From an uncultured Candidatus Micrarchaeota archaeon (GTDB lineage: Archaea; Micrarchaeota; Micrarchaeia; Burarchaeales; Fermentimicrarchaeaceae): a DNA stretch of 64,000 nt. The position numbers were made by a program, and so were the translations under genes. Where the stretch lies: assembly GCA_963760615.1 (NCBI GenBank), contig CAVXDX010000008.1, positions 64,001 to 128,000 on the forward strand, in the 5' to 3' direction. How positions within the stretch are numbered: position 1 is the first letter of the stretch; each line of letters begins with the position of its first letter. The notes beneath the pieces were generated by a model. The model had not been told where the DNA came from and did not search any database. It saw only the letters and a list, made by a program, of their open reading frames with translations. Positions 1 through 64,000 of this stretch are shown here, in pieces.

Positions 1-1530
1 TACGCTGAAAAACGGCGGGAGATACGCTTCTGCATGGGTGCTTTTTGTTTCGAAATCGGTGAAGAAATCTGCCTTGACTAAGTTGGCGTCGGTACGATTG
101 AAAGAAGCGACCGCGATTCCATGAAGGTCTGTCTCCATGGTTCTGCTTTCGTTGCCATATGTAAATTGGATTTTCTTTCCAGCCAGAGCCGAGCCAGAAA
201 TTTTATCATAGAAAACGGCTTTTATCGTGAAGCTTGTTTGTGAATAGTTTTCTATTGTCAGGTTGATTGTTGGCTTTTGATTGGGGTTTTTGCATAAATT
301 CGAGTACCTCTTGGTTTCAAAGTGGGAATATATCTCAAGGGTGCAGCTAGTTGAATTGGTAGGGGCGGTAAAGTGGATTTTGTTGTACTTGAATTGAATG
401 GGGAGTATACTAACGTTTATTCCAAGGATATCATGGAGAATGTAGTAAAGCACGGGTTCGGAGCGTTTTAGGTAGTCTTCGAAATCTTGCCCACTCAGCA
501 AGCCATTCTGGTTTTCGAGGATCCCAATGTTTCGAGTGTAAAACTTGTACGGTTTTACTGACGTTTCAACTGCAAGCGAGTTGTAAGGCGCATTCTCTAC
601 CTTGAATTGGTACTGTCGGCTTTGCAGTTTTAGTTCGGAGTTGCCGATTACGAAGCGTATGTTGTTGTAATCCTCGTTCGAAGCTACGAAGAGCCAGCCG
701 ACAACGTAATCGCTCGTGTTCTCGTCTATCATCCCGTTTGGAAAGTCGATAAAGCCGTATTGGTAGGTTTGTTTTGCGTCCTGTATTTCCAGAGTTGATT
801 GTTTATCGTCCGTTTTGTAGTAATCGCAACTGTACCAACAGCCAAACTCGTCGCAATGTTCTATCAGCTGATAGTGATGGATCAGGTACTGAGAGTTTAC
901 TCTAAGCTTTGCGGTGAATAATTGGGAGGAATTGTAGCCCCCCGATGCTGAGAAGTTGCTTTTCTTAGAATTGCTGAGTAGCTGGCCATTGAGATAGTTT
1001 CCCATTGAGTAATCGTAGCCGCACACCTCATAAACCGTATTGCAGTCTCCGGGAAACATTTCCTTTGGCACTACAAAAGAAAACCCGAATTGAGTGTAGA
1101 CTTCTCCTTGGTCATCAATCCACAGTTGACCGGAAGAATTGTCTAGTACGCTTGGATTAATTGAGATGAGTTTTACCCAAGCGTCGCGGATTGATTCGGT
1201 GCCATGAACGCTAGTATTATCGGGCCGGTATTTTGTAAACGCTATTTTGTCATTCCAGTTGTTGGCCGTATCGTATTCTGGGAAGCCGTTGTTTATGATC
1301 ATGGCGTCGCTTATGAGCTGCTTTTTTTCGCTTTCGCTTAGACCTGAAACATTGCAGACGCTTCGGTCGGTCAGGTTAAGCGAACTGCATTGTTGCAGGA
1401 AAGTGTCGGGCGGTCTTTGCGGCGGCTTATAATTGTAATCCCAAGTAAAATCGTGATATGGATAGCTAGAGCAACTTATTGCAGCTGCGGGTAGAGTTAG
1501 CAGCAAGAGTGCGAGTAGTGGTTTAAACAC
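1..1530 (-). CDS. Secreted/surface glycoprotein, partial (>=510 aa, runs off window)
   Basis: Not in ORF track. Translated by hand from GTG at 1530: MFKPLLALLLLTLPAAAISCSSYPYHDF..., open to base 1; signal peptide, many N-x-S/T sequons; start overlaps stop of upstream pilin-like gene. Confidence 0.8.
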   Translation of the reverse strand, partial: MFKPLLALLLLTLPAAAISCSSYPYHDFTWDYNYKPPQRPPDTFLQQCSSLNLTDRSVCNVSGLSESEKKQLISDAMIINNGFPEYDTANNWNDKIAFTKYRPDNTSVHGTESIRDAWVKLISINPSVLDNSSGQLWIDDQGEVYTQFGFSFVVPKEMFPGDCNTVYEVCGYDYSMGNYLNGQLLSNSKKSNFSASGGYNSSQLFTAKLRVNSQYLIHHYQLIEHCDEFGCWYSCDYYKTDDKQSTLEIQDAKQTYQYGFIDFPNGMIDENTSDYVVGWLFVASNEDYNNIRFVIGNSELKLQSRQYQFKVENAPYNSLAVETSVKPYKFYTRNIGILENQNGLLSGQDFEDYLKRSEPVLYYILHDILGINVSILPIQFKYNKIHFTAPTNSTSCTLEIYSHFETKRYSNLCKNPNQKPTINLTIENYSQTSFTIKAVFYDKISGSALAGKKIQFTYGNESRTMETDLHGIAVASFNRTDANLVKADFFTDFETKSTHAEAYLPPFFSV

Positions 1531-1759
1531 AGTAGCTCCCTCCGCTTAGTGCTTGAGCGATTATTGGCGCGAGAAATAGCAGCGATAGGCCAATGAACAC
1601 GCCAAAGAGTATCTCTTTCCATTCGTTGCGCGTGTTTGGATTTTGAGAGGTCATTAGCACGAAGCCGCCGTAGGAAATTATTAGGACTGAAGAAACTACT
1701 GCAAGGCTCTTGAGGAATACGGCGATTTGCGATAGGTCGAGCAACTTCACCACCCGCAA
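1523..1759 (-). CDS. VirB2/TrbC-like pilin (two hydrophobic helices)
   Basis: GFVLMTSQNPNTRNEWKEILFGVFIGLSLLFLAP pattern; paralog of 1747..2055; exact start uncertain. Confidence 0.6.
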   Translation of the reverse strand: MRVVKLLDLSQIAVFLKSLAVVSSVLIISYGGFVLMTSQNPNTRNEWKEILFGVFIGLSLLFLAPIIAQALSGGSYCV

Positions 1760-2055
1760 ATGTCGCCCGCGCCAACCAGGTTTTTCACAACAAGCGGAGC
1801 TATCCAGATTATTATCAAGCCCAGGATCACCCCGGTTAACAGCATCTTGCTCTGGTTTCTCTCGTTGATTTCATTACTGCTGGTCAGAATGAAGCCAGCG
1901 TAAGCCGCTATCAATACGCCCGCTACTGTTCCAAAGACCCTTATCATTCCATAAAGCCGGCATACGGGCTGATCCGTAGGAATGCTCAGGTCGGCCGCCG
2001 CAACGCCGACTAGGCTCAGCAAAGCCAAGCTCGCTAAAATCAACTGTTTTCTCAT
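1747..2055 (-). CDS. VirB2/TrbC-like pilin with signal peptide
   Basis: Signal peptide, then two TM helices joined by GFILTSSNEINERNQSKMLLTGVILGLIIIWIAP. Confidence 0.65.
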   Translation of the reverse strand: MRKQLILASLALLSLVGVAAADLSIPTDQPVCRLYGMIRVFGTVAGVLIAAYAGFILTSSNEINERNQSKMLLTGVILGLIIIWIAPLVVKNLVGAGDICGW

Positions 2056-2056
2056 G

Positions 2057-2890
2057 TTATCTACCTCCTTGAAAGACTATTTTCAATTCGTGTGGGGCAA
2101 TGTTGGACTTCCTCTTGATGAGCGGCAGGTAGTCGGGGTTGAGCTCGTAGCCTATGGACCTCCGGTTCAAGCTCGCCGCTACCTTTGTCGTTGTGCCGCT
2201 TCCCAGGAAGGGATCCAACACCGTTTCCCCCTCGAACGAATACAAGCGAATCAACGCCTCCGGCAATTCTTCGGGAAACATGGCCGGATGCGATGCGTCC
2301 GAGTACTGATTCTTGGTTTCCGGGCACATTTCCCAAATGTCGCTGTTCCAGCGGTTTTTCGCCAGTTCGATGTCCACAGCGGAACGGAGTTTTTCCTCAA
2401 ATCCTACTTTCTTGTAGTCGAACTTTCCCTTGCGAAAGACGAGTATGTGTTCGAAAATGTTGTTCGGAAAATAGTACATCGGGTAAGGCCGTTGCAGGAA
2501 CAGGCCGAATCGCTTGGCCGCCCCGCTGGAGCCCTTGGCTCCCACGCCGGACGGTTTCCTCCAGATGATGTCTTCGCGGTATTGGAAGCCGGATCTCTTG
2601 AGCATTAGCACGTAGTGCGCTGGAATGGGGTACTTCTCCTCGCCGCTGATTATGTCGCAGATGTTGACGCAACAATAGCGGCCTTTCTCCAAAACGCGGT
2701 AGCACTCGTCGAAAACCAACTGCATTTCCTGTAAGTATTCGTGAAAGTCGTTTATCGAGCCGATATTGTTCTGGCCATAGTCCTTGACGTTGAAGTACGG
2801 CGGACTTGTCACGACCAGTTGAACGGACTCATCGGCAACTTCCGCCATTTTTCGAGAATCGCCGATTACAACCAGCTGTTTGGTTTCCAT
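2057..2890 (-). CDS. Site-specific DNA methyltransferase (N4-C/N6-A, beta class)
   Basis: TSPPY catalytic motif N-terminal; HPAMFP; VLDPFLGSGTT SAM motif C-terminal. Confidence 0.92.
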   Translation of the reverse strand: METKQLVVIGDSRKMAEVADESVQLVVTSPPYFNVKDYGQNNIGSINDFHEYLQEMQLVFDECYRVLEKGRYCCVNICDIISGEEKYPIPAHYVLMLKRSGFQYREDIIWRKPSGVGAKGSSGAAKRFGLFLQRPYPMYYFPNNIFEHILVFRKGKFDYKKVGFEEKLRSAVDIELAKNRWNSDIWEMCPETKNQYSDASHPAMFPEELPEALIRLYSFEGETVLDPFLGSGTTTKVAASLNRRSIGYELNPDYLPLIKRKSNIAPHELKIVFQGGR

Positions 2891-2998
2891 GCAAAGCTTT
2901 GTAGCTTGGGGGTCTCATTTCCTTTCATGGAGAATTCGGCATTTTCATGCACAATTCCGGCGTTCGGCAAGCTGAAAAGTAGGTAAAAACGAGTCCGC

Positions 2999-3196
2999 TT
3001 AGCGCCTAGGCTTGAACAAGACAACCTTTCCCTTCAAGGGAATAGTGTCCAGAAACAGCGTAATCGATTGCGTCTTTGGGTTGTAGAAAGCGGTTCCGAC
3101 TTCCCGCCAGCGATTGTTTCCTGTAGGCATTTTGGCTATGAAGTCCGGTCCTTTCCGTCTTCCTTCTATTAGCAGCAGGTTAGAGTATTGCGTCAT
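2999..3196 (-). CDS. Small hypothetical protein
   Basis: 65-aa ORF coupled to 3193..3393 (ATGA overlap). Confidence 0.6.
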   Translation of the reverse strand: MTQYSNLLLIEGRRKGPDFIAKMPTGNNRWREVGTAFYNPKTQSITLFLDTIPLKGKVVLFKPRR

Positions 3197-3393
3197 TTTT
3201 CCCGCCTCACGAGTACGCGCAGGCCGACTTGTTCCTTGCGTATTTTCTTCCAGTCTTGAATCGTGATGATCAAGTCTAGGTATTTCTTTATTGTGCGGTG
3301 GTCCAACCCGGTCTTGCAGGTCAGCTGGTGCACGCTAACGCTTTCCTCTGGAATCAATTCCAACAGTTTGAGCATGAGATCGTTAGCAACCAT
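3193..3393 (-). CDS. Small winged-helix/HTH DNA-binding protein
   Basis: SVHQLTCKTGLDHRTIKKYL helix-turn-helix-like segment. Confidence 0.6.
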   Translation of the reverse strand: MVANDLMLKLLELIPEESVSVHQLTCKTGLDHRTIKKYLDLIITIQDWKKIRKEQVGLRVLVRREK

Positions 3394-3458
3394 GCGAACA
3401 CCGCACTGGCTATAATCTTACCCGAACTAGAATATGGGCTTAGCCGCAGACTGCCAAC

Positions 3459-3559
3459 TTCCTAGGAAATTTTTCTCGACTGAATTGTTTCCTAGGAATT
3501 TCTTAGGAAAAAACGTGGAAGGAAAGCCCAGAAGGAACTTTCTCGGTTGTCCTTGGGAA
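3459..3559. repeat. Cluster of TTCCTAGGAA-type palindromes (candidate operators)
   Basis: TTCCTAGGAA at 3459 and 3489, TTCTTAGGAA at 3500, TCCTTGGGAA at 3550, between divergent genes. Confidence 0.6.
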
Positions 3560-3605
3560 GCAAGGTTAATATATTTCACAATACTAACTACTCCTTAGTG
3601 CGGTT

Positions 3606-3986
3606 ATGGAAAAGAAAACTTCTGAAAAAGAACAAACGAACTCTGGTGCACCCATTGTTATTCTCTTATTGTTATTGGTTTTTCTTTTACAATTTACCGG
3701 AGTAGTCAGGGAGGAAGCAGTAGCCTTCTTATTAGTAATTAGTATCTTTGTATTATGGAAAACCATTCATGAAAGAAGGCTAGCTGGTCTGCTAAAATAT
3801 TTAATCGTAGCTGCGTATTGCTTTTATTATGAGTTTTTAACGCTTTCACTATCAAGAGAAACATTTGATATCGAGAAAGTAATATACATAGGTCTTGGTA
3901 TTTTTGTCTTCTGGTACTTTTTATATCACCTTGCAGACATGGTGCAATTCTTTTCCAGTAAGAAAAATAAATCAAAGCAAGTTTAA
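3606..3986 (+). CDS. Hypothetical membrane protein (about 4 TM)
   Basis: Hydrophobic ORF preceded by AAGGTTAATATA promoter-like motif. Confidence 0.7.
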   Translation: MEKKTSEKEQTNSGAPIVILLLLLVFLLQFTGVVREEAVAFLLVISIFVLWKTIHERRLAGLLKYLIVAAYCFYYEFLTLSLSRETFDIEKVIYIGLGIFVFWYFLYHLADMVQFFSSKKNKSKQV

Positions 3987-5186
3987 TCTATCCCTAAAGA
4001 TAAATCCATAGATTCCCGTAAATAGCAAAAAAATCCCAAACCAAGCGATAAAGATTATGAAATAGCTAACAATTAAACTGTTGAACTCGGGTTTTGCATA
4101 TGAGTCTACACTTGGGCTAAAAGTGACACCCGGCCATGACCTAACGAAATGTGTTTCATTGATGGGTATATACTCTGGCTCTGTTTTCAAAATTTCATCC
4201 AAATGTATATTGGATTCGAATATCCATTGGTAAATAAAATCTTTATCAAATTTATAAGGAGTACATCTTGTCTTTCCATAAGGGATCAAAAATTCCGTCT
4301 GATTGTTGTTAAAGTTTATAGTAACATTCACCTCTTTATCAATAAATCCACTTTTATAAACCATTTTTGTATCATTATCCACAAAACATATGTCGTACCA
4401 TCTTAAACTAAAAGGTATCTGCAAAGCATCTTTTAACAAGTTTCTAAAAGTTGGTTCTGAAAATGACTGGTCTGATACTCGTACTTTTACGACAATTGTT
4501 CCATTATTAAGTGTTTGTTCTTCTCGGGATAACTCAAGTCTTTCAGAAGGCGGGAATAAGTAAAATGAAAACAAAAATGGTGGTATAAATAAAATAAATA
4601 AACATATTAAAATCCAGGGTATGCCCTTCACCTTATTTTTTTTATTTTTGTTCGTAGAAATCCTCTCATTTGAAACTTTCTGAGGGGGCATCTTAGCCGC
4701 AACCTTCTTATTTTTCTCTCCTTTCATCATCATTTCAATTTCATCTCTGATTATGGTGAACTTATCTATAAAATGTTTTTTAGCATCTTCAAATTGCAAC
4801 GTGTATGATACGTCAAGAAGAAATAACATTGCATTCATAAGTACTCCAACTGTAAAAAAATATGCTAGATATACAATGTTCCCAGTCTCTTCATGCTTTA
4901 TAAGCAATTGGACCATGACTACCAAGAGACCCACTAAAATACCAACCGCAAGTCCACTGGTAGTTGCATTAAAGTAAGACACACGGTTTTCAAAATCCAT
5001 CTTTGGAATCGTTAATTCAAGTTCGAGTAGTTTTAACTTATCTGCTTTGCTCAAATCTTCATCAGAGGTGATGGAACCCAGCCGCTCTGAAACATTATAT
5101 TCCAGTTGGTGAATCCCAAAAAGTACTTTTTTCATGTATTCTAAGAATCTTATACATCGTCTGAATAGCCCTTCCAGGAACTTCAT
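3972..5186 (-). CDS. Hypothetical membrane protein
   Basis: 404-aa ORF with about 4 TM segments, AT-rich. Confidence 0.75.
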   Translation of the reverse strand: MKFLEGLFRRCIRFLEYMKKVLFGIHQLEYNVSERLGSITSDEDLSKADKLKLLELELTIPKMDFENRVSYFNATTSGLAVGILVGLLVVMVQLLIKHEETGNIVYLAYFFTVGVLMNAMLFLLDVSYTLQFEDAKKHFIDKFTIIRDEIEMMMKGEKNKKVAAKMPPQKVSNERISTNKNKKNKVKGIPWILICLFILFIPPFLFSFYLFPPSERLELSREEQTLNNGTIVVKVRVSDQSFSEPTFRNLLKDALQIPFSLRWYDICFVDNDTKMVYKSGFIDKEVNVTINFNNNQTEFLIPYGKTRCTPYKFDKDFIYQWIFESNIHLDEILKTEPEYIPINETHFVRSWPGVTFSPSVDSYAKPEFNSLIVSYFIIFIAWFGIFLLFTGIYGFIFRDRLNLL

Positions 5187-5242
5187 AGAGTAAGTATTAT
5201 GTATTCAAATTTTTAATCTCTCCCCTTCTCCGTAGCTTGCTC

Positions 5243-5267
5243 CTCAAGCCAAAGCAATCTTAATATA
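5243..5267 (+). promoter_or_regulatory. 25-bp promoter-proximal element identical to reverse complement of 44066..44090
   Basis: CTCAAGCCAAAGCAATCTTAATATA, ending in a TATA-like box. Confidence 0.7.
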
Positions 5268-5299
5268 TCTTTAAAGACTAACTATTGCTGAGGTTAGCA

Positions 5300-6871
5300 A
5301 TGCGCAAGAAACATAATGCAAGAAGGACTGAATGCGCCTACTATGACTGCCATGAGACTAGGGGTCTTCGCAAGTGCTGGTACTGTAGGAAGTATTACTG
5401 TCAAAAACATATCCAGGCGAAACCAACAAGTGCCCCTCCATGGATAGACAAGCAACCGCTTTGGAGAATCAAGGATGCGCACCCCTGTCCTGAATTCATT
5501 CCCAGACCTCCCGAGCCAATAGTTATTCCTCCCATGAAACCTCGTCAATACCCATCTAGACCACCCGAAAGACCAGTACTTTACCCAGGACGCTCCACAT
5601 TTTCACGACAATCTAGAGAATGGTCGCCATCATATTCGCCACCAAAAGAGCAGAGTTGGATCAGCAGACATGTGAGATTCATTCTACTCTTAATCGTAAT
5701 CGGACTGCTTTACTATATCTACCAGAATCAGGGTTATTTGCAAAGCGGAAATAACGCATTGCAGAATATCGTTAACAACACTAAACTACCAACCTCTTAC
5801 GCATCAAACAACAGCACTGAAACGCCCCCAAAAAACGAATCGTTAAACCTAAGTGCATTAGGTACCGATGTTTTTAGCAACATAAACGATGAGAGATTGA
5901 AACAGAGTGCAGGACAGCTCACATGGAACGATACGATTGCGGCAGTTGCTATGATATACAGTAATAATACGCTACTTTATGGCGGAACAACATACATTAA
6001 TGATACCCTTGATTACTCCATAGAAGATGTGGTCACATACACTCTTTACATCTATGGGAGCTGCTCCTTCAACTCCACGGGTTCGCTGCAGTACTGCACT
6101 CTTCTTAAGCAAAATGACACTTTATCCCAGATTGATAAGGAATGGTTCAATAAAACAAGCACTCAACAGGTTTTGACATTCCAGAATTTTACTGATGCCG
6201 GAGTCGGAGTTGTTGTCAATGGGAGTTATGCTTACATTACTGTAATTCTAACAGATTACCAATCTTGGCTCAAAGAGGAACAGGGAAGAAAAGCAGAGAT
6301 AGCTGAACAAGAAAGATTAAGTGAAATTGCCAACCTTACGCACCAAAAAATAAATTACGAGCGTACTTCCAGAGGATTAAATGCACTCAATTGGAGCGAA
6401 ACACTTGCAGGAATTGCAATAATGCATGACCAAGACATGATTAACTATAACTTCTTTGAGCATGAGGGACCGAATAATGAATCGTTTGAAGCGAGGTTTG
6501 AGAGGGTAGGGTTTTATTCCGGAATAGGTGAGAATATCTTTGAGGTGGGTCCTTACTATGGCGAAGATGATCGACTCGCAGAAAAAGCAGTTGATGGGTG
6601 GATGAACAGTCCGGGACATAGGGCTAATATACTAAAAGCAGACTATACCTATGAAGGTATAGGTGTTGTAGAAAGCAATAATGACTATTACTTCACTGAA
6701 GATTTCAGTACATCTTCTCCCTGTGGATTCCTCAATGAACGTTGCTGCCAATACGGGGACTATGCATACGGCTGGGCTCCGGGATCTTACAATTGGTGCC
6801 AGTCCCCATACCAGTGCAAGTTCGGTAGTTACTGCGCAATTAATCAAGTAAGCAATAATAGCTCAACATAA
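5300..6871 (+). CDS. CAP/SCP-domain membrane protein with N-terminal AN1-like zinc finger
   Basis: C-x4-C...CxxC...CxxH...HxC N-terminus; Pro-rich linker; one TM; CAP motifs HDQDM...FFEH, GENI, WMNSPGHRANIL; a degenerate CAP-like repeat upstream; ATG at 5300 preferred. Confidence 0.8.
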   Translation: MRKKHNARRTECAYYDCHETRGLRKCWYCRKYYCQKHIQAKPTSAPPWIDKQPLWRIKDAHPCPEFIPRPPEPIVIPPMKPRQYPSRPPERPVLYPGRSTFSRQSREWSPSYSPPKEQSWISRHVRFILLLIVIGLLYYIYQNQGYLQSGNNALQNIVNNTKLPTSYASNNSTETPPKNESLNLSALGTDVFSNINDERLKQSAGQLTWNDTIAAVAMIYSNNTLLYGGTTYINDTLDYSIEDVVTYTLYIYGSCSFNSTGSLQYCTLLKQNDTLSQIDKEWFNKTSTQQVLTFQNFTDAGVGVVVNGSYAYITVILTDYQSWLKEEQGRKAEIAEQERLSEIANLTHQKINYERTSRGLNALNWSETLAGIAIMHDQDMINYNFFEHEGPNNESFEARFERVGFYSGIGENIFEVGPYYGEDDRLAEKAVDGWMNSPGHRANILKADYTYEGIGVVESNNDYYFTEDFSTSSPCGFLNERCCQYGDYAYGWAPGSYNWCQSPYQCKFGSYCAINQVSNNSST

Positions 6872-6937
6872 TGTAATAGTATCGGTAGCAGGAAAAGAAA
6901 AAGAAGCCAAAGCAAGGTTAATATACATTAATAATAT

Positions 6938-7546
6938 ATGAAAAGTGTGGAAGTGAGTTATTTGGTTGATATCAGCAAAATTCTAATGAATAAATATCTG
7001 ATTATTAGTGTCATTGGTCCTCATGCTGGCGAAGAAATAAACCAAATATTTAATAGAAAAAAGAAAGAGATAGCCGATTCGGGGAAATCGTTTTGGCTAA
7101 TTAGATCCCATAAAGCTACATCTGATAAGATTCAAAAAATTTGTAAAGAAGGAGGGATATACTGCATCTTTATTGAACCCTCTCGAAAAAGTGGATCTCA
7201 AGATACGAAAAATGCATCGGAGGCAAATCAGTATTCTGAGGATAAGATAAAGTGGTCGGGTATACGAGATAAGATTAAAGTAACTGGAAAAATTGATACT
7301 AATGCCACAGCGCTTGTTTTTAGTAGTTTAGAGCGGAGTGATGGTTCAATAAATTTATGGGATTACTCGGATTTTAACAAGCTTGGTGAACCTATTAAGA
7401 TTATGCAAGGTGCATCGACGCTTTGCTGCGTTAAACAACCTTGTTCAAAAGAGCATGAGATCAAGCGGATGAAATCAAAGAATAGGAAGATAGCTGGTTT
7501 TGGCAGGTTGATTGAACCTTTCGGAGTTTGGTTGAGGAAAATCTGA
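6938..7546 (+). CDS. Hypothetical protein
   Basis: 202-aa ORF (alternative ATG at 6986) with upstream TATA-like motif. Confidence 0.75.
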   Translation: MKSVEVSYLVDISKILMNKYLIISVIGPHAGEEINQIFNRKKKEIADSGKSFWLIRSHKATSDKIQKICKEGGIYCIFIEPSRKSGSQDTKNASEANQYSEDKIKWSGIRDKIKVTGKIDTNATALVFSSLERSDGSINLWDYSDFNKLGEPIKIMQGASTLCCVKQPCSKEHEIKRMKSKNRKIAGFGRLIEPFGVWLRKI

Positions 7547-7602
7547 ATTGGAAACAGAATCGGTGTCTTGGGGGTTTAAATAACATATAACATAAATTTA
7601 TT

Positions 7603-8292
7603 ATGGCAATTTCCGATGTGGTAATTAGTTCAATAGCTACGGGAATTGTAGGATTCAGCTTAGGTATAGTTCTACATGAGAATTTAAAGAATTGGTTCTA
7701 TTATAAATTTGTAAGGTCACCTCTAGAAATCTCATCCAATCATTTCGATACTTCCGGTCGTATAGGTGGTATGTGGACTTGGAATACCGCATTTATGGAT
7801 ACATTAACTATAACCAATGTATCAGATACGCCTATAAGGGTCAGAAGAATTGGAATAGATAAAAAAATTCTAAAAAATACTGGTTCAAGAGTTGTGCTTG
7901 CCAGTTTTTTGTTCAGGGATTATAACAAATTGATAAAATCAATGGGACTAAATACGACCGGCCTAAAGGAATGGATGAAAGAGACTAGTGTCCAAGATGA
8001 GCTTGTTAATCCTTATACAGCAAAGTTAGGTGAAATTAGTACGTATAAACAATTTGGGCCACATATCGCAGGAGCTGATACGGGATCAATAACAATAAAT
8101 CCGAATGAGCAAGCTAACTTGTATCTCGGTGTTTTATGTCTTACGGATTTGGACAAGTTTATAATTCCTGTGGATGTAACTGTTTATCCCGTATCTGATT
8201 ATAAAAATCCGAAAATTCCGTATAAGATTACTTTTTATAAAGGAATGACTTTTGAACCACGAAATGGACATTTGTACTTAATATCAGATTGA
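7603..8292 (+). CDS. Hypothetical protein with N-terminal TM anchor
   Basis: 229-aa ORF, hydrophobic residues about 5-25. Confidence 0.7.
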   Translation: MAISDVVISSIATGIVGFSLGIVLHENLKNWFYYKFVRSPLEISSNHFDTSGRIGGMWTWNTAFMDTLTITNVSDTPIRVRRIGIDKKILKNTGSRVVLASFLFRDYNKLIKSMGLNTTGLKEWMKETSVQDELVNPYTAKLGEISTYKQFGPHIAGADTGSITINPNEQANLYLGVLCLTDLDKFIIPVDVTVYPVSDYKNPKIPYKITFYKGMTFEPRNGHLYLISD

Positions 8293-8345
8293 TGTAGTGA
8301 AGACAGATAATTCCACCACCCAACCTACCATTAGATTTTACATCA

Positions 8346-8903
8346 CTAAACATAATTCAGCAATGCAATCCTTATCGGTAATGGTGGATGACTTATACCA
8401 TGTCGTGAACTTTCGTAACCTAATGCCGTATAATGCTTTTGAAGAGCAGTGAAAAAGACTGTTTTGTTGGAGTTTTTGACAGCATAGAGGTCACAACGTA
8501 ATTCTAAAAGCCACCTACAGATTATGTAAACTAGAAAGAACACTATAGCAGAAAAGAAGAATTCAGATAATGAATTGATTCTTAGAGCAAGTAGAATTGT
8601 GGGTAATAAAGGATATAAGTATCGCGTGCTAAAGAGGATATGCCCTTTTTCATGCAGCAAAACGGATTTTAATTCCTCCTTACTGAATAGTTGACTACTA
8701 TCTTCAGTTAAAACTATGTTCCTCCATCTTGTTTCTACTAGGTATTTTCTTGGTGATTTTATTATTAAGTACTCTATCTCATTCTTTGAATCAATTATTA
8801 CCTTTTCTTTCCGGATCACATCCTCCTTTGAAAAACCTTTGAATTTCAGGTCTATAAATTTTTTTAGTTTTTCTATGAGAGTATTGTCTTTCAACATAAG
8901 CAA
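8346..8903 (-). CDS. M48-family (HtpX-like) zinc metalloprotease domain protein
   Basis: LLHEKGH (HExxH), TM segment, ELRCDLYAV, SHPPLPIRI. Confidence 0.75.
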   Translation of the reverse strand: MLMLKDNTLIEKLKKFIDLKFKGFSKEDVIRKEKVIIDSKNEIEYLIIKSPRKYLVETRWRNIVLTEDSSQLFSKEELKSVLLHEKGHILFSTRYLYPLLPTILLALRINSLSEFFFSAIVFFLVYIICRWLLELRCDLYAVKNSNKTVFFTALQKHYTALGYESSRHGISHPPLPIRIALLNYV

Positions 8904-8958
8904 CCTAACCTACCTAACGTATATTAACCTTAAACTAATTAATTATTCGGTGGTTTTC

Positions 8959-9024
8959 ATGGCCGTGTTGCCGCTTGCAAGGGTTGAGAAGCTCATAAGG
9001 AAGGCGGGGGGTCGTGGACACTAA
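8959..9024 (+). pseudogene. 5' fragment of an archaeal histone (HMf-type) gene
   Basis: MAVLPLARVEKLIRKAG matches the HMf-family N-terminus (MAELPIAPVDRLIRKAG type), then diverges and stops after GRGH; no histone continuation in other frames. Confidence 0.75.
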
Positions 9025-9077
9025 GATGCCGAATTCTGCACGAACCAATAAGATAACCGCTAGCTCCAGAGTCTAGC

Positions 9078-9200
9078 ATGGAAGACGAGAAACTGTCGTT
9101 AGACGAACTTAAGCCGTTATTGCCGTCGTGGCTTTGGGAATTGAAAAAGAAGGTAAAGGAAGAGCGCGAACGGAATTCAGAGTCGTTTTTCAAAGCCTAG
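9078..9200 (+). CDS. Possible 40-aa protein
   Basis: MEDEKLSLDELKPLLPSWLWELKKKVKEERERNSESFFKA; overlaps integrase 3' end. Confidence 0.3.
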   Translation: MEDEKLSLDELKPLLPSWLWELKKKVKEERERNSESFFKA

Positions 9201-10382
9201 TTGGACGGCTTTCTTGTAGAGGAATTCCTTGAACTCCGCGTCTTTCATCAACGCGTTCATCAACTCGTCGCCATTCTTGCGCTCGTCCTCAACTTGAGCC
9301 ATTACTTGCGCATCCATTGGAGTACCGCAACGCAGGCAGAACTTGGCTATCGGCGAGTTCTTTTCCTTGCACCGATGGCATAAGCGCACCTTCAATTGTT
9401 CTTCATTCTTGTCTTCAGGTTTTGCCAAGCCTTGCAACGCCAACAATGCGTTGTCGACGTCTCGGCCGCTCAAGTGAACGTATACCGACGCCATTTCCGA
9501 GGATTGAACCCAGCCGAAGTATTCCTTCATTTGAGCTTCAGTCAATTTATCGGCTAGGAACGTGGCACGGGAGTGACGGAACAAGTGGGCGTAAACGCGT
9601 TTCTTGACTCCCGCTTTTTCCGCCAAGCGTTTTATCATAAAGTCAATGGAACGGTGTTCAGCGGGCTGGTTTTTGTTCTGGTAGTTGGTTGCCAAAGGCG
9701 GCCACAAAGGAGCTTCCGGGTCTCCCGCGTGGGCGTACACTTCAATCCAAGACGTCAGCGTGGGTGCCGAGCTGATGATCCGTACTCTTCTGTCGCCAGT
9801 CTTTCCCGTTACTCGCAAGATTGCGCCGTACTGATCGAAGATCACGTTCTTCATTCGCAGGCTGAGCATTTCGCCAATTCGGCAGCCGGATTCGTATAAG
9901 ACAAGAATCAGGGCCTTGTCACGGGGGTTGTTCGCTGCTTCCGCCAGTTTGAAGATCTCTTGCTCGCTTAAGAGCTCTTCGGGCAGCTTGTGCGCGTGAT
10001 TGTTGAGCCTAGGCTTCAACCAGCTGATTTCCGGCGGGAAAGTCTCGTCGTTTCCCTTCAGCCACTTGTAGAATATCTTCAGAATGACTTTGAAGTCGTA
10101 CTTCGAGTTCTCGGCGTACTTTTGGTTCTCGATTTCGCCGACTAGCTCGATCAAATCGTTTTTTGAGGCTTGCTCGAAAGGCATTTTCAGCCAATGCGAG
10201 AGAAAACGCAGGCCGTACATGCACTTGACGACCCTTAGGCGGCTAGATCCTTTCGCCAGGCGCACTTTCGAGAACGACAGAATCAGCTTCTTGTTCTCTG
10301 GACAGACCAGCGCGTCTTTTTCCACCCGAGCGCACGACTGCTCGAAATTCTTCATGCTCTTGTGCACTTCAAACCCGTTCAT
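9177..10382 (-). CDS. Tyrosine recombinase/integrase with C-terminal zinc ribbon
   Basis: ESGCRIGE (R), GKTG (K), HLFRHSRAT (HxxR), FGW, SVYVH (Y); CHRC...CLRC. Confidence 0.95.
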   Translation of the reverse strand: MNGFEVHKSMKNFEQSCARVEKDALVCPENKKLILSFSKVRLAKGSSRLRVVKCMYGLRFLSHWLKMPFEQASKNDLIELVGEIENQKYAENSKYDFKVILKIFYKWLKGNDETFPPEISWLKPRLNNHAHKLPEELLSEQEIFKLAEAANNPRDKALILVLYESGCRIGEMLSLRMKNVIFDQYGAILRVTGKTGDRRVRIISSAPTLTSWIEVYAHAGDPEAPLWPPLATNYQNKNQPAEHRSIDFMIKRLAEKAGVKKRVYAHLFRHSRATFLADKLTEAQMKEYFGWVQSSEMASVYVHLSGRDVDNALLALQGLAKPEDKNEEQLKVRLCHRCKEKNSPIAKFCLRCGTPMDAQVMAQVEDERKNGDELMNALMKDAEFKEFLYKKAVQLGFEKRL

Positions 10383-10476
10383 GCCTATCTTCCTCCGCGG
10401 AAGGGTCTTATCGGGTTTCGCGCCAAATTCGGCACGAACGTGCCAAACTGGCTAGTGCTTTGAAACGTGGTAGCAG

Positions 10477-10562
10477 TGCAGGGGGTGGGATTTGAACCCA
10501 CGAACCCGCTAAGGGACGAGGTCCTGAGCCTCGCACATTTGACCATGCTTTGCTACCCCTGC
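10477..10562 (-). tRNA. tRNA-Leu(CAG)
   Basis: GCAGGGG/CCCCTGC acceptor stem, CGAGG-CTCAGGA-CCTCG anticodon arm, long variable arm, TTCAAAT T-loop. Confidence 0.95.
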
Positions 10563-10661
10563 AGCGGTTGTATAGATACGAGTTTACTATATAAAAACAA
10601 TAGCGTAGCTTGGCGGATAAGGTTAAAAATACACAAGAATAAAAACGAATTCAGGTGAACG

Positions 10662-11840
10662 ATGGAAAAGAAACCTCTCTTAGGAGTTGGCAGAAACATA
10701 GTTGCACTAGGGGTAGTGAGCTTCTTCACAGACGTCTCCAGCGAGATGATTTTCCCCATCCTGCCTATTTTCCTTACATCGATTCTTGGGGCTGGCAAGG
10801 AGATAGTCGGTCTGGTTGAGGGGGTTGCCGACAGCATGTCAAGCATCTTTGATATACTCGTGGGATATTTCTCAGACAAATTCAGAAGGAGGAAGGATTT
10901 CGTCACTGCGGGCTACGGATTATCCTCCATTGTGAAGATAGGGTTTGCACTCTCAACAACGTGGTGGCATGTGCTTATTATGCGAGGCTTGGAGAGGGTT
11001 GGGAAAGGGTTGAGGACAGCCCCGAGGGATTCCATAATAGCTGCATCAGTAAATGAAAAAACAAGGGGCAGGGCATTCGGCCTGCACAGGGCAATGGACA
11101 CTGCAGGGGCGATTGTAGGCCCCATAATTGCGTATGGAATTCTCAGGTGGTTAGGCGAAGTCAAATCCACTTACTACTCTATTTTCTATGCTGCACTGAT
11201 TCCCGCATTAATTGCTGTTGCAGTGCTCATACTCTTCGTGAGAGAGCCAAAGAAGCCTGCTGAGATTAAGAGGAAGCATCCTTTCTGGGATTCCCTGAGA
11301 AAGACATCAGGCAGATATAAGAAATTCCTTGCAGTTTCTGTTTTCTTCTCCATTGCCTACTTCAGCTTCGCCTTTTTCATTGTGAGGGCTGCGGACATAG
11401 GGGTGAAGCCGGAGGATGTGCTGCTGATGTATATATTGTATAATATTATGTACATGCTTTTCTCAGTTCCAGCTGGAGTTCTCTCGGACAGAGTAGGGAG
11501 GAAGCCTGTCATTGCAGGCGCATTTGCACTCTACGGGCTCGTGTGCGCTGGCTTTGCCTTCGCAAGCAGCTGGTGGCACGCCGCACTGCTCTTTGCGGTC
11601 TATGGGGTTTTCGTTGCGACAGATGATTCCGTGAACAAGGCGTACATATCTGATTTGGAACCTGATGAGATAAGGGGCATGGCTATTGGGGCGTACAACA
11701 CTGCAACGGCTGCTGCATATCTTCCCGCGAGCATCCTAGTGGGAGTTCTATGGAGCACACAAGGACCTGTTGTAGGCTTCGGAGTTGCTGCAGTAATAGC
11801 AATGATATCTGCAGTTGCCCTTATGGTATACGGCAGATGA
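10662..11840 (+). CDS. MFS transporter
   Basis: About 12 TM; GYFSDKFRRRK and GVLSDRVGRK MFS motif A in both halves. Confidence 0.92.
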   Translation: MEKKPLLGVGRNIVALGVVSFFTDVSSEMIFPILPIFLTSILGAGKEIVGLVEGVADSMSSIFDILVGYFSDKFRRRKDFVTAGYGLSSIVKIGFALSTTWWHVLIMRGLERVGKGLRTAPRDSIIAASVNEKTRGRAFGLHRAMDTAGAIVGPIIAYGILRWLGEVKSTYYSIFYAALIPALIAVAVLILFVREPKKPAEIKRKHPFWDSLRKTSGRYKKFLAVSVFFSIAYFSFAFFIVRAADIGVKPEDVLLMYILYNIMYMLFSVPAGVLSDRVGRKPVIAGAFALYGLVCAGFAFASSWWHAALLFAVYGVFVATDDSVNKAYISDLEPDEIRGMAIGAYNTATAAAYLPASILVGVLWSTQGPVVGFGVAAVIAMISAVALMVYGR

Positions 11841-11860
11841 CCTATCTTTCAGAAAATGAG

Positions 11861-12970
11861 TGGGGCTGCTGAGAATTTACTTTTCAGTTCAATTCTCCCA
11901 CATGCCTCAAGCTTGATTCGGCTTTGAGAACTGCTACTTTACTCAGCTCAATTCCCATAATGAGTTTCCAAACTCCCCACTACAATTCTCGTTAGATTAG
12001 TATCCAACTCTGTGTACTTTATATATATTTTTCCAAAGTACTGAGTTCCTGCGTTTGTATTCTTGGGTAGGCTTCCACCTGCATCGGTGCATATAACGAC
12101 ATGGGAAGAGCCTGATTCCGATATGTTTTCCATGGAGCCAGAAGTCATCATTATGGGATTGGATTCATAGTTTCTTATACTAGTCATGGATGCATAGTTG
12201 CTAGAACTGTTCTGGGTGCATGTAACGCCAGTTATGTCTATTGTTTTGCCAGTTCCTTGACCGATACGAAGGTCTAGTTCGCCTGTGTTCGCATGAAGTT
12301 TATATCCTATACATTCTATTCCTGGGTTGAATTTACAACTTTCATATTTTGGGGCAGGCTCCATCCCTAGGTAGACTATAAATAAATAGAGGAGGATGAC
12401 GGCAAATGCAGCAATAGGTAGCGCATGTTTTTGTTTGGTTATGGAACCACCCACAGCTCCCAATACTGCACCAAAAAACATTGCCTGAACAGTTCCAAAG
12501 ATGAATATGAATAGGTAGATGGCACTGAAAGTTGCGAGGTCGGTTCCTGTAACGGGTCCTGCACTGGTCGGTTCCGTTGCAACCCCAACTATGAGGGCGG
12601 CTATTGTTATTACCGCACCTATCACAGAATATATGAATGCCGCGAATGCACCTGTGAGAAATGCATCAGTCAGACTAAGTTTATAGTTCTTCACTGCAGA
12701 GTAGCCCGCATATAGGAAAAGAGGCAGGCTGACTATTGGGGTTACAAGCATCCATAACGCCATAACGCTCATCGGGTTAAGAAAAAGACTGACAAGTGCA
12801 ACTGCTAACATTATAATAAAAATAATTGCCGGAGTTCGCAATACTTTGACTATTTTCTTCCACTCCATTTTACCACCGAGAAGTATTAGTATTCCATCGT
12901 ATATTAACCTACTGTCTTGAAAACTGAACTCATTTTCACGTCGTAAAATAAACCCATGGGGCTGCTGAGA
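11861..12970. mobile_element. One-gene islet at tRNA-Pro 3' end
   Basis: Exact 14-bp direct repeat TGGGGCTGCTGAGA at 11861..11874 and 12957..12970 (tRNA-Pro 3' end). Confidence 0.7.
11948..12868 (-). CDS. Multi-TM membrane protein with C-terminal archaeal pilin-like globular domain
   Basis: About 5 TM, then CKFNPGIEC...LRIGQGTGKTIDITGVTCT...GKIYIKYTELDTNLTRIVVGSL. Confidence 0.75.
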   Translation of the reverse strand: MEWKKIVKVLRTPAIIFIIMLAVALVSLFLNPMSVMALWMLVTPIVSLPLFLYAGYSAVKNYKLSLTDAFLTGAFAAFIYSVIGAVITIAALIVGVATEPTSAGPVTGTDLATFSAIYLFIFIFGTVQAMFFGAVLGAVGGSITKQKHALPIAAFAVILLYLFIVYLGMEPAPKYESCKFNPGIECIGYKLHANTGELDLRIGQGTGKTIDITGVTCTQNSSSNYASMTSIRNYESNPIMMTSGSMENISESGSSHVVICTDAGGSLPKNTNAGTQYFGKIYIKYTELDTNLTRIVVGSLETHYGN

Positions 12971-13029
12971 TTTGAACTCAGGTCACGGAGTCCCGAACCC
13001 CGGAGCATACCAGACTAGCCCACAGCCCC
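12957..13029 (-). tRNA. tRNA-Pro(CGG)
   Basis: GGGGCTG/CAGCCCC acceptor stem, anticodon loop TTCGGGA, TTCAAAT T-loop. Confidence 0.95.
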
Positions 13030-13063
13030 ATACTTTAAATATAGGCAGCGGAATAATTAAAGC

Positions 13064-14938
13064 TTGCAGGTGAATTGCTTGAAGGACCCTTTTGCTAAAG
13101 CGAGAGAAAACGTAATTCAGCTTATCTGCGGAAGCTGCCGCAAGCTGAAACTTCAGGTTACAGGGGAGGAGGTTGAGAAGAGCCTGGAATACCCCAAGGA
13201 GCAGTTTGGTGATTTGGCCAGCGCCATATGCTTCGAGCTTGCAAAGAGGGAGAAAAAATCCCCAAGGAGCATTGCAGAGAGCATAAAGGAAAGCATCAAG
13301 CCCAGTGGCGTCGTTGAGAAAGCGGAGGTTGCAGGAGGGGGCTACCTAAACTTCTATTTCAATTTCGGCAAATTCGCAGAACTCACGGTAAAGGCAGTTG
13401 AGGAGAGCAAAAATTACGGGGAGGTTGATATCGGCAAGGGAAAGAAAGCTCTGGTTGAATTCCCATCCGTCAACCCAAACAAGCCATGGCATATCGGCCA
13501 CTTGAGGAATGCCCTGCTCGGCGATTCTGTTTCAAGGATTCTTGAGTTTGCAGGCTACAAGATTGAGAGGGAGAACTATATAGATGATTTGGGCTTGCAG
13601 GTTGCGCAGAGCGTATGGGGATACATGAAGATGAGCAACAGAATTGAGGGCAAAGTGGACCACTGGCTCGGCAAGCAGTACGTTGAGGTTGCAAGAAGGA
13701 CTTCTGAAAAAGAGGTTGAGGAGGAAGTCAGAGTGATAATGAAGAAGCTCGAGGAAGGCGATAATGAAGTTTCCAAATTAGGGAGGGAGCTTGCTGAGAA
13801 GTGCGTCAAAGCCCAATATGAGACTGCTTTCAAATTGAACATTTACCAAGATGTGCTGATTTGGGAGGACAACATTGTGCAGACAAAGATGCTGGAGGGA
13901 GCAATTGATATGCTTCTGAAGAAAGGCGCAGCAATCAAGGAAGCTGAGGGAGCCAACGCAGGCTGCATTGTTGCAAAGCTGGAAGGGATGAAGGAGTTTG
14001 CAGACATGGAGAGCCCTGACAAGATTCTGGTGAGGTCTGACGGTACTGCTACTTATACAGGGAAGGATATTGCATTCCAGCTCTGGAAGTTCGGCATACT
14101 TCCGAATAGATTCATGTTCAGCGTTTTCATGAAACAGCCGAACGGGAAGCAGCTCTATACGACAAACAGGAGAGGGAAGAGAATGAAGTTCGGCAATGCG
14201 GACTTGGTTGTGAATGTGATAGGGGTGGAGCAGAAATACCCGCAGAAGGTGCTGCTGAGCCTATTGAAGAGCATGGGATATGGGAAGGAGTCGGGCGATT
14301 CAGTTCACCTCTCCTATGAGCACGCTTGGCTGCCTGATGAGAAGTTCTCAGGCAGAGAAGGGACATGGATTGGCTTTACAGCTGATGAGCTTATTGAGAA
14401 GGCAGTGGAGTATGCAAAGGGGGAGATAAAGAACAGATTCCGCGAGATGAAAGACGAGGAGAAGGAAAAGATTGCCCATGCTGTTGGAGTTGGAGGAATC
14501 AGGTTTGACTTCCTGAAAACGACTCCTGAGAAGAAGATAATATTCCGCTGGGAGGATGCCCTGAATTTCGAGGGCGACAGCGCTCCCTATATACAGTATT
14601 CCCATGCAAGAGCTGCAAGGATTATTGAGAAGTCGCCTGGAAAGAGCAAGGGAGTGGACTGCTCATTGCTGGATTCGCCAGATGAGAGGAGATTGGTGAA
14701 ACTCATTGCCAAGTTTCCATCAGTTGTGAGGAATTCCGCGAAAGACTGCAGGCCGCACTACATTGCGGATTATTTGATTGATTTGGCCACTGCCTTCAGC
14801 AAATTCTACACGACATCTCCTGTCCTAACTGCGCCTGAGAAGGAGAAGAAGGCGAGGCTGGCACTTGTTAGATGCACCAAGAAAGTTTTGAAGAATGGGC
14901 TGGAGCTGCTTGGCATAGAGGCGCCGGAGAGGATGTAG
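13064..14938 (+). CDS. argS: Arginine--tRNA ligase
   Basis: VEFPSVNPNKPWHIGHLRN (HIGH); FEGDSAPYIQYSHAR; DALR-type C-terminus; start uncertain. Confidence 0.96.
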   Translation: MQVNCLKDPFAKARENVIQLICGSCRKLKLQVTGEEVEKSLEYPKEQFGDLASAICFELAKREKKSPRSIAESIKESIKPSGVVEKAEVAGGGYLNFYFNFGKFAELTVKAVEESKNYGEVDIGKGKKALVEFPSVNPNKPWHIGHLRNALLGDSVSRILEFAGYKIERENYIDDLGLQVAQSVWGYMKMSNRIEGKVDHWLGKQYVEVARRTSEKEVEEEVRVIMKKLEEGDNEVSKLGRELAEKCVKAQYETAFKLNIYQDVLIWEDNIVQTKMLEGAIDMLLKKGAAIKEAEGANAGCIVAKLEGMKEFADMESPDKILVRSDGTATYTGKDIAFQLWKFGILPNRFMFSVFMKQPNGKQLYTTNRRGKRMKFGNADLVVNVIGVEQKYPQKVLLSLLKSMGYGKESGDSVHLSYEHAWLPDEKFSGREGTWIGFTADELIEKAVEYAKGEIKNRFREMKDEEKEKIAHAVGVGGIRFDFLKTTPEKKIIFRWEDALNFEGDSAPYIQYSHARAARIIEKSPGKSKGVDCSLLDSPDERRLVKLIAKFPSVVRNSAKDCRPHYIADYLIDLATAFSKFYTTSPVLTAPEKEKKARLALVRCTKKVLKNGLELLGIEAPERM

Positions 14939-14960
14939 CTCTGGTTGGGGCGAAGAAGCT

Positions 14961-15968
14961 TCAGACACGGAGCTTGTCTATTTCCTCCCTGCTTACAGGC
15001 TTCACAATTATCTTTCTTGAGAGCTTTGCAGGGCCGTATTTCACCAAGACATTTTTCTGCTTTGCATCTGAGTAGGCTGCAGTGAGCTGCGCTGCAAGCT
15101 TTACCGCTGCATCTGTTTTTTTGTCCTGAAGGATTGTTATGGGACTCCCGACATTGGGGACGTCAAATGCATAATCAGATTTGTCCTTTAGGCTGATTAG
15201 CATCTTATTCTCTCTTTCATTCCTGCCGACAATTATCTTGTTCTCCCCGAAACGGAAATGTCTGCCCACCTTCAGGAGCTGCATGTCTTTCATGGTCACT
15301 TTCTCCCTATGCTTGAGCAAATCTCTGACCTTGCTTGCAAATTCCTTGTAGGTCAGCAGGCATCCGCCGCCAGACGAGGGATAGTCTGTTATGCCAAATT
15401 TCTTGGCAAGGGCAATCTGCGGTTTTCTTGTCCTCCCCTCTATGGCAAGCAGTTTACCTCTGTCAACCCACCCCCTTTTCTCAGCCTCAGTCATTGGCAA
15501 TAGCTTCGCAGAGAGCGGCCTGAGCAGTTTCCCCTCCAAGCCTGCCTCCTTTTCTATAAGCTTCAACGCCCTCATGTGCTGGCTCATGGGCCTCTGGTTC
15601 AATACTTCTCCTGTGAGGATGAATTTCGCCCCGATTTTTTCGGAGTATGCCTTTGCCTTCTTCAATGTATATATCCTGCAGTCTATGCACGGATTCATCC
15701 CTGAGCCGTAGCCGAATTTGGGTTTTCTCACAACCATGATGTATTCATTCCCTTTCGCCATCACCTTCAGGGGGATTTTGAATTTCTTGGAGACTTCGAC
15801 TGCATAGCATCGGCCTTTCTGGTCGCACATGCAAAAAGGAGAGGTGAACTTCAATGCCTCTACATCTATTCCCTGGTCCAGCATGAGTTTCACTGCCAGC
15901 GTTGAATCCAGCCCGCCTGAAAGCAGCGCAACTGCCTTGATTCTCTTTGCTCTCTGTTTCTTTGCCAT
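14961..15968 (-). CDS. ThiI-like PP-loop tRNA thiolation protein
   Basis: LLSGGLDS PP-loop, NPCIDCR, TGEVLNQRPMSQ, GGCLLT; ATG at 15968 with GGTGAG SD. Confidence 0.8.
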   Translation of the reverse strand: MAKKQRAKRIKAVALLSGGLDSTLAVKLMLDQGIDVEALKFTSPFCMCDQKGRCYAVEVSKKFKIPLKVMAKGNEYIMVVRKPKFGYGSGMNPCIDCRIYTLKKAKAYSEKIGAKFILTGEVLNQRPMSQHMRALKLIEKEAGLEGKLLRPLSAKLLPMTEAEKRGWVDRGKLLAIEGRTRKPQIALAKKFGITDYPSSGGGCLLTYKEFASKVRDLLKHREKVTMKDMQLLKVGRHFRFGENKIIVGRNERENKMLISLKDKSDYAFDVPNVGSPITILQDKKTDAAVKLAAQLTAAYSDAKQKNVLVKYGPAKLSRKIIVKPVSREEIDKLRV

Positions 15969-15986
15969 GATGAGCTCACCAGTTAA

Positions 15987-17231
15987 CAACACGAGCGGGA
16001 AATCCCACACCTTTCAAAAGTGGGATGAAAGCGAACCATAAGAGAAAATTCACCTCTTCCAGTATATATAGCTTTTCACTGGAAAATACCCCTCCCAGAG
16101 GGTTATAAAGAGAAAAAACTCAGTAATGCTTGACATCCTGGAATGGAGGCAACTCCTTTTTCTCAAGAAACTCAACCACTTCCTTATGCCTGCTCAGCCT
16201 CTCAAGCTCGTTCACAAAATCCTGCGCTTTTGGAGTATAATACTGGCTATTCCCGTATACCATCGCTACAGCGACCCCAGTTTCCCTCCCTCCAAGCTCT
16301 TTCAGCAAGCTCTTTTGGTCCACTGGTTTTATTATAACTCCAACTCCCTTATCCTCAGTTGCATAGAATGAGAATTTATCCTTCTGGTCGACTCTCCCAA
16401 ACTCGAGAATATTTCCATTCGCGTCAAGCCTTACAAAAATTTTTGGGGTTTCTTTCTTAGAGTAGCCAACCCCCTCAAGAGTGCTCTCCCTGTAGGTTTC
16501 ACCAGCTCTCATTTCTTCCTTGAGTCTCTGAGCCTCTTGGTGGATAGTTCCCGCATCCTTATAGCCAACCTTTATCTCGTTTCCAAGCTCGCCCCCAAGG
16601 TTCTCAATGAGCTCCCTAGATGCTATCTTAATATATGGTTTGCTGAGTCTGCCAAGCTCACCATTATTGGTTAGTATAACATTTGGGCTCTCAAGCAATC
16701 TGTAATCAATATTATCGCCCTTCACATCAACGAGCAGTTTCCCTCTGCGAGGTTTTTCAGATGTGAGCCGTATACCCATTGCATCATCGGTTTTGAACAT
16801 GCCGAATGAGGACTGCGTCTTAAAACCATCCTTCAAAAGTGCAGGCCCTTCAAGATGTCTGCTTCCATCAGCAGAGAATACTGCCTTGAAAAAAGAGGTT
16901 TTTACAGCGACTCCCTTGTGGGTTATGGAGATTGGGTCTATGGTCTCCGTACTCCCATCAGGCCTTTCTATCTTTTTTATGTTAATCTCCTCTCCGAAAA
17001 GAGTTGAGCCATAGAGACTAGGTCTAGCCTGTGCAACTGTTCCGGGCATAAGGTTCACCTCCATTGAATTATGAATTTTTCAGCATCTTCCTGTATAGTC
17101 CTTTCGTATATCATTTTTGCTCATTCTATATTTAAAAATATATGTGTAATATGGGTAATCAGAAATAATTCATCTCAATTTAGCAGAAGCGAGCGAGAAA
17201 CCCACATTCTTCAGAGGTGGGAGCATGTCAC
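15987..17231 (+). mobile_element. Non-autonomous IS200/IS605 derivative: left and right ends enclosing an orphan gene instead of tnpB
   Basis: 15987..16117 aligns with the left end of the 55961..57277 element (about 14 differences in about 130 nt) after the same TTAA; 17190..17231 matches its right end (..GGAGCATGTCAC). Confidence 0.8.
16120..17049 (-). CDS. Orphan protein (about 309 aa) inside IS605 ends
   Basis: Long ORF; GGAGGTG SD before ATG 17049 (ORF track start 17064); no recognisable motif. Confidence 0.8.
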   Translation of the reverse strand: MPGTVAQARPSLYGSTLFGEEINIKKIERPDGSTETIDPISITHKGVAVKTSFFKAVFSADGSRHLEGPALLKDGFKTQSSFGMFKTDDAMGIRLTSEKPRRGKLLVDVKGDNIDYRLLESPNVILTNNGELGRLSKPYIKIASRELIENLGGELGNEIKVGYKDAGTIHQEAQRLKEEMRAGETYRESTLEGVGYSKKETPKIFVRLDANGNILEFGRVDQKDKFSFYATEDKGVGVIIKPVDQKSLLKELGGRETGVAVAMVYGNSQYYTPKAQDFVNELERLSRHKEVVEFLEKKELPPFQDVKHY

Positions 17232-17445
17232 AATCACTGTACCCTTACTCTCCCTCTTTTCTAAGTTCAGTATGTCAAATTTCCGGTTTTCCGCCACAGC
17301 AATTTTGGGCAGCAGCATTACCGCTTAAATTGTTCATCTTGATACTTAAGGCAATGCTCGAAATTCGAAAAACACATTAATAAATATTGCTTGCATAAAG
17401 ATAGTGCGCTAGGAGGTAGCGTATTAAAGTGCAATATCTACGAGA

Positions 17446-17537
17446 GGGCCCGTGGCGCAGCCTGGATAGCGCGGCAAGATAATTGTCCCGCAAGCCTTCT
17501 AAGCTGAAGGTCGTGGGTTCAAATCCCACCGGGCCCG
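17446..17537 (+). tRNA. tRNA-Arg(TCT) with 17-nt non-canonical intron at 29/30
   Basis: Body nearly identical to the tRNA-Arg at 55197; extra 17477..17493 forms a BHB (GCGG/CCGC helix, CAA and AAG bulges). Confidence 0.88.
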
Positions 17538-17566
17538 CTTGATATTTTAAAAAAGAGGGTGGCAAA

Positions 17567-17875
17567 ATGGGTTTGAAAGAGTTCCTGATGCCAGACTGGA
17601 GAAAGATTAGGGTATTTGTAATTTTATCTATTTTATCGTTTTTTTATGTATACAACTGTTATCCTCAATATTCATCTGGTATATGTGAAGCACACGGTTT
17701 ACCTCTTGCTTATTGGTCTTATTCTACAAGATCAAAAATGCCCCCAGTAATGGACACCAACTTTTCATACTTCGGATTAATTGGAGATTTGATTATTTGG
17801 TATCTCCTTTCATGCCTTATAATTTGGGCTTATGGTAAGTTGAAGAGAAAATCGAAGGGGAAAAAGAGGAAGTGA
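17567..17875 (+). CDS. Small membrane protein
   Basis: Two hydrophobic segments, basic C-terminal tail. Confidence 0.65.
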   Translation: MGLKEFLMPDWRKIRVFVILSILSFFYVYNCYPQYSSGICEAHGLPLAYWSYSTRSKMPPVMDTNFSYFGLIGDLIIWYLLSCLIIWAYGKLKRKSKGKKRK

Positions 17876-17879
17876 TGAT

Positions 17880-18134
17880 ATGGCAAAGACAAAGATGGAG
17901 CAGATTATCTCCTTGATGGAAGAGGTGATGAACGACACTTCCATACCGAAGAACGTGAGGAAGGCGGTGAGCGACGCCAAGGAAAAGCTGCAGAACGGCG
18001 AAGGGGAATTGAGGACACGTGCGAGTTCAGCGATATACCTCCTTGATGAGGTGAGCAACGACATAAACATGCCCATGCACGCCCGCACGCAGATTTGGAC
18101 GCTGATGAGCGCCCTGGAAACCGTGAAAAGCTGA
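17880..18134 (+). CDS. UPF0147 family protein
   Basis: DTSIPKNVRKA...LDEVSNDINMPMHARTQIW. Confidence 0.9.
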   Translation: MAKTKMEQIISLMEEVMNDTSIPKNVRKAVSDAKEKLQNGEGELRTRASSAIYLLDEVSNDINMPMHARTQIWTLMSALETVKS

Positions 18135-18139
18135 GCAGA

Positions 18140-19639
18140 ATGAATGACGAGGAAATTGTGAAATTCTTCGAGAAGGAGGAAGTCCTGCTTAGCCCTGACG
18201 CTGTTGAATTCCTCAAGGAGAAGAATGACGAGTCGCTTCTCAGGAAAATCATTGAGAAGAGGGGAGAGGAGGTTTTCATAAGCAGAGAATTTATCGAGCA
18301 GCTCATTGATGAGGAGAAGAAGATTCCTCTTCCCGTGGTTGAGGTGAAGCGAGCAAGTGATTTCAAGCCAATTTCAAAGGAGTATTCACCAGAGCTCAAA
18401 TTCCTCAAGGAGTATGATGTGAGCGGGAAATGCAACTGCGGAGGGAGCGTTGACGATTTTGTGAATTTATTCAGGGACAGGCTGAAGAAGACAAGGAAGA
18501 TGCTGGAAATGAGGGTTGGGGCAACAGGCATAACAGAGATAGGCGCAACAGGAGGGTTCACAAAAGGCAGGGAAGTGAGAGTTATTGGCATTGTGAACAA
18601 CAAAATGATTACAAAGAACGGGCATGTCATGATTGAGCTTGAAAGTGAAGAAGGGGTTGCCAAGGTGCTTGCATTGAAGTCAAGCCGAGAGCCTGACAGG
18701 AGCTGCTTTGAGAAGGCAAACACACTCCTGCTGGACGAGGTTGTCGCTATAGACGGAAGGGTCTCTGACCCGTTCATAATTGCCAGCGATGTGATCTGGC
18801 CGGACTTGCCAATAAGGACTCAACGGGTCATCGACAGGGACTTGTGCATTGCTTTCATGTCTGATTTGCATGTGGGAAGCAGGAATTTCATGCAGGAGCA
18901 ATTCCAGAAGCTGCTGGGCTGGCTCAATGGGGAGATTGGCGAGGGGAACGGCATGGAGCTGGTTGGGAGGATAAAGTACATCATAATTGCAGGGGATTTG
19001 GTTGATGGAATCGGAGTTTACCCGGAGCAGGAGAAGGAGCTTGTCATCAAAGATATATATGAACAGTATGATCTTTTCCTGAAGTTCATAAGCTCAATTC
19101 CTGAGTACATTGAAGTGATTATAGCGCCGGGCAACCACGATGCGGTGAGAAGGGCAGAGCCACAGCCTGAGATTGCGAAGGATTTGCTGAAGGCAGGCAA
19201 CGGGAGGATGCATGTTGTGGGCAATCCCTCACTTGTAGATATAGAGGGGTTCAGGACCCTCATCTACCACGGAACTTCCCTTGATTCAATCATTGCAGGC
19301 ATACACGGCATGAGCTACCAATACCCCGAGAAACCCATGGTGGAGCTTCTGAAGAGAAGAAACCTCAGCCCAATCTACGGGGAGAACCCGGTTGTGCCTG
19401 AGAGCAAGGATTACATGCTCATTGAGGAGGTGCCAGACATCGTTCACATGGGGCACGTGCACAAGAACGGCTATGACAATTACAAAGGAACGGTAGTTGT
19501 AAACTCCGGGACTTGGCAGAGCCAGACAGACTTCCAGCTGAAGCAGGGCCACACTCCCAGCCCCTGCATTCTGCCTGTCCTTGATTTGAGGAGCGGAAGG
19601 ATGAACGTAATAAACTTCATTAAGAGGGAAGTTGGATGA
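18140..19639 (+). CDS. polB: DNA polymerase D small subunit DP1
   Basis: OB fold plus SDLHVGS, AGDLVDG, PGNHD, HMGHVH phosphoesterase motifs; ATG 18140 preferred. Confidence 0.95.
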   Translation: MNDEEIVKFFEKEEVLLSPDAVEFLKEKNDESLLRKIIEKRGEEVFISREFIEQLIDEEKKIPLPVVEVKRASDFKPISKEYSPELKFLKEYDVSGKCNCGGSVDDFVNLFRDRLKKTRKMLEMRVGATGITEIGATGGFTKGREVRVIGIVNNKMITKNGHVMIELESEEGVAKVLALKSSREPDRSCFEKANTLLLDEVVAIDGRVSDPFIIASDVIWPDLPIRTQRVIDRDLCIAFMSDLHVGSRNFMQEQFQKLLGWLNGEIGEGNGMELVGRIKYIIIAGDLVDGIGVYPEQEKELVIKDIYEQYDLFLKFISSIPEYIEVIIAPGNHDAVRRAEPQPEIAKDLLKAGNGRMHVVGNPSLVDIEGFRTLIYHGTSLDSIIAGIHGMSYQYPEKPMVELLKRRNLSPIYGENPVVPESKDYMLIEEVPDIVHMGHVHKNGYDNYKGTVVVNSGTWQSQTDFQLKQGHTPSPCILPVLDLRSGRMNVINFIKREVG

Positions 19640-22600
19640 AGGAGTATTTTGAAAGTCTGCAGAATGGCTTTGCGGATGCTTACTCAGTTGCAGAGAAAGC
19701 CAGGGCAAAGAACTTCGACCCTGACAGCAGGCCAGAGATACTGCCTGCTGAGGACATTGCTGCCAGGGTGGAAGGCATTGTCGGCCCTCCCGGTATTGCA
19801 GCCAGGATAAGGGAAATCGGAATGGACAAAAAGAGGGAAACTCTTGCTTTTGACATTCTGAAGGAAATAATTGAAAGCAACAAGGGTGACAGGGAGAAGG
19901 TGATTGAGCAGGCTGTGAGGACCGGAGTTGCCATCCTCACTGAAGGGGTGCTGGTTGCCCCAACAGAGGGTATTTCCTCCATTAGGATAAGGGAGAACCC
20001 TGACGGCAGCAATTACCTTGCCATGTATTTCTCAGGCCCCATAAGGAGTGCCGGCGGGACTGTTGCAGCTCTGAGCGTTGCGCTTGCAGACTTTGCCAGG
20101 AGAAAATACAACATTGCTGATTACCGTCCGACGGACACTGAAGTGGAGAGATATGTTGAGGAGATTGCCCTCTACGATGTGCGCGCAGCGAGGCTGCAGT
20201 ACAGACCAACAGACGATGAGATAAGGGTGATTGTCAAGAACTGCCCAGTGTGCATTGACGGCGAGCCTACTGAGGATTTCGAGGTTTCTGTTCACAAGGG
20301 GTTACCAAGGATTGAGACTGACAGGGTGAGGGGAGGGATGTGCCTTGTCATTGGGGAAGGCATTGCCCAGAAGGCGAGCAAGGTGCTGAGGTACACAAAA
20401 TCGATTGGGCTGAACTGGAGCTGGCTTGAGGCATGCGTGAAAGTCCCCAAGAGGGAGGGAGGGGCGGAGATAAAACCAAACAGCCTTTACCTTGACGATA
20501 TCGTTGCGGGAAGGCCAATCTTCAGCTATCCCTCCGAGAAAGGGGGCTTCAGGCTGAGGTACGGCAGGACAAGGATGAGCGGCATAGCCGCGAAGGCAAT
20601 TCACCCGGCAACGATGGTTCTGCTTGACGGGTTCCTGACGGTTGGGACGCAGATGAAAGTGGAGAGGCCTGGCAAGGGTTGCATAGTCACTCCCTGCAGC
20701 ACAATTGAAGGACCTTTTGTGAAGCTTAAGGACGGGAGCGTGCTGCAGGTTAGGAGCACAGAGGAAGCAGAGAAGGTGAAGGGTGACGTTGAGGTGATTC
20801 TCTCTCTTGGCGACATACTGATTTCCTACGGGGATTTTTACAAGTCTAACCATCCTCTTATTCCGAGCGGCTACTGCGAGGAGTTCTGGCGCAGGGAGCT
20901 GGAGAAAGCCGCAAGGGAGAAGGGAGCTGACCCCAAGAGTGCTGCACCGCAGGAGCTGAGCGGTGAGGATGCATTCAAAGTTTCGGAGAAGCTGGGGGTA
21001 CCGCTCCACCCCAATTATACATATCTCTGGCATGACATCTCTGCAGATGAGCTTAGAGAGCTTGCGGACTGGCTTTCAAACGGGAGGCTTGTATACGAGT
21101 GGTTCAAGCTGAAGGAGCTTAGGGTGGGGAAGGGGAACGGCAAGGCGGTGCTGGAGAAGCTGTGCGTGCCTCACAGGGTTGAAGGAGATGAAATTGTGGT
21201 GAGGGAGCATGCTTTCACGCTTCTCATGAGCCTCGGCATGCTGCAGAACAGGAAGGTAACCCCAGAGAAGTTCAATTCTGTATTTTCAAAGGAGAAGAGG
21301 GCAATGGACACGGTGCGTGAGCTCGCAGGTGTGCAGCTGAGGGAGAAGGCGCCTGTCTACATAGGGGCAAGGATGGGACGGCCTGAGAAGGCGAGGGAGA
21401 GGAAGATGAAGCCCGCGCCCAATGTGCTTTTTCCAATAGGAAACTGGGGAGGCGCCACAAGGGATGTGGTGAAAGCATACAGGAAGGCGAAGGACAGCGA
21501 AAGGTTCGAGGGGAAAGGAGTCGTCGTGGAGGTTGCGAGGATGACATGCCCCTCGTGCAAGAGAGTCATGACAAGCAACAAGTGCCCCATGTGCGATGTG
21601 AGAACAGTCACCGCAAAGGTATGCCTTAAATGCGGGAAAGAAATTTACGGCGAGTTCTGCGAGAAATGCAAGAGCCGGGCATCTGAATCGGACTCAAGAG
21701 GGGTTAACCTTGTTGACTTGGTTGATGCTGCAGTGAAAAAGTGCGGAAGTCTGCCGGAAGAGATTAAGGGAGTTAAGGGGATGACCAGCAGGAGCAAGAT
21801 TCCTGAACCTCTGGAGAAGGGCATACTTAGAGCGAAGCACGGAGTCTTCGTGTTCAAGGACGGGACTGCGAGGTTTGATGCGACAAATGTGCTGCTCACA
21901 CACTTCAAGCCAAGCGAGATTGGATTAAGCATTGAGAAGCTGAAGGAGCTCGGCTACACCAAGGATCACGAGGGGAAGGAGCTGAAGGATGCCGGTCAGC
22001 TTGTCGAGATGAAGCCACAGGACATCATAGTTGCGGACAGGGGAGGGGAATACATGGTAAAGGTTGCGAATTTCATTGACGATTCCCTGATATACCTCTA
22101 CGGGCTTCCCCCTTACTACAATGTGAAAAGTAGGGAGGACATCATTGGAAAGCTTGTGGTGACACTCTCTCCGCATACATCGTGCGGAGTTCTGGGTAGG
22201 ATAATAGGCTTCACAAAATCACACATTGGCTATGCACATCCTTATATGATTTCAGCGAGGAGGCGTAATTGTGACGGGGATGAGGATTCAATGATGCTGC
22301 TGCTTGACGCATTGATAAACTTCTCCAAGAAATTCCTGCCTGACAGCAGAGGAGGCACCATGGATGCTTCTCTTGTCCTCACCACGGTGGTTAACCCCAA
22401 GGAGGTTGATGATGAAGTGCATGCCATGGAGATTTGCAGCGAGTATCCGCTTGAGCTCTATGAGGCAAGCCTGAGGTTCGATAACGCGGGAGAGGTGAAG
22501 ATAGAGAAGGTTTCTGAGAGGCTTGGCAAGCCTGAGCAGTACTACGGTTTGAGCTTCACCCATGAGACAGGCTCGTTGGAGGGAATACCGCTCATGACGA

Positions 22601-23016
22601 AGTATGTTGAGTTGAAAAGCATGAAGGAGAAGATAGACGCGCAGTTCAGCCTTTACGAAAAGATAAGAGCCGTGAAGGTGAAGGATGCAACTGAAAGGCT
22701 GATATTGAGCCACTTCCTGCCGGATTTGTATGGTAATCTCAGGTCATTCTCAAAGCAGATTTTCCGGTGCGTGAGCTGCAACAGCAAGTACAGGAGAGTC
22801 CCTCTCTCAGGCAAGTGCAGGAGGTGCGGGGGAAAACTGGTTCTCACCATATCGAAAGGCGGTATTGAGAAGTACCTGAAAATCTCACAGGAGCTTGCAG
22901 AGAGGTACCAGCTTCCAGCATACCTGAAGCAGAGGCTGGTGCTGCTTGAGAGCGATATTTCCTCAGTTTTCGGGGATGAGGACAAAAAGCAGTTCAGCCT
23001 GGCGGAGTTCATGTGA
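19636..23016 (+). CDS. polC: DNA polymerase D large subunit DP2 (no intein apparent)
   Basis: GPIRSAGGT, RRNCDGDED, Cys-rich zinc modules; 1126 aa. Confidence 0.97.
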   Translation: MKEYFESLQNGFADAYSVAEKARAKNFDPDSRPEILPAEDIAARVEGIVGPPGIAARIREIGMDKKRETLAFDILKEIIESNKGDREKVIEQAVRTGVAILTEGVLVAPTEGISSIRIRENPDGSNYLAMYFSGPIRSAGGTVAALSVALADFARRKYNIADYRPTDTEVERYVEEIALYDVRAARLQYRPTDDEIRVIVKNCPVCIDGEPTEDFEVSVHKGLPRIETDRVRGGMCLVIGEGIAQKASKVLRYTKSIGLNWSWLEACVKVPKREGGAEIKPNSLYLDDIVAGRPIFSYPSEKGGFRLRYGRTRMSGIAAKAIHPATMVLLDGFLTVGTQMKVERPGKGCIVTPCSTIEGPFVKLKDGSVLQVRSTEEAEKVKGDVEVILSLGDILISYGDFYKSNHPLIPSGYCEEFWRRELEKAAREKGADPKSAAPQELSGEDAFKVSEKLGVPLHPNYTYLWHDISADELRELADWLSNGRLVYEWFKLKELRVGKGNGKAVLEKLCVPHRVEGDEIVVREHAFTLLMSLGMLQNRKVTPEKFNSVFSKEKRAMDTVRELAGVQLREKAPVYIGARMGRPEKARERKMKPAPNVLFPIGNWGGATRDVVKAYRKAKDSERFEGKGVVVEVARMTCPSCKRVMTSNKCPMCDVRTVTAKVCLKCGKEIYGEFCEKCKSRASESDSRGVNLVDLVDAAVKKCGSLPEEIKGVKGMTSRSKIPEPLEKGILRAKHGVFVFKDGTARFDATNVLLTHFKPSEIGLSIEKLKELGYTKDHEGKELKDAGQLVEMKPQDIIVADRGGEYMVKVANFIDDSLIYLYGLPPYYNVKSREDIIGKLVVTLSPHTSCGVLGRIIGFTKSHIGYAHPYMISARRRNCDGDEDSMMLLLDALINFSKKFLPDSRGGTMDASLVLTTVVNPKEVDDEVHAMEICSEYPLELYEASLRFDNAGEVKIEKVSERLGKPEQYYGLSFTHETGSLEGIPLMTKYVELKSMKEKIDAQFSLYEKIRAVKVKDATERLILSHFLPDLYGNLRSFSKQIFRCVSCNSKYRRVPLSGKCRRCGGKLVLTISKGGIEKYLKISQELAERYQLPAYLKQRLVLLESDISSVFGDEDKKQFSLAEFM

Positions 23017-23080
23017 AACTTCCTTACAATAAAGAAAGTATTAAATTAGATATTTGCTCTAATTCTTGCGGTGGTCATCT

Positions 23081-25786
23081 ATGAGAAAAATAGCTCTTCT
23101 TGCTGTGCTCATGCTTGTTTCCGGCTGCATCTTCTTCCCTCCTCCGCCCGAGGATAAATACTCCCTCTTTTCATACCTGCCGTCAGATGGCGCCACCGGG
23201 GCTTTTTTAGTAGATGTTAAGGAGCCCGCATTCAGCGAGATCACCTCTCTGCTGGGAAAACTACTAAGCGGCAAGGTTGGTTACGTGAAGGGGATGCAGA
23301 TCGCAGTACTCAGCTATGATGACGGAAGCAGCGCCGGCATTATTCAGATGAGGACAAACCTCAGCATTGGAGAGGTGCTTGAGGGAATTCCGACATATTC
23401 CTTGGGTATTGGGTCCTCAAGCCCTGAATTCGTGAATGAGACCAAGAGGATTGGTAACAGGGATGTTACGCTTCTATACTCGAAGGACGACACAAGTAAG
23501 AAGAATCCGCTATGCACGTGGAGGGAGGGGGACTGGCTGAAGGTGCTTTACTACCAGAAAGGTTATTCAAGCTCTTACCCACAATGCACATTCCCAGCAG
23601 GCTTCTCCTGCGTGTCATATGATATTAACGGGAACAACGAGCTGTACATTAAGCTGGGGCAGGGCACGGGTCATTCAATAAAAGTAAACTCCATACTCTG
23701 CACTTCGAGTACTGATTATAAGGAGTATATGAATGTTAATACTCCGCTCTTGAATCCGGTCAGCATAGATTCCGGCAGCGCTGCGGATATAGCTGGAGGT
23801 AGCAGTGGTAACACCATAACATGCAACGGCATTAGCGGGGGGAAATTCTCTGGGAGGATTTACATAAACTATACTGAAACAGACACCGGACTCAGCAGAA
23901 TTGCAGCAGGCACACTCTATGTATCTCTCGCTGGCAATGCAACAAAGGAAAAACGCTGTGACACTATTCTGGAGAGTACCTATGATACCACGAACGCTAA
24001 AGAACTGCTTGCAGAAAGTGCCAGTATTGGGGGCAGTCTCACAGCCTCTGGCACTATGTTTGGGGAGGGAATGGCGAGCTTTAATAACCAGAGCGTGTAC
24101 ATGGCAGCGTTTGGGGATGATGATGGGGATTACGGAGTCGGAATTATTGAGGGGAGCAGCCAGGGCAGTAACATGTGCTACAGCGGGATGGGGAGTTCAG
24201 GCAACAGCGCAGAGATTGTTAAGCGTGGCAGTATGGAAGCCTGCATTATGGGTTACAGCGGAGGCGGAGTATCTGATGTTTACTCCTTGCTGGGGGCTGG
24301 GAAACAGTTCTTAACCATGCAGCGAAAAGTCGGGAATTACTCCATAATGCTCATAGCCTATGTGAAGGGCGACAAGGAGAAGGTTAAGAGCAATGCAGAG
24401 GACATCGTCTTTGGAATCAACCTCCCTGGTGAGGAGGTGAGCTGGACTGACAGGATGAACCTCCATGTGAAGGTTTATGAGACATTTGAAGGAAGTTTTG
24501 ACCGGCAGCCTGTCGCCGATGCGAAGGTGGAGCTTTACAATGAAAGCTACGCGTATCCTGTATACGACTCATACGGAGCAGGAAAGCAAGAGCCAATAAA
24601 AACCGCATACACGGACGACAACGGGATTGTTGATTTTGTTAACATTGATATTGGGGATTATAACATTGTGACCAGCAAGCCGGGTTATTCAAAAGATACG
24701 GAGTATGTATACCCTGGCGGAAGCAGTAACATCAGCATTATGCTGCAAAAGCTTGAGCCGCTGAGGGTCAACGTCCGGGAGGGGAGCTACTCAAGCAGCG
24801 TCCCGGTTGCAGAGGCGAAGGTTGTTCTGTACAACGGGAGTTCGATATTTGCTGATGGAGGCGCAGGAGGCTACACCCAGAATTATGAAGTGATTGATAC
24901 GAAATACACGAATGCAAGCGGCGTTGCGGATTTTGGAAAGAGGAGTATTGAAAACGGTAAGATTGTTGTGAGCAAGGAGAGCTATGAAGATTATAATACG
25001 TATTTATCGACATATTCCAGAAATATAACTGTCTACCTCACAAAGAAGTATAATTACTATAATTACAGTGGGGAACCATTTACTGTAACTGTGCGGAGCT
25101 ATGACACTTCAGGGTTGACTTTAAACAATATTGAAGGAGCGAAGGTCAGTATTTACAACAAGACCTCGGTAGGTAGTTACACACTTGCCATGACGAATTA
25201 CACAGATTCAAATGGAGTGGCAAAGTTAAACGGTGGGAATATTGTGACTGGGAAAGTTACTGTAGAAAAGGAGGGGTACGGGGCGTATAGTGAGTACTTT
25301 TACTATTATAACACCAGGAATATTATGGTGTATCTCAGCCTAGCAAACCTAAACCAGACTTATGGATATAACAAACCTTCTGCTCCTGCTGAGAACTGCA
25401 GCGGGAATTACACGCTGAGAGTTTGGCCTTCTGATGCTGCAACTGCAACATGCACGGACAGTAACGGCGCGGTTATCCCTTCAACAGGAGAGAATGCTGC
25501 GGACTGGTTCAACTATGGTGGGTGCGGAGGGTGGAAGACGTATAATGTAACACCGGGCTCTCAAGTGATGATACAGGGGTATAGCGACAGTTGCGCAGGA
25601 TGCAGTCTTTGGCATATAAATTACTATTTGCATGATTACTACAACTCCACCTGGCATAATGTAGGGTATGTAGATGGGCCTGATGAGCTTGGCGCAACCT
25701 ATGATTTCTGTTATACTCCAAAAGGAAACAGGATAAATATAGAAGCTGAAACTGGTTTCTATGTAAAAGTATTCAAAAAAGGTTAG
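23081..25786 (+). CDS. Large surface lipoprotein with pilin-like domain and three beta-sandwich repeats
   Basis: MRKIALLAVLMLVSGC lipobox-like start; CTFPAGFSC...GQGTG domain; AKVxLY...TDxNG repeats x3. Confidence 0.8.
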   Translation: MRKIALLAVLMLVSGCIFFPPPPEDKYSLFSYLPSDGATGAFLVDVKEPAFSEITSLLGKLLSGKVGYVKGMQIAVLSYDDGSSAGIIQMRTNLSIGEVLEGIPTYSLGIGSSSPEFVNETKRIGNRDVTLLYSKDDTSKKNPLCTWREGDWLKVLYYQKGYSSSYPQCTFPAGFSCVSYDINGNNELYIKLGQGTGHSIKVNSILCTSSTDYKEYMNVNTPLLNPVSIDSGSAADIAGGSSGNTITCNGISGGKFSGRIYINYTETDTGLSRIAAGTLYVSLAGNATKEKRCDTILESTYDTTNAKELLAESASIGGSLTASGTMFGEGMASFNNQSVYMAAFGDDDGDYGVGIIEGSSQGSNMCYSGMGSSGNSAEIVKRGSMEACIMGYSGGGVSDVYSLLGAGKQFLTMQRKVGNYSIMLIAYVKGDKEKVKSNAEDIVFGINLPGEEVSWTDRMNLHVKVYETFEGSFDRQPVADAKVELYNESYAYPVYDSYGAGKQEPIKTAYTDDNGIVDFVNIDIGDYNIVTSKPGYSKDTEYVYPGGSSNISIMLQKLEPLRVNVREGSYSSSVPVAEAKVVLYNGSSIFADGGAGGYTQNYEVIDTKYTNASGVADFGKRSIENGKIVVSKESYEDYNTYLSTYSRNITVYLTKKYNYYNYSGEPFTVTVRSYDTSGLTLNNIEGAKVSIYNKTSVGSYTLAMTNYTDSNGVAKLNGGNIVTGKVTVEKEGYGAYSEYFYYYNTRNIMVYLSLANLNQTYGYNKPSAPAENCSGNYTLRVWPSDAATATCTDSNGAVIPSTGENAADWFNYGGCGGWKTYNVTPGSQVMIQGYSDSCAGCSLWHINYYLHDYYNSTWHNVGYVDGPDELGATYDFCYTPKGNRINIEAETGFYVKVFKKG

Positions 25787-26636
25787 GGGATTTATTTCTT
25801 CCGTACCAGTAAACATACTGCTGGGCATAGCCAGCATAGCCGTCCCAGTAATCTCTTGCAAAGCTCTGAATCTCCGCATCGCTCAATTTCTTGTTTTTGA
25901 AATAAACTTTTTTCATGCTCCTCCTCACCCATACATCCACCGGGAAGGATTCCAGCTTGCCATAGGAGAAAAGCATTACGCAGTCTGCTATCTTTTCACC
26001 CACTCCCTTTATCCTCATGAGTTCCATCCTGCTCTCAGGGTAGCTCATCCCTGCTATCCCGCTTAGGTCAATTCTTCCCGAGCATGCTTTTGCCGCATTC
26101 TTCAGGTACTCCGCCCTGAAGCCTAGCTTGCACTGCTTCAGGGATTTGGAATCAGCTTCAGAGAGGCTGCGGGCATCTGGGAAGCGGTAGAAGCATTCCC
26201 CTTCAACCTTGACTTTTTCACCAAATTTACGCGAGATGTTGCCAACGATGCACTTTATATTCCTGAGGTTGTTGTTGGCAGAGCATATGAAGCACGCCAG
26301 AGTCTCCCAAGGGTCTGAGAGTGTCAACCTCAGACCGTAGAGCTCCCTCACTGCCTCCAGCATGAATTCATCTTTTATAAGCTTCTTGTAGATGAGCTTC
26401 ATGTCATCCTTCAGCCTGAACCTGTCCTCCACCACCTCTCTGATTTCGCGCTCGCTACCCTCTCCCTTCCATTCAACCCTCAACGCATCCTGGGTCTGCT
26501 GCATTGAAACGAGAGCTCGGTTGACAAGAAATTGCGCACGGCCATTCCGGTAATCCATCAGGAAAAACGGAGGCTGCCCGCTGAGCAGGGTGTGCTCAAG
26601 GCTGAAGCATCTTACCGGGATTTCTATGGCAGGCAT
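25773..26636 (-). CDS. 8-oxoguanine DNA glycosylase-like (HhH-GPD)
   Basis: WETLACFICSANNN, LGFRAEY, IKGVGEKIADC, FPVDVW. Confidence 0.88.
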   Translation of the reverse strand: MPAIEIPVRCFSLEHTLLSGQPPFFLMDYRNGRAQFLVNRALVSMQQTQDALRVEWKGEGSEREIREVVEDRFRLKDDMKLIYKKLIKDEFMLEAVRELYGLRLTLSDPWETLACFICSANNNLRNIKCIVGNISRKFGEKVKVEGECFYRFPDARSLSEADSKSLKQCKLGFRAEYLKNAAKACSGRIDLSGIAGMSYPESRMELMRIKGVGEKIADCVMLFSYGKLESFPVDVWVRRSMKKVYFKNKKLSDAEIQSFARDYWDGYAGYAQQYVYWYGRNKSPNLF

Positions 26637-28123
26637 AGCACATTACCTTCTATCAATGAGCGCAGTTTTTCCGGCAGGTTCTGGGATGCCTCCCTAGTCT
26701 GCTTACCATCGTTTCTGAAGCGTATTGTGGCAGTTCCGTCTTTCAAAGTCTGATAGTCAACTGTTATGCAGTATGGAACGCCTATCTCATCAGCCCTCGC
26801 ATACCTTTTCCCTATGCTTCCTGTTTCATCATACAGGATGTCAAACCCCTTAGCTCTTAGCAGATCTGCAACAGCGGATGCCTTCTCTGCAAGCCCATCC
26901 TTTTTCATGAGGGGCAGCACAGCGGCATCAAATGGAGAGATGAAGGCAGGAAAATCAAACCACTCCCAGTCCCTCTTCTCCGCTCCTCCTCCCTTCCTGT
27001 AGCAGTGCTCCAAGATGCAGAGTATTGTTCTGTCAACCCCGAAACTCGGCTCGACCACGTGAGGAATGACTCTGCTTCCATCCTCAAGAGTGACAGACAA
27101 ATCCTTTCCGCTTGCTTGCGAGTGGCTCTTCAAATCGTAATCAGTCCTGTAGGCATTGCCTATAACCTCAACCCAGCCCATTGAGGTTTTCACCTCCAAG
27201 TCTATATTGCCACCAGAGTAGTGAGGCGTCTCCTCAGGAAGCATATGCCTGAACCTCAGCGCATCATGGGGTATGCCGAGCTTCAGGTAGAACTGCATCT
27301 CCCTTGCCATGAAGTATCCCATCGCCTCATTCGGCACAATTTTTTTCTCAACCGCCTCCTTTGCCGTGAGCTCAATGCACTTATCACTGCCATTTTTCTG
27401 CTCCTCTCTTGTGTATATTCTGAGCTTCTCATTCTCAACCTGTTTGAACTTTGGGTGTGCCGGTGAGGATAGGTTGAAGAAATACTCCAGCTCCATCTGA
27501 CTGAACTCCCTCAATCTAATAAGCCCCTGCCTCGGGGATATCTCATTCCTGAAGGACTTTCCAATCTGCGCTATGCCCATAGGCAGCTTTGACCCATGGC
27601 TCCTGAAAATCCTCTGGAAGTCCAGGAAGATTCCTTGAGCGGTTTCAGGCCGTATGTAGCCTGTCGCACCTTCCATCGGGCCTATGTTTGTCTTGAACAT
27701 GAGGTTGAACCAGCCCACTTCCCCTAGAGGACCGCCACATTCCGGGCAGACTATTTTTTTCTCTTTCATCTCCTTTGTAAGCTGCTCGGGTTTCATCCCC
27801 TCGCATCTGAACTTTCCCTTCTCCTCCAGCAGGTGGTCTGCTCTGAATTTCTTCTTGCATTTCAGGCATTCTACAACAGGGTCCCCGAAGCATGAGAGGT
27901 GGCCCGAGGCCTTTAGGACAGCCTCTGGGAGTATGTAAACAGTCTCTATCTCAAAATATCCGTCTCTTCTGAGGAAGAAGTTTCTCCAGTAGTCCTCAAG
28001 TTTCCTCTTTAGAGCTTTACCCACAGGCCCGTAGTCATAGAACCCTCCAACAGGTGAGTAGAGCTCGTTTGATGGGATTATTATCGAGCGCTTCAGCGCT
28101 ATCTCCATTACGTCCTGCATCAT
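26624..28123 (-). CDS. glyS: Glycine--tRNA ligase (archaeal/eukaryotic type)
   Basis: YDYGPVG, RPETAQGIF, FRNEISPRQGLIRLREF, EPSFGVDR, SIGKRYARADEIG. Confidence 0.96.
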   Translation of the reverse strand: MMQDVMEIALKRSIIIPSNELYSPVGGFYDYGPVGKALKRKLEDYWRNFFLRRDGYFEIETVYILPEAVLKASGHLSCFGDPVVECLKCKKKFRADHLLEEKGKFRCEGMKPEQLTKEMKEKKIVCPECGGPLGEVGWFNLMFKTNIGPMEGATGYIRPETAQGIFLDFQRIFRSHGSKLPMGIAQIGKSFRNEISPRQGLIRLREFSQMELEYFFNLSSPAHPKFKQVENEKLRIYTREEQKNGSDKCIELTAKEAVEKKIVPNEAMGYFMAREMQFYLKLGIPHDALRFRHMLPEETPHYSGGNIDLEVKTSMGWVEVIGNAYRTDYDLKSHSQASGKDLSVTLEDGSRVIPHVVEPSFGVDRTILCILEHCYRKGGGAEKRDWEWFDFPAFISPFDAAVLPLMKKDGLAEKASAVADLLRAKGFDILYDETGSIGKRYARADEIGVPYCITVDYQTLKDGTATIRFRNDGKQTREASQNLPEKLRSLIEGNVLCLP

Positions 28124-28195
28124 ACAATCATCTGAGTTGATTAGAGATGAGAAGATAAATAAATGTTGACTTTTTAAATACTACTCGGTGATTGA

Positions 28196-28969
28196 ATGGG
28201 ACGGGAAGAACTTCTTGAGAAAGCTAGGGCAGGAGTCAAGGAAGCCTATCTGGAGAAGGACAGGCCGCTCATACAGTGCGTCAATGCCATAAATGAGTTG
28301 GACAAGACGAGCAACCTTCTTTTCGAGAGGGTGCAGGAGTGGTATGGGATATATTTCCCTGAGCTCAGGATAAGGGAGCCTGAGAAGTACTGCGAGCTTG
28401 TTACAAAGGTTGACCGGAGCAACATAAAAGTGGATGAGATTTCCTCCATAGTCGGAGAGGAGAAGGCAAGAGAGATTCAGGAGAGGGCTCAGAGAAGCAT
28501 GGGGGTGGACTTGGGGGAGAAGGATTTAGAGAAGGTGAGGGAGCTTGCGAAGGAAGTTCTCAACCTCAGAATGCTGAGCAACTCCATAGAGAAGTATGAA
28601 ACCGAGCTTACAAAGGAGCTCTGCCCCAACCTCACCTATCTGATTGACGCCCCGCTTGCTGCAAAGCTCATAGCGCATGCGGGAAGCCTGAAGAGACTCG
28701 CAACCATGCCCGCTAGCACAATTCAAGTTCTAGGAGCAGAGAAGGCACTTTTCAAGCACCTCAGGCAGCACACAAAATCTCCAAAGCATGGGATTCTTTT
28801 CCAGCATCCATGGGTGAATTCAGCTCCAAAGAAGGAGAGGGGGAAGATAGCAAGACTGCTCTCAACGAAGATAGCCATTGCTCTGAAAGCTGATTTCTAC
28901 ACAAAGCGCTTCATTGCAGAGAAGCTGAAGCAGGATTTGGACAGGAGGATGAAGGAGATAAAGGGATAG
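28196..28969 (+). CDS. Nop5/Nop56 C/D box sRNP protein
   Basis: EWYGIYFPEL, PASTIQVLGAEKALF, PKHGILF. Confidence 0.93.
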   Translation: MGREELLEKARAGVKEAYLEKDRPLIQCVNAINELDKTSNLLFERVQEWYGIYFPELRIREPEKYCELVTKVDRSNIKVDEISSIVGEEKAREIQERAQRSMGVDLGEKDLEKVRELAKEVLNLRMLSNSIEKYETELTKELCPNLTYLIDAPLAAKLIAHAGSLKRLATMPASTIQVLGAEKALFKHLRQHTKSPKHGILFQHPWVNSAPKKERGKIARLLSTKIAIALKADFYTKRFIAEKLKQDLDRRMKEIKG

Positions 28970-28970
28970 C

Positions 28971-29618
28971 ATGAGGGTGCTCGCTCTTTCTGATCTGCAT
29001 GCTGAAGAGGCAGTTCTTGATTGGTTAGGCAGCTTGCTGAAGAAAGAGAGGTTTGATTTAATTCTCATCTTGGGGGATATAACACAGAGAGGACCGCTCT
29101 CCTACGCAGAGGATTTGCTTGATGCTCTCAATGGTGAGAATGTCCTCGCAATTCACGGGAACATGGATACGCAACACGTTGTTGAGTTACTTGAGAAGAG
29201 GGGCATCTTCTTCCACCTGAAGAAAGTTGAGATGGGGGGGTGGAATTTCATTGGCTTTGGCGGGAGCAACCCAACTCCATTTGGAACTCCGATTGAATAC
29301 TCGGAGGAGCAGATTTACAGCGAGCTCAGCAGGATGAGTATGAATTCGAAAACAATTCTTGTCACTCATTCCCCTCCATACGACTCAGGAGTTGACAGAA
29401 CATCAAAAGGTGTTAGCGCAGGCAGCAGGGCGATAAGGAGGATAATTGAGGAGGAGAAGCCTTTCATGGACATATGCGGACACATCCATGAAGCTGAAGG
29501 GGAGGCAATGATTGGGAGCACAAGAGTCATTAAAGTTCCACCTGCAATGAACGGAAATGCGCTGGAGGTTGAGCTTGGGGATTCTTCTGTAAAGAAGATT
29601 AATCTGAAGGGGATTTAA
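28971..29618 (+). CDS. Calcineurin-like metallophosphoesterase
   Basis: SDLH, GD, HGNMD, THSPP, CGHIHE. Confidence 0.92.
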   Translation: MRVLALSDLHAEEAVLDWLGSLLKKERFDLILILGDITQRGPLSYAEDLLDALNGENVLAIHGNMDTQHVVELLEKRGIFFHLKKVEMGGWNFIGFGGSNPTPFGTPIEYSEEQIYSELSRMSMNSKTILVTHSPPYDSGVDRTSKGVSAGSRAIRRIIEEEKPFMDICGHIHEAEGEAMIGSTRVIKVPPAMNGNALEVELGDSSVKKINLKGI

Positions 29619-29661
29619 AAAAGCATCCTGAGAAGAGTTAATGAGTTGCTGGGGTGGTTGG

Positions 29662-30429
29662 ATGGCGGAGTTTGCTGAAAGGACAAAAACCGGCATGGCT
29701 GGGCTGGATGAGCTGCTGAATGGCGGCATACCAAAGAATGCAGTTGTCCTCATCTCAGGAGGAGCGGGCTCTGGGAAGACAGTGATGGGTCTGCAGTTCC
29801 TTGCGAAAGGCGCTACGGATTACGGCGAGAAGGGCATATATGTAACCTTTGAGGAAAGCCGGGAGGATATAATCAGCCAGGCAGCTCAGTTTGGGTGGGA
29901 TTTGGCAAAGCTGGAGGATGACGGCAAGCTCAAGATAGTTACATTCACTCCTTCAAAACACCACCTATCCTTCGTAAACTTTCAGCTTGATGAGATGATA
30001 AGCACCTTCAAGCCAAGCAGGCTCGTCTACGACTCGATATCAACAATTGGCGTATACGCAGAGATTCTTGCAGATGTTGAGACACTGACAAGCCTGGGCT
30101 TGAAGAAGGAGGACATGGCGATAGAGCTGCGTCCAGACACTGTCACGCGCAGGGCAGTCATGGATATAATGTCCAGGCTCAAATCCTACGAGCTCACCTC
30201 GCTTGTGATATCAGAGTTACCCAAGCAGTCCAACTTCCTCAGCAGGGATACTGTGAGTGAGTTCGTGGCTGATGGCATAATAGTTTTGCATTGCCTTGAG
30301 AGAAAGGAGAAGAAGATAAGGGCTATTGAGGTTCTGAAGATGAGGAGGACAAAACACTCAATGGATCTGATACCGATGCTCATGGGGGATAATGGAATAG
30401 AAGTCCTCACAGAAGAGAAGGTCTACTGA
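29662..30429 (+). CDS. KaiC/RAD55-family ATPase
   Basis: TGMAGLDELLNGG, GGAGSGKT, YDSIS, EFVADGII, KMRRTKH. Confidence 0.92.
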   Translation: MAEFAERTKTGMAGLDELLNGGIPKNAVVLISGGAGSGKTVMGLQFLAKGATDYGEKGIYVTFEESREDIISQAAQFGWDLAKLEDDGKLKIVTFTPSKHHLSFVNFQLDEMISTFKPSRLVYDSISTIGVYAEILADVETLTSLGLKKEDMAIELRPDTVTRRAVMDIMSRLKSYELTSLVISELPKQSNFLSRDTVSEFVADGIIVLHCLERKEKKIRAIEVLKMRRTKHSMDLIPMLMGDNGIEVLTEEKVY

Positions 30430-31638
30430 TCACTTCAGTATGCCGAAGCCGCAGAGCCTCCATCTCTGGCCTATTTTTCTGCTTATAGCTATTTTGGTTT
30501 TGCTCTCGGCGCAGACTGGCCTTCTAAGAGTGACGCTCATGACATTCTTCTTAATTTTTTGCACAAAACCTATGGAGGTGGATGTGCCAATGCCGAGCAC
30601 AAGGGGCTCATTCATCTTGAATGGCGGGTTCTCCATATCCGGCCTCTTGAGTAGATTGAACTCCATCTCAAAAACATCAGTAGTCTCAGGGAGCATCCCC
30701 GTCTTCCCAAGCATGTTGCCGACAAGGGTATCGGCCTTTGTGAGGGAGGGATCCAGGCTTGTCCCGACTGCTATGAGGCCTCCGGGAACTGCGCTCTCCA
30801 GCCTCTCCTTCCCCGCGCTGAGGGCCACAATCTTCGTGGTTATTGAGTGGTACTTCTCCTTCCCTTTCTCACCCCTCAGTGTCCCGGGCCTCATCTCTAT
30901 TTCATCACCCACCTTAAGCTCTCCCTGGATTAGCGAGCCGCCAACGACTCCTCCAACGAGCTTCTCAATATGCGTGCCTGGCTTGTTCACATCGAAAGAG
31001 CGCGCCACATACATTCTAGGTGATGCGCTCAAATTTCTCTCAGGAGTGGGAATGTGTCCCTGTATCTCTGCAATGAGAACATCCAGGTTGAGGCAGTAGT
31101 TGGCAACAAAGGGAATAATGGGGGCCTTCTCTGCCATAGTTCCTTTGACGAAGTTCTTTATCTGCTCGTAATTGGCTTTTGCTTTTGCCTTGTCGACCAA
31201 ATCCACCTTGTTCTGCACTATGACAATGTTCTTCACTCCAAGGATGTCAAGAATCATGAGGTGCTCCAGCGTCTGGGGCTGGGGGCACTGCTCGTTCGCA
31301 GCTATGACGAGTATGGCTCCGTCTATTATGCTTGACGCTGCAATTGCGGTTGCCATGAGCGTTTCATGGCCCGGCGCATCAAGAAAGGACACTCTTCTGA
31401 TGATATCACTTGCAGCACCACATTTAGGACATTTCTCCTCAACTGTGAACGCCTCAGGCTCAGGGCATCTGGGGCATTTCCTGAAAACAGCATCGGCATA
31501 GCCCAGCTTTATAGTGATGCCCCTCTTCTTCTCCTCGCTGTGGACAAGTGTCCAAACGCCAGTAAGGCATTTAACAACGGATGTCTTGCCATGCTCCACA
31601 TGACCGAGAAGACCTATGTTGACCTCAGCCTGACCCAA
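30430..31638 (-). CDS. eif2g: Translation initiation factor aIF2 gamma
   Basis: RGITIKLGY, zinc knuckle, DAPGHE, QNKVD; P-loop reads GHVEHGKTS. Confidence 0.95.
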   Translation of the reverse strand: MGQAEVNIGLLGHVEHGKTSVVKCLTGVWTLVHSEEKKRGITIKLGYADAVFRKCPRCPEPEAFTVEEKCPKCGAASDIIRRVSFLDAPGHETLMATAIAASSIIDGAILVIAANEQCPQPQTLEHLMILDILGVKNIVIVQNKVDLVDKAKAKANYEQIKNFVKGTMAEKAPIIPFVANYCLNLDVLIAEIQGHIPTPERNLSASPRMYVARSFDVNKPGTHIEKLVGGVVGGSLIQGELKVGDEIEMRPGTLRGEKGKEKYHSITTKIVALSAGKERLESAVPGGLIAVGTSLDPSLTKADTLVGNMLGKTGMLPETTDVFEMEFNLLKRPDMENPPFKMNEPLVLGIGTSTSIGFVQKIKKNVMSVTLRRPVCAESKTKIAISRKIGQRWRLCGFGILK

Positions 31639-31649
31639 TCAACCACCGC

Positions 31650-32042
31650 TCACTTCTTCTCTTCCTTTGGCTTCGGGGGGAATAGCTCCTCAAGTTTCTT
31701 CTCGCCAGCTTCTGTCACCTTGGTGTTAATTTGAACCGTCTCGTCTGTGATGAGGTTTCCCCTCAAGCTCTTCTTCCTTCTTTCCCCTTTTCTCTTCGCC
31801 CTGAAGCCCACTCCGCCAGAAAGAAGCAGCCTAGCCTTCCTTCCTCCCCTCAAATCCTTCCTCATTGGAAAGCCATCCTTGTCACTACCTCCGGTTATCT
31901 GGAGCTTGTAGCCGCCTGCGCCGACAGCACCGCCGTCAAGAGCATCTCCAAGCTTCAAGCCCACAAGAGCAGCCTCCTTATCCTTGGCTATATCTGTCTG
32001 GTAGCTTCTTCCTGTTTTTGGGTCTGATATTACAACTTTCAT
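31650..32042 (-). CDS. rps6e: Ribosomal protein S6e
   Basis: ITGGSDKDGFPMR, GERRKKSLRGN; directly upstream of eif2g. Confidence 0.96.
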   Translation of the reverse strand: MKVVISDPKTGRSYQTDIAKDKEAALVGLKLGDALDGGAVGAGGYKLQITGGSDKDGFPMRKDLRGGRKARLLLSGGVGFRAKRKGERRKKSLRGNLITDETVQINTKVTEAGEKKLEELFPPKPKEEKK

Positions 32043-32191
32043 CGTATCTCCTCCCTAAAAGTTGGAATAAGAATATCGTTATTAAGCTTTATAATTATGT
32101 CGTACTCGATGCCCTATTAAACAGAAAATCCATTTTAAGTTTTTCCATAAGCCATTTCAGTTTGGACATCAGTTTTAATTTATAAAATTGT

Positions 32192-33439
32192 TCACTGCTT
32201 TTTCTTTTCGCCGATTTCTTCTAATTTCTTTAAACCCCCATGTTCCACAAAGTAATCCAGTATTTCGTCCAGCCTGTGCTGGGCATGGGGTGAGAAGCCT
32301 ACGTGCTTCGTATGAATAATATTAATTTCTTCTTTGGTTATTTTTCCCTCCTTCTCTACCCTCTCGCCTATTTCCTTGAATGCCTCTCGCTGATTCTCAT
32401 GGAACGGCACAGTCTTATGCCCTCCCCCCATGCCCCTTAGAACTTTCTTCTGTATTAGAACTTCAAAAACATCTTTGTTTGCGAAAGTAAATGGTTCATT
32501 TTGGATGACAGGGGTTTTGAGTTGACGGAGCGAAGATTCCAAACTCTCTGTTGAGGTAAGACCTTCCAGAACTACACCTTGGTTCTTTAAAAGTCCTATC
32601 CTTCTGACAAGTGAGTCAACACTGAATCTGCTCACAAGTTTCTCTATCTCTACCCTTGGTACTTTTGACATCTGTTCGCTTAGCATTGTGACTAAAGCTT
32701 CTTTTTGCGATAAGCCTAGGGTTTCTATATCCAGCTCAGTAAGTTTCTCCAGCTCTCTTCCTTGCAAGTCTCTACCATCTCTCACAACCCTCTCAATGAT
32801 ATTCAGGTTCGTCTTGTTCACTAGCTTTACCACGGATTCATGTGACACATTTCGCATTTTTTCCTCCACTTTCTTTATTATAGCTTCTTCATAATCCAGA
32901 AGCTCATTGAATTTTTTTGGTTCTTCTCCCAAGCGGTGTAGCCGGGCATACTCCTTCACATCTCTGCCCCGGTCTTTCAGAGATTGGACATTTGTTTTTA
33001 TATAATCTTGGTTTGCTGTTAGGAGTTGGTTTAAGACACCTTTTTTACTATCTTTAATGCTTTTCATGATTCCATTTTCTTCGAGAGTTTTTATGCCTCT
33101 CTCCAGCTTAGCTGTTGATTCTGGTAAAAACCATGTTGATGGTGATATCTCATGCTCTTCTAAAATTCGTAAACGTTGGGAAATCGCATCATGTGATACG
33201 TAACTCAGAATATGACTTATGCTTTTGAAGGATGCTTTTGGCATCCATTCCTTCAGGAGCACCACAACCTCTTTTTTATCCTGCGGGTAACGGAATGCTG
33301 TCTCCTTTGCCTTGCCTGGCTGCCTCTCGAACTCCTCTGGGAACTCTTTCACAAGGAACTTTGCAAACTTCTCATTTGTTACCAGTGGCAGCTTTTTCCC
33401 CTCTTCCTCGGCTGGTTTTTCAATACGTTTTTCAGGCAT
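32192..33439 (-). CDS. Orphan helical-repeat protein (mTERF-like), paralog of 40727..41737
   Basis: Repeated L-x-x-(R/N)-x-x-x-L-x-x-x-G units; aligns by eye with 40727..41737. Confidence 0.7.
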   Translation of the reverse strand: MPEKRIEKPAEEEGKKLPLVTNEKFAKFLVKEFPEEFERQPGKAKETAFRYPQDKKEVVVLLKEWMPKASFKSISHILSYVSHDAISQRLRILEEHEISPSTWFLPESTAKLERGIKTLEENGIMKSIKDSKKGVLNQLLTANQDYIKTNVQSLKDRGRDVKEYARLHRLGEEPKKFNELLDYEEAIIKKVEEKMRNVSHESVVKLVNKTNLNIIERVVRDGRDLQGRELEKLTELDIETLGLSQKEALVTMLSEQMSKVPRVEIEKLVSRFSVDSLVRRIGLLKNQGVVLEGLTSTESLESSLRQLKTPVIQNEPFTFANKDVFEVLIQKKVLRGMGGGHKTVPFHENQREAFKEIGERVEKEGKITKEEINIIHTKHVGFSPHAQHRLDEILDYFVEHGGLKKLEEIGEKKKQ

Positions 33440-33555
33440 GCTGAAATTATGGATTTTCTTATTTAAATAGAGCGCGGAAACTGCACAAGCTTTTTCAAGT
33501 TGTTACGTCATTAGATTGCATTAACAGAAGACGCGTGAAAAAAGCTGAAAACATA

Positions 33556-35334
33556 TTAATCTTGCGTGGATGCAACAAAGGTATCTCCGAGGATGCCCCG
33601 TATTTTTCCAAGCAGCTCAATTTCCTTGTCATTAAGGAACTCCCTGTACCTGCTGAGAAGCATCTTGGCATGAGTCCTCGGGACATTCGTGTAAAGAACA
33701 TCTCCCTCATTCACCTGCCTCCCGAAGGTTGGCTCATCCATTGAAATGGCAACCTGCATGCCCTCCTTGGCCTCAGCTATGCTCTCATTTTCGCTCTGGA
33801 TTGCCTTTACCCTTCCCACAGAAACGCCTTTCTCATTTATCAGCTCGTATTCAGATTTTATCCTTCCGGCTTGGATGTCCACCCCGAATATTGCGGGGTG
33901 GGATGTATGGAAGCAGCAGCCCGCCATCACCTTGAGCTTTGCAGGCAGGACAAGTGATGAGAATGCCTGGGTGCGCTCCTGCTCCTTCTCTGCTTCAGCC
34001 CATTTCTTGTAGTTGTCAAGCAATGCATAGATTATACCCTCGCGCATTATTGTAATCCCGGCCCTCCTCGACTCCTCCTCAGCATCCTCAAGAACGTCAA
34101 CATTGAATGAGAGTATCACCCCGTAATACCTGTTCTGGTTTCTTATTCCGGATGCGTCAACCACATCCTTCTTCACAACCGCCCCTATGCCCGCCTTGCT
34201 CACGGGCACCTTCTCATCTTTGAGAAGCTTTATTATTGCTTCCAGGGAGCCCAGGGTATCTGCCTTCAGTATCACTCCCTCGTCACCTTTCTCAATGAGA
34301 ACCTCCTTGATTTCCTTGTCTATTTCCGCAATGAGCTTCTTCTCATCCGCCTTTCCCGCGACGAATATTGGCGAGCCAGCAATTGCATCCTCCAAGCCCG
34401 GTGCTGCTATTTTCACCCCTGCGGCTGCGTGTACCTCATCCACATTGAGGAATTTTTCTCGTGGATCCCTCATCTCGTCAAGCGGCTTTGGCCTTAGAAG
34501 TGCCCTCACCTTAGTAGTCTTCGCACCGTTTACAGTCCCAAAAACTATGGTGTCGCCCCTCTTTATCACTCCGTTGTAGAATATGGCGTCAACAGTCTTG
34601 CCGAGTCCTGTCTCATCCTTCACCTCAAGTATGCTTCCTCTCCCCTCACCTTTCACCTTAAGATGCAGCCTGTCCTTCAGGAACCTCTGGGACAAGCCCG
34701 CTATGAACATGAGCAGCTCATTCACTCCTTCGCCAGTCTTTGCGCTTAGGGGTATTATTGCAATCTGCTTTGTGAAGTCGGATATTCTGTCAAACCTCTC
34801 CGACTGGAAGCCGAGCTCGCTCAACCTGCCCACGAAGTTGTACAGCCTCTTCTCAAGCTCCTGCTGCACCTCTTGGGATTGCATGTTGAATGACTCTAGA
34901 AATGTCAAATCGGGGTGGGAAGCCCATCCTTCAACAAGGTCTATCTTGTTCATTGCGATTACGAAAGGAGTTTTGTAGTCCTTCAGAATCTCAATAGTCT
35001 CAAGAGTCTGCGGCTCGAACCCTTTTGTTATATCCAGCACAAGCACAGCCATGTCTGAGATGCTGCCTCCTCTTTCCCTCAGGTTTGTGAATGCCTCGTG
35101 GCCAGGCGTGTCTATGAAGAGCAGGCCGGGTATCTCCAGCTTGGTCTGCATGAGGCTCATCATTGTGCTGCATGCTTTGGTTATAACCTCTATTGGAACC
35201 TCGCTTGCGCCTATGTGCTGCGTTATGCCTCCTTTCTCTCTCTTTGCAACAGATGTCTTCCTTATCCTATCTAGAAGGGAGGTCTTCCCGTGGTCTACAT
35301 GACCCATCACTACGACGATAGGCTGCCTTATCAT
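33556..35334 (-). CDS. infB: Translation initiation factor aIF5B (IF-2)
   Basis: GHVDHGKTS, GGITQHIGA, DTPGHE, NKID, KADTLGSLEA; ATG 35334. Confidence 0.97.
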   Translation of the reverse strand: MIRQPIVVVMGHVDHGKTSLLDRIRKTSVAKREKGGITQHIGASEVPIEVITKACSTMMSLMQTKLEIPGLLFIDTPGHEAFTNLRERGGSISDMAVLVLDITKGFEPQTLETIEILKDYKTPFVIAMNKIDLVEGWASHPDLTFLESFNMQSQEVQQELEKRLYNFVGRLSELGFQSERFDRISDFTKQIAIIPLSAKTGEGVNELLMFIAGLSQRFLKDRLHLKVKGEGRGSILEVKDETGLGKTVDAIFYNGVIKRGDTIVFGTVNGAKTTKVRALLRPKPLDEMRDPREKFLNVDEVHAAAGVKIAAPGLEDAIAGSPIFVAGKADEKKLIAEIDKEIKEVLIEKGDEGVILKADTLGSLEAIIKLLKDEKVPVSKAGIGAVVKKDVVDASGIRNQNRYYGVILSFNVDVLEDAEEESRRAGITIMREGIIYALLDNYKKWAEAEKEQERTQAFSSLVLPAKLKVMAGCCFHTSHPAIFGVDIQAGRIKSEYELINEKGVSVGRVKAIQSENESIAEAKEGMQVAISMDEPTFGRQVNEGDVLYTNVPRTHAKMLLSRYREFLNDKEIELLGKIRGILGDTFVASTQD

Positions 35335-35476
35335 GTCAAACACCAGAACAAGCCTCAGTCAGGTGAATTCCACATCTTATTATGCTGAGTAAGGTATATA
35401 ACGCTTTTTCTTGCATTTGCAGTTGTGCGATATTTAAATAGGATAAAGACGTAATTACTTGTAAAGGGGTTATGCA

Positions 35477-36076
35477 ATGGAGAGTATTGCTGGCGGGCGT
35501 GATGCATGGGGTATGAAGCCATTTGTGATATCTGATGGAAGGGCGCACTGCGAGGATGAGACGGGGCGTATTGAGCTGGAGCCCATAAAAGGCGATATTG
35601 TAGTCAGCAGAATGTCCAAGGTTGATAGGAGAATAGCCGTTGCGACGCACCTTACGTTAACGGAAGGTGAGAAAGCAGACAATGTAGTAATCAATGTTGA
35701 AGTAGATGGCAGGCAATTCGAAGTAAAACGCATAAAAGTTGAAGTTGACCCGAGAGATATTGTAAGATTCACCGGACCTTTTACCTGCAAGGTACCGGAA
35801 AATGAGCTTGGAGATGGGTTGAAAAAACTTGATGTTACATTGGAAGGGGCTCTTGATGATAGTGGAAAAAGGCTGAAAACGATTTATTTTAAGGAGATTG
35901 TTGTGCTCTACGCTGGTAGATCCAATTTGCAAGTAATACTCAAAGAACCTGCGCTGAAAAAAATGGATATAGATGTAGGGGATTATGAGAAACAGCTTAG
36001 TAAATGCCTTGAGTCTCTCACAAATTTGGAGGAGATGAGGCGCAGTTCTGCGTTCAGAGAAAGGGCAAGAAGCTAG
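35477..36076 (+). CDS. Orphan protein
   Basis: 199-aa ORF behind TTTAAATA...ACGTAATT. Confidence 0.7.
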   Translation: MESIAGGRDAWGMKPFVISDGRAHCEDETGRIELEPIKGDIVVSRMSKVDRRIAVATHLTLTEGEKADNVVINVEVDGRQFEVKRIKVEVDPRDIVRFTGPFTCKVPENELGDGLKKLDVTLEGALDDSGKRLKTIYFKEIVVLYAGRSNLQVILKEPALKKMDIDVGDYEKQLSKCLESLTNLEEMRRSSAFRERARS

Positions 36077-36090
36077 TTGTTATAAGAAGC

Positions 36091-36807
36091 CTAACTGCCA
36101 GGTATGCTTCCCTTCATTACCTCCCTCAGCTTGTGGGACTCTTCCTTCGGATTTGCCGCGTCAAGGATGCTCCTTCCAACAATTGCGAAGTTTGCCCCCG
36201 CTTTGAATGCCTTCTCAGCATCACCCCCCTGGGCTCCTATACCCGGGGACAGAATCAGAATTTCGTTTCCTACCAATTTCCTTATAGTGGAGAGCAGCTC
36301 ATATTGGTTGCCTGGGGCTATAACTCCCGCAACGTCAAGCTTCTTTGCCATTGCGGCAATCTCCTCAACAACATCGTTCTTGAACATGTGGCCGGGGCTG
36401 CTCATTGCAGCAAGCAGGAAAACGCCTTTCTTCATTTTATTTGCTGTGCTAACAACTGCCTCCACAGCTTTTTCGCCCTGGAAGCCGTGGCATATTATGG
36501 CGTCATATCCCTTTGTGAAGTAGTATTCCGCCTTCATGGCATTGCTCTTGTCTATATCCGCAATTTTTGCGTCAAGTATCACCGGAACTCCATCTCCGAC
36601 TCTTTTTAGGGTTAGGATTGCACTCTCGTGGGAGAAACCCCATATGTCAGCGTGCTCTGGTTGCACCTTCACTGCCGCTAAGTTCTTTGCCGATTCTGAA
36701 AGTACTCTCTGGGCCTTCTTCCAGTCAGCCGTGTCCAGCGCCAGTATAAGGGTTGAGTCCCTCGCCATTGCGTTCTGCAGAAATGCCTTCCGGTATTCAT
36801 TTTGCAT
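36091..36807 (-). CDS. pyrF: Orotidine 5'-phosphate decarboxylase
   Basis: LILALD, ILDAKIADI (DxKxxD), SPGIGAQGG, IVGRSI. Confidence 0.92.
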   Translation of the reverse strand: MQNEYRKAFLQNAMARDSTLILALDTADWKKAQRVLSESAKNLAAVKVQPEHADIWGFSHESAILTLKRVGDGVPVILDAKIADIDKSNAMKAEYYFTKGYDAIICHGFQGEKAVEAVVSTANKMKKGVFLLAAMSSPGHMFKNDVVEEIAAMAKKLDVAGVIAPGNQYELLSTIRKLVGNEILILSPGIGAQGGDAEKAFKAGANFAIVGRSILDAANPKEESHKLREVMKGSIPGS

Positions 36808-36876
36808 AAAAAACCTCCTTATAGGGTTTGGGGGGGTGAGTAATAAATAACTTTTGCACGTTCGCGTGCCTTGCTC

Positions 36877-37485
36877 CTACACAGTGAAGTATTCACTGAA
36901 TTTCTTCGTTGTCTTCAGCACCTTCGTCCTACCCTTCTTCTCTGCAGTGATGAACTGTGTTTCAACAAGCTCCTTTACATAGTCGTAGACGGATGAGCCG
37001 ATCATCTTCGCAAGCTTTGACTGCGCCATTCCATCATTCTTTGCTATCACCGCAAGCGTCTTTATTGCACCTCTTGAAAGCTCCGCCTCCTTTGCCAAGC
37101 CGGACACTTTCCTCTCATACTCGGGCTTCAGCCTCATTATGTATCCTCCTTCCTCGAAAGATATCACAATGGCACTGCCTCTCTGCTCATACTCATTCTG
37201 CAGCTCCTTGAGCTTATCCTGCACAAGCTTCCAGGAGTTAAGACCGGAGATTTTGGAAAGTGTCCTCACAGTCATGGGAGAGGTGCTCATGAAAAGCGCA
37301 GCCTCGATAATGCTCTTTGCCTCAAGCATTTCCGGGGGAGCCTGCTCAGGGGGCTTCTGCTCCAGCTCCTCCTCTATAACTTCGTCAAGCTTCTCCCCTT
37401 CCTGCTTCTCCTTAGACTCTTCAACCTCCTCAGCTTCCTTCTCTATTTCCGAGATTTCCGTCTCTTCTGGTTTCTGCTCGTCCAT
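36877..37485 (-). CDS. scpB: SMC-ScpAB subunit ScpB
   Basis: IEAALFM, LSRGAIKTLAVIA, TTKKFSEYF. Confidence 0.9.
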   Translation of the reverse strand: MDEQKPEETEISEIEKEAEEVEESKEKQEGEKLDEVIEEELEQKPPEQAPPEMLEAKSIIEAALFMSTSPMTVRTLSKISGLNSWKLVQDKLKELQNEYEQRGSAIVISFEEGGYIMRLKPEYERKVSGLAKEAELSRGAIKTLAVIAKNDGMAQSKLAKMIGSSVYDYVKELVETQFITAEKKGRTKVLKTTKKFSEYFTV

Positions 37486-37570
37486 GCTTGAATTCTTATC
37501 CTCTAAGAATATTAACCTTTACTGTATTGGTTCCGATGCTGGTTTTAAATATTGAGAATGAGCAATTTAT

Positions 37571-38008
37571 GTGGTGATGTTTACGCCAGTAAAGGAGAAA
37601 AAGCCAGAACAAGCGGACGAAGTGATGAAAGGAAAGACCGAAAAAGTTGGAGAAGTAATGAAGGGAAAGCCCGAAAAGGTCGGAGAAGTGATGAAGAAGG
37701 AAAAGCCTCACTTTGCAGAAGCTATGAAGCGAATACGGGAGGAGGAGAAAGGAAAAGAAGCTGCACCAAAAACATTTTCTGAAGTCATGAAGAGAAGACT
37801 GGAAGAAGAGTCGGCCATATCTAAAAGGAGGCAGAAAAGAGAGAGTGAAGAAAGACTAATAGCGCAGGAAAGGGAGAGGAAGCGCAGGGAAGTTCCGGAA
37901 GATGATAGGCATGACGGGGCTAGGAGAAGACAGGAACGTGAGAAGGAAGCAGACCGTATAGAGCGAGAAAGAGCAATCAGGCGCGGGAAACGTGAAACTG
38001 AAGTTTGA
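37571..38008 (+). CDS. Orphan charged coiled-coil protein with EVMK repeats
   Basis: 33-bp tandem units at 37619..37696; inserted antisense between scpA and scpB. Confidence 0.7.
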   Translation: MVMFTPVKEKKPEQADEVMKGKTEKVGEVMKGKPEKVGEVMKKEKPHFAEAMKRIREEEKGKEAAPKTFSEVMKRRLEEESAISKRRQKRESEERLIAQERERKRREVPEDDRHDGARRRQEREKEADRIERERAIRRGKRETEV

Positions 38009-38009
38009 G

Positions 38010-38044
38010 CAGGAGACTAGAAGGAACCAAAGGGGTTTCTCTTG
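38010..38044 (+). other. Conserved 3' stem-loop, copy 1
   Basis: CAGGAGA-CTAGAAGG-AACC-loop-GGTT-TCTCTTG immediately after the stop codon. Confidence 0.5.
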
Positions 38045-38090
38045 GGCAATCCTGAGTCATCTAGGGCTTCTTTAGGCAAATCGGCATCAG

Positions 38091-38807
38091 CTAGGCTTCT
38101 GTTTTCTTCACATCCTCTTTTGTGGGCAGCTGTATGAATATCTCTCCAAAGAACTTCTCCTGAAAAACAGACAGCTTCCCGTCCTGGGCAAGATGCAGCA
38201 CGGGCAGGAGGGTGTATATAATCTCCTTCCTGCTCCTCTCCTTCAGCAAGGATGAAAATGTCACCAATCCTTTGGAGTCGGAGCATTTCTCCACCCTCTC
38301 GTAAATCTCCTTCATCCTCTGCGTTATGTCGTACTGGGGGATGTCTATCACCATCTTTTCCTTTATCACAGGCTTCTCCTGCTTCCTCCTCTGCTCCTCA
38401 AAGACTTCCTCCAAGGCTCCCATTAGCTCGTTCAACGTAACCTTCCTCTTCCTCGGTATCCTTGTCCTCAGTGAAAGCATCGGTATCTCAACAGGCGCCT
38501 GCGCCTCGTCAATAAACGTCTGCTGCTCCACAACCTGCTCCTCCTCCTCAAATCGCAGGGCGTCGCTCTTGAAGCGCAGCAGTATCGAAGCGGCAAGGAT
38601 GAGGTTTGCCGGCACCCGCAAGTCGAGCTTCTGGAGCTTCCTGACCCTCTCGAGGTATTTGCTCGTTATATCCACAAGGTCAATATTCCAGGGGTCCAGC
38701 TTCTCGCTCACCACAAGGTCGAACAGCATCTCTCTCCAGGTGGGCTGCGCGACAAGCTTCTCCAAATCCACCTTTGCCTCTTTCTCCTCTGGTTTTTGCT
38801 CTTCCAT
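38091..38807 (-). CDS. scpA: SMC-ScpAB kleisin ScpA
   Basis: LDPWNIDLVDIT, ASILLRFKS, LLPVLHLAQDGKL. Confidence 0.9.
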   Translation of the reverse strand: MEEQKPEEKEAKVDLEKLVAQPTWREMLFDLVVSEKLDPWNIDLVDITSKYLERVRKLQKLDLRVPANLILAASILLRFKSDALRFEEEEQVVEQQTFIDEAQAPVEIPMLSLRTRIPRKRKVTLNELMGALEEVFEEQRRKQEKPVIKEKMVIDIPQYDITQRMKEIYERVEKCSDSKGLVTFSSLLKERSRKEIIYTLLPVLHLAQDGKLSVFQEKFFGEIFIQLPTKEDVKKTEA

Positions 38808-38874
38808 ACGAGGATTTTTTCACTCTGCACATTTATTAATGTAAGGTTTAAATACAGAAAATGAGCAAATTTAG

Positions 38875-39447
38875 ATGGTGGTGTTTATGGAAAAAGTTAA
38901 AGTTGATGGCAAAAGCACCATGAAGCTTGTAGAATTCGACACTATCAAGGTTGCAAGAGAAAAGGTGCCCAGCCAAGTGCTTGATGTTACGATGGAAAAG
39001 AAGGGTGAGATAGTCAGGAGAGGCAAGCTTTTTTTTGATATCCCTTCTCGAACTGACAAGCTGCGCCTTGACCTTGATATAGGATCTGGATGGGAATCTA
39101 ACCTGACTATACTTTTCAATGCAAAACTCGAGAAGGGAGTGGATACGCCACAGAAATCACCGCCTACCCTTTTAGAAGTTAAAATTGCAAGCCAGATGCC
39201 TACGCTGAGTATGGCTAGAAAACTTTTGGAGGAAGAACCAACGAATGCGCCTAAGGTCCCTGTTGTGAAGCTGGAATTGGTGAATATAGCCGGCGTTGGA
39301 ACACACTCCAAATACTTTGACCTTGAAATTGGGAAAATAAAAACAAAGCTCGAGGACGCCATGAATAATACTCCGGAAGGGCGGGAACTGGTAATGACAT
39401 TTGAATCTAGGCGTTCCGAGCTAAAACGAGCTGGAATACTGCACTAA
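38875..39447 (+). CDS. Orphan protein
   Basis: 190-aa ORF with the same promoter motif as 37571. Confidence 0.7.
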   Translation: MVVFMEKVKVDGKSTMKLVEFDTIKVAREKVPSQVLDVTMEKKGEIVRRGKLFFDIPSRTDKLRLDLDIGSGWESNLTILFNAKLEKGVDTPQKSPPTLLEVKIASQMPTLSMARKLLEEEPTNAPKVPVVKLELVNIAGVGTHSKYFDLEIGKIKTKLEDAMNNTPEGRELVMTFESRRSELKRAGILH

Positions 39448-39477
39448 ACATTTATTTTTAATTCTAGTTCTAACGTG

Positions 39478-39514
39478 CAGGGAGATTAGAAAGAACCGCA
39501 AGGTTCCTCTCCTG
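39478..39514 (+). other. Conserved 3' stem-loop, copy 2
   Basis: CAGGGAGA-TTAGAAA-GAACC-GCAA-GGTTC-CTCTCCTG with GNRA loop. Confidence 0.5.
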
Positions 39515-39540
39515 AGCCAATATTAACCTTTCCAGTTCCG

Positions 39541-39760
39541 GCACATCTCGCACAAGAAACAGCACTTTCATCTCGGGCATAAGCAATACCGGTGAAAACA
39601 GTGATTTCACCTCGGCAGTAAATCACTGGTAAATCGCCATAAAACTCGGTAAATCCCTCTTTCTCGCAAGCGTATAAATTACGTCGGGTAAATGCGGTAA
39701 ATCCGCTCGCGTTGCGGAAAGGTCTGCCGTCGGAGTGATGGCAGTAGCGGATTTACTTTT
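39541..39760. other. Repeat-rich, structured non-coding segment
   Basis: GTAAAT(C) at 39618, 39629, 39649, 39688, 39697, inverted at 39750; 11-bp inverted repeat 39697..39707/39746..39756 enclosing an 8-bp stem. Confidence 0.5.
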
Positions 39761-39787
39761 CAGGAAGCTCCGGGTATTCCAGCAGGA

Positions 39788-40651
39788 CTACCTTCGGGAT
39801 ATTCCCAAGCTTGTCGATTGCTCTTTCTTCAGCATCTTCGAGTTGAAATGGTCGTAAATCCTTATCACAGTGTCTGCTGCCGAAGCGACCACCTGTTCAT
39901 ACTCCTCCCTGCTTATCTCGCACTTTTCATCTACTCTGTGCGGAAGGTGGAACACGAACCCTTCTAGGGCTACCTCGTAATGCTCATACAGCTCCTTGGC
40001 TATTGTCTTGTCGTCAGGATAGTCAAATCTTCGCAGAGATGCCCTAAGCTTGTCAATCCTTCTCAGAGGCTCGGCTCCAGGTGAACTCTGCCAAAGAGTT
40101 ACATTAATGCCGGGTATTTTCAAATACTCCTCAAAGACTTCCTTTGAGTCTGCTTCGACGTAAACAATTGGGTTGCTTTTCAGCTCGGTAGGCTTCGAGT
40201 TGCTGTAAACTAAATAAGGAGCATGTGTTGCTGGGCTGTAGTGTATGTCTACAATGACGCTTGCACGCTCATCCCTTGCAGTTCCTAGCATTTCATTGTA
40301 AACTAGCAGATTATCGAAATTCTCCTTTTTGAAGAGCCTGTCCTGTTTCCTCATGCCGTAATCCTTTCCTGTTTTCATCCAGTGCAGGTCTATGACATCA
40401 GATGCATGCGTAAACGATTTCAGTTCGCAGACCTTTATGTCCCTCTCACCCTTGATTTTTTGAATTCGTTTCGCAACATCTTCCGTGAACTGCCTCTCAG
40501 GAGTGTGGGCGCCCCATGTCACGAGCATCGTTATGTATCTCCTTGCTTCCCCGACGTCCTGCGCGGCTTTCTCGAATTCTTTCTTATTCAGAATAGTCTT
40601 TATAGGTACGCTCCCCTCACCAGTCTCTGCGGTTTTGTGAATTCCATCCAT
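39788..40651 (-). CDS. Orphan protein, possible M14/AstE-like zinc hydrolase fold
   Basis: TWGAHTPE (HxxE) and IVDIHY motifs. Confidence 0.65.
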   Translation of the reverse strand: MDGIHKTAETGEGSVPIKTILNKKEFEKAAQDVGEARRYITMLVTWGAHTPERQFTEDVAKRIQKIKGERDIKVCELKSFTHASDVIDLHWMKTGKDYGMRKQDRLFKKENFDNLLVYNEMLGTARDERASVIVDIHYSPATHAPYLVYSNSKPTELKSNPIVYVEADSKEVFEEYLKIPGINVTLWQSSPGAEPLRRIDKLRASLRRFDYPDDKTIAKELYEHYEVALEGFVFHLPHRVDEKCEISREEYEQVVASAADTVIRIYDHFNSKMLKKEQSTSLGISRR

Positions 40652-40726
40652 GCCTGAATTATGCCTTTTCTTCTATTTAAACCCTAGAGAAGTCTATAAA
40701 GATTGTTATAAGGTAACTCCGGGAAC

Positions 40727-41737
40727 CTATCGCTCGACCAGCTCAACCCTCAAAAGTTTATTTTTTATGAACGAGTCCAAACGATCGGAAAGCTCACCTC
40801 CCAATCCGCTCGAGCTCATCCCAGACATTTTCAGCTCCTCTTGAAGCTTCCAATCTTCTAAATGCCCCCGCCCTCCATTTGCCCGGTCCAGCTCCACAAT
40901 CAGCTTTTCTATCTCTCCCAGCCCTCCCTCCCTCTCGAATACTATTTCGTGCCATTTAGCTTCAAAAATTCTGGATGCTTCCTCAGGAGTTATAAAGCCC
41001 CTCTGGTCTATCCTATGCTCGATTTCAATAAACGCTTCCCCTATGATGGAAGGAAGCTTGCGTATTTCAGCATCAAATTCCGCCCTCTTCCCGCGTTCAT
41101 ACTTTATTCTTGTCATTTTCAGCGACTCCTTCTTCGGAGGTGATTCCAGCAAATGTATGTCGGTCAGCTGCCCCAGGCTTATCCCCTGGTCCTCCAGATT
41201 CTTTACATTTGTGGAGATGGTATCCAGTCGGGTCTTGTTGACGAACTTTACTATATCCGCCATGGGGATCCGCGTCTCTTCCTTCAGCATGTTTATTATA
41301 TCCCTTTCAACCTCATCAAGAAAACTGCTGAATTCCGCAGGCGCTTTTGTCAGGAGGCCCTGCCGGGCGTACTCCGCTGGGTTCCTCCCTCGCGTTTCCA
41401 GAGCCATTATGTTAGCCTCAAGGTTAATCGGGGTTGCCCCTAGGAGCGACAGCGAGGGAATGGAGCATATCTTGTGCCTATCAAAAATCTGCATATTCTT
41501 CTCAATCTTATCCATTGAAGCGTGCTTTAGAAGGTTGCTTATGCCCTCAACGGAAGCACTCTCCACTCTGCTTTTTATTATCCGGATAGTCTCCCTGTCT
41601 CCCTTCGGGCGGCTGTCTGCTAAGGCCTTTGCATCACCCCAGCGCATGTAAAGGTCTCTCATCAGCCATTTTTCAAACTCCCCTCTGCTCATAAGCCTGG
41701 TATCCTTCCCTTCAGTTTTGACCTGCTCGGCGCACAT
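40727..41737 (-). CDS. Orphan helical-repeat protein (mTERF-like), paralog of 32192..33439
   Basis: LETRGRNPAEYAR vs LKDRGRDVKEYAR; VKFVNKT vs VKLVNKT. Confidence 0.7.
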   Translation of the reverse strand: MCAEQVKTEGKDTRLMSRGEFEKWLMRDLYMRWGDAKALADSRPKGDRETIRIIKSRVESASVEGISNLLKHASMDKIEKNMQIFDRHKICSIPSLSLLGATPINLEANIMALETRGRNPAEYARQGLLTKAPAEFSSFLDEVERDIINMLKEETRIPMADIVKFVNKTRLDTISTNVKNLEDQGISLGQLTDIHLLESPPKKESLKMTRIKYERGKRAEFDAEIRKLPSIIGEAFIEIEHRIDQRGFITPEEASRIFEAKWHEIVFEREGGLGEIEKLIVELDRANGGRGHLEDWKLQEELKMSGMSSSGLGGELSDRLDSFIKNKLLRVELVER

Positions 41738-41805
41738 GGTTAGATTATGGCTTTTTCGATATTTAAGCTTGTTCGATTAACACCGGCAAATCGTAACTTT
41801 CGGTT

Positions 41806-41823
41806 ATGTAACCATGGTTACAT
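41806..41823. promoter_or_regulatory. Perfect palindrome ATGTAACCATGGTTACAT
   Basis: Upstream of the 41737 promoter; 16-bp core recurs at 45085. Confidence 0.65.
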
Positions 41824-41831
41824 CTAACCTC

Positions 41832-42884
41832 TCAACCCATCTTATCAGGAAGCTTCGGTGCCTTCCTTATCAGCTCGTCAATGTCGGTTATGCCTGTCTT
41901 AAACTTCTCCAGGCTTACCCCATACATCTTCACTTCCTTCTGGCCCACCACAACAAGATTAGCCTCCTCTATTCCTAGAAACAAGCCCCTCGCTTTGCAT
42001 CTCTTTTCAAAATCATCCAATCTCTCTTTACCAACTATTGCCTGCAATGTGTAATAATCCCTGAAACCCTCGCTGTATCTCCTTGCCTTGCCTGCTTCGT
42101 CCCTCCATACGTCAAAATTCAAATATTTATCCTGAGGGTGATCATAGTCCCCCATCCCATGTTTATGTTTATAAAATGCAGGGAGAGGAGTTGCTATTTT
42201 ATCCATAAAACTTATAGCATAAAACGCCCTGACAAATGCATCCTTGCTGCTGAGCAATTCAGTCTCGGCGAAAGTGGCTTTGCCTTCGCTGTACCTCTGC
42301 ATAGCCCTCCGCAGCCTTTTTGCATCCTCACCCCCAGTACGGAATTTATGTAAATCCTCCCAAAAAAGAGCCAGCCTACGGGCACTTTCATCACGTATAT
42401 GGTCCATCTCGTGCAATATTGCTCCAATCGACGAAATGGCGGATTCCTGCGCGTAATACAGCACTCGGGTGCCGTCCTTCTCACGGCTTCCATGCCAATC
42501 TCCGTCATAAGATTTGAGTATTCTCAAACCTTGAGTTTCCATCCCATGATTTTTCTTTACATACTCAAGTACCTGCATAAAGTGATCCCTTGACTGGATT
42601 GAGAGGGGCAAATTGTTCTCTTCAGCAAAGTGGTTATCAAGATACCGAACTAGCGGGCTGTTGCCTAACCGGAACATTCTGCCTGCCTTTATAGTCTCGC
42701 TGTATCTGTACGGATCCTTTATTTCCTTCAGCCTCTCTCTCGCCCAGTCTCCCATCCACGCCTTTACTTCCTTTTGTTTCTCCAATGTGCCCAGCGCCTC
42801 ATCAGCTATCTTCCAGCATTTTTCATAGAGTCCCTTGGCTTCTTCGCTTAAAACCAGCTCGCTTGACTTTGTAGCTGTTACCAT
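41832..42884 (-). CDS. Orphan protein with HExxH zincin-like motif
   Basis: GAILHEMDH; no signal peptide. Confidence 0.7.
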   Translation of the reverse strand: MVTATKSSELVLSEEAKGLYEKCWKIADEALGTLEKQKEVKAWMGDWARERLKEIKDPYRYSETIKAGRMFRLGNSPLVRYLDNHFAEENNLPLSIQSRDHFMQVLEYVKKNHGMETQGLRILKSYDGDWHGSREKDGTRVLYYAQESAISSIGAILHEMDHIRDESARRLALFWEDLHKFRTGGEDAKRLRRAMQRYSEGKATFAETELLSSKDAFVRAFYAISFMDKIATPLPAFYKHKHGMGDYDHPQDKYLNFDVWRDEAGKARRYSEGFRDYYTLQAIVGKERLDDFEKRCKARGLFLGIEEANLVVVGQKEVKMYGVSLEKFKTGITDIDELIRKAPKLPDKMG

Positions 42885-42936
42885 GCCTAAATTATGCCTC
42901 TTTTGATATATTAAGATTACTTTGGAAGTTGGAATC

Positions 42937-43012
42937 TGAACTCAAAAGTAACTGCCCGCCCTTGGCATCCTGAACTGAAATGTTAATGCCCAGCTGTAGC
43001 TTTGAACTGAAA
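42937..43012 (+). repeat. Three TGAACT(C/G)AAA direct repeats
   Basis: Copies at 42937, 42971, 43003. Confidence 0.5.
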
Positions 43013-43024
43013 TAGTCAAGAACC

Positions 43025-43159
43025 TTAATATACTCCTGAATAACAGACCACCTTTTTTATCTTTCTAGTTCCAACCGTTCCGTCAGGAAGAATAAATGCC
43101 TTATATCTAGCCCTTCGCTTCTTTTCCCGCTTATAAATGCAACCTCTTGGAGCTTTCAT
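43025..43159 (-). CDS. Small basic protein (44 aa)
   Basis: MKAPRGCIYKREKKRRARYKAFILPDGTVGTRKIKKVVCYSGVY; GAGGTG SD; below ORF-track cutoff. Confidence 0.5.
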   Translation of the reverse strand: MKAPRGCIYKREKKRRARYKAFILPDGTVGTRKIKKVVCYSGVY

Positions 43160-43222
43160 TTATACCACCTCTATTTTTTAACTTCTTTTTTTGTTAATTC
43201 ATCTTTTTGTTTCGTCATGATT

Positions 43223-43654
43223 TCACTCCCACAATTTTTTAATTACCTCATCAACAGTTATCGTTTCAAAAATTGGGCAGTCCTTTTTTTCAAAGTCTAT
43301 TATCTTCTGTATCTTTTCCCTGTTCCATTTTTCTACTCCTCTGAATAAGTTATCTGGGCCGATAGCACAGAAATCAGGTCTTTCCTTATCCCAAACCGAG
43401 CAGTAATATTTTCCGTCTTTCATATATAGTTTAGCACACTCTTTTTTGAATGTTATCTGCTTCATGTCGAGTCCATCCCCAAATGTAAAAGGCGTGTCCT
43501 CTGTGATCTCTGTGATAATTGTATTATCGAGCATCCATCTAAACCTAAGTGCGGAGTCTAAAGTATCGTATAGAGTATATTCCTTGCAACACTTGGCACA
43601 TCTTTGGCATATCTCCGAGTTTGCCAATTTGCTTTTGTTCCCGATTATTGTCAT
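43223..43654 (-). CDS. YkgJ-like cysteine-cluster protein
   Basis: CQRCAKCC...CAKL...CSVWDKERPDFC; ATGA-coupled to the TBP-like gene. Confidence 0.75.
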   Translation of the reverse strand: MTIIGNKSKLANSEICQRCAKCCKEYTLYDTLDSALRFRWMLDNTIITEITEDTPFTFGDGLDMKQITFKKECAKLYMKDGKYYCSVWDKERPDFCAIGPDNLFRGVEKWNREKIQKIIDFEKKDCPIFETITVDEVIKKLWE

Positions 43655-43965
43655 CTGCTCACCTTCTTGGGGACTGGCAGAGGTTTTGTATGGGGAGCCA
43701 GTAGCTTTATCGCTCGCTCTAAGGCATACTTCACTTCTCTCTCATTCTTGCAGCCTGTGCATATTACCTTGCCGTTCTTGAAGAGCAGAAGAGATGCCTT
43801 TGGATCTTTGAACTTGAGTATTGCACCTGGGAACTGCTCTGGCTCATACTCCACATTCCTGATTTTGCTGGCAATAGTGTAAAGGTCAAGCTCCACTCCC
43901 AGATTGGCTGAAGCTACTATGTTCTCTATCTTGAACGATGGATCAATTGTAAGTTTCTTTGTCAA
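43651..43965 (-). CDS. Single-repeat TATA-binding protein homolog (half-TBP)
   Basis: KIENIVASANLGVELDL, EYEPEQFPGAI, LLLFKNGKVICTG; only one TBP repeat (104 aa); TTG start. Confidence 0.88.
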   Translation of the reverse strand: MTKKLTIDPSFKIENIVASANLGVELDLYTIASKIRNVEYEPEQFPGAILKFKDPKASLLLFKNGKVICTGCKNEREVKYALERAIKLLAPHTKPLPVPKKVSR

Positions 43966-44065
43966 TGAAACACCTTCTCTGCCCCTTCCAGCCCATTTCT
44001 ACTTAAAACCACCTGTTAGATGCCTCCCACCATACTCTCACTCATCAAATAGTTCTGTTCTGTAG

Positions 44066-44090
44066 TATATTAAGATTGCTTTGGCTTGAG
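44066..44090 (-). promoter_or_regulatory. 25-bp element identical to 5243..5267
   Basis: Reverse complement CTCAAGCCAAAGCAATCTTAATATA upstream of the half-TBP operon. Confidence 0.7.
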
Positions 44091-44096
44091 AATAAG

Positions 44097-45047
44097 CTAA
44101 ACCCTCCCTTCCTTCAGATCTCTCAGATACTCATCCGGATGATCTATGTGCCTCATGGTAAGAGGAGGATGTTTAATCGTGTATTTGATTGGGTTTTCCC
44201 CGGTTTTTTTCTCTATATACCCCAAGAACGCCATGCCCTTGGAATTTAGAGGTTGCTCCTCGTCCTCCTTAAGCAGTGTGGACTGTCTCATAGCCTTGTA
44301 GGAGTAACCAAATTTGCTTATAACCCGGTACCCGGCGTAGTATGCAATGCCCTCGTCGAAAGCTTGCCGGGCGTCAATCCCGTCTCTGACTATCTGCCAT
44401 CTCGCCTCCATAGCTTCCTCATCCCCTGCTAGTTCAGAGTGGATTTTTACCTGCTCACGTATGGAGTCTACAGACCAGTTCGCAACCTCAGGAATATTCT
44501 CCTTGATTGTTTGGTGCAGCTGCTCGTGGACAAAAGTGTTAAGGACAAGAAACCTCTCGATTCTCTTCCCTTCCTCGCTGTTTGGGCTGACTAGTTGCAC
44601 TGCGCACTGCAGTCTAAACAGCTCTTCAATGTTGTCCCGCACAATATATGCGGTATTTTGCTCAGAGCTGAAAAAACCGGAAGTAGCTCTAAAAATGCTG
44701 GGCATATCGAAATCAACACCTTCCATTATCTCCCGTCTGAGCTCTTCGAGGAGAGTCTTATCGGACATGAACTTTTTGGATGTCGAGTAGAACTCTTCCT
44801 GCGTCATTTTCGTCGCTTCATCCCTGCTAATGAATTTTATGCTTATCTCGCCTTTTTTAAAACTCGTACTTACTTTCATCCCTGTTATGTCTTCGATACG
44901 TTTTGCAACTTGCATTATTTCGTATTTCGAAGGCACGTATAGCTCGGTTGGTGGAGAAGCAGATTCGCTATTAGTTTTATCTGCACCATGAAGTCTGATT
45001 ATATGGTCCTTTATGTTCGTATCAGCTGATGGCTTAACAGTCCACAT
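44097..45047 (-). CDS. Orphan protein with gluzincin-like HExxH...E motif
   Basis: TFVHEQLH ... FDEGIAYY; no signal peptide. Confidence 0.75.
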   Translation of the reverse strand: MWTVKPSADTNIKDHIIRLHGADKTNSESASPPTELYVPSKYEIMQVAKRIEDITGMKVSTSFKKGEISIKFISRDEATKMTQEEFYSTSKKFMSDKTLLEELRREIMEGVDFDMPSIFRATSGFFSSEQNTAYIVRDNIEELFRLQCAVQLVSPNSEEGKRIERFLVLNTFVHEQLHQTIKENIPEVANWSVDSIREQVKIHSELAGDEEAMEARWQIVRDGIDARQAFDEGIAYYAGYRVISKFGYSYKAMRQSTLLKEDEEQPLNSKGMAFLGYIEKKTGENPIKYTIKHPPLTMRHIDHPDEYLRDLKEGRV

Positions 45048-45084
45048 GCTGAGATTATGCCTCTTTCAATATTTAAGCTTGCTT

Positions 45085-45100
45085 TGTAACCATGGTTACA
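45085..45100. promoter_or_regulatory. Perfect palindrome TGTAACCATGGTTACA
   Basis: A few bp upstream of the TATA box of the 45047 gene, between divergent orphan genes. Confidence 0.65.
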
Positions 45101-45191
45101 TTCTCCGCCAAATCTCATCTTCGCTTTGGTATTAGCCTGTTTCTCGGCAGATTTAAATATCAGAAATGGCGTAATTTAAGTGCTGAGATTT

Positions 45192-45644
45192 ATGGTAACA
45201 ACTGTGATGGATGAACCAAAAATGCGGGTAGAAATGCAAAGGAAATACTTTAAAGAAAAAGATTACAAAGTGGTAGAAGTTCCTAGAAGCAGGCTGGGTG
45301 AACTGTCCCACATATGGAGCCTGCTGCCAAGGATCGGGTATGACGAAGGCAAACCTCAGCCCAGTATGATTCCTGTCGGTTTTGTAAAAAAAGAAGACGA
45401 AAAATGGCATCTTTTGGGTGTAGTAAAGCATCAGGATGTATTGCATCATGTACCAGGATCATCGGATTTGTTTGTAGAACCGCTAACAGGGAAATTAAGC
45501 ATAACTCCAAAACCCCAAGACGATATAACACGAAATATGGTTGAGGTTCTTGTTGCAAGGCTTCCAGAGCCATTAAAAACCAAGCTGTATGAAGCAGCCC
45601 TAAAGCATGCGGATTTAGGCAGGGATATGTTCGTAAAGGATTAG
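45192..45644 (+). CDS. Orphan protein
   Basis: About 150-aa ORF behind TTTAAATA...GGCGTAATT. Confidence 0.65.
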   Translation: MVTTVMDEPKMRVEMQRKYFKEKDYKVVEVPRSRLGELSHIWSLLPRIGYDEGKPQPSMIPVGFVKKEDEKWHLLGVVKHQDVLHHVPGSSDLFVEPLTGKLSITPKPQDDITRNMVEVLVARLPEPLKTKLYEAALKHADLGRDMFVKD

Positions 45645-45656
45645 GACACCGCCAGA

Positions 45657-46214
45657 TTACAGCTCTCCCTTCATCTTCTCAAGCAGAAAATCAAATCTAG
45701 TAAAGCCCGCTTCCTCGTTGATATGCCCCGCATTCTTCAGGATAATCAGTTCTGCTTTGAGGTTTTTTGCAAGATTTCTGCCCTGCTCAAGTGGTACATA
45801 GGGGTCGTTATCTGAGTTCATCACATAGAACTTTCCGCAGTTTCTCCTTATTTTATTCCAGTCGAACTGCTTTCCCACGAATGTTCCAATAAATTCATCA
45901 AACTCCGGGTTATCCAGAGGAGTTGTGAAACCTGCGACAAAAAAAGCCGCCTTAACAGGTTTATCCAGTCTTTCAATCACGCTAAGAAGGAATGCAACTC
46001 CCAGGCTGTGACCGACAACAATGGAGTTTTCCAGCTGAGGCTTATACTTTTCAAATGCATCCAGCCAGTTCTGCAGCTTCGGGTCTTCGGGGTTGGGAAG
46101 CTGCGGGACAAGCACTCTGCAGCCCAGCTTCTTCAGCTCATTTTTAAGCCAAGGAAGCCAGTTCTCAGAGGGGCTTCCGCCAATGCCGTGTATAATGAAG
46201 ACGTTAGTCATCAC
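45657..46214 (-). CDS. RBBP9/YdeN-family alpha/beta hydrolase
   Basis: IIHG, WLPWL, GHSLG nucleophile, SDNDPYVP, AGHIN. Confidence 0.9.
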   Translation of the reverse strand: MMTNVFIIHGIGGSPSENWLPWLKNELKKLGCRVLVPQLPNPEDPKLQNWLDAFEKYKPQLENSIVVGHSLGVAFLLSVIERLDKPVKAAFFVAGFTTPLDNPEFDEFIGTFVGKQFDWNKIRRNCGKFYVMNSDNDPYVPLEQGRNLAKNLKAELIILKNAGHINEEAGFTRFDFLLEKMKGEL

Positions 46215-47227
46215 AAAACCTTGAAATCCACCACAACCTGCACAATTCCGGGAGCGAAAGGCCTCACTATCCTCTTCCCGATTATTTCCGCCTTTCTCCC
46301 GCTGAGCTTTGCTTCGCTTATGACAAGCCTCTCAGCATCCTCAAACGGGTTTTTCTCAGGGGCAAACTGGTATATGTGTATTACGCAGTTCTTCCTTGCC
46401 GCAAGGAAAGCTTCTGAAAGGAATTTCTCAGCCCCTTTTGGGAGAGGCATTAGAATCCTGTCCGCGGAATTCACAAATTTTTTCGGAATGATATCCTTAA
46501 CATCTCCCAGTATGGGAGTTATCATCTCCTGCATCCTGTTCAGCCTTATGTTTTCTTGCATGTACTTGAATGCAACAGGATTCAGCTCTATTGCTTCAAT
46601 TTTCACCCTCGGCTGCATTTTGGTAATCACTATGGGAAAGGGCCCCACTCCAGCAAACATTGCAAGGATTTTCTCTCCAGGCTTCACCTGTTCTGCAATT
46701 CTTTCCCTCTCGAAAGACAGCCTTGGGGTGAAGTAAACTTTCGCAACATCAAGCCGGAACCTGCAGCCATTCTCCTTGTACTCCGCAACCGTCCTTTTCT
46801 CGCCTGCGAGGAACTTCAGCTTCCTTATCCTGTACACACCTTCCATGGGCCCGAGCTTCTTGTAGACTGATTTGACATTCCTGTGCACGCTGAGCAAAGA
46901 ATCTGCAATGAGCTTCTCCTTTTTCTCAAGCTCCTTGGGAATTTCAACTATTGCAATATCTCCGATAACATCGAAAGACTTCACTACCGAGTTGAGCTCT
47001 TCCGCTGTTAATTTACCTTTCAAGCTCTCCTCAAGCGAGAGGACTCGTGGGGCTCTTTTCTCAAGCTTCTTTTCAATGAGCTTGAAGCTCTTGAATCCGC
47101 CCTTCAGAGGGAAGTAAATTCCTGTTGGCTCAGCTTTGGGGGAATAACTGTTGTCAAGCAAGTTTAGCGAGATGAGCTCTTTTCTGACTCTCTCCGCGTC
47201 TTTTCTCTTAACGAGTATGCATTTCAT
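46211..47227 (-). CDS. Trm5/Tyw2-family tRNA methyltransferase
   Basis: FDVIGDIAI, FAGVGPF, IELNP, VYFTPRL. Confidence 0.9.
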   Translation of the reverse strand: MKCILVKRKDAERVRKELISLNLLDNSYSPKAEPTGIYFPLKGGFKSFKLIEKKLEKRAPRVLSLEESLKGKLTAEELNSVVKSFDVIGDIAIVEIPKELEKKEKLIADSLLSVHRNVKSVYKKLGPMEGVYRIRKLKFLAGEKRTVAEYKENGCRFRLDVAKVYFTPRLSFERERIAEQVKPGEKILAMFAGVGPFPIVITKMQPRVKIEAIELNPVAFKYMQENIRLNRMQEMITPILGDVKDIIPKKFVNSADRILMPLPKGAEKFLSEAFLAARKNCVIHIYQFAPEKNPFEDAERLVISEAKLSGRKAEIIGKRIVRPFAPGIVQVVVDFKVL

Positions 47228-47284
47228 AAGGTATATTTAAGGAGTAAACTCTTTAATTCATTTCTTAGAATGGGGGGAATTGCT

Positions 47285-47443
47285 CTACTCAAGTTTTCCC
47301 CTAAGTTTCTTTGCGACTTTCTCAGCTGGTCCTGAGAGTGATATTTCCGACGCCTCTCTGTTTACACCAGGGGCATGTGTTACGAATTGTGGCTCCTCAA
47401 CTATCTTCTGATGCCTTTTTAGTGTTCCTGACACGAGTATCAC
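47285..47443 (-). CDS. Possible 52-aa orphan protein
   Basis: GTG start; MILVSGTLKRHQKIVEEPQF...; preceded by a TTTAAATA...GGCATAATT motif. Confidence 0.4.
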   Translation of the reverse strand: MILVSGTLKRHQKIVEEPQFVTHAPGVNREASEISLSGPAEKVAKKLRGKLE

Positions 47444-47529
47444 CAGTTTGAATTATGCCGTTTATACTATTTAAAAGCACTGGATACCACACCGAAGAAA
47501 GCTTTAATATTCACAGGTAAAATTATGTT

Positions 47530-48396
47530 ATGGAGAATGAAGCGAAAGGCTCTCTGCTCATTGTATTGGCATGTCTCATGTACAGTTTCATAGGGGTTTT
47601 CTCGAGGTTTGCAGGCATAAACTTATTCGCTCTGGTTTTCTACAAGGAAGTGCTCGCTGCGCTCTTCTTTTTCTTCATATTTCTTTTTGCCCGCAAGGAT
47701 GCGGGTAAGTTGAAGATGAATTGGGAGATGGCGAAATTTTTCATCCCCTACGCGCTTGTCGTTACCATAACTGAAGTGACGTTCATTGGAGCGTATCTGA
47801 ACACAAGTATGATAAACGCTATATTCTTGGGTGGCCTGACTCCAGTATTTGTTGCTGTGCTATCCTTCTTCTTTCTGAAAGAGAAGTTGAACCTAACAAC
47901 ACTTCTCTCTTTGATTCTTGGGGTTACGGGAATAGGTTTCATTGCGGGAGCTGACCTGCTTGGCGTGCTTAATGGGAAAAACCTCCTTGGAGATGCTCTG
48001 GCAGTGATTTATGCCATAGCCTACGCCGTCTTTATCATATACGGGAGGGAAAGGGCGAAGAGGAAGGTGGATATCTACTATTCTGTTTTCTGGTCGTATG
48101 CAATTGCAGCTCTTTTCCTACTCCCAGTTGATTTGGTGTATGGCACACTGGCAATCCCATTGGAATCAGTGGTATGGATTGTGCTGCTAGCTTTCCTATG
48201 TACGAATATAGCCTTCATCCTATTCTGCAAGGGCTTTGAGTATATTGATGCGCCGAAGGGCAGCATAGTTACGTTGGCAGAGCAGGTGTTTGTGACTATC
48301 AATGCATTCCTTTTCTTTGGGGAGAACCTGAGTCTTTTCGCGGTTATAGGCGCAGTTCTAATCTGCTCTTCAGTTGTTCTGGAAGAGATGAGATAA
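47530..48396 (+). CDS. DMT/EamA-family transporter
   Basis: About 10 TM with two EamA-like halves. Confidence 0.9.
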   Translation: MENEAKGSLLIVLACLMYSFIGVFSRFAGINLFALVFYKEVLAALFFFFIFLFARKDAGKLKMNWEMAKFFIPYALVVTITEVTFIGAYLNTSMINAIFLGGLTPVFVAVLSFFFLKEKLNLTTLLSLILGVTGIGFIAGADLLGVLNGKNLLGDALAVIYAIAYAVFIIYGRERAKRKVDIYYSVFWSYAIAALFLLPVDLVYGTLAIPLESVVWIVLLAFLCTNIAFILFCKGFEYIDAPKGSIVTLAEQVFVTINAFLFFGENLSLFAVIGAVLICSSVVLEEMR

Positions 48397-48398
48397 GT

Positions 48399-51203
48399 TC
48401 ATTCAAAGAATATTGAAGGTTTCATTGGCGTTGACTGCACTGCTTTCTTCGCATGCGCTTCCTGAGCCTTCTCCTCAGGCAGCACATATACATCGGCATT
48501 CAGCTCGCTTGAGAGGAACTTCTTCGCACTTTCAAGCGCATCCATCTCCTGCCTGAGAGTTAGAACCAGTGGGGAAAGGTGACCTACGTTCTTGGTTAGC
48601 TGCTGGAGAACCCTCTGCGTTTCCTGGGGGTTGGCCCTCATCCTGTCGTCGTTCATGGCTTGCTTCATCACAACATCGAACTTCTTCTCCTTGTATGCCA
48701 TGGAGTAAAGCTTCCTCTTCCATTCCGATGCGCAGTATATGTATATGTTCCTCGGGGTGACCTTGGTTATCTTCAGAATAGTCTCAATGTCATCCCTTGT
48801 TCTGGAGATGAGCTCCTCTGAGAGGTCGGCAGTTTTGTCTATTTTTGTCTCATCACACTTGGGCCATTCTGCAATGGAGACAAAGCTGGAGTCATCCACA
48901 AACTCCTTCTTGCCGAGCTTTTCCCACATCTCCTCAGAGAAGTGCGGCATGAACGGGGTGAGCAGCAGCAGGAGGTATTCCAGGTATTCGCGAAGAACAT
49001 TGCGGTTCTTCCCACCTCTCCTCAGGTACAACTTCAGCTCGCTCACGGAGCTGTATAATGCCTCCTGCGCAATGTCGCGCAGCTCCAGCTTCCTGTAGAG
49101 CTCTTCCGATGCTTTTACCTTCCCGTGCATCGCTGAGAGAAGCCATCGGTCAACTGCATTGCCCTCCTGCGTGAATTCATTGCATCTTTCAACCAGAGTG
49201 GCAATGAAGCTCATCCTTGAAGCTATGCCCTCCGCCATGGTGGAGTTGAAGTCTGCATCCTGCGAGAGGTCCGCACCGGAGACAACAGAGAAGCGCACAA
49301 CGTCCGTGCCGTATTTCTTTATGGCCTCCCTGAGCGGGAGTATGTTGCCCATGCTCTTGCTCATCTTCTTGCCTTCCATGAGCACGAAGCCGTTTGTCGC
49401 TATCTGCCTGGGCCACAGCTCAGGAGGGAATATGGCAACGTGGTTGAAAAGGAAAAATGTGAGGTGGTTGTGAATCAAGTCTCCTGCAGAGTGCCTTGAG
49501 TCGAGCGGATACCAGTAAAGGAACTCCTCCCTCATCCTGTTGAGGAGCTGCTCATCGATTCCTGATGTAAAGGAGAGCTTCTTGGAATCGCCCTTTCCAA
49601 GGAGAACGCAATCGAAGAACTCCGGGGAGAGCTTCTCTGCATCCACATTCTTGAGGTAGTGCGAGATTGTGTAGAATGCCATGTATATAGTGGAGTCTGA
49701 GAGTGATTCGATTATCTGTTTCTTGTCGAACGGGAAGGGTGTGCCAAGCCCGCTAGCCCTCACGCATGCTTTTTCCTTGAGCCAGTCAATTGTGTACTCG
49801 TACTCAACAACTGTCTTTTCCGGTATTATGTTAACCTGTTTCAGGCATTCCTTCACCTGCTCTTTCCATTGTTCATCTCCGTAGTTGATGAACCACTGTC
49901 CCTCAACCCTCTTGACGACGCAGAGAGTGCCGCATCTGCAGTATACAGGGCCGTTTATTATGTCGTATATGAGAAGTGCTTTTCCCTCTGCAAGCATATC
50001 CTGCTTTATCTTCTCCTTTGCAATGAGCGCCCTTTCTCCCCTGTACTTGCCGAGCATCATCCTTCCTCCATGCGCCTCCGCCCTGTAGAGCTCCTCTGTT
50101 GCCTGCGCAGCCTTGGGATCCTTCTGGTTCGCAACCTCAAGCCTCTCTGAAATCTCCCTAGCTGGATATTTCCCATAACCACTAAGCTCTATAACCTGAA
50201 TCATTCTATCCGAGTAGCTCTCAAAGGAAGTCTCCTTCAAATCCCTCAAAGCGAGGAAGTCGTAAGGTGCGTGGGCTGGCACGCTCATCACAACCCCGGA
50301 GCCGTTCCTGGGGTCAACGAAGTCGGCAGGCAGTATGGGTATCTCTTCCCCGGTCATTGGGTTTTTGCAGGTCCTGCCTATGAGCTCTACTGCCCTCATC
50401 TGCTCCTTCACCTCAAGCTTCATCTGGTGCTTCATTTTCTCAGCCGCGTCAGAAGAAACAATATAACTCTCCCCATTGCTCTCAACTCTGACATAATTCA
50501 CTGCAGGGTTCACCCATAGGTTTGTCACACCGTATATTGTTTCAGGCCTAAAAGTGGCAGTGAGCAGGTAGTAGTTCCCAAATTTGAATTTTATGAGCAC
50601 ATACTCGTCAATGTTGGGGTCCACATCGCCTTGTGTATCGTGGGAGCCCACTGCATTGTTATCCTTGGGGCACCAGGGGACAGGATGGCTGCCCTTCGTG
50701 AGATAGCCTTTCTCGTTCAGCTTCATGAACTGCCACTCTATGAACTTGTTGAACATCTTGTCATAGGTATAGAACTTCCTCCTCCAGTCTATGGAGAAGC
50801 CCATCTCCCTCATGCCAAGCTCGATTTCCCTGCTGAAGTAATCAACAAGCTTCTCGGGAGTATTCAACTGTGAGATGATATGCTCGGGAATGTTGTAGAT
50901 GTTCTTGAAAATCTCGCATATCTCCTTGTCTCCTTCCGCAATTCTCTTAGCCATGGCAAGCACAGGCGTGCCAGTGACATGGAAGCCCATTGGGAAGAGC
51001 ACGTTATACCCCTTCATCCTCATGAAGCGCGCGTAGACATCTGTTGTTGTATATGTTCTTGCATGCCCTATGTGCTGCGGTGAGTTGGGGTAGGGAAAGG
51101 CAGCCGTGAGGAAGAACTTCCTCACCTCACTTACATCTGGCTCGAAAATCTTGGCATCTGCCCATCTCTTCTGCCATTTCTGCTCAATCTCATGGAATTC
51201 CAT
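48399..51203 (-). CDS. leuS: Leucine--tRNA ligase (archaeal type)
   Basis: AFPYPN...HIGH, KMSKS, editing domain ATFRPETIYG; ATG 51203. Confidence 0.96.
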   Translation of the reverse strand: MEFHEIEQKWQKRWADAKIFEPDVSEVRKFFLTAAFPYPNSPQHIGHARTYTTTDVYARFMRMKGYNVLFPMGFHVTGTPVLAMAKRIAEGDKEICEIFKNIYNIPEHIISQLNTPEKLVDYFSREIELGMREMGFSIDWRRKFYTYDKMFNKFIEWQFMKLNEKGYLTKGSHPVPWCPKDNNAVGSHDTQGDVDPNIDEYVLIKFKFGNYYLLTATFRPETIYGVTNLWVNPAVNYVRVESNGESYIVSSDAAEKMKHQMKLEVKEQMRAVELIGRTCKNPMTGEEIPILPADFVDPRNGSGVVMSVPAHAPYDFLALRDLKETSFESYSDRMIQVIELSGYGKYPAREISERLEVANQKDPKAAQATEELYRAEAHGGRMMLGKYRGERALIAKEKIKQDMLAEGKALLIYDIINGPVYCRCGTLCVVKRVEGQWFINYGDEQWKEQVKECLKQVNIIPEKTVVEYEYTIDWLKEKACVRASGLGTPFPFDKKQIIESLSDSTIYMAFYTISHYLKNVDAEKLSPEFFDCVLLGKGDSKKLSFTSGIDEQLLNRMREEFLYWYPLDSRHSAGDLIHNHLTFFLFNHVAIFPPELWPRQIATNGFVLMEGKKMSKSMGNILPLREAIKKYGTDVVRFSVVSGADLSQDADFNSTMAEGIASRMSFIATLVERCNEFTQEGNAVDRWLLSAMHGKVKASEELYRKLELRDIAQEALYSSVSELKLYLRRGGKNRNVLREYLEYLLLLLTPFMPHFSEEMWEKLGKKEFVDDSSFVSIAEWPKCDETKIDKTADLSEELISRTRDDIETILKITKVTPRNIYIYCASEWKRKLYSMAYKEKKFDVVMKQAMNDDRMRANPQETQRVLQQLTKNVGHLSPLVLTLRQEMDALESAKKFLSSELNADVYVLPEEKAQEAHAKKAVQSTPMKPSIFFE

Positions 51204-51241
51204 GGGTACCACATAGTTATTTGCAGGGAGCATTTAATAAT

Positions 51242-52145
51242 TTATAGAAAAGCGCTGCAGAAGCTCCAGAAGTTCTCCCCAAGAGTCTGGGCGTAGTAGC
51301 CTCCTTCAAGCACTGCAAATGTTCTTGCTCCGAGCTTCTCTGCCTGCTTTCTTATCATGCTTCCTATTTTTTTGTATGTTGCGCTGTCCCGTATGTCTAT
51401 TGCATTCCCGCAGGAGTAGTCCTTGTAGAAGGTGTCAAAGCCGACGCTCACTCCTATGAGCTGTGGCTTGAATTCCTCTGAGTATTTTGGGAAATTTCCT
51501 TCAAAAATTTTGAGGTATTCTGCATCGGTTGTTTCCGGCTGCAGGACTACATTTTTTATGTGCTTGTTATTCTCACGCTCAAAGCCCGAACTCCACGGGA
51601 AGCATGTATTTGGGTCTTGGTGGAAGGAGAGGTAGAAAACCCTCTTGTCGTTGTAGAATATATCCTGCGTTCCGTTGCCGTGGTGCTGGTCTATGTCAAC
51701 AATCATTGCGCTCTCTGTTTTTGTTGCAATAACCGACGCAACAGCAAATGCAATATTATTCAAATAGCAGAAGCCCCCGAATGCATTCCTGCTTGCGTGG
51801 TGCCCCGGAGGCCTGATGAGGGCAAAAGAGAAGCCCTTTTCAGAGTTTTCCGCAGCCTTGAGAGCCCCGCCCGCAGCAAGCTTGGCGATGTTGAATGTAT
51901 TGCTTGAGAATGGGTTGTCGCCCCCTCCCTGCTGCATGTCTGAGAGGAATTTCAGCCTCTCAATATACTCTTCATCATGCACAATATAGAGGTCCCTTAT
52001 CGGCAATTTCCTTGGGCTTATCAAAGGTTACTGGAAGGTTATTCTCCTTCAGGTATTTGACTATTGCAATGAGCCTCTGCGGGTTTTCGGGGTGGCCTGC
52101 CCCAGTTTCATGCTCCAGGAATCTATCGGAATAGACGATTTTCAT
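51242..52145 (-). pseudogene. Histone deacetylase (AcuC-like) family gene with a 1-nt frameshift
   Basis: N-terminus MKIVYSDRFLEHETGAGHPENPQRL from ATG 52145 is out of frame with the GHHA/GFCYLNN/DIDQHHGNGTQ/EGGY body; span 904 nt = 3n+1. Confidence 0.8.
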
Positions 52146-52190
52146 AAAACCACAATGCCAAAGCTGCGCTTCACATGCTAGGCTGGCCTT

Positions 52191-52334
52191 TTAATCTTCC
52201 TCTTCTTCCTCCTCTTCCTCTTCTTCCGCCTCTGCGTCTTCTTCCTCGTGCTCTTTCTCTTCCTCGTCCTTCCCGGTCTCTTCATCCTCTTTTGCTCTGA
52301 AGCCGCATTCCCAGATTATAAGTTGTTCATTCAT
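52191..52334 (-). CDS. Very acidic 47-aa protein
   Basis: MNEQLIIWECGFRAKEDEETGKDEEEKEHEEEDAEAEEEEEEEEEED; GGTGGTG SD. Confidence 0.5.
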   Translation of the reverse strand: MNEQLIIWECGFRAKEDEETGKDEEEKEHEEEDAEAEEEEEEEEEED

Positions 52335-52357
52335 ATTCACCACCAATCAAATACCAG

Positions 52358-52444
52358 CGCCAGGGGTGAGATTTGAACTCACACTCCCCGTAAGGGGAAC
52401 CAGATCTCAAGTCTGGCGCATTGACCAGATTCTGCCACCCTGGC
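52358..52444 (-). tRNA. tRNA-Ser(TGA)
   Basis: GCCAGGG/CCCTGGC acceptor stem, CCAGA-CTTGAGA-TCTGG, long variable arm. Confidence 0.95.
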
Positions 52445-52500
52445 ACGGAGTATATTCTCTCCGCTCACCTTTAAAAAGCATTTCAATTTGAAAAGAAGAA

Positions 52501-52806
52501 TCACTCAAGACTTATCTCAATGTGAACAGTGTCAGGCACCCTGACCCTCATAATCTGCCTCAGAATCCGCTCATCACCAACAACGTCAATCACCCTCTTC
52601 CTTATCCTCATCTCCCAGTGCTCATACGTGTCTGAGCCATCCCCGCATGGAGTCCTTCTCGTAGTGATTTTCAATCTCTTTGTGGGAAGAGGAATTGGGC
52701 CTCTCATCTCAACGCCCGCGGTCTTAGTGATGTCCCTTATCTGGTTGCAGACATCGTCAAGCTCCCTTGGGTCCTTGCCTATGAGTTTTATTCTCGCGCG
52801 GGTCAT
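52501..52806 (-). CDS. rpsJ: Ribosomal protein S10 (uS10)
   Basis: GPIPLPTK, YEHWEMRIRKR. Confidence 0.96.
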   Translation of the reverse strand: MTRARIKLIGKDPRELDDVCNQIRDITKTAGVEMRGPIPLPTKRLKITTRRTPCGDGSDTYEHWEMRIRKRVIDVVGDERILRQIMRVRVPDTVHIEISLE

Positions 52807-52866
52807 GTGTTGGCACCTTTGTTTGTTCTCATCAGGTCATGATGAGAGACAGAAGGAAAAAAGAAA

Positions 52867-54135
52867 TCAAGCAACTTTCGAAACCTCCAGAACAACTCCA
52901 GCGGCAACTGTCTGCCCCATGTCTCTTATGGCAAACCTCCCCAGCTGCGGGAACTCGTTGAACTTCTCCACAACAAGGGGCCTCAGTGGTTTCACCTTCA
53001 CTACGGCAACATCTCCGGTCTTGATGAAGTCCGGGTTCTTCTGCATTGTCTGGCCCGTCTTGGGATCCTTCTTCTCCAGTATATCTGTTATCGTGCATGC
53101 CATCTGCGCAGTATGTATGTGGAAGACTGGCGTGTATCCCTTGGCTATTGCCGTTGGGTGCTCCAGCACCACTATGTTCGCAGTGAACTCCTGCACAACT
53201 GTTGGCGGGTTGCTCGCAGGTCCTGCCACCTCTCCTCTCTTCAAATCCTTCTTGTCAACTCCCTTAACATTAAAGCCTACATTGTCTCCGGGCTTTGCCT
53301 CTGTGAGAGGCTGGTGGTGCATCTCTATGCTCTTCACCTCTCCCTTTGCACCAGACGGCATGAAGACAATGACGTCGCCCGGCCTCATCACGCCTGTCTC
53401 AACTCTTCCCACTGGCACCGTGCCGTGGCCGGTTATTGTGAATACATCCTGGACAGGAAGCCTCAGCGGCTTGTCAAGCGGCTTTGCGGGAACCGTGAAT
53501 TTGTCGAATGCCTCAACAAGAGTTGGACCTTTGTACCAGTCCATCTTCCCCGTCTTCTTCACAACATTCTCCCCCTCGTATGCAGAGTAGGGAATGAACT
53601 GCACAGTTTCCATCTTGTAGCCTATATTCTTCAGCAGTGTGGTGATCTGGTTCTTCAAATCCTCGAACTTTACCCTGTCGTAGCCCACGCTGTCCATCTT
53701 GTTGATTCCAACCACAATCTGCTGTATGCCTAGCACCTTTGCAAGGAACGCATGCTCCTTTGTCTGGGGCTGGATGCCCTCCTTGCATGAAACGACAAGC
53801 GTTGCGGCATCTGCCTGCGAAGCGCCTGTAATCATGTTCTTCACAAAGTCCCTGTGGCCTGGCGCATCAATTATTGTGAAATAGTACTTGGGAGTCTGGA
53901 ACTCCTTGTGCGCAACGTCTATGGTGACTCCTCTCTCCCTCTCCTCCTTGAGCTGGTCCATGGCAAATGCAAATTCAAATGTAGGCTTTCCTACTTTCTC
54001 AGCCTCTTCCTTCAGCTTCTTCAAGTCCTGCTCGCTCAATGCGCCAGTGTCATACAGGATTCTTCCGACTGACGTGGATTTACCGTGGTCAACATGCCCT
54101 ATGAAGACCAAGTTTAGGTGTTCTTTTTCGGCCAT
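52867..54135 (-). CDS. tuf: Elongation factor 1-alpha
   Basis: [47 protein letters not shown]. Confidence 0.98.
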
Positions 54136-54244
54136 GATATCCCTCCAAATATTTTACCGTCTGTAAATATGCATCTAATACTGTAGAAGCCATATACTTC
54201 TATACCTGATTATTTTTAACCCTTTCGGAGAAAACGGGGGAAAG

Positions 54245-55105
54245 TCACCTTTTTGAGAGCTCTGATGCAACAACCCCCCCAACAGCTCCAAGAATTGCGA
54301 AGAGTATCATTGTTGCGATGAGCTTTATGAGAATGAATACTGCTGAGAGCAGGGGGTCTGTGAATGCAAGCTGCATCACGAAGTTTGCTATGTCCACACT
54401 GAGTCCAAGTGAGAGAAGGAAGTTCGTACTTGGCATTAGGATGATGTCATGCAAAAGCACTGAATAGATTATATTGAATGCAGTTGCGATGAGCGCTGCG
54501 AATACTCCGCTTATTGCCCCCACCCTAATAGCATCATTTCTGCCAATGTAGCCGGTACCATACTCGTCAATCCTCAGCCTAAGCAGGTATGTGGAAAGGG
54601 CGCCTCCAATAGCGCTCCAGAACATCAGCAGGTTTATGAAAGGCAACCCCATCATGAATCCGCCGAATATACCGCCAACAAGGGTTGAGCTGACCGTCTC
54701 TGAAGGCTTCACGGAGAGCTCTACTTTGGCAAGCGGTATGTGTTTCTCCTCCACCTCGACAGTGGGGCGCATCTCCTCATACTTTCTCTGCGGAACCTCA
54801 ACAACTGCAGGTTCCGGGGGCTCGTAAGCTGCTCGAAGCTGCGAGGAGCACAGCCTGCAGTAAAGCTTTCCCTCCTTTTCAATGGCGCATGATTCGCATA
54901 TGGGTCTTCCGCATGACGAGCACAGCCCGACCGCCTCAGACCTGGGGTGGTTGCGGCACTTTATCTCCGCAAATTTTGATTTTGAAAGGCAATCCTTGCA
55001 GTAGACTTTCCCATCCTTCTCAGCGGCGCACTTTGAGCATACCCCCTTGTTGCAGGATGAGCATATGCCAACTGCTTCCGACTTCGGGTGTTTGAAACAT
55101 CTCAT
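54245..55105 (-). CDS. Membrane protein with two N-terminal B-box-type zinc fingers
   Basis: CxxHP...CxxC...CxxC...YCxxC twice, then TM region. Confidence 0.8.
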   Translation of the reverse strand: MRCFKHPKSEAVGICSSCNKGVCSKCAAEKDGKVYCKDCLSKSKFAEIKCRNHPRSEAVGLCSSCGRPICESCAIEKEGKLYCRLCSSQLRAAYEPPEPAVVEVPQRKYEEMRPTVEVEEKHIPLAKVELSVKPSETVSSTLVGGIFGGFMMGLPFINLLMFWSAIGGALSTYLLRLRIDEYGTGYIGRNDAIRVGAISGVFAALIATAFNIIYSVLLHDIILMPSTNFLLSLGLSVDIANFVMQLAFTDPLLSAVFILIKLIATMILFAILGAVGGVVASELSKR

Positions 55106-55196
55106 GTTATCCCTCATACTCTTGAATACCCTTATTTAAATTTGTAGCGGTAGGTTAGTGTTTTAAATTTGCTATATCAGAAGTATTAGAGTGCGT

Positions 55197-55271
55197 GGGC
55201 CCGTAGCGCAGCCTGGATAGCGCGGCAGTTTCCTAAACTGTAGGTCGTGGGTCCAAATCCCACCGGGCCCG
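55197..55271 (+). tRNA. tRNA-Arg(CCT)
   Basis: GGGCCCG/CGGGCCC stem, anticodon loop TTCCTAA; T-loop reads TCCAAAT. Confidence 0.93.
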
Positions 55272-55281
55272 TTGTGGAAGC

Positions 55282-55947
55282 ATGAAAATTGAGGAGAAGT
55301 TTGAAGGAGTATTTGTCATAGAAGGAAGGCTTGCTACCAGGAACCTTGTAAAGGACTTCAAAGTGCACGGGGAGAGGCTCGTTTCGCTGGAGGGCGTGCA
55401 ATACAGGTACTGGGATCCATACAGGAGCAAGCTTGCGGCCGCAGTAATCAAGGGGATGAAAAAAATGCCTGTGGAGAGTGGTTCGAAAGTGCTCTACCTT
55501 GGTGCTGCTGCTGGGGTGACTCCGAGTTTCATATCTGATATTGTGGGAGAAAAGGGAGTTGTTTACTGCGTGGAGTTCGCCCCGAGGAGCATGCGGGACC
55601 TTTTGTATGTGTGCGAGAAAAGGAGCAATATGCTGCCTTTGCTTGCCGATGCTAGAAAAACAGAAGAGTATGAGAAGGAGGTTGGCAAAGTTGATATTAT
55701 ATACGAGGATGTGGCGCAGCCTGACCAGGAGGATATAATGATCAGGAATGCCCAGAAGTTCTTGAGGAAAGGCGGCTATGCGATGCTCGCCATAAAATCG
55801 CAGAGCGTTGACGTGACTAAGCAGCCTAAGGAGGTTTATGAGAAGCTGCTGGGCAAGCTGGAGGAGCACTTTGAGATACTGGAGTGCTACGAGCTTTACC
55901 CTTTTGACAAGGATCATCTGTTTGTTTTGATGAGATATACCCAATGA
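55282..55947 (+). CDS. flpA: Fibrillarin-like rRNA/tRNA 2'-O-methyltransferase
   Basis: WDPYRSKLAAA, VLYLGAAAG, VEFAPR, EDVAQPDQ. Confidence 0.96.
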   Translation: MKIEEKFEGVFVIEGRLATRNLVKDFKVHGERLVSLEGVQYRYWDPYRSKLAAAVIKGMKKMPVESGSKVLYLGAAAGVTPSFISDIVGEKGVVYCVEFAPRSMRDLLYVCEKRSNMLPLLADARKTEEYEKEVGKVDIIYEDVAQPDQEDIMIRNAQKFLRKGGYAMLAIKSQSVDVTKQPKEVYEKLLGKLEEHFEILECYELYPFDKDHLFVLMRYTQ

Positions 55948-55960
55948 TACTGATAACATT

Positions 55961-57277
55961 GTGACATGCTCCACCCCTAAAGGGTGTGGGCTTCCTGCTT
56001 CACAGACGTTGCTACTGCAACATCTCTCTCCTTTTGCAAGGAATTGCAGGCGTTACTTCCCCCTTGCCCAGGGGTAGCTCTCATGAGTATATTGCGTGCA
56101 GCATTCAAGTCTCTGTCTATTAACAAACCACAATTGGGGCAGGCATATATCCTGTCTCCGAGACTCAAGTCGTCCCTGATGTTTCCGCACCTGCTGCACA
56201 TCTTTGAGGTATTTTCAGGGTCTACAAACACCACTCTGCATCCAGCTCCCTCCGCCTTGTATGCAAGCATGTTTGCAAACATACTCCATCCTGCATCATT
56301 GATGAACTTGCCGTAATGCTGCTCTGACATTTCTTTTGAGGCAAGTCTTTCTGATGCTATGAAGGAATAATCATTCACCAAATCAGTTGTTGCCTTATGT
56401 AAGAAGTCTCTTCTTGTGTTGGCCACCTTCTCATGCAGTTTTGCTACTCTTACCTTTGCCTTCTTTCTGTTGCCGCTTCCTTTCTTTTTCTTCGAGAACT
56501 TTCTTTGTATGAAGGCAAGCCTATCCTCATGCTTCATGAGGTGTCTTGGGTTTTTTATCATTTTGCCATTTGAGAGAGTTGCAAATGTCTTCAATCCCAG
56601 GTCTATACCTACTGCCTCTCCCCCGTTTTCTCGTGGAATCTTTCCAAGTGTCTCAACAGTGAAAATAGCAAACCATTTTCCTGAAGACTCTCTTTTCAGA
56701 GTCAGGGTTTTGATTCTGCCTTTTATCTCTCTGTGCTTATTTACTGCAATCTCACCAAAAGGAGTCACTGTGAGTTTCTTATCCAGAGAGAAGCCAGACC
56801 CATACTGCGGATAGTACAAGCTCTTCATCCTGTCAATTGATTTGAAGCGAGGGAAACCACATTCCACTCCTTTTCTTCTCAGCTTGAAAACTCTCGTTAC
56901 TGAATTATAAACTCTATGTGCAATCTCCTGCTGGGTTTGGGAATAGAGACCACACTCTTTTACCATCAGCTGTAGCGTATTCTTAGTTGGGAAGTAGCCA
57001 AAGTCTTTGTAGGTTTGTTTGCAGTGCTCCAGAAGCTCATTCCACATGTTCTTTGCTATCCAAATATGCTGAAACATCTCCTTCTCCTGCTTCTTTGAGG
57101 GATATATCCTGAATTTGTAGGCTCTCATAGACGTTATTTATGTCTATTTTTCCCTTTATAAACCTCTGGGAGGGGTAACTTTCCAGTGAAAGTTATATAT
57201 ACTGGAAGAGCTAAATTTTCCCTTATGGTTCGCTTTCATCCCACCCTTAAAAGGTGTGGGATTTCCCGCTCACGTTG
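55961..57277 (-). mobile_element. IS200/IS605-family element, tnpB-only
   Basis: Subterminal hairpins at about 57238..57262 and about 55970..55991; TTAA immediately 5' of the left end; right end finishes in GTCAC; no tnpA. Confidence 0.9.
55977..57128 (-). CDS. tnpB: RNA-guided endonuclease TnpB
   Basis: MRAYKFRIYP HTH, GIDLG, SERL, CSRC...CPNC zinc ribbon, DRDLNAARNI. Confidence 0.96.
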   Translation of the reverse strand: MRAYKFRIYPSKKQEKEMFQHIWIAKNMWNELLEHCKQTYKDFGYFPTKNTLQLMVKECGLYSQTQQEIAHRVYNSVTRVFKLRRKGVECGFPRFKSIDRMKSLYYPQYGSGFSLDKKLTVTPFGEIAVNKHREIKGRIKTLTLKRESSGKWFAIFTVETLGKIPRENGGEAVGIDLGLKTFATLSNGKMIKNPRHLMKHEDRLAFIQRKFSKKKKGSGNRKKAKVRVAKLHEKVANTRRDFLHKATTDLVNDYSFIASERLASKEMSEQHYGKFINDAGWSMFANMLAYKAEGAGCRVVFVDPENTSKMCSRCGNIRDDLSLGDRIYACPNCGLLIDRDLNAARNILMRATPGQGGSNACNSLQKERDVAVATSVKQEAHTL

Positions 57278-57313
57278 TTAAATAATAGAATGTAAAATAT
57301 TTACGATGAGCTT

Positions 57314-57898
57314 ATGGCTGAGAAGGATACTCCTTTGAAAGAGGATGGAATAAAGCGCAAGATAAGGGATTTTGTGGCTAGAGTTACGATACTGGGGCTG
57401 CACACCTCGATAAGCGATATAGCAAACAGAATAGTTAAGAGCATCGGGGTTATGGATGAGAAATGGAGCAAGTACACCACAATCGAACTCCATAACGGTT
57501 TGAATAAGGACTTCTACAAAGCAGTTCCGAAGAAGGACAGAGTAGTATTCATACCGCACTGCCTCAGGAACATAAAGGAGTGCAAGATGCCCATAGACGA
57601 GGATGGCTACCACTGCCTGAGATGCGGCAAGTGTGTGATAAATGACATTGTCAAGGAGTGCGATAAAAATAACATGAAGTATTTTATAGTCGGGGGAGGT
57701 TCCCAGGTCATCAACATAGTCAACAAGCACAAGCCAAAAGCATTTCTTGGCATAGCCTGCTTCAACGAGCTTCAGATGGCTGTGGAGAAGCTGGGGGGAG
57801 GCTCCAAATTCCCTGGGCAGGGTGTCATGCTGAAGAAGGACGGGTGCGTGAATACTGAAGTGGATATTACTGAAGTTAAAGAGAAAATAAACATGTAG
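57314..57898 (+). CDS. DUF116-like protein
   Basis: FIPHCLR...C...CLRCGKC, IVGGG, GIAC, KDGCVNTEVD. Confidence 0.8.
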   Translation: MAEKDTPLKEDGIKRKIRDFVARVTILGLHTSISDIANRIVKSIGVMDEKWSKYTTIELHNGLNKDFYKAVPKKDRVVFIPHCLRNIKECKMPIDEDGYHCLRCGKCVINDIVKECDKNNMKYFIVGGGSQVINIVNKHKPKAFLGIACFNELQMAVEKLGGGSKFPGQGVMLKKDGCVNTEVDITEVKEKINM

Positions 57899-57956
57899 CT
57901 TCTTCTTGCTGACTTGCTTTCTCTGTGGGCATTACCCACCCCAAACCCGGGAAAGC

Positions 57957-64000: not shown

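What the first reader, a model, noticed from the sequence alone, without database searches (positions are those of the whole stretch)
15987..17231. IS200/IS605 ends carrying an unrelated orphan gene in place of tnpB
Seen: 15987..16117 copies the left end of the tnpB element at 55961..57277 (about 14 differences in about 130 nt by hand). It includes the hairpin and promoter and follows the same TTAA. 17190..17231 copies its right end, finishing GGAGCATGTCAC followed by AAT in both places. Between them lies a 309-aa orphan with its own antisense promoter, and its stop is 2-3 nt from the end of left-end homology, so the whole tnpB ORF is replaced. The left hairpin of the copy is partly mismatched. 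Known: Y1 TnpA mobilises any DNA between intact ends in trans. Inference: a gene-capture (cargo) IS605 derivative that could spread orphan genes, or an orphan inserted into a decayed IS.
Basis: partly seen in the sequence, partly recalled or inferred. Interest (0 to 1): 0.78.

Follow-up and report, generated by a model that had tools for sequence, protein, structure and literature searches.

The report
Orphan gene bracketed by IS605-type ends
In a small Micrarchaeota (Fermentimicrarchaeum-like) genome, a fast-evolving gene of unknown function has left its usual chromosomal place and now sits between a real left end and a right-end-type hairpin of a tnpB insertion-sequence family, so it may have been carried there as transposon cargo, but the two ends come from different elements and nothing shows that it has moved more than once.

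Summary
Window 15987-16117 is a 131-nt left end (LE), about 90% identical to the LE of the tnpB element at 55961-57277. It abuts the same TTAA. Position 17231 is a family-type right terminus (GGAGCATGTCAC). No tnpB remnant lies between them.

The interpretation needs changes:
- **The "right end" is a separate element.** It is a 48-nt single-hairpin mini-element (17184-17231, own TTAG target). It has an LE-type 5' half of another subfamily and dozens of copies in the genus.
- **The insertion overshoots the right end.** The closest relatives (G003, L031) have an uninterrupted TTAA|ATCATG site here. Their homology stops at 15986 and resumes only at 17325, 93 nt beyond the right end.
- **The slot is variable.** Relatives carry other genes here, without IS ends.
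- **The orphan has moved.** Its roughly 10-member family sits beside an AAA_18 kinase gene in at least five other lineages. The own genome lacks it there. Its nearest relative (55%) is from another genus.

No Y1 TnpA was found in this genome or its family. The unit is single-copy and its hairpins are weakened.

Verdict: a composite IS200/IS605-end-flanked cargo unit. It was probably moved once (about 50%) and is now inert. The rival is a multi-event patchwork (about 35%). Interest is moderate.

The parts
15983..15986 (+). TTAA target tetranucleotide in front of the left end. It lies 14 nt upstream of the ThiI-like start codon (15968, minus strand).
   Evidence: The same TTAA precedes the reference LE (57278-57281). 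TTAA or TTAG precedes all 28 LEs of the genus. The TTAA is present and uninterrupted in G003 (L018) and L031.
15987..16117 (+). Left-end remnant of a tnpB-only IS200/IS605 element (reference subfamily). It holds the hairpin (16002-16008 / 16020-16026), the palindromic TATATATA block (about 16062-16071) and the tnpB TATA box TTATAAAG (16103-16110). It is truncated about 10 nt before the position where tnpB would start.
   Evidence: 89.7% identity to the LE of the element at 55961-57277. The ssDNA fold is -5.8 kcal/mol against -8.6 for the reference.
16120..17049 (-). Orphan gene of 309 aa, antisense to the orientation of the element. Its function is unknown.
   Evidence: No Pfam, NCBIfam, PHROG or PADLOC match. 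Only about 10 family clusters exist among 1.84 billion representatives. AF2 model: pLDDT 79, pTM 0.78, with no convincing fold match. GC3 is 0.465 against 0.59-0.60 in neighbouring genes.
17050..17179 (-). Upstream region of the orphan: Shine-Dalgarno GGAGGTGA next to the ATG, and an AT-rich TATA region at about 17126-17139.
   Evidence: Read directly from the sequence. It is unique in the genome.
17180..17231 (+). TTAG target (17180-17183) plus a 48-nt single-hairpin mini-element (17184-17231). It combines an LE-type 5' half (CAGAAGCGAGCGAGAAACCCAC...GGTGGGA) with a right-end tail (GCATGTCAC). It serves as the right end of the unit.
   Evidence: Members of the same roughly 50-nt family lie at 8 or more other sites in the own genome. 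Dozens lie in G001-G004. Its 5' half matches LEs of the TTAG subfamily. Fold energy is -4.7 kcal/mol.
17232..17324 (-). Unique 93-nt piece absent from relatives. On the minus strand it reads as a 29-codon ORF (ATG at 17318-17316) that ends at the right terminus. Its Shine-Dalgarno and start context resembles the start of gene X in L031.
   Evidence: No match in the genome or in any fetched locus. Comparison with L031.
17325..17360 (.). Second TTAA (17325-17328) and the displaced ancestral promoter region (ATTGTTCATCTTGATACTTAAGG). Homology with G003 and L031 resumes here.
   Evidence: BLAST and alignments.
14961..15968 (-). Flanking ThiI/NFACT-R_2 tRNA-thiolation-like gene. The insertion has separated it from its native TATA box.
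   Evidence: Pfam match. Orthologues at 84-90% identity in relatives.
17446..17538 (+). Flanking tRNA gene of 93 nt, probably carrying an intron.
   Evidence: ARAGORN and Rfam tRNA, 43 bits. Conserved in G003.
55961..57277 (-). Reference full-length tnpB-only element: LE at 57277, tnpB at 55977-57128 (383 aa), right end at 55961.
   Evidence: NCBIfam guided_TnpB, 299 bits. It is one of four intact family copies in the genome.

Best explanation
This is a composite, non-autonomous IS200/IS605-type unit. A 131-nt LE remnant of one tnpB-IS subfamily and a 48-nt LE/RE-hybrid mini-element of another subfamily lie on the same strand. Together they bracket a complete orphan gene with its promoter.

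Most likely a Y1 (HUH) TnpA supplied in trans treated these two ends as one transposon and pasted the unit as single-stranded DNA 3' of a TTAA. That TTAA lies between the ThiI-like start codon and its TATA box. This would have relocated the orphan, possibly horizontally, from its conserved home next to an AAA_18 kinase gene.

The unit now looks inert. No tnpA was found in the genome or its family, it has no omega-RNA scaffold for TnpB homing, both hairpins are weakened, and only one copy exists.

Two side effects are inferred. The LE's tnpB promoter now fires antisense into the orphan. The ThiI-like gene must be transcribed from within the unit or by read-through.

**Shown:**
- The ends are real.
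- The left junction is exact.
- The DNA is an insertion relative to relatives.
- No tnpB remnant is present.
- The orphan is relocated.
- The right end is of the mini-element type.

**Inferred:**
- The unit moved in one TnpA-mediated step.
- The 93 nt beyond the right end is a separate indel or the remnant of a former slot gene.
For: - **Left junction.** The LE terminus (CAAC...) sits exactly 3' of TTAA, which is the family rule for all 28 LEs in the genus. G003 and L031 have that TTAA followed directly by non-IS sequence.
- **Right terminus.** A family-type right terminus lies on the same strand 1245 nt away. It is the only LE..RE pair at IS-like spacing without tnpB among 28 LEs in six genomes. 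With about 9 mini-elements in 1.14 Mb, I estimate a correctly oriented one within 1.3 kb by chance at about 0.5%.
- **Flank after the right end.** The 5 nt after the right end (AATCA) match the continuation of the empty site TTA|AATCA in G003 and L031.
- **Orphan family location.** The family always sits beside AAA_18 and the acidic mini-ORF in G002, G006/L002, L003/4, L119/120 and probably L118. The own genome has that locus on C3 without the orphan.
- **Incongruent similarity.** The orphan is 55% identical to G006 (another genus) but 26-40% to same-genus copies. Neighbouring genes show the opposite ranking.
- **No tnpB remnant** inside the unit.
- **Autonomous relatives exist.** LE-tnpA-tnpB-RE copies with the same LE hairpin occur in other Micrarchaeota and in Thermoplasmata.
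Against: - Homology with relatives resumes only at 17325, 93 nt beyond the right end. A precise LE-RE insertion therefore needs a second event.
- The right end is a complete mini-element with its own TTAG target. It comes from a different subfamily than the LE and carries the LE-type sequence (GAGAAA) 5' of the hairpin, where true right ends have GGAAG. Whether it can serve as a right end is untested.
- The unit is single-copy in the genome, in the genus and in the protein collections.
- No Y1 TnpA was found in the own genome (91% complete), in 6 genus genomes or in 10 family genomes.
- Both hairpins are weaker than those of the reference.
- The slot upstream of the ThiI-like gene turns over genes without IS ends. 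L031 holds a 263-aa gene X, and the P0005 contig holds a 167-aa gene.
- How the LE came to be fused 2 nt from the orphan's stop codon is unexplained.
Confidence: 0.5

Rival explanations
1. The locus is a patchwork scar and was never a transposable unit. Under this view a normal tnpB IS inserted at the TTAA. Later, illegitimate recombination or the cassette turnover typical of this slot replaced tnpB, its right end and adjacent DNA with the orphan cassette. The 48-nt mini-element inserted independently at a TTAG upstream of the orphan promoter. The LE/RE bracketing is then incidental.
For: - The mini-element is an abundant, independent repeat with its own target.
- The LE and the right end belong to different subfamilies.
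- The extra DNA extends 93 nt past the right end.
- The slot holds unrelated genes in L031 and in the P0005 contig without IS ends.
- LE remnants next to ordinary genes are common in the wider family: L126 phosphoesterase, L127, L159, and L166 with AbiEi/AbiEii and no right end.
- There is no TnpA and no second copy.
Against: - It needs at least three independent events within 1.3 kb.
- Chance placement of a correctly oriented mini-element is about 0.5-5% (my estimate).
- Compared with G003, the extra DNA behaves as an insertion at a single point (TTAA^AT) without loss of ancestral bases. That is what transposition gives and replacement does not.
- The AATCA match after the right end would be a coincidence.
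Confidence: 0.33
2. The whole 1.34-kb block (15987-17328), ending in TTAA, moved in one LE-dependent but aberrant event. TnpA would have cleaved at the LE site and at a downstream TTAA. That second site could be the cleavage site in front of a second LE in the donor, or a one-ended event. The block therefore carries the orphan, the mini-element and the 93-nt piece. The mini-element was a passenger, not the right end.
For: - Relative to G003 and L031, the extra DNA is bounded by TTAA on both sides (15983-15986 and 17325-17328), with the LE terminus flush on the left.
- This explains the 93 nt without a second event.
- The chemistry is that of normal LE cleavage applied twice. This is inferred from the established IS608 mechanism, from my own knowledge.
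Against: - About 16 nt left of the second TTAA (CATTACCGCTTAA) resembles the Shine-Dalgarno and start region of gene X in L031 (CATCACCTTCTAA). That suggests this part is ancestral to the slot, not imported.
- I know of no precedent for LE-LE excision.
- The AATCA match would be a coincidence.
Confidence: 0.1
3. The arrangement is an assembly artefact. In this metagenome-assembled genome, a fragment from another strain or organism was joined in at the repeated IS ends.
For: The genome is a 16-contig MAG with 2.6% estimated contamination. The segment is bounded by repeats, and its GC3 differs from that of its neighbours.
Against: - The repeats are short (131 and 48 nt) and only about 90% identical to other copies, so they share few long exact k-mers.
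- The left junction to the ThiI-like gene and the right junction to the tRNA region are each continuous with unique sequence on a 212-kb contig.
Confidence: 0.04

Closest known systems
PATEs (palindrome-associated transposable elements): non-autonomous IS200/IS605 derivatives
   Same: Both have LE and RE hairpin ends of a tnpB/tnpA IS family with no transposase, and both depend on TnpA in trans. Typical PATE-like deletion derivatives of this same family exist in the genus, with the LE joined to the omega-RNA region and the right end, 140-350 nt long (L115:793-1109). The concept is as described for Geobacillus stearothermophilus in PMC10055086.
   Different: PATEs carry no protein-coding gene and usually keep the omega-RNA. 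This unit carries a complete unrelated 309-aa gene with its own promoter and has no omega-RNA scaffold. Its two ends come from different subfamilies.
Laboratory mini-IS608/ISDra2 transposons (a marker cassette between LE and RE, with TnpA in trans)
   Same: Any DNA between an LE and an RE on the same strand is excised and inserted 3' of the target tetranucleotide by TnpA. This is established mechanism, cited from my own knowledge and from the reviews listed, such as PMC5027513.
   Different: Those are engineered and proven to move. This one is natural, its right end is a hybrid hairpin of untested competence, and no mobility has been shown.
IS605 stem-loops linked to lipoprotein genes on Borrelia plasmids (Delihas 2009, PMC2775950)
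   Same: IS605-specific end hairpins are found free-standing and attached to non-transposon genes after the IS has decayed.
   Different: In Borrelia, single stem-loops sit at the 3' ends of genes and seem to be kept as RNA structures. Here an LE and a right terminus bracket the whole gene in transposon-like order, at a site that is empty in relatives.
Solo LTRs and one-ended or compound capture by IS91/ISCR-type HUH elements (analogy only)
   Same: The 48-nt mini-element looks like the product of recombination between the two end hairpins, as a solo LTR does. Capture of adjacent DNA by use of a surrogate end is how ISCR elements pick up genes (my own knowledge).
   Different: The transposase families and mechanisms differ. 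No rolling-circle transposase is involved.

Membership tests
IS200/IS605 family, non-autonomous derivative | Left end with a subterminal hairpin homologous to a family LE | tested here: met
   89.7% identity over 136 nt to the LE of the tnpB element at 55961-57277. The hairpin core CCCAC/GTGGG is kept.
IS200/IS605 family, non-autonomous derivative | Insertion 3' of a conserved target tetranucleotide, without target duplication, at a site that is empty in relatives | tested here: inconclusive
   The left side is met: TTAA|CAAC, with the TTAA uninterrupted in G003 and L031. On the right side only AATCA matches after GTCAC, and homology resumes 93 nt later at a second TTAA.
IS200/IS605 family, non-autonomous derivative | Right end with a subterminal hairpin and the family terminal sequence, on the same strand as the LE | tested here: met
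   It ends ...GGTGGGAGCATGTCAC at 17231 on the + strand. However, it is an LE/RE hybrid mini-element with its own TTAG target, and it carries GAGAAA where true right ends have GGAAG.
IS200/IS605 family, non-autonomous derivative | A cognate Y1 TnpA available to mobilise it | tested here: not met
   No PF01797 match in the own genome (91% complete), 6 genus genomes or 10 family genomes; 3 of 29 genomes in the order have one. Autonomous copies with the same LE hairpin exist in other Micrarchaeota and Thermoplasmata.
IS200/IS605 family, non-autonomous derivative | Evidence of mobility: several copies, or presence/absence with exact ends | tested here: not met
   One copy only in the genome, the genus and the protein collections. 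Presence/absence against G003 and L031 is not exact at the right end.
tnpB-carrying IS (IS1341 type) | tnpB ORF and omega-RNA scaffold next to the right end | tested here: not met
   No TnpB similarity (best E 0.14). No nucleotide homology to the reference beyond the last 43 nt.
PATE | No protein-coding capacity between the ends | tested here: not met
   A complete 309-aa ORF with Shine-Dalgarno sequence, promoter and a confident AF2 model lies between the ends.
Transporter IS (an IS with a passenger gene) | A gene unrelated to transposition lies between ends that are shown to function | tested here: inconclusive
   The passenger is present and unrelated to transposition; its family is chromosomal in five other lineages. 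Function of the ends could not be tested.

The most novel reading that the evidence does not exclude
This is a natural case of gene capture by IS200/IS605 ends. An LE remnant and a 48-nt single-hairpin mini-element acted together as a compound single-strand transposon. The transposon moved a fast-evolving orphan gene out of its conserved chromosomal locus, possibly between Micrarchaeota genera, using a TnpA not encoded in the recipient lineage.
Probability: 0.4. Interest if true: 0.6.

Novelty: new variant of a known kind. Interest (0 to 1): 0.42.

Why it matters
IS200/IS605 elements are the carriers of TnpB and IscB, the ancestors of Cas12 and Cas9. They are generally seen as minimal elements that move only themselves or gene-less PATEs.

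A natural unit in which family ends carry an unrelated gene would show that peel-and-paste transposition can shuffle accessory genes. Here the recipients would be DPANN archaea, which have tiny genomes and few other known vehicles. It would also show that abundant 48-nt mini-elements can supply ends for such capture.

As it stands the case is a single, probably dead copy. Its value is as a concrete, testable example, with ends, an empty site and an ancestral locus all defined. It is not proof of a new mechanism.

Tried and rejected
- **Orphan function.** Pfam, NCBIfam, PHROGs and PADLOC gave no family. The ESM Atlas feature search gave nothing. The AF2 model is good, but fold searches gave nothing convincing. 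Foldseek against PDB had a best E-value of 0.004 and TM-scores below 0.2. The Atlas search gave TM 0.34 or less. VIA wide gave a maximum Z of 5.7, below the stated noise level of 7-8. The function stays unknown.
- **tnpB remnants.** I looked between the ends by tblastn and by sensitive blastn and found none.
- **Rfam.** Scans of the locus, the reference element and the AAA_18-locus intergenic region returned only the tRNA above its family threshold; the one other row (Plastid-ycf2, 24 bits against a gathering score of 65.7, on the opposite strand over the same tRNA coordinates) is noise.
- **A clean empty site for a mini-element.** I compared G000 C3:51248 with G003. G003 keeps an AGCATG remnant, so it is an imprecise deletion and not informative about exact ends.
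- **The 93-nt piece.** I searched for its 29-codon ORF and for gene X of L031 elsewhere and found no homologues.
- **The closest strain contig.** P0005 (90% ThiI-like identity) had no DNA available.
- **Direct repeats around the orphan cassette.** Only chance-level 10-15-nt matches were found.
- **The bacterial sigma-70 promoter scan** is uninformative for an archaeon.
- **Guide/cleavage-site pairing rules.** I considered inferring them for the hairpins but dropped this, because I could not verify the rule from the tools.
Full report
**Setting**

The window is G000:C8:64001-128000 of a 1.14-Mb, 16-contig genome with 91% completeness. A same-genus genome, G002 (its 1,178,830-base contig C1), has the same length as the record named Candidatus Fermentimicrarchaeum limneticum Sv326. 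The organism is therefore a Fermentimicrarchaeum-like member of the Micrarchaeota (DPANN archaea).

**Check of the observation**

- Window 15983-16117 aligns with the reverse complement of 57147-57281 at 89.7% over 136 nt. Both copies follow TTAA and start CAAC.
- Both copies contain the CCCAC/GTGGG hairpin, a palindromic TATATATA block and the TTATAAAG box. In the reference that box lies about 20 nt before the tnpB ATG.
- At the other side, 17190-17231 matches the reference right-end hairpin and stops at GGAGCATGTCAC.
- The 309-aa minus-strand ORF (16120-17049) ends 2 nt from the last base of LE homology.
- The copy's LE hairpin has lost two top pairs: -5.8 kcal/mol against -8.6.
- Nothing between the ends resembles tnpB. 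The best tblastn E-value is 0.14, and nucleotide homology to the reference is limited to the last 43 nt.

**The IS family**

The genome has four intact tnpB-only copies that are 70-77% identical at the protein level. One is the 383-aa reference, which scores 299 bits against NCBIfam guided_TnpB.

No Y1 transposase was found. PF01797 gave no hit in the own genome, in six genomes of the genus or in ten of the family. Three of 29 genomes in the order have one.

Across the six genomes of the genus I found 28 LEs:
- about 13 are followed by a full tnpB, with a right end about 1270-1300 nt from the hairpin;
- about 9 are PATE-like deletion derivatives, with the right end at 140-350 nt;
- one is the unit studied here. 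It is the only LE..RE pair at IS-like spacing with no tnpB.

Every LE follows TTAA or TTAG, and the choice goes with the LE subfamily. One subfamily reads TTAA|CAA..GAGCGGGAAAT and the other reads TTAG|CAGAAGCGAGCGAGAAA.

An exact-pattern scan of GTDB species genomes found the LE hairpin in many archaea: Micrarchaeota, Thermoplasmata, Marsarchaeota, Bathyarchaeia and others. Some of these are autonomous LE-tnpA-tnpB-RE copies, for example L128, L152, L153, L165 and L169. A matching transposase therefore exists in the wider community, but not in this lineage as sampled.

**The right end is a separate mini-element**

The sequence TTAG|CAGAAGCGAGCGAGAAACCCACATTCTTCAGAGGTGGGAGCATGTCAC (17180-17231) is 93% identical in its first 44 nt to the LE of another element (C8:33374-33417). 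It then switches to the right-end tail.

The same roughly 50-nt LE/RE hybrid occurs at eight or more other sites in this genome. It occurs dozens of times in G001-G004 at 85-96% identity.

True right ends of full-length copies carry GGAAG 5' of the hairpin. LEs and these mini-elements carry GAAA. So the LE (reference subfamily) and the right end (the other subfamily) do not derive from one element whose tnpB was swapped out.

**The site in relatives**

G003 is in the same genus, with a ThiI-like protein 87% identical. It reads ...GCCATAAGCTCACTGATTAA|ATCATGCATTTTGGATATTTAAAGCAACGC... and then the same tRNA. The metagenome contig L031 (87%) reads ...GAGTTAA|ATCATGCCTTTTGGATATTTAAAT, followed by an unrelated 263-aa gene X. 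That gene is flanked by a second, similar promoter copy.

In both relatives, homology to the window stops exactly at the TTAA (15986) and resumes at 17324-17325, at a second TTAA (17325-17328) followed by ATTGTTCATCTTGATACTTAAGG. Three points follow.
- The left junction is a bona fide family-type insertion junction. It lies between the ThiI-like start codon and its TATA box.
- Relative to G003, the extra DNA is an insertion at a single point.
- The extra DNA is 15987 to about 17324. It includes 93 nt beyond the right terminus.

Directly after GTCAC the window reads AATCA, which equals the continuation of the empty site (TTA|AATCA). Similarity is then lost.

The 93-nt piece is unique. On the minus strand it is a 29-codon ORF whose Shine-Dalgarno and ATG context resembles the start of gene X in L031. 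It may therefore be the stump of a former gene of this slot.

The closest contig (P0005, 90%) has yet another gene, of 167 aa, upstream of the ThiI-like gene. The slot is variable.

**The orphan has moved**

The family is tiny. There are three clusters among 5.8 billion proteins and about ten among 1.84 billion representatives.

The homologue lies just downstream of an AAA_18 kinase gene and upstream of a small acidic ORF and a DUF87 gene in these lineages:
- G002 (same genus);
- G006/L002 (another genus);
- L003/L004;
- L119/L120;
- probably L118.

The own genome has this syntenic block on contig C3. There the AAA_18 stop codon is followed within about 20 nt by the promoter of the acidic ORF, and no orphan is present. 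G003 also lacks it there, and no orphan was found anywhere in G003.

The window's orphan is 55% identical to that of G006 but only 40% and 26% to those of L003 and G002. The neighbouring AAA_18 and DUF87 proteins rank the other way: 68/68% to G006, 75/77% to L003 and 74/71% to G002. Its GC3 (0.465) is well below that of the flanking housekeeping genes, at 0.59-0.60.

Together this indicates relocation, perhaps with a horizontal step.

**What the orphan is**

No family match was found in four libraries. AlphaFold gives a confident model (pLDDT 79, pTM 0.78) of a beta-rich N-terminal part and a helical C-terminal part. No search gave a convincing structural neighbour. It is a real, fast-evolving protein of unknown function.

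**Weighing the explanations**

One-step, TnpA-mediated transposition of LE-orphan-mini-element explains several things:
- the exact left junction;
- the correctly oriented right terminus, which is unlikely by chance (about 0.5% for uniform placement, my estimate from about 9 mini-elements in 1.14 Mb);
- the AATCA flank;
- the single-point insertion;
- the relocation of the gene.

It does not explain the 93 extra nucleotides without a second event. It does not explain how the LE came to be fused 2 nt from the orphan's stop codon. It also requires a hybrid hairpin to work as a right end.

A patchwork of independent events explains the subfamily mismatch, the abundance of mini-elements, the variable slot and the lack of any second copy. 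LE remnants beside ordinary genes are indeed common in the wider family. L126, L127 and L159 are examples. In L166 an AbiEi/AbiEii pair sits in the tnpB position and no right end was found. But this explanation needs three or more coincident events and treats two matches as chance.

A third possibility is an aberrant LE-dependent event ending at the downstream TTAA. It accounts for the whole 1.34-kb block, but it conflicts with the similarity of the block's last 16 nt to L031.

**Present state**

Whatever its origin, the unit shows no sign of current mobility. There is no tnpA, no omega-RNA scaffold, weakened hairpins and a single copy.

Its insertion has two likely consequences, both inferred. 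The LE's tnpB promoter (TTATAAAG, 16103-16110) points into the antisense strand of the orphan. The ThiI-like gene has been cut off from its TATA box, now at about 17340, and must rely on transcription from within the unit.

**Novelty**

Gene-less PATEs and laboratory cargo-bearing mini-IS608 elements are well known. IS605 hairpins attached to unrelated genes have been described in Borrelia (PMC2775950).

A natural gene bracketed by both end types, at a site shown to be empty in relatives, with its ancestral locus identified, is an uncommon and well-defined variant. It is not a new kind of system, and its mobility is unproven.

Noticed in passing
window 17180-17231; also L111:1491-1544, L111:9317-9373, L112:1249-1300, L114, L113: A roughly 48-nt single-hairpin mini-element has the 5' half of an LE and the tail of a right end, preceded by TTAG or TTAA. 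It occurs at 8 or more sites in this genome and dozens in four same-genus genomes (85-96% identity). It could be a minimal mobile unit or a solo-LTR-like product of recombination between LE and RE hairpins.
   Followed up: partly
L031:1520-2500 (same slot as window 15969-17445): In a close relative, the slot between the ThiI-like gene and the tRNA holds an unrelated 263-aa gene. It is flanked by two roughly 24-nt copies of the promoter region (ATCATGCCTTTTGGATATTTAAA / ATTGCTCATTTTCGATATTTAAA). G003 has one copy and no gene, and the P0005 contig has a 167-aa gene. This is a single-gene variable slot with duplicated promoters.
   Followed up: partly
L166:5050-6810: In a Bathyarchaeia genome, a family LE (TTTA|GCACAAGGCGAGCGGG, hairpin, TATA box) is followed at the tnpB position by an AbiEi/AbiEii toxin-antitoxin pair instead of tnpB. 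No right end was found within 1.2 kb downstream.
   Followed up: partly
L125-L204 (genome-contig scan): The same LE hairpin (CCCACA-N10-GTGGGATGAAAGCG) is shared by Micrarchaeota and Thermoplasmata. It also occurs in Marsarchaeota, Bathyarchaeia and Nitrososphaerota, and in a few bacterial MAGs. Autonomous tnpA+tnpB copies occur in some of them. Sharing between Micrarchaeota and their usual Thermoplasmata hosts would fit exchange between symbiont and host.
   Followed up: no
L115:793-1109 (G000:C8:7592-7908): A 316-nt PATE-like derivative of the family: LE hairpin and promoter block, about 170 nt, then a right end with part of the omega-RNA region.
   Followed up: no
L028:1360-1490 (G003:C15, AAA_18 locus): At the position where other lineages carry the orphan, G003 has a roughly 137-nt insert. 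It contains three direct TTGCTCCTAA(A/T)GT repeats and an inverted copy, and may be another small repeat element.
   Followed up: no
L005:2760-2900; L003:1790-1890; L002:7340-7450: A conserved non-coding stretch (AAGCCCGCGCTGGGCTTATCT...GGATGAATGCAGCG..GAGTGGGTGA) lies between the acidic mini-ORF and a zinc-ribbon gene in three lineages. It has no Rfam match and could be an unannotated small RNA.
   Followed up: partly
window 17446-17538: A 93-nt tRNA gene. ARAGORN could not assign its anticodon, while Rfam tRNA scores 43 bits. It probably contains an intron.
   Followed up: no
L002:6176-7290 (G006): In G006, a tnpB of a different subfamily lies about 300 nt downstream of the orphan homologue. 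It shares only the promoter block TTCACTGGAAAGTTAC...TTTATAAAGG and has no CCCAC hairpin LE. Truncated relatives are at G000 C6:5059-5456 and C3:134754-135910.
   Followed up: no

What the first reader, a model, noticed from the sequence alone, without database searches (positions are those of the whole stretch)
43651..43965. Stand-alone single-repeat TBP gene in the middle of an orphan-gene cluster
Seen: a 104-aa ORF holds exactly one TBP repeat. The DNA-facing residues are kept: N of IENIVAS, both intercalating Phe (EQFPG, LLLFKNG) and the VICTG Thr. The 130 bp upstream encode nothing TBP-like, and the stop is coupled (ATGA) to a YkgJ-like gene, so this does not look like a broken two-repeat gene. 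Known: canonical TBP is a pseudo-symmetric two-repeat monomer thought to derive from a one-repeat ancestor. Inference: a homodimeric alternative TBP, or an anti-TBP, that could serve a dedicated promoter class, such as the TTTAAATA/CATAAT promoters of the neighbouring orphans.
Basis: partly seen in the sequence, partly recalled or inferred. Interest (0 to 1): 0.82.

Follow-up and report, generated by a model that had tools for sequence, protein, structure and literature searches.

The report
Mobile extra copy of half-size TBP
This tiny Micrarchaeota archaeon has no normal two-lobed TATA-binding protein, only two one-lobed genes, and the one flagged here is an extra copy that sits in a movable gene island, has recently passed between related species, and probably pairs up to form the DNA-binding saddle.

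Summary
Window 43651-43965 (-) is an intact 104-aa gene with exactly one TBP repeat (Pfam E 4e-30). It has a conserved Shine-Dalgarno site, a TTG start, and an ATGA overlap with a CxxCxxCC gene.

The genome (Micrarchaeota, 91% complete) shows no two-repeat TBP. Its only other TBP is also single-repeat: 100 aa, 80% identical, next to L21e-Rpo4-DUF655. All 27 order relatives with a match show single repeats only. This scan has already noted the lineage-wide half-size TBP on other genomes; I found no paper on it.

New here: the flagged gene is an accessory paralogue confined to this genus.
- It lies in a 6.8-kb island that is missing at this site in five congeners.
- Its 1.07-kb cassette is 96-97% identical across species whose core DNA is 78-84% identical.
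- Synonymous divergence is 0.1-0.3, against 0.5-1.3 for the housekeeping copy.
- dN/dS is 0.15-0.3.

DNA-contact and TFB-contact residues are unchanged. The fixed differences lie on the exposed face of helix 2 or are conservative changes at the interface.

A symmetric homodimer is predicted (ipSAE 0.72, best control 0.01), possibly from the model's memory of the TBP fold. A dedicated promoter class is not supported.

The parts
43651..43965 (-). Accessory single-repeat TBP gene (104 aa, TTG start at 43965, TGA stop at 43651-43653)
   Evidence: PF00352 E 4.2e-30; monomer model pLDDT 88.7, best fold match M. jannaschii TBP 2z8u over one lobe; dN/dS 0.15-0.3 among seven copies
43971..43975 (-). 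Shine-Dalgarno-like AGGTG, 5 nt before the start codon
   Evidence: AGGTGTTTC(A/G)-(T/G)TG is invariant in all seven accessory copies, although their leaders fall into three unrelated classes
43966..44065 (-). About 100-nt leader between the TATA box and the start codon. It holds a 9-codon ORF (44016-44045) at the position where neighbouring leaderless genes have their ATG
   Evidence: 92-94% identical to the leaders of G002_acc1 and G003_acc; RNA fold z -2.6, marginal. No function is shown
44066..44084 (-). Island-type BRE/TATA (CCAAAGCAATCTTAATATA as read on the gene's strand), the likely promoter of the operon
   Evidence: 19-nt direct repeat with the promoter of the next island gene at 42907-42925, 95% identical (D5); same box type as the cassette promoters
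43223..43654 (-). CxxCxxCC (YkgJ-like, PF03692) gene, translationally coupled by ATGA
   Evidence: Pfam E 1.8e-5, 25.8 bits against cut-off 23; 98.6-99.3% protein identity to G004 and G005; same overlap seen on JGI contigs
43025..43159 (-). 44-aa very basic protein, last gene of the small operon
   Evidence: ORF with AGGTGG before the ATG; 95-97.5% identical in G004 and G005, 73% in G002 where it lies upstream of the TBP copy; no family hit
42907..43975 (.). 1.07-kb cassette shared almost unchanged between species
   Evidence: 96% nt identity to G004:C12:1515-2582 and 97% to G005:C62:1-983, while flanking core genes are 78-84% identical
38825..45656 (.). 6.8-kb island of orphan genes inserted between scpA and a serine-hydrolase/Trm5 pair
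   Evidence: In G001 and G003 scpA abuts the hydrolase gene, and in G002, G004 and G005 there is no room for the island; island genes have no Pfam or PHROG family apart from a weak HTH hit, and no flanking att-like repeat was found

Best explanation
The gene encodes a functional extra subunit of the half-size TBP that this Micrarchaeota lineage uses in place of the usual two-lobed protein. The housekeeping subunit is encoded elsewhere (contig C4, beside L21e, Rpo4 and DUF655). The flagged copy belongs to a genus-restricted accessory clade that travels in the flexible genome. It sits in a 6.8-kb island found at this site only in this genome, inside a 1.07-kb three-gene cassette bounded by repeated promoter boxes. 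That cassette has been exchanged recently between species. The inferred mechanism is that two subunits pair through strand S1 and helix 2 to rebuild the ten-stranded saddle. Each subunit supplies one pair of intercalating phenylalanines and one TFB-docking stirrup, so promoter polarity must come from the TFB-BRE contact. Because the interface differs from the housekeeping copy only by conservative changes, mixed dimers are as likely as accessory homodimers. What differs consistently is the solvent-exposed face of helix 2 (C72, N74, Y80, R84), which could change which partner or regulator binds on top of the saddle. Shown here: gene integrity, a single repeat, no two-repeat TBP found, island location, recent transfer and purifying selection. 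Inferred: dimerisation, DNA and TFB binding, and any regulatory role.
For: One TBP repeat. The only two TBP hits in the genome are both single-repeat, and there is one TFB gene. All 27 order relatives with a match show one repeat in frames of 100-145 aa, apart from one cut at a contig end. The housekeeping copy lies next to L21e, Rpb4/Rpo4 and DUF655. Accessory copies occur in G000 and G002-G005, form their own clade (bootstrap 83) and are not nested in the housekeeping clade (bootstrap 85). Between-species dS is 0.11-0.33 for accessory copies against 0.46-1.3 for housekeeping copies of the same genomes; dN/dS is 0.15-0.3 against 0.02-0.05. The cassette is 96-97% identical where core DNA is 78-84% identical, and the island is missing at this locus in five congeners. 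DNA-contact positions N15, V17, F45, L60, F62, I68 and T70 and stirrup residues E41 and E43 are conserved. Homodimer prediction: ipSAE 0.72, best control 0.01; that mark was reached by 20 of 30 proteins solved as pairs and 1 of 23 solved as single chains; the runs agree in at least 97% of contacts; pLDDT is at least 87; the dyad lies at I16. This pass may reflect the model's memory of the TBP fold. The fixed differences at 67 and 82 both touch F11 of the partner subunit and are conservative; those at 72, 74, 80 and 84 lie outside the interface.
Against: There is no expression or biochemical evidence, and sequencing runs could not be queried. The genome is 91% complete, so a missing two-repeat gene cannot be strictly excluded for this one genome. 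dN/dS is several-fold higher than for the housekeeping copy, so selection is weaker. No integrase, att site or viral hallmark was found in the island, and no relative was found on IMG/VR viral contigs, so the transfer vehicle is unknown. The 87-column tree is poorly resolved.
Confidence: 0.7

Rival explanations
1. Dedicated-promoter TBP: the accessory subunit forms a saddle specialised for the island or orphan promoters (TTAAATA ... GGCATAAT ... leaderless ATG).
For: The strict cassette promoter and the accessory TBP are both essentially confined to this genus: 8 strict copies in G000, 1-5 in G001-G004, 1 in G006, 1 in G019 (another family), and none in the other 33 relatives. The accessory gene is itself driven by an island-type TATA/BRE. 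Haloarchaea use multiple TBPs for subsets of genes (PMC2121645).
Against: All DNA-contact residues are identical to those of the housekeeping copy. The distinguishing GGCATAAT element lies near -10, outside the TBP site. There is one TFB. G001 has cassette promoters but no accessory copy was found, and G005 has two accessory copies but no strict promoter match. The shared distribution is a single phylogenetic event and carries no statistical weight.
Confidence: 0.12
2. Anti-TBP: the subunit poisons or titrates the housekeeping subunit by forming inactive mixed dimers, to the benefit of a selfish element.
For: The dimer interface is nearly the same as in the housekeeping copy, so mixed dimers are plausible. 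The gene is mobile.
Against: An inhibitor would not need to keep both intercalating Phe, the Asn/Val/Thr contacts and the TFB-docking glutamates, yet these are invariant under purifying selection. The protein has no extra domain.
Confidence: 0.08
3. Neutral passenger or decaying duplicate: a recent copy with no role of its own, carried along with island DNA. Or an assembly artefact of a two-repeat gene.
For: Constraint is relaxed relative to the housekeeping copy. One within-genome pair (G002 acc1 and acc2) has dN/dS near 1, but on very few changes. Copy number varies from 0 to 2 per genome.
Against: All seven genomic copies and several metagenome clusters are intact, with a conserved Shine-Dalgarno site and start. 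Between-species dN/dS is 0.07-0.36. Ten fixed clade-specific residues indicate a long independent history. The same gene appears in many independent assemblies.
Confidence: 0.08

Closest known systems
Canonical archaeal TBP (M. jannaschii 2Z8U, S. acidocaldarius 1MP9, P. woesei 1AIS/1PCZ)
   Same: Same repeat fold, with 43-45% identity in the structure-based alignments and rmsd 0.8-3.1 A over 76-95 aligned columns. Same DNA-contact residues and the same EYEPEQFPG stirrup that docks TFB. The predicted dimer repeats the inter-lobe interface.
   Different: One repeat per polypeptide instead of two, so the saddle must be a dimer with exact two-fold symmetry. It scores equally well against N- and C-terminal repeats. 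It falls far below the NCBIfam TBP cut-offs (96 bits against 270), and one near-identical public copy (P0024) is named 'hypothetical protein'.
Housekeeping single-repeat TBP of Micrarchaeota
   Same: Same length class, 80% identity, same binding residues, and non-ATG starts are common in both.
   Different: The accessory copy forms its own clade, is not at the L21e-Rpo4 locus, is island-borne and recently exchanged between species. It has ten fixed substitutions and a PVPKK tail, uses an island-type promoter with a long leader, and is under weaker constraint.
Multiple TBPs of haloarchaea on megaplasmids (Halobacterium NRC-1 tbpA-D on pNRC100, tbpF on pNRC200; PMC2121645) and TBP genes of haloarchaeal tailed viruses (HRTV-9 gp39, HJTV-2)
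   Same: These are extra TBP genes carried on accessory or mobile DNA beside a chromosomal copy. TbpA is a single TBP-domain protein close to the host's TBP (PMC3597702).
   Different: Those hosts keep full two-repeat TBPs, and the viral gene is 179 aa. They also have several TFBs to pair with. Here both copies are half-size and there is one TFB. Identity to the query is only 38-46%.
Monopartite TBP-domain proteins of Thermococcales (PMC3597702, Table 3)
   Same: Stand-alone proteins of about 91-97 aa, apart from two T. sibiricus outliers, with one TBP-like domain.
   Different: According to that paper they are highly diverged from TBP, of unknown function, and always occur beside a normal TBP. 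The protein here is a close TBP relative with all binding residues intact. No direct comparison was run.

Membership tests
TBP (Pfam PF00352 repeat) | Sequence match to the TBP repeat above the curated cut-off | tested here: met
   103.8 bits against cut-off 22.9, profile positions 1-83 of 85
TBP (Pfam PF00352 repeat) | Lobe fold of a five-stranded sheet with a short helix H1 and a long helix H2 | tested here: met
   AlphaFold model pLDDT 88.7, with strands at 16-21, 24-26, 38-40, 48-53, 56-61 and 66-72 and helices at 28-34 and 75-92. The 44 Foldseek hits with E <= 0.001 are all TBPs, with TM 0.68-0.78 normalised to the query
Canonical archaeal/eukaryotic TBP | Two tandem repeats in one polypeptide forming the saddle | tested here: not met
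   One repeat; the stop-to-stop frame is 115 aa; no second repeat in any frame nearby or elsewhere apart from the other single-repeat gene
Canonical archaeal/eukaryotic TBP | DNA-contact residues (Asn and Val in S1, two intercalating Phe, Leu in S4, Val/Ile and Thr in S5) | tested here: met
   N15, V17, F45, L60, F62, I68 and T70 by alignment to solved TBPs. The mapping to yeast N69, V71, F99, L114, F116, V122 and T124 is from my own knowledge of the structures
Canonical archaeal/eukaryotic TBP | TFB/TFIIB-docking acidic stirrup (E-x-E before the first Phe) | tested here: met
   The EYEPEQFPG motif is identical to the C-terminal stirrup of P. woesei TBP in 1AIS. The role of the glutamates is from the literature as I recall it
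Canonical archaeal/eukaryotic TBP | Binds TATA DNA and supports initiation with TFB and RNA polymerase | not testable with these tools
   Needs EMSA and in vitro transcription
NCBIfam TATA-box-binding protein equivalogs (PRK00394 set) | Whole-protein score above the curated cut-off | tested here: not met
   Best score 96.3 bits against cut-off 270, because only half the model is covered
Housekeeping single-repeat TBP of Micrarchaeota | Position beside L21e-Rpo4-DUF655 and membership of the housekeeping clade | tested here: not met
   The window copy lies in an orphan-gene island between scpA and a hydrolase gene. It forms a separate clade. The C4 copy meets both criteria
Homodimeric TBP (hypothetical ancestral form) | Two identical subunits associate with two-fold symmetry through S1 and H2 | tested here: inconclusive
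   The prediction passes (ipSAE 0.72, best control 0.01; mark reached by 20 of 30 proteins solved as pairs and 1 of 23 solved as single chains; at least 97% contact agreement; pLDDT at least 87). It may come from memory of the two-lobed TBP fold. No measurement exists

The most novel reading that the evidence does not exclude
A general transcription factor subunit that behaves as a mobile gene. The island-borne half-TBP mixes with the host's half-TBP to give three saddle species: host-host, host-island and island-island. These would differ only on their upper surface. This would give a natural system in which the first step from a symmetric homodimer to an asymmetric two-lobed TBP (duplication followed by divergence of one subunit's partner-binding face) can be observed. 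Island genes might use it to tune host transcription initiation.
Probability: 0.25. Interest if true: 0.85.

Novelty: new variant of a known kind. Interest (0 to 1): 0.72.

Why it matters
TBP is the textbook case of a pseudo-symmetric protein thought to descend from a homodimer. Single TBP-domain proteins were previously reported only beside full-length TBPs (PMC3597702). Here a whole order of archaea appears to run transcription with a one-repeat TBP. Within one genus, a second one-repeat gene has diverged on its exposed surface and moves between species. This provides paired natural proteins for several tests:
- whether a symmetric TBP dimer binds TATA DNA;
- how polarity is set when both stirrups can dock TFB;
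- whether mixed dimers form;
- whether mobile DNA can carry core initiation factors in DPANN archaea.

It also exposes an annotation gap. The protein scores far below the NCBIfam TBP cut-offs, and near-identical public copies are named 'hypothetical protein'.

Tried and rejected
- **Virus or plasmid origin:** No relative was found on IMG/VR viral contigs. The island proteins have no PHROG family. No att-like flanking repeat was found. No tRNA adjoins the island. I therefore do not call it a provirus or plasmid.
- **Origin from the N- or C-terminal repeat:** HMMER scores against both repeats of solved archaeal TBPs are nearly equal. In a repeat tree built from DPANN proteins, the N and C repeats of each lineage grouped together rather than across lineages, so no donor repeat can be named. 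That tree lacked non-DPANN outgroups.
- **Placement of the accessory clade:** The tree has only 87 columns and weak internal support. A grouping of a distant family (f12) inside the accessory clade is probably a long-branch effect.
- **Leader RNA structure:** z -2.6, with 3 of 200 shuffles folding as well. This is too weak to claim a structure.
- **Divergent second TBP-like hits in other families** (G010, G011): BLAST did not recover them and I did not pursue them.

Full report
**1. The observation**

The minus-strand ORF at 43651-43965 encodes 104 aa. Pfam finds one TBP repeat covering residues 10-90 (PF00352, E 4.2e-30, 103.8 bits against a cut-off of 22.9). The stop-to-stop frame is 115 aa. 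A six-frame scan of the whole genome with the same model finds no further repeat near it.

The start codon is TTG at 43965, five bases after AGGTG. This Shine-Dalgarno site plus a TTG or GTG start is identical in all seven related copies, even though their upstream leaders fall into three unrelated classes. The TGA stop overlaps the ATG of a 143-aa CxxCxxCC protein (PF03692, E 1.8e-5). A 44-aa very basic ORF follows.

An AlphaFold model (pLDDT 88.7) has the strand and helix order of one TBP lobe. Its best structural matches are archaeal and eukaryotic TBPs, aligned over half of each target.

**2. The genome has no ordinary TBP**

The window lies in a 1.14-Mb, 16-contig genome that is 91% complete. 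Its nearest public relatives are labelled Candidatus Micrarchaeota.

PF00352 and the protein itself each find only two places in the genome. One is the window gene. The other is a 100-aa gene on contig C4 (80% identical), which is also a single repeat. That second gene lies beside ribosomal protein L21e, the Rpb4/Rpo4 polymerase subunit and DUF655, so I call it the housekeeping copy. There is one TFB gene.

In 40 relatives, every one of the 27 genomes of the same order that has a match shows a single repeat. The open frames are 100-145 aa, apart from one fragment cut at a contig end. Two adjacent repeats in one frame of about 190-200 aa appear only in some other families of the class.

In a 401-genome sample of the class, 386 genomes have a match. 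This tally includes two genomes flagged as unpublished, G297 and G098; no other claim in this report rests on them.

Where two repeats occur inside this class, they are unusually alike. Identity between the repeats is 60-85%, against 43-50% in other two-repeat proteins recovered by the same search. This fits a secondary re-duplication.

Earlier notes of this scan describe the lineage-wide half-size TBP on at least 28 other genomes. My own searches agree with them. In the paper library I found single TBP-domain proteins described only in Halobacteria and Thermococcales, always beside a full TBP (PMC3597702). I found nothing on Micrarchaeota.

**3. What is special about the flagged copy**

Within the genus (G000-G005) the TBP genes fall into two groups.
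- The housekeeping group has one gene per genome, 100 aa, always preceded by TTTATAAATAAA.
- The accessory group has 0-2 genes per genome, 101-106 aa. The window gene belongs to this group.

Ten positions are fixed differently between the groups, and the tails differ:

| Position | Accessory | Housekeeping |
|---|---|---|
| 2 | T | A |
| 6 | T | I, K or N |
| 10 | A or S | K or T |
| 56 | K | R |
| 67 | V | I |
| 72 | C | S |
| 74 | N | S |
| 80 | Y | A, I or N |
| 82 | L | I |
| 84 | R | Q |
| C-terminal tail | PVPKK in six of the seven copies | PVKK |

In a maximum-likelihood tree the accessory copies are set apart (bootstrap 83) and are not nested in the housekeeping clade of the genus and its sister genus (bootstrap 85). 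With 87 columns, the deeper placement is unresolved.

Three results show that the accessory gene belongs to the flexible genome and has moved recently.

- **Synonymous divergence.** Between species, dS is 0.11-0.33 for accessory copies and 0.46-1.3 for the housekeeping copies of the same genomes. Accessory against housekeeping within one genome gives 0.8-1.5, so gene conversion between the two is not the cause.
- **A shared cassette.** Window 42907-43975 (TBP, the CxxCxxCC gene and the 44-aa gene) is 96% identical to G004 and 97% identical to G005. Flanking core genes (pyrF, scpB, scpA, Trm5, EamA, LeuRS) are 74-87% identical, mostly 78-84%, and the housekeeping TBP is 78-83% identical.
- **An island unique to this genome at this site.** In G001 and G003, scpA abuts the serine-hydrolase gene. 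G002, G004 and G005 leave no room for an insert. So window 38825-45656 is an island present at this site only in this genome. The accessory copies of the other genomes sit elsewhere: next to homologues of window 12.9-14.9 kb in G005, next to ArgRS on a JGI contig, and next to a nucleotidyltransferase/HEPN pair on an ENA contig.

The cassette is bounded by a 19-nt direct repeat, which is the BRE/TATA part of successive island promoters (D5). Recombination between promoter boxes could therefore be what moves it, but this is inference. I found no integrase, att site, viral family or IMG/VR relative.

Selection is purifying but weaker than on the housekeeping gene: dN/dS is 0.15-0.3 against 0.02-0.05.

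**4. How it most likely works**

The positions that contact DNA in solved TBPs are N15, V17, F45, L60, F62, I68 and T70. The mapping to yeast numbering is from my own knowledge. These positions are invariant or nearly so in a 41-sequence alignment and are identical in both groups.

The stirrup reads EYEPEQFPG, identical to the TFB-docking C-terminal stirrup of P. woesei TBP. A dimer would therefore carry two equivalent TFB sites. Polarity would have to come from the TFB-BRE contact, as is generally held for archaea (established knowledge, not tested here).

A two-copy prediction with my alignment passes.
- ipSAE is 0.72, and the best of three controls is 0.01.
- That mark was reached by 20 of 30 proteins solved as pairs and by 1 of 23 solved as single chains.
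- The runs agree in at least 97% of contacts, and pLDDT is at least 87.
- The interface is an antiparallel S1-S1' pairing with the dyad at I16, plus S5 and helix 2. This is the same interface that joins the two lobes of canonical TBP.

Because that fold is solved many times, the pass may be from the model's memory. It shows likeness, not binding.

Of the fixed differences, 6, 10, 67 and 82 lie in the predicted interface. Positions 67 and 82 both touch F11 of the partner and are conservative swaps (I to V, I to L). Positions 72, 74, 80 and 84 lie on the exposed face of helix 2.

I therefore expect accessory homodimers and mixed dimers with the housekeeping subunit to form about equally. DNA and TFB binding would be unchanged, and the upper surface would differ.

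**5.

The neighbouring orphan genes do share a leaderless promoter of the form TTAA(A)TA, 8 nt, GGCATAAT, 4-6 nt, ATG. An earlier scan note pointed me to it.

A strict pattern finds 8 copies in G000, 1-5 in G001-G004, one in G006, one in G019 (another family) and none in the other 33 relatives searched. So the promoter and the accessory TBP are both features of this genus. That is one evolutionary event, not a correlation.

Several points speak against specialisation.
- G001 has the promoter but no accessory TBP was found (91% complete).
- G005 has two accessory copies but no strict promoter match.
- TBP's DNA-contact residues do not differ between the two groups.
- The distinctive GGCATAAT element lies outside the TATA site.

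I give this reading about 0.12. An anti-TBP role gets about 0.08, because the binding residues are conserved. A neutral passenger or artefact also gets about 0.08.

**6. Comparison with known systems**

The closest structural relatives are canonical archaeal TBPs. The defining two-repeat architecture is tested here and not met, and the NCBIfam cut-offs are missed. So this is a TBP-family protein that works like half a TBP, not a canonical TBP.

The closest functional analogues are the extra TBP genes on Halobacterium megaplasmids (PMC2121645) and the roughly 179-aa TBP genes of haloarchaeal tailed viruses. These are also mobile or accessory TBPs, but they are full-length and occur in hosts with several TFBs.

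**7. Verdict**

This is a real, intact, selected and horizontally mobile accessory copy of a lineage-specific half-size TBP. The lineage-wide feature was already seen by this scan on other DNA. The mobile paralogue, its cassette and its surface-restricted divergence are what this window adds.

Novelty: a new variant of a known kind. Interest: 0.72.

Noticed in passing
window 41807-41822 and 45085-45100; also G000 contigs C12, C14, C16: A perfect 16-bp palindrome, TGTAACCATGGTTACA, occurs five times in the 1.1-Mb genome. It sits about 20 nt upstream of island-type TATA boxes, and also upstream of one accessory TBP copy in G005. It could be an operator or a recombination site.
   Followed up: partly
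window 40647-40685, 41733-41771, 42880-42918, 45043-45081, and inverted at 45153-45179: A leaderless promoter cassette (TTAAATA, 8 nt, GGCATAAT, 4-6 nt, ATG) stands in front of each orphan gene of the island. Strict copies are almost confined to this genus. The 19-nt BRE/TATA repeat at 42907-42925 and 44066-44084 brackets the transferred TBP cassette.
   Followed up: partly
G032:C2:23390-23635 and G032:C2:169719-169964 (loci L128, L129): Another family of the class (f13, 77 of 78 genomes with matches, nearly all listed with two) has, in the one genome examined, two diverged single-repeat TBP genes at separate loci. Each is about 45% identical to the query. This is a candidate obligate heterodimeric split TBP.
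   Followed up: partly
L025 (G030), L130 (G035), L131 (G040); proteins P0019, P0022: Two-repeat TBPs inside this class have repeats that are 60-85% identical, with long stretches that are identical. This points to re-duplication or gene conversion of a single-repeat gene rather than retention of the ancient two-repeat form.
   Followed up: partly
window 44016-44045 (-): A 9-codon ORF (MSESMVGGI) starts 28 nt after the start of the TATA box, exactly where the neighbouring leaderless genes have their ATG. It is conserved in the leaders of G002_acc1 and G003_acc. It may be a leaderless upstream ORF or the relic of a replaced gene start.
   Followed up: no
window 41832-42884 (-) and 44097-45047 (-): Two island proteins (350 and 316 aa) each carry an HExxH motif but have no Pfam or PHROG family. 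Distant homologues (32-33% identity) lie next to accessory TBP copies in G003 and G002.
   Followed up: partly
L122 (G015:C93:1526-1771) versus L121 (G015:C6): A genome of another family in the order (f7) also has a second, more diverged single-repeat TBP. Weak second hits occur in G010, G011 and G018, so accessory half-TBPs may have arisen more than once.
   Followed up: no
NC_010369.1 61007-61282 (locus L140): Halobacterium plasmid PHS2 holds an unannotated stretch that matches a single TBP repeat (40% identity over 88% of the query), with no CDS listed there in the PLSDB table.
   Followed up: no
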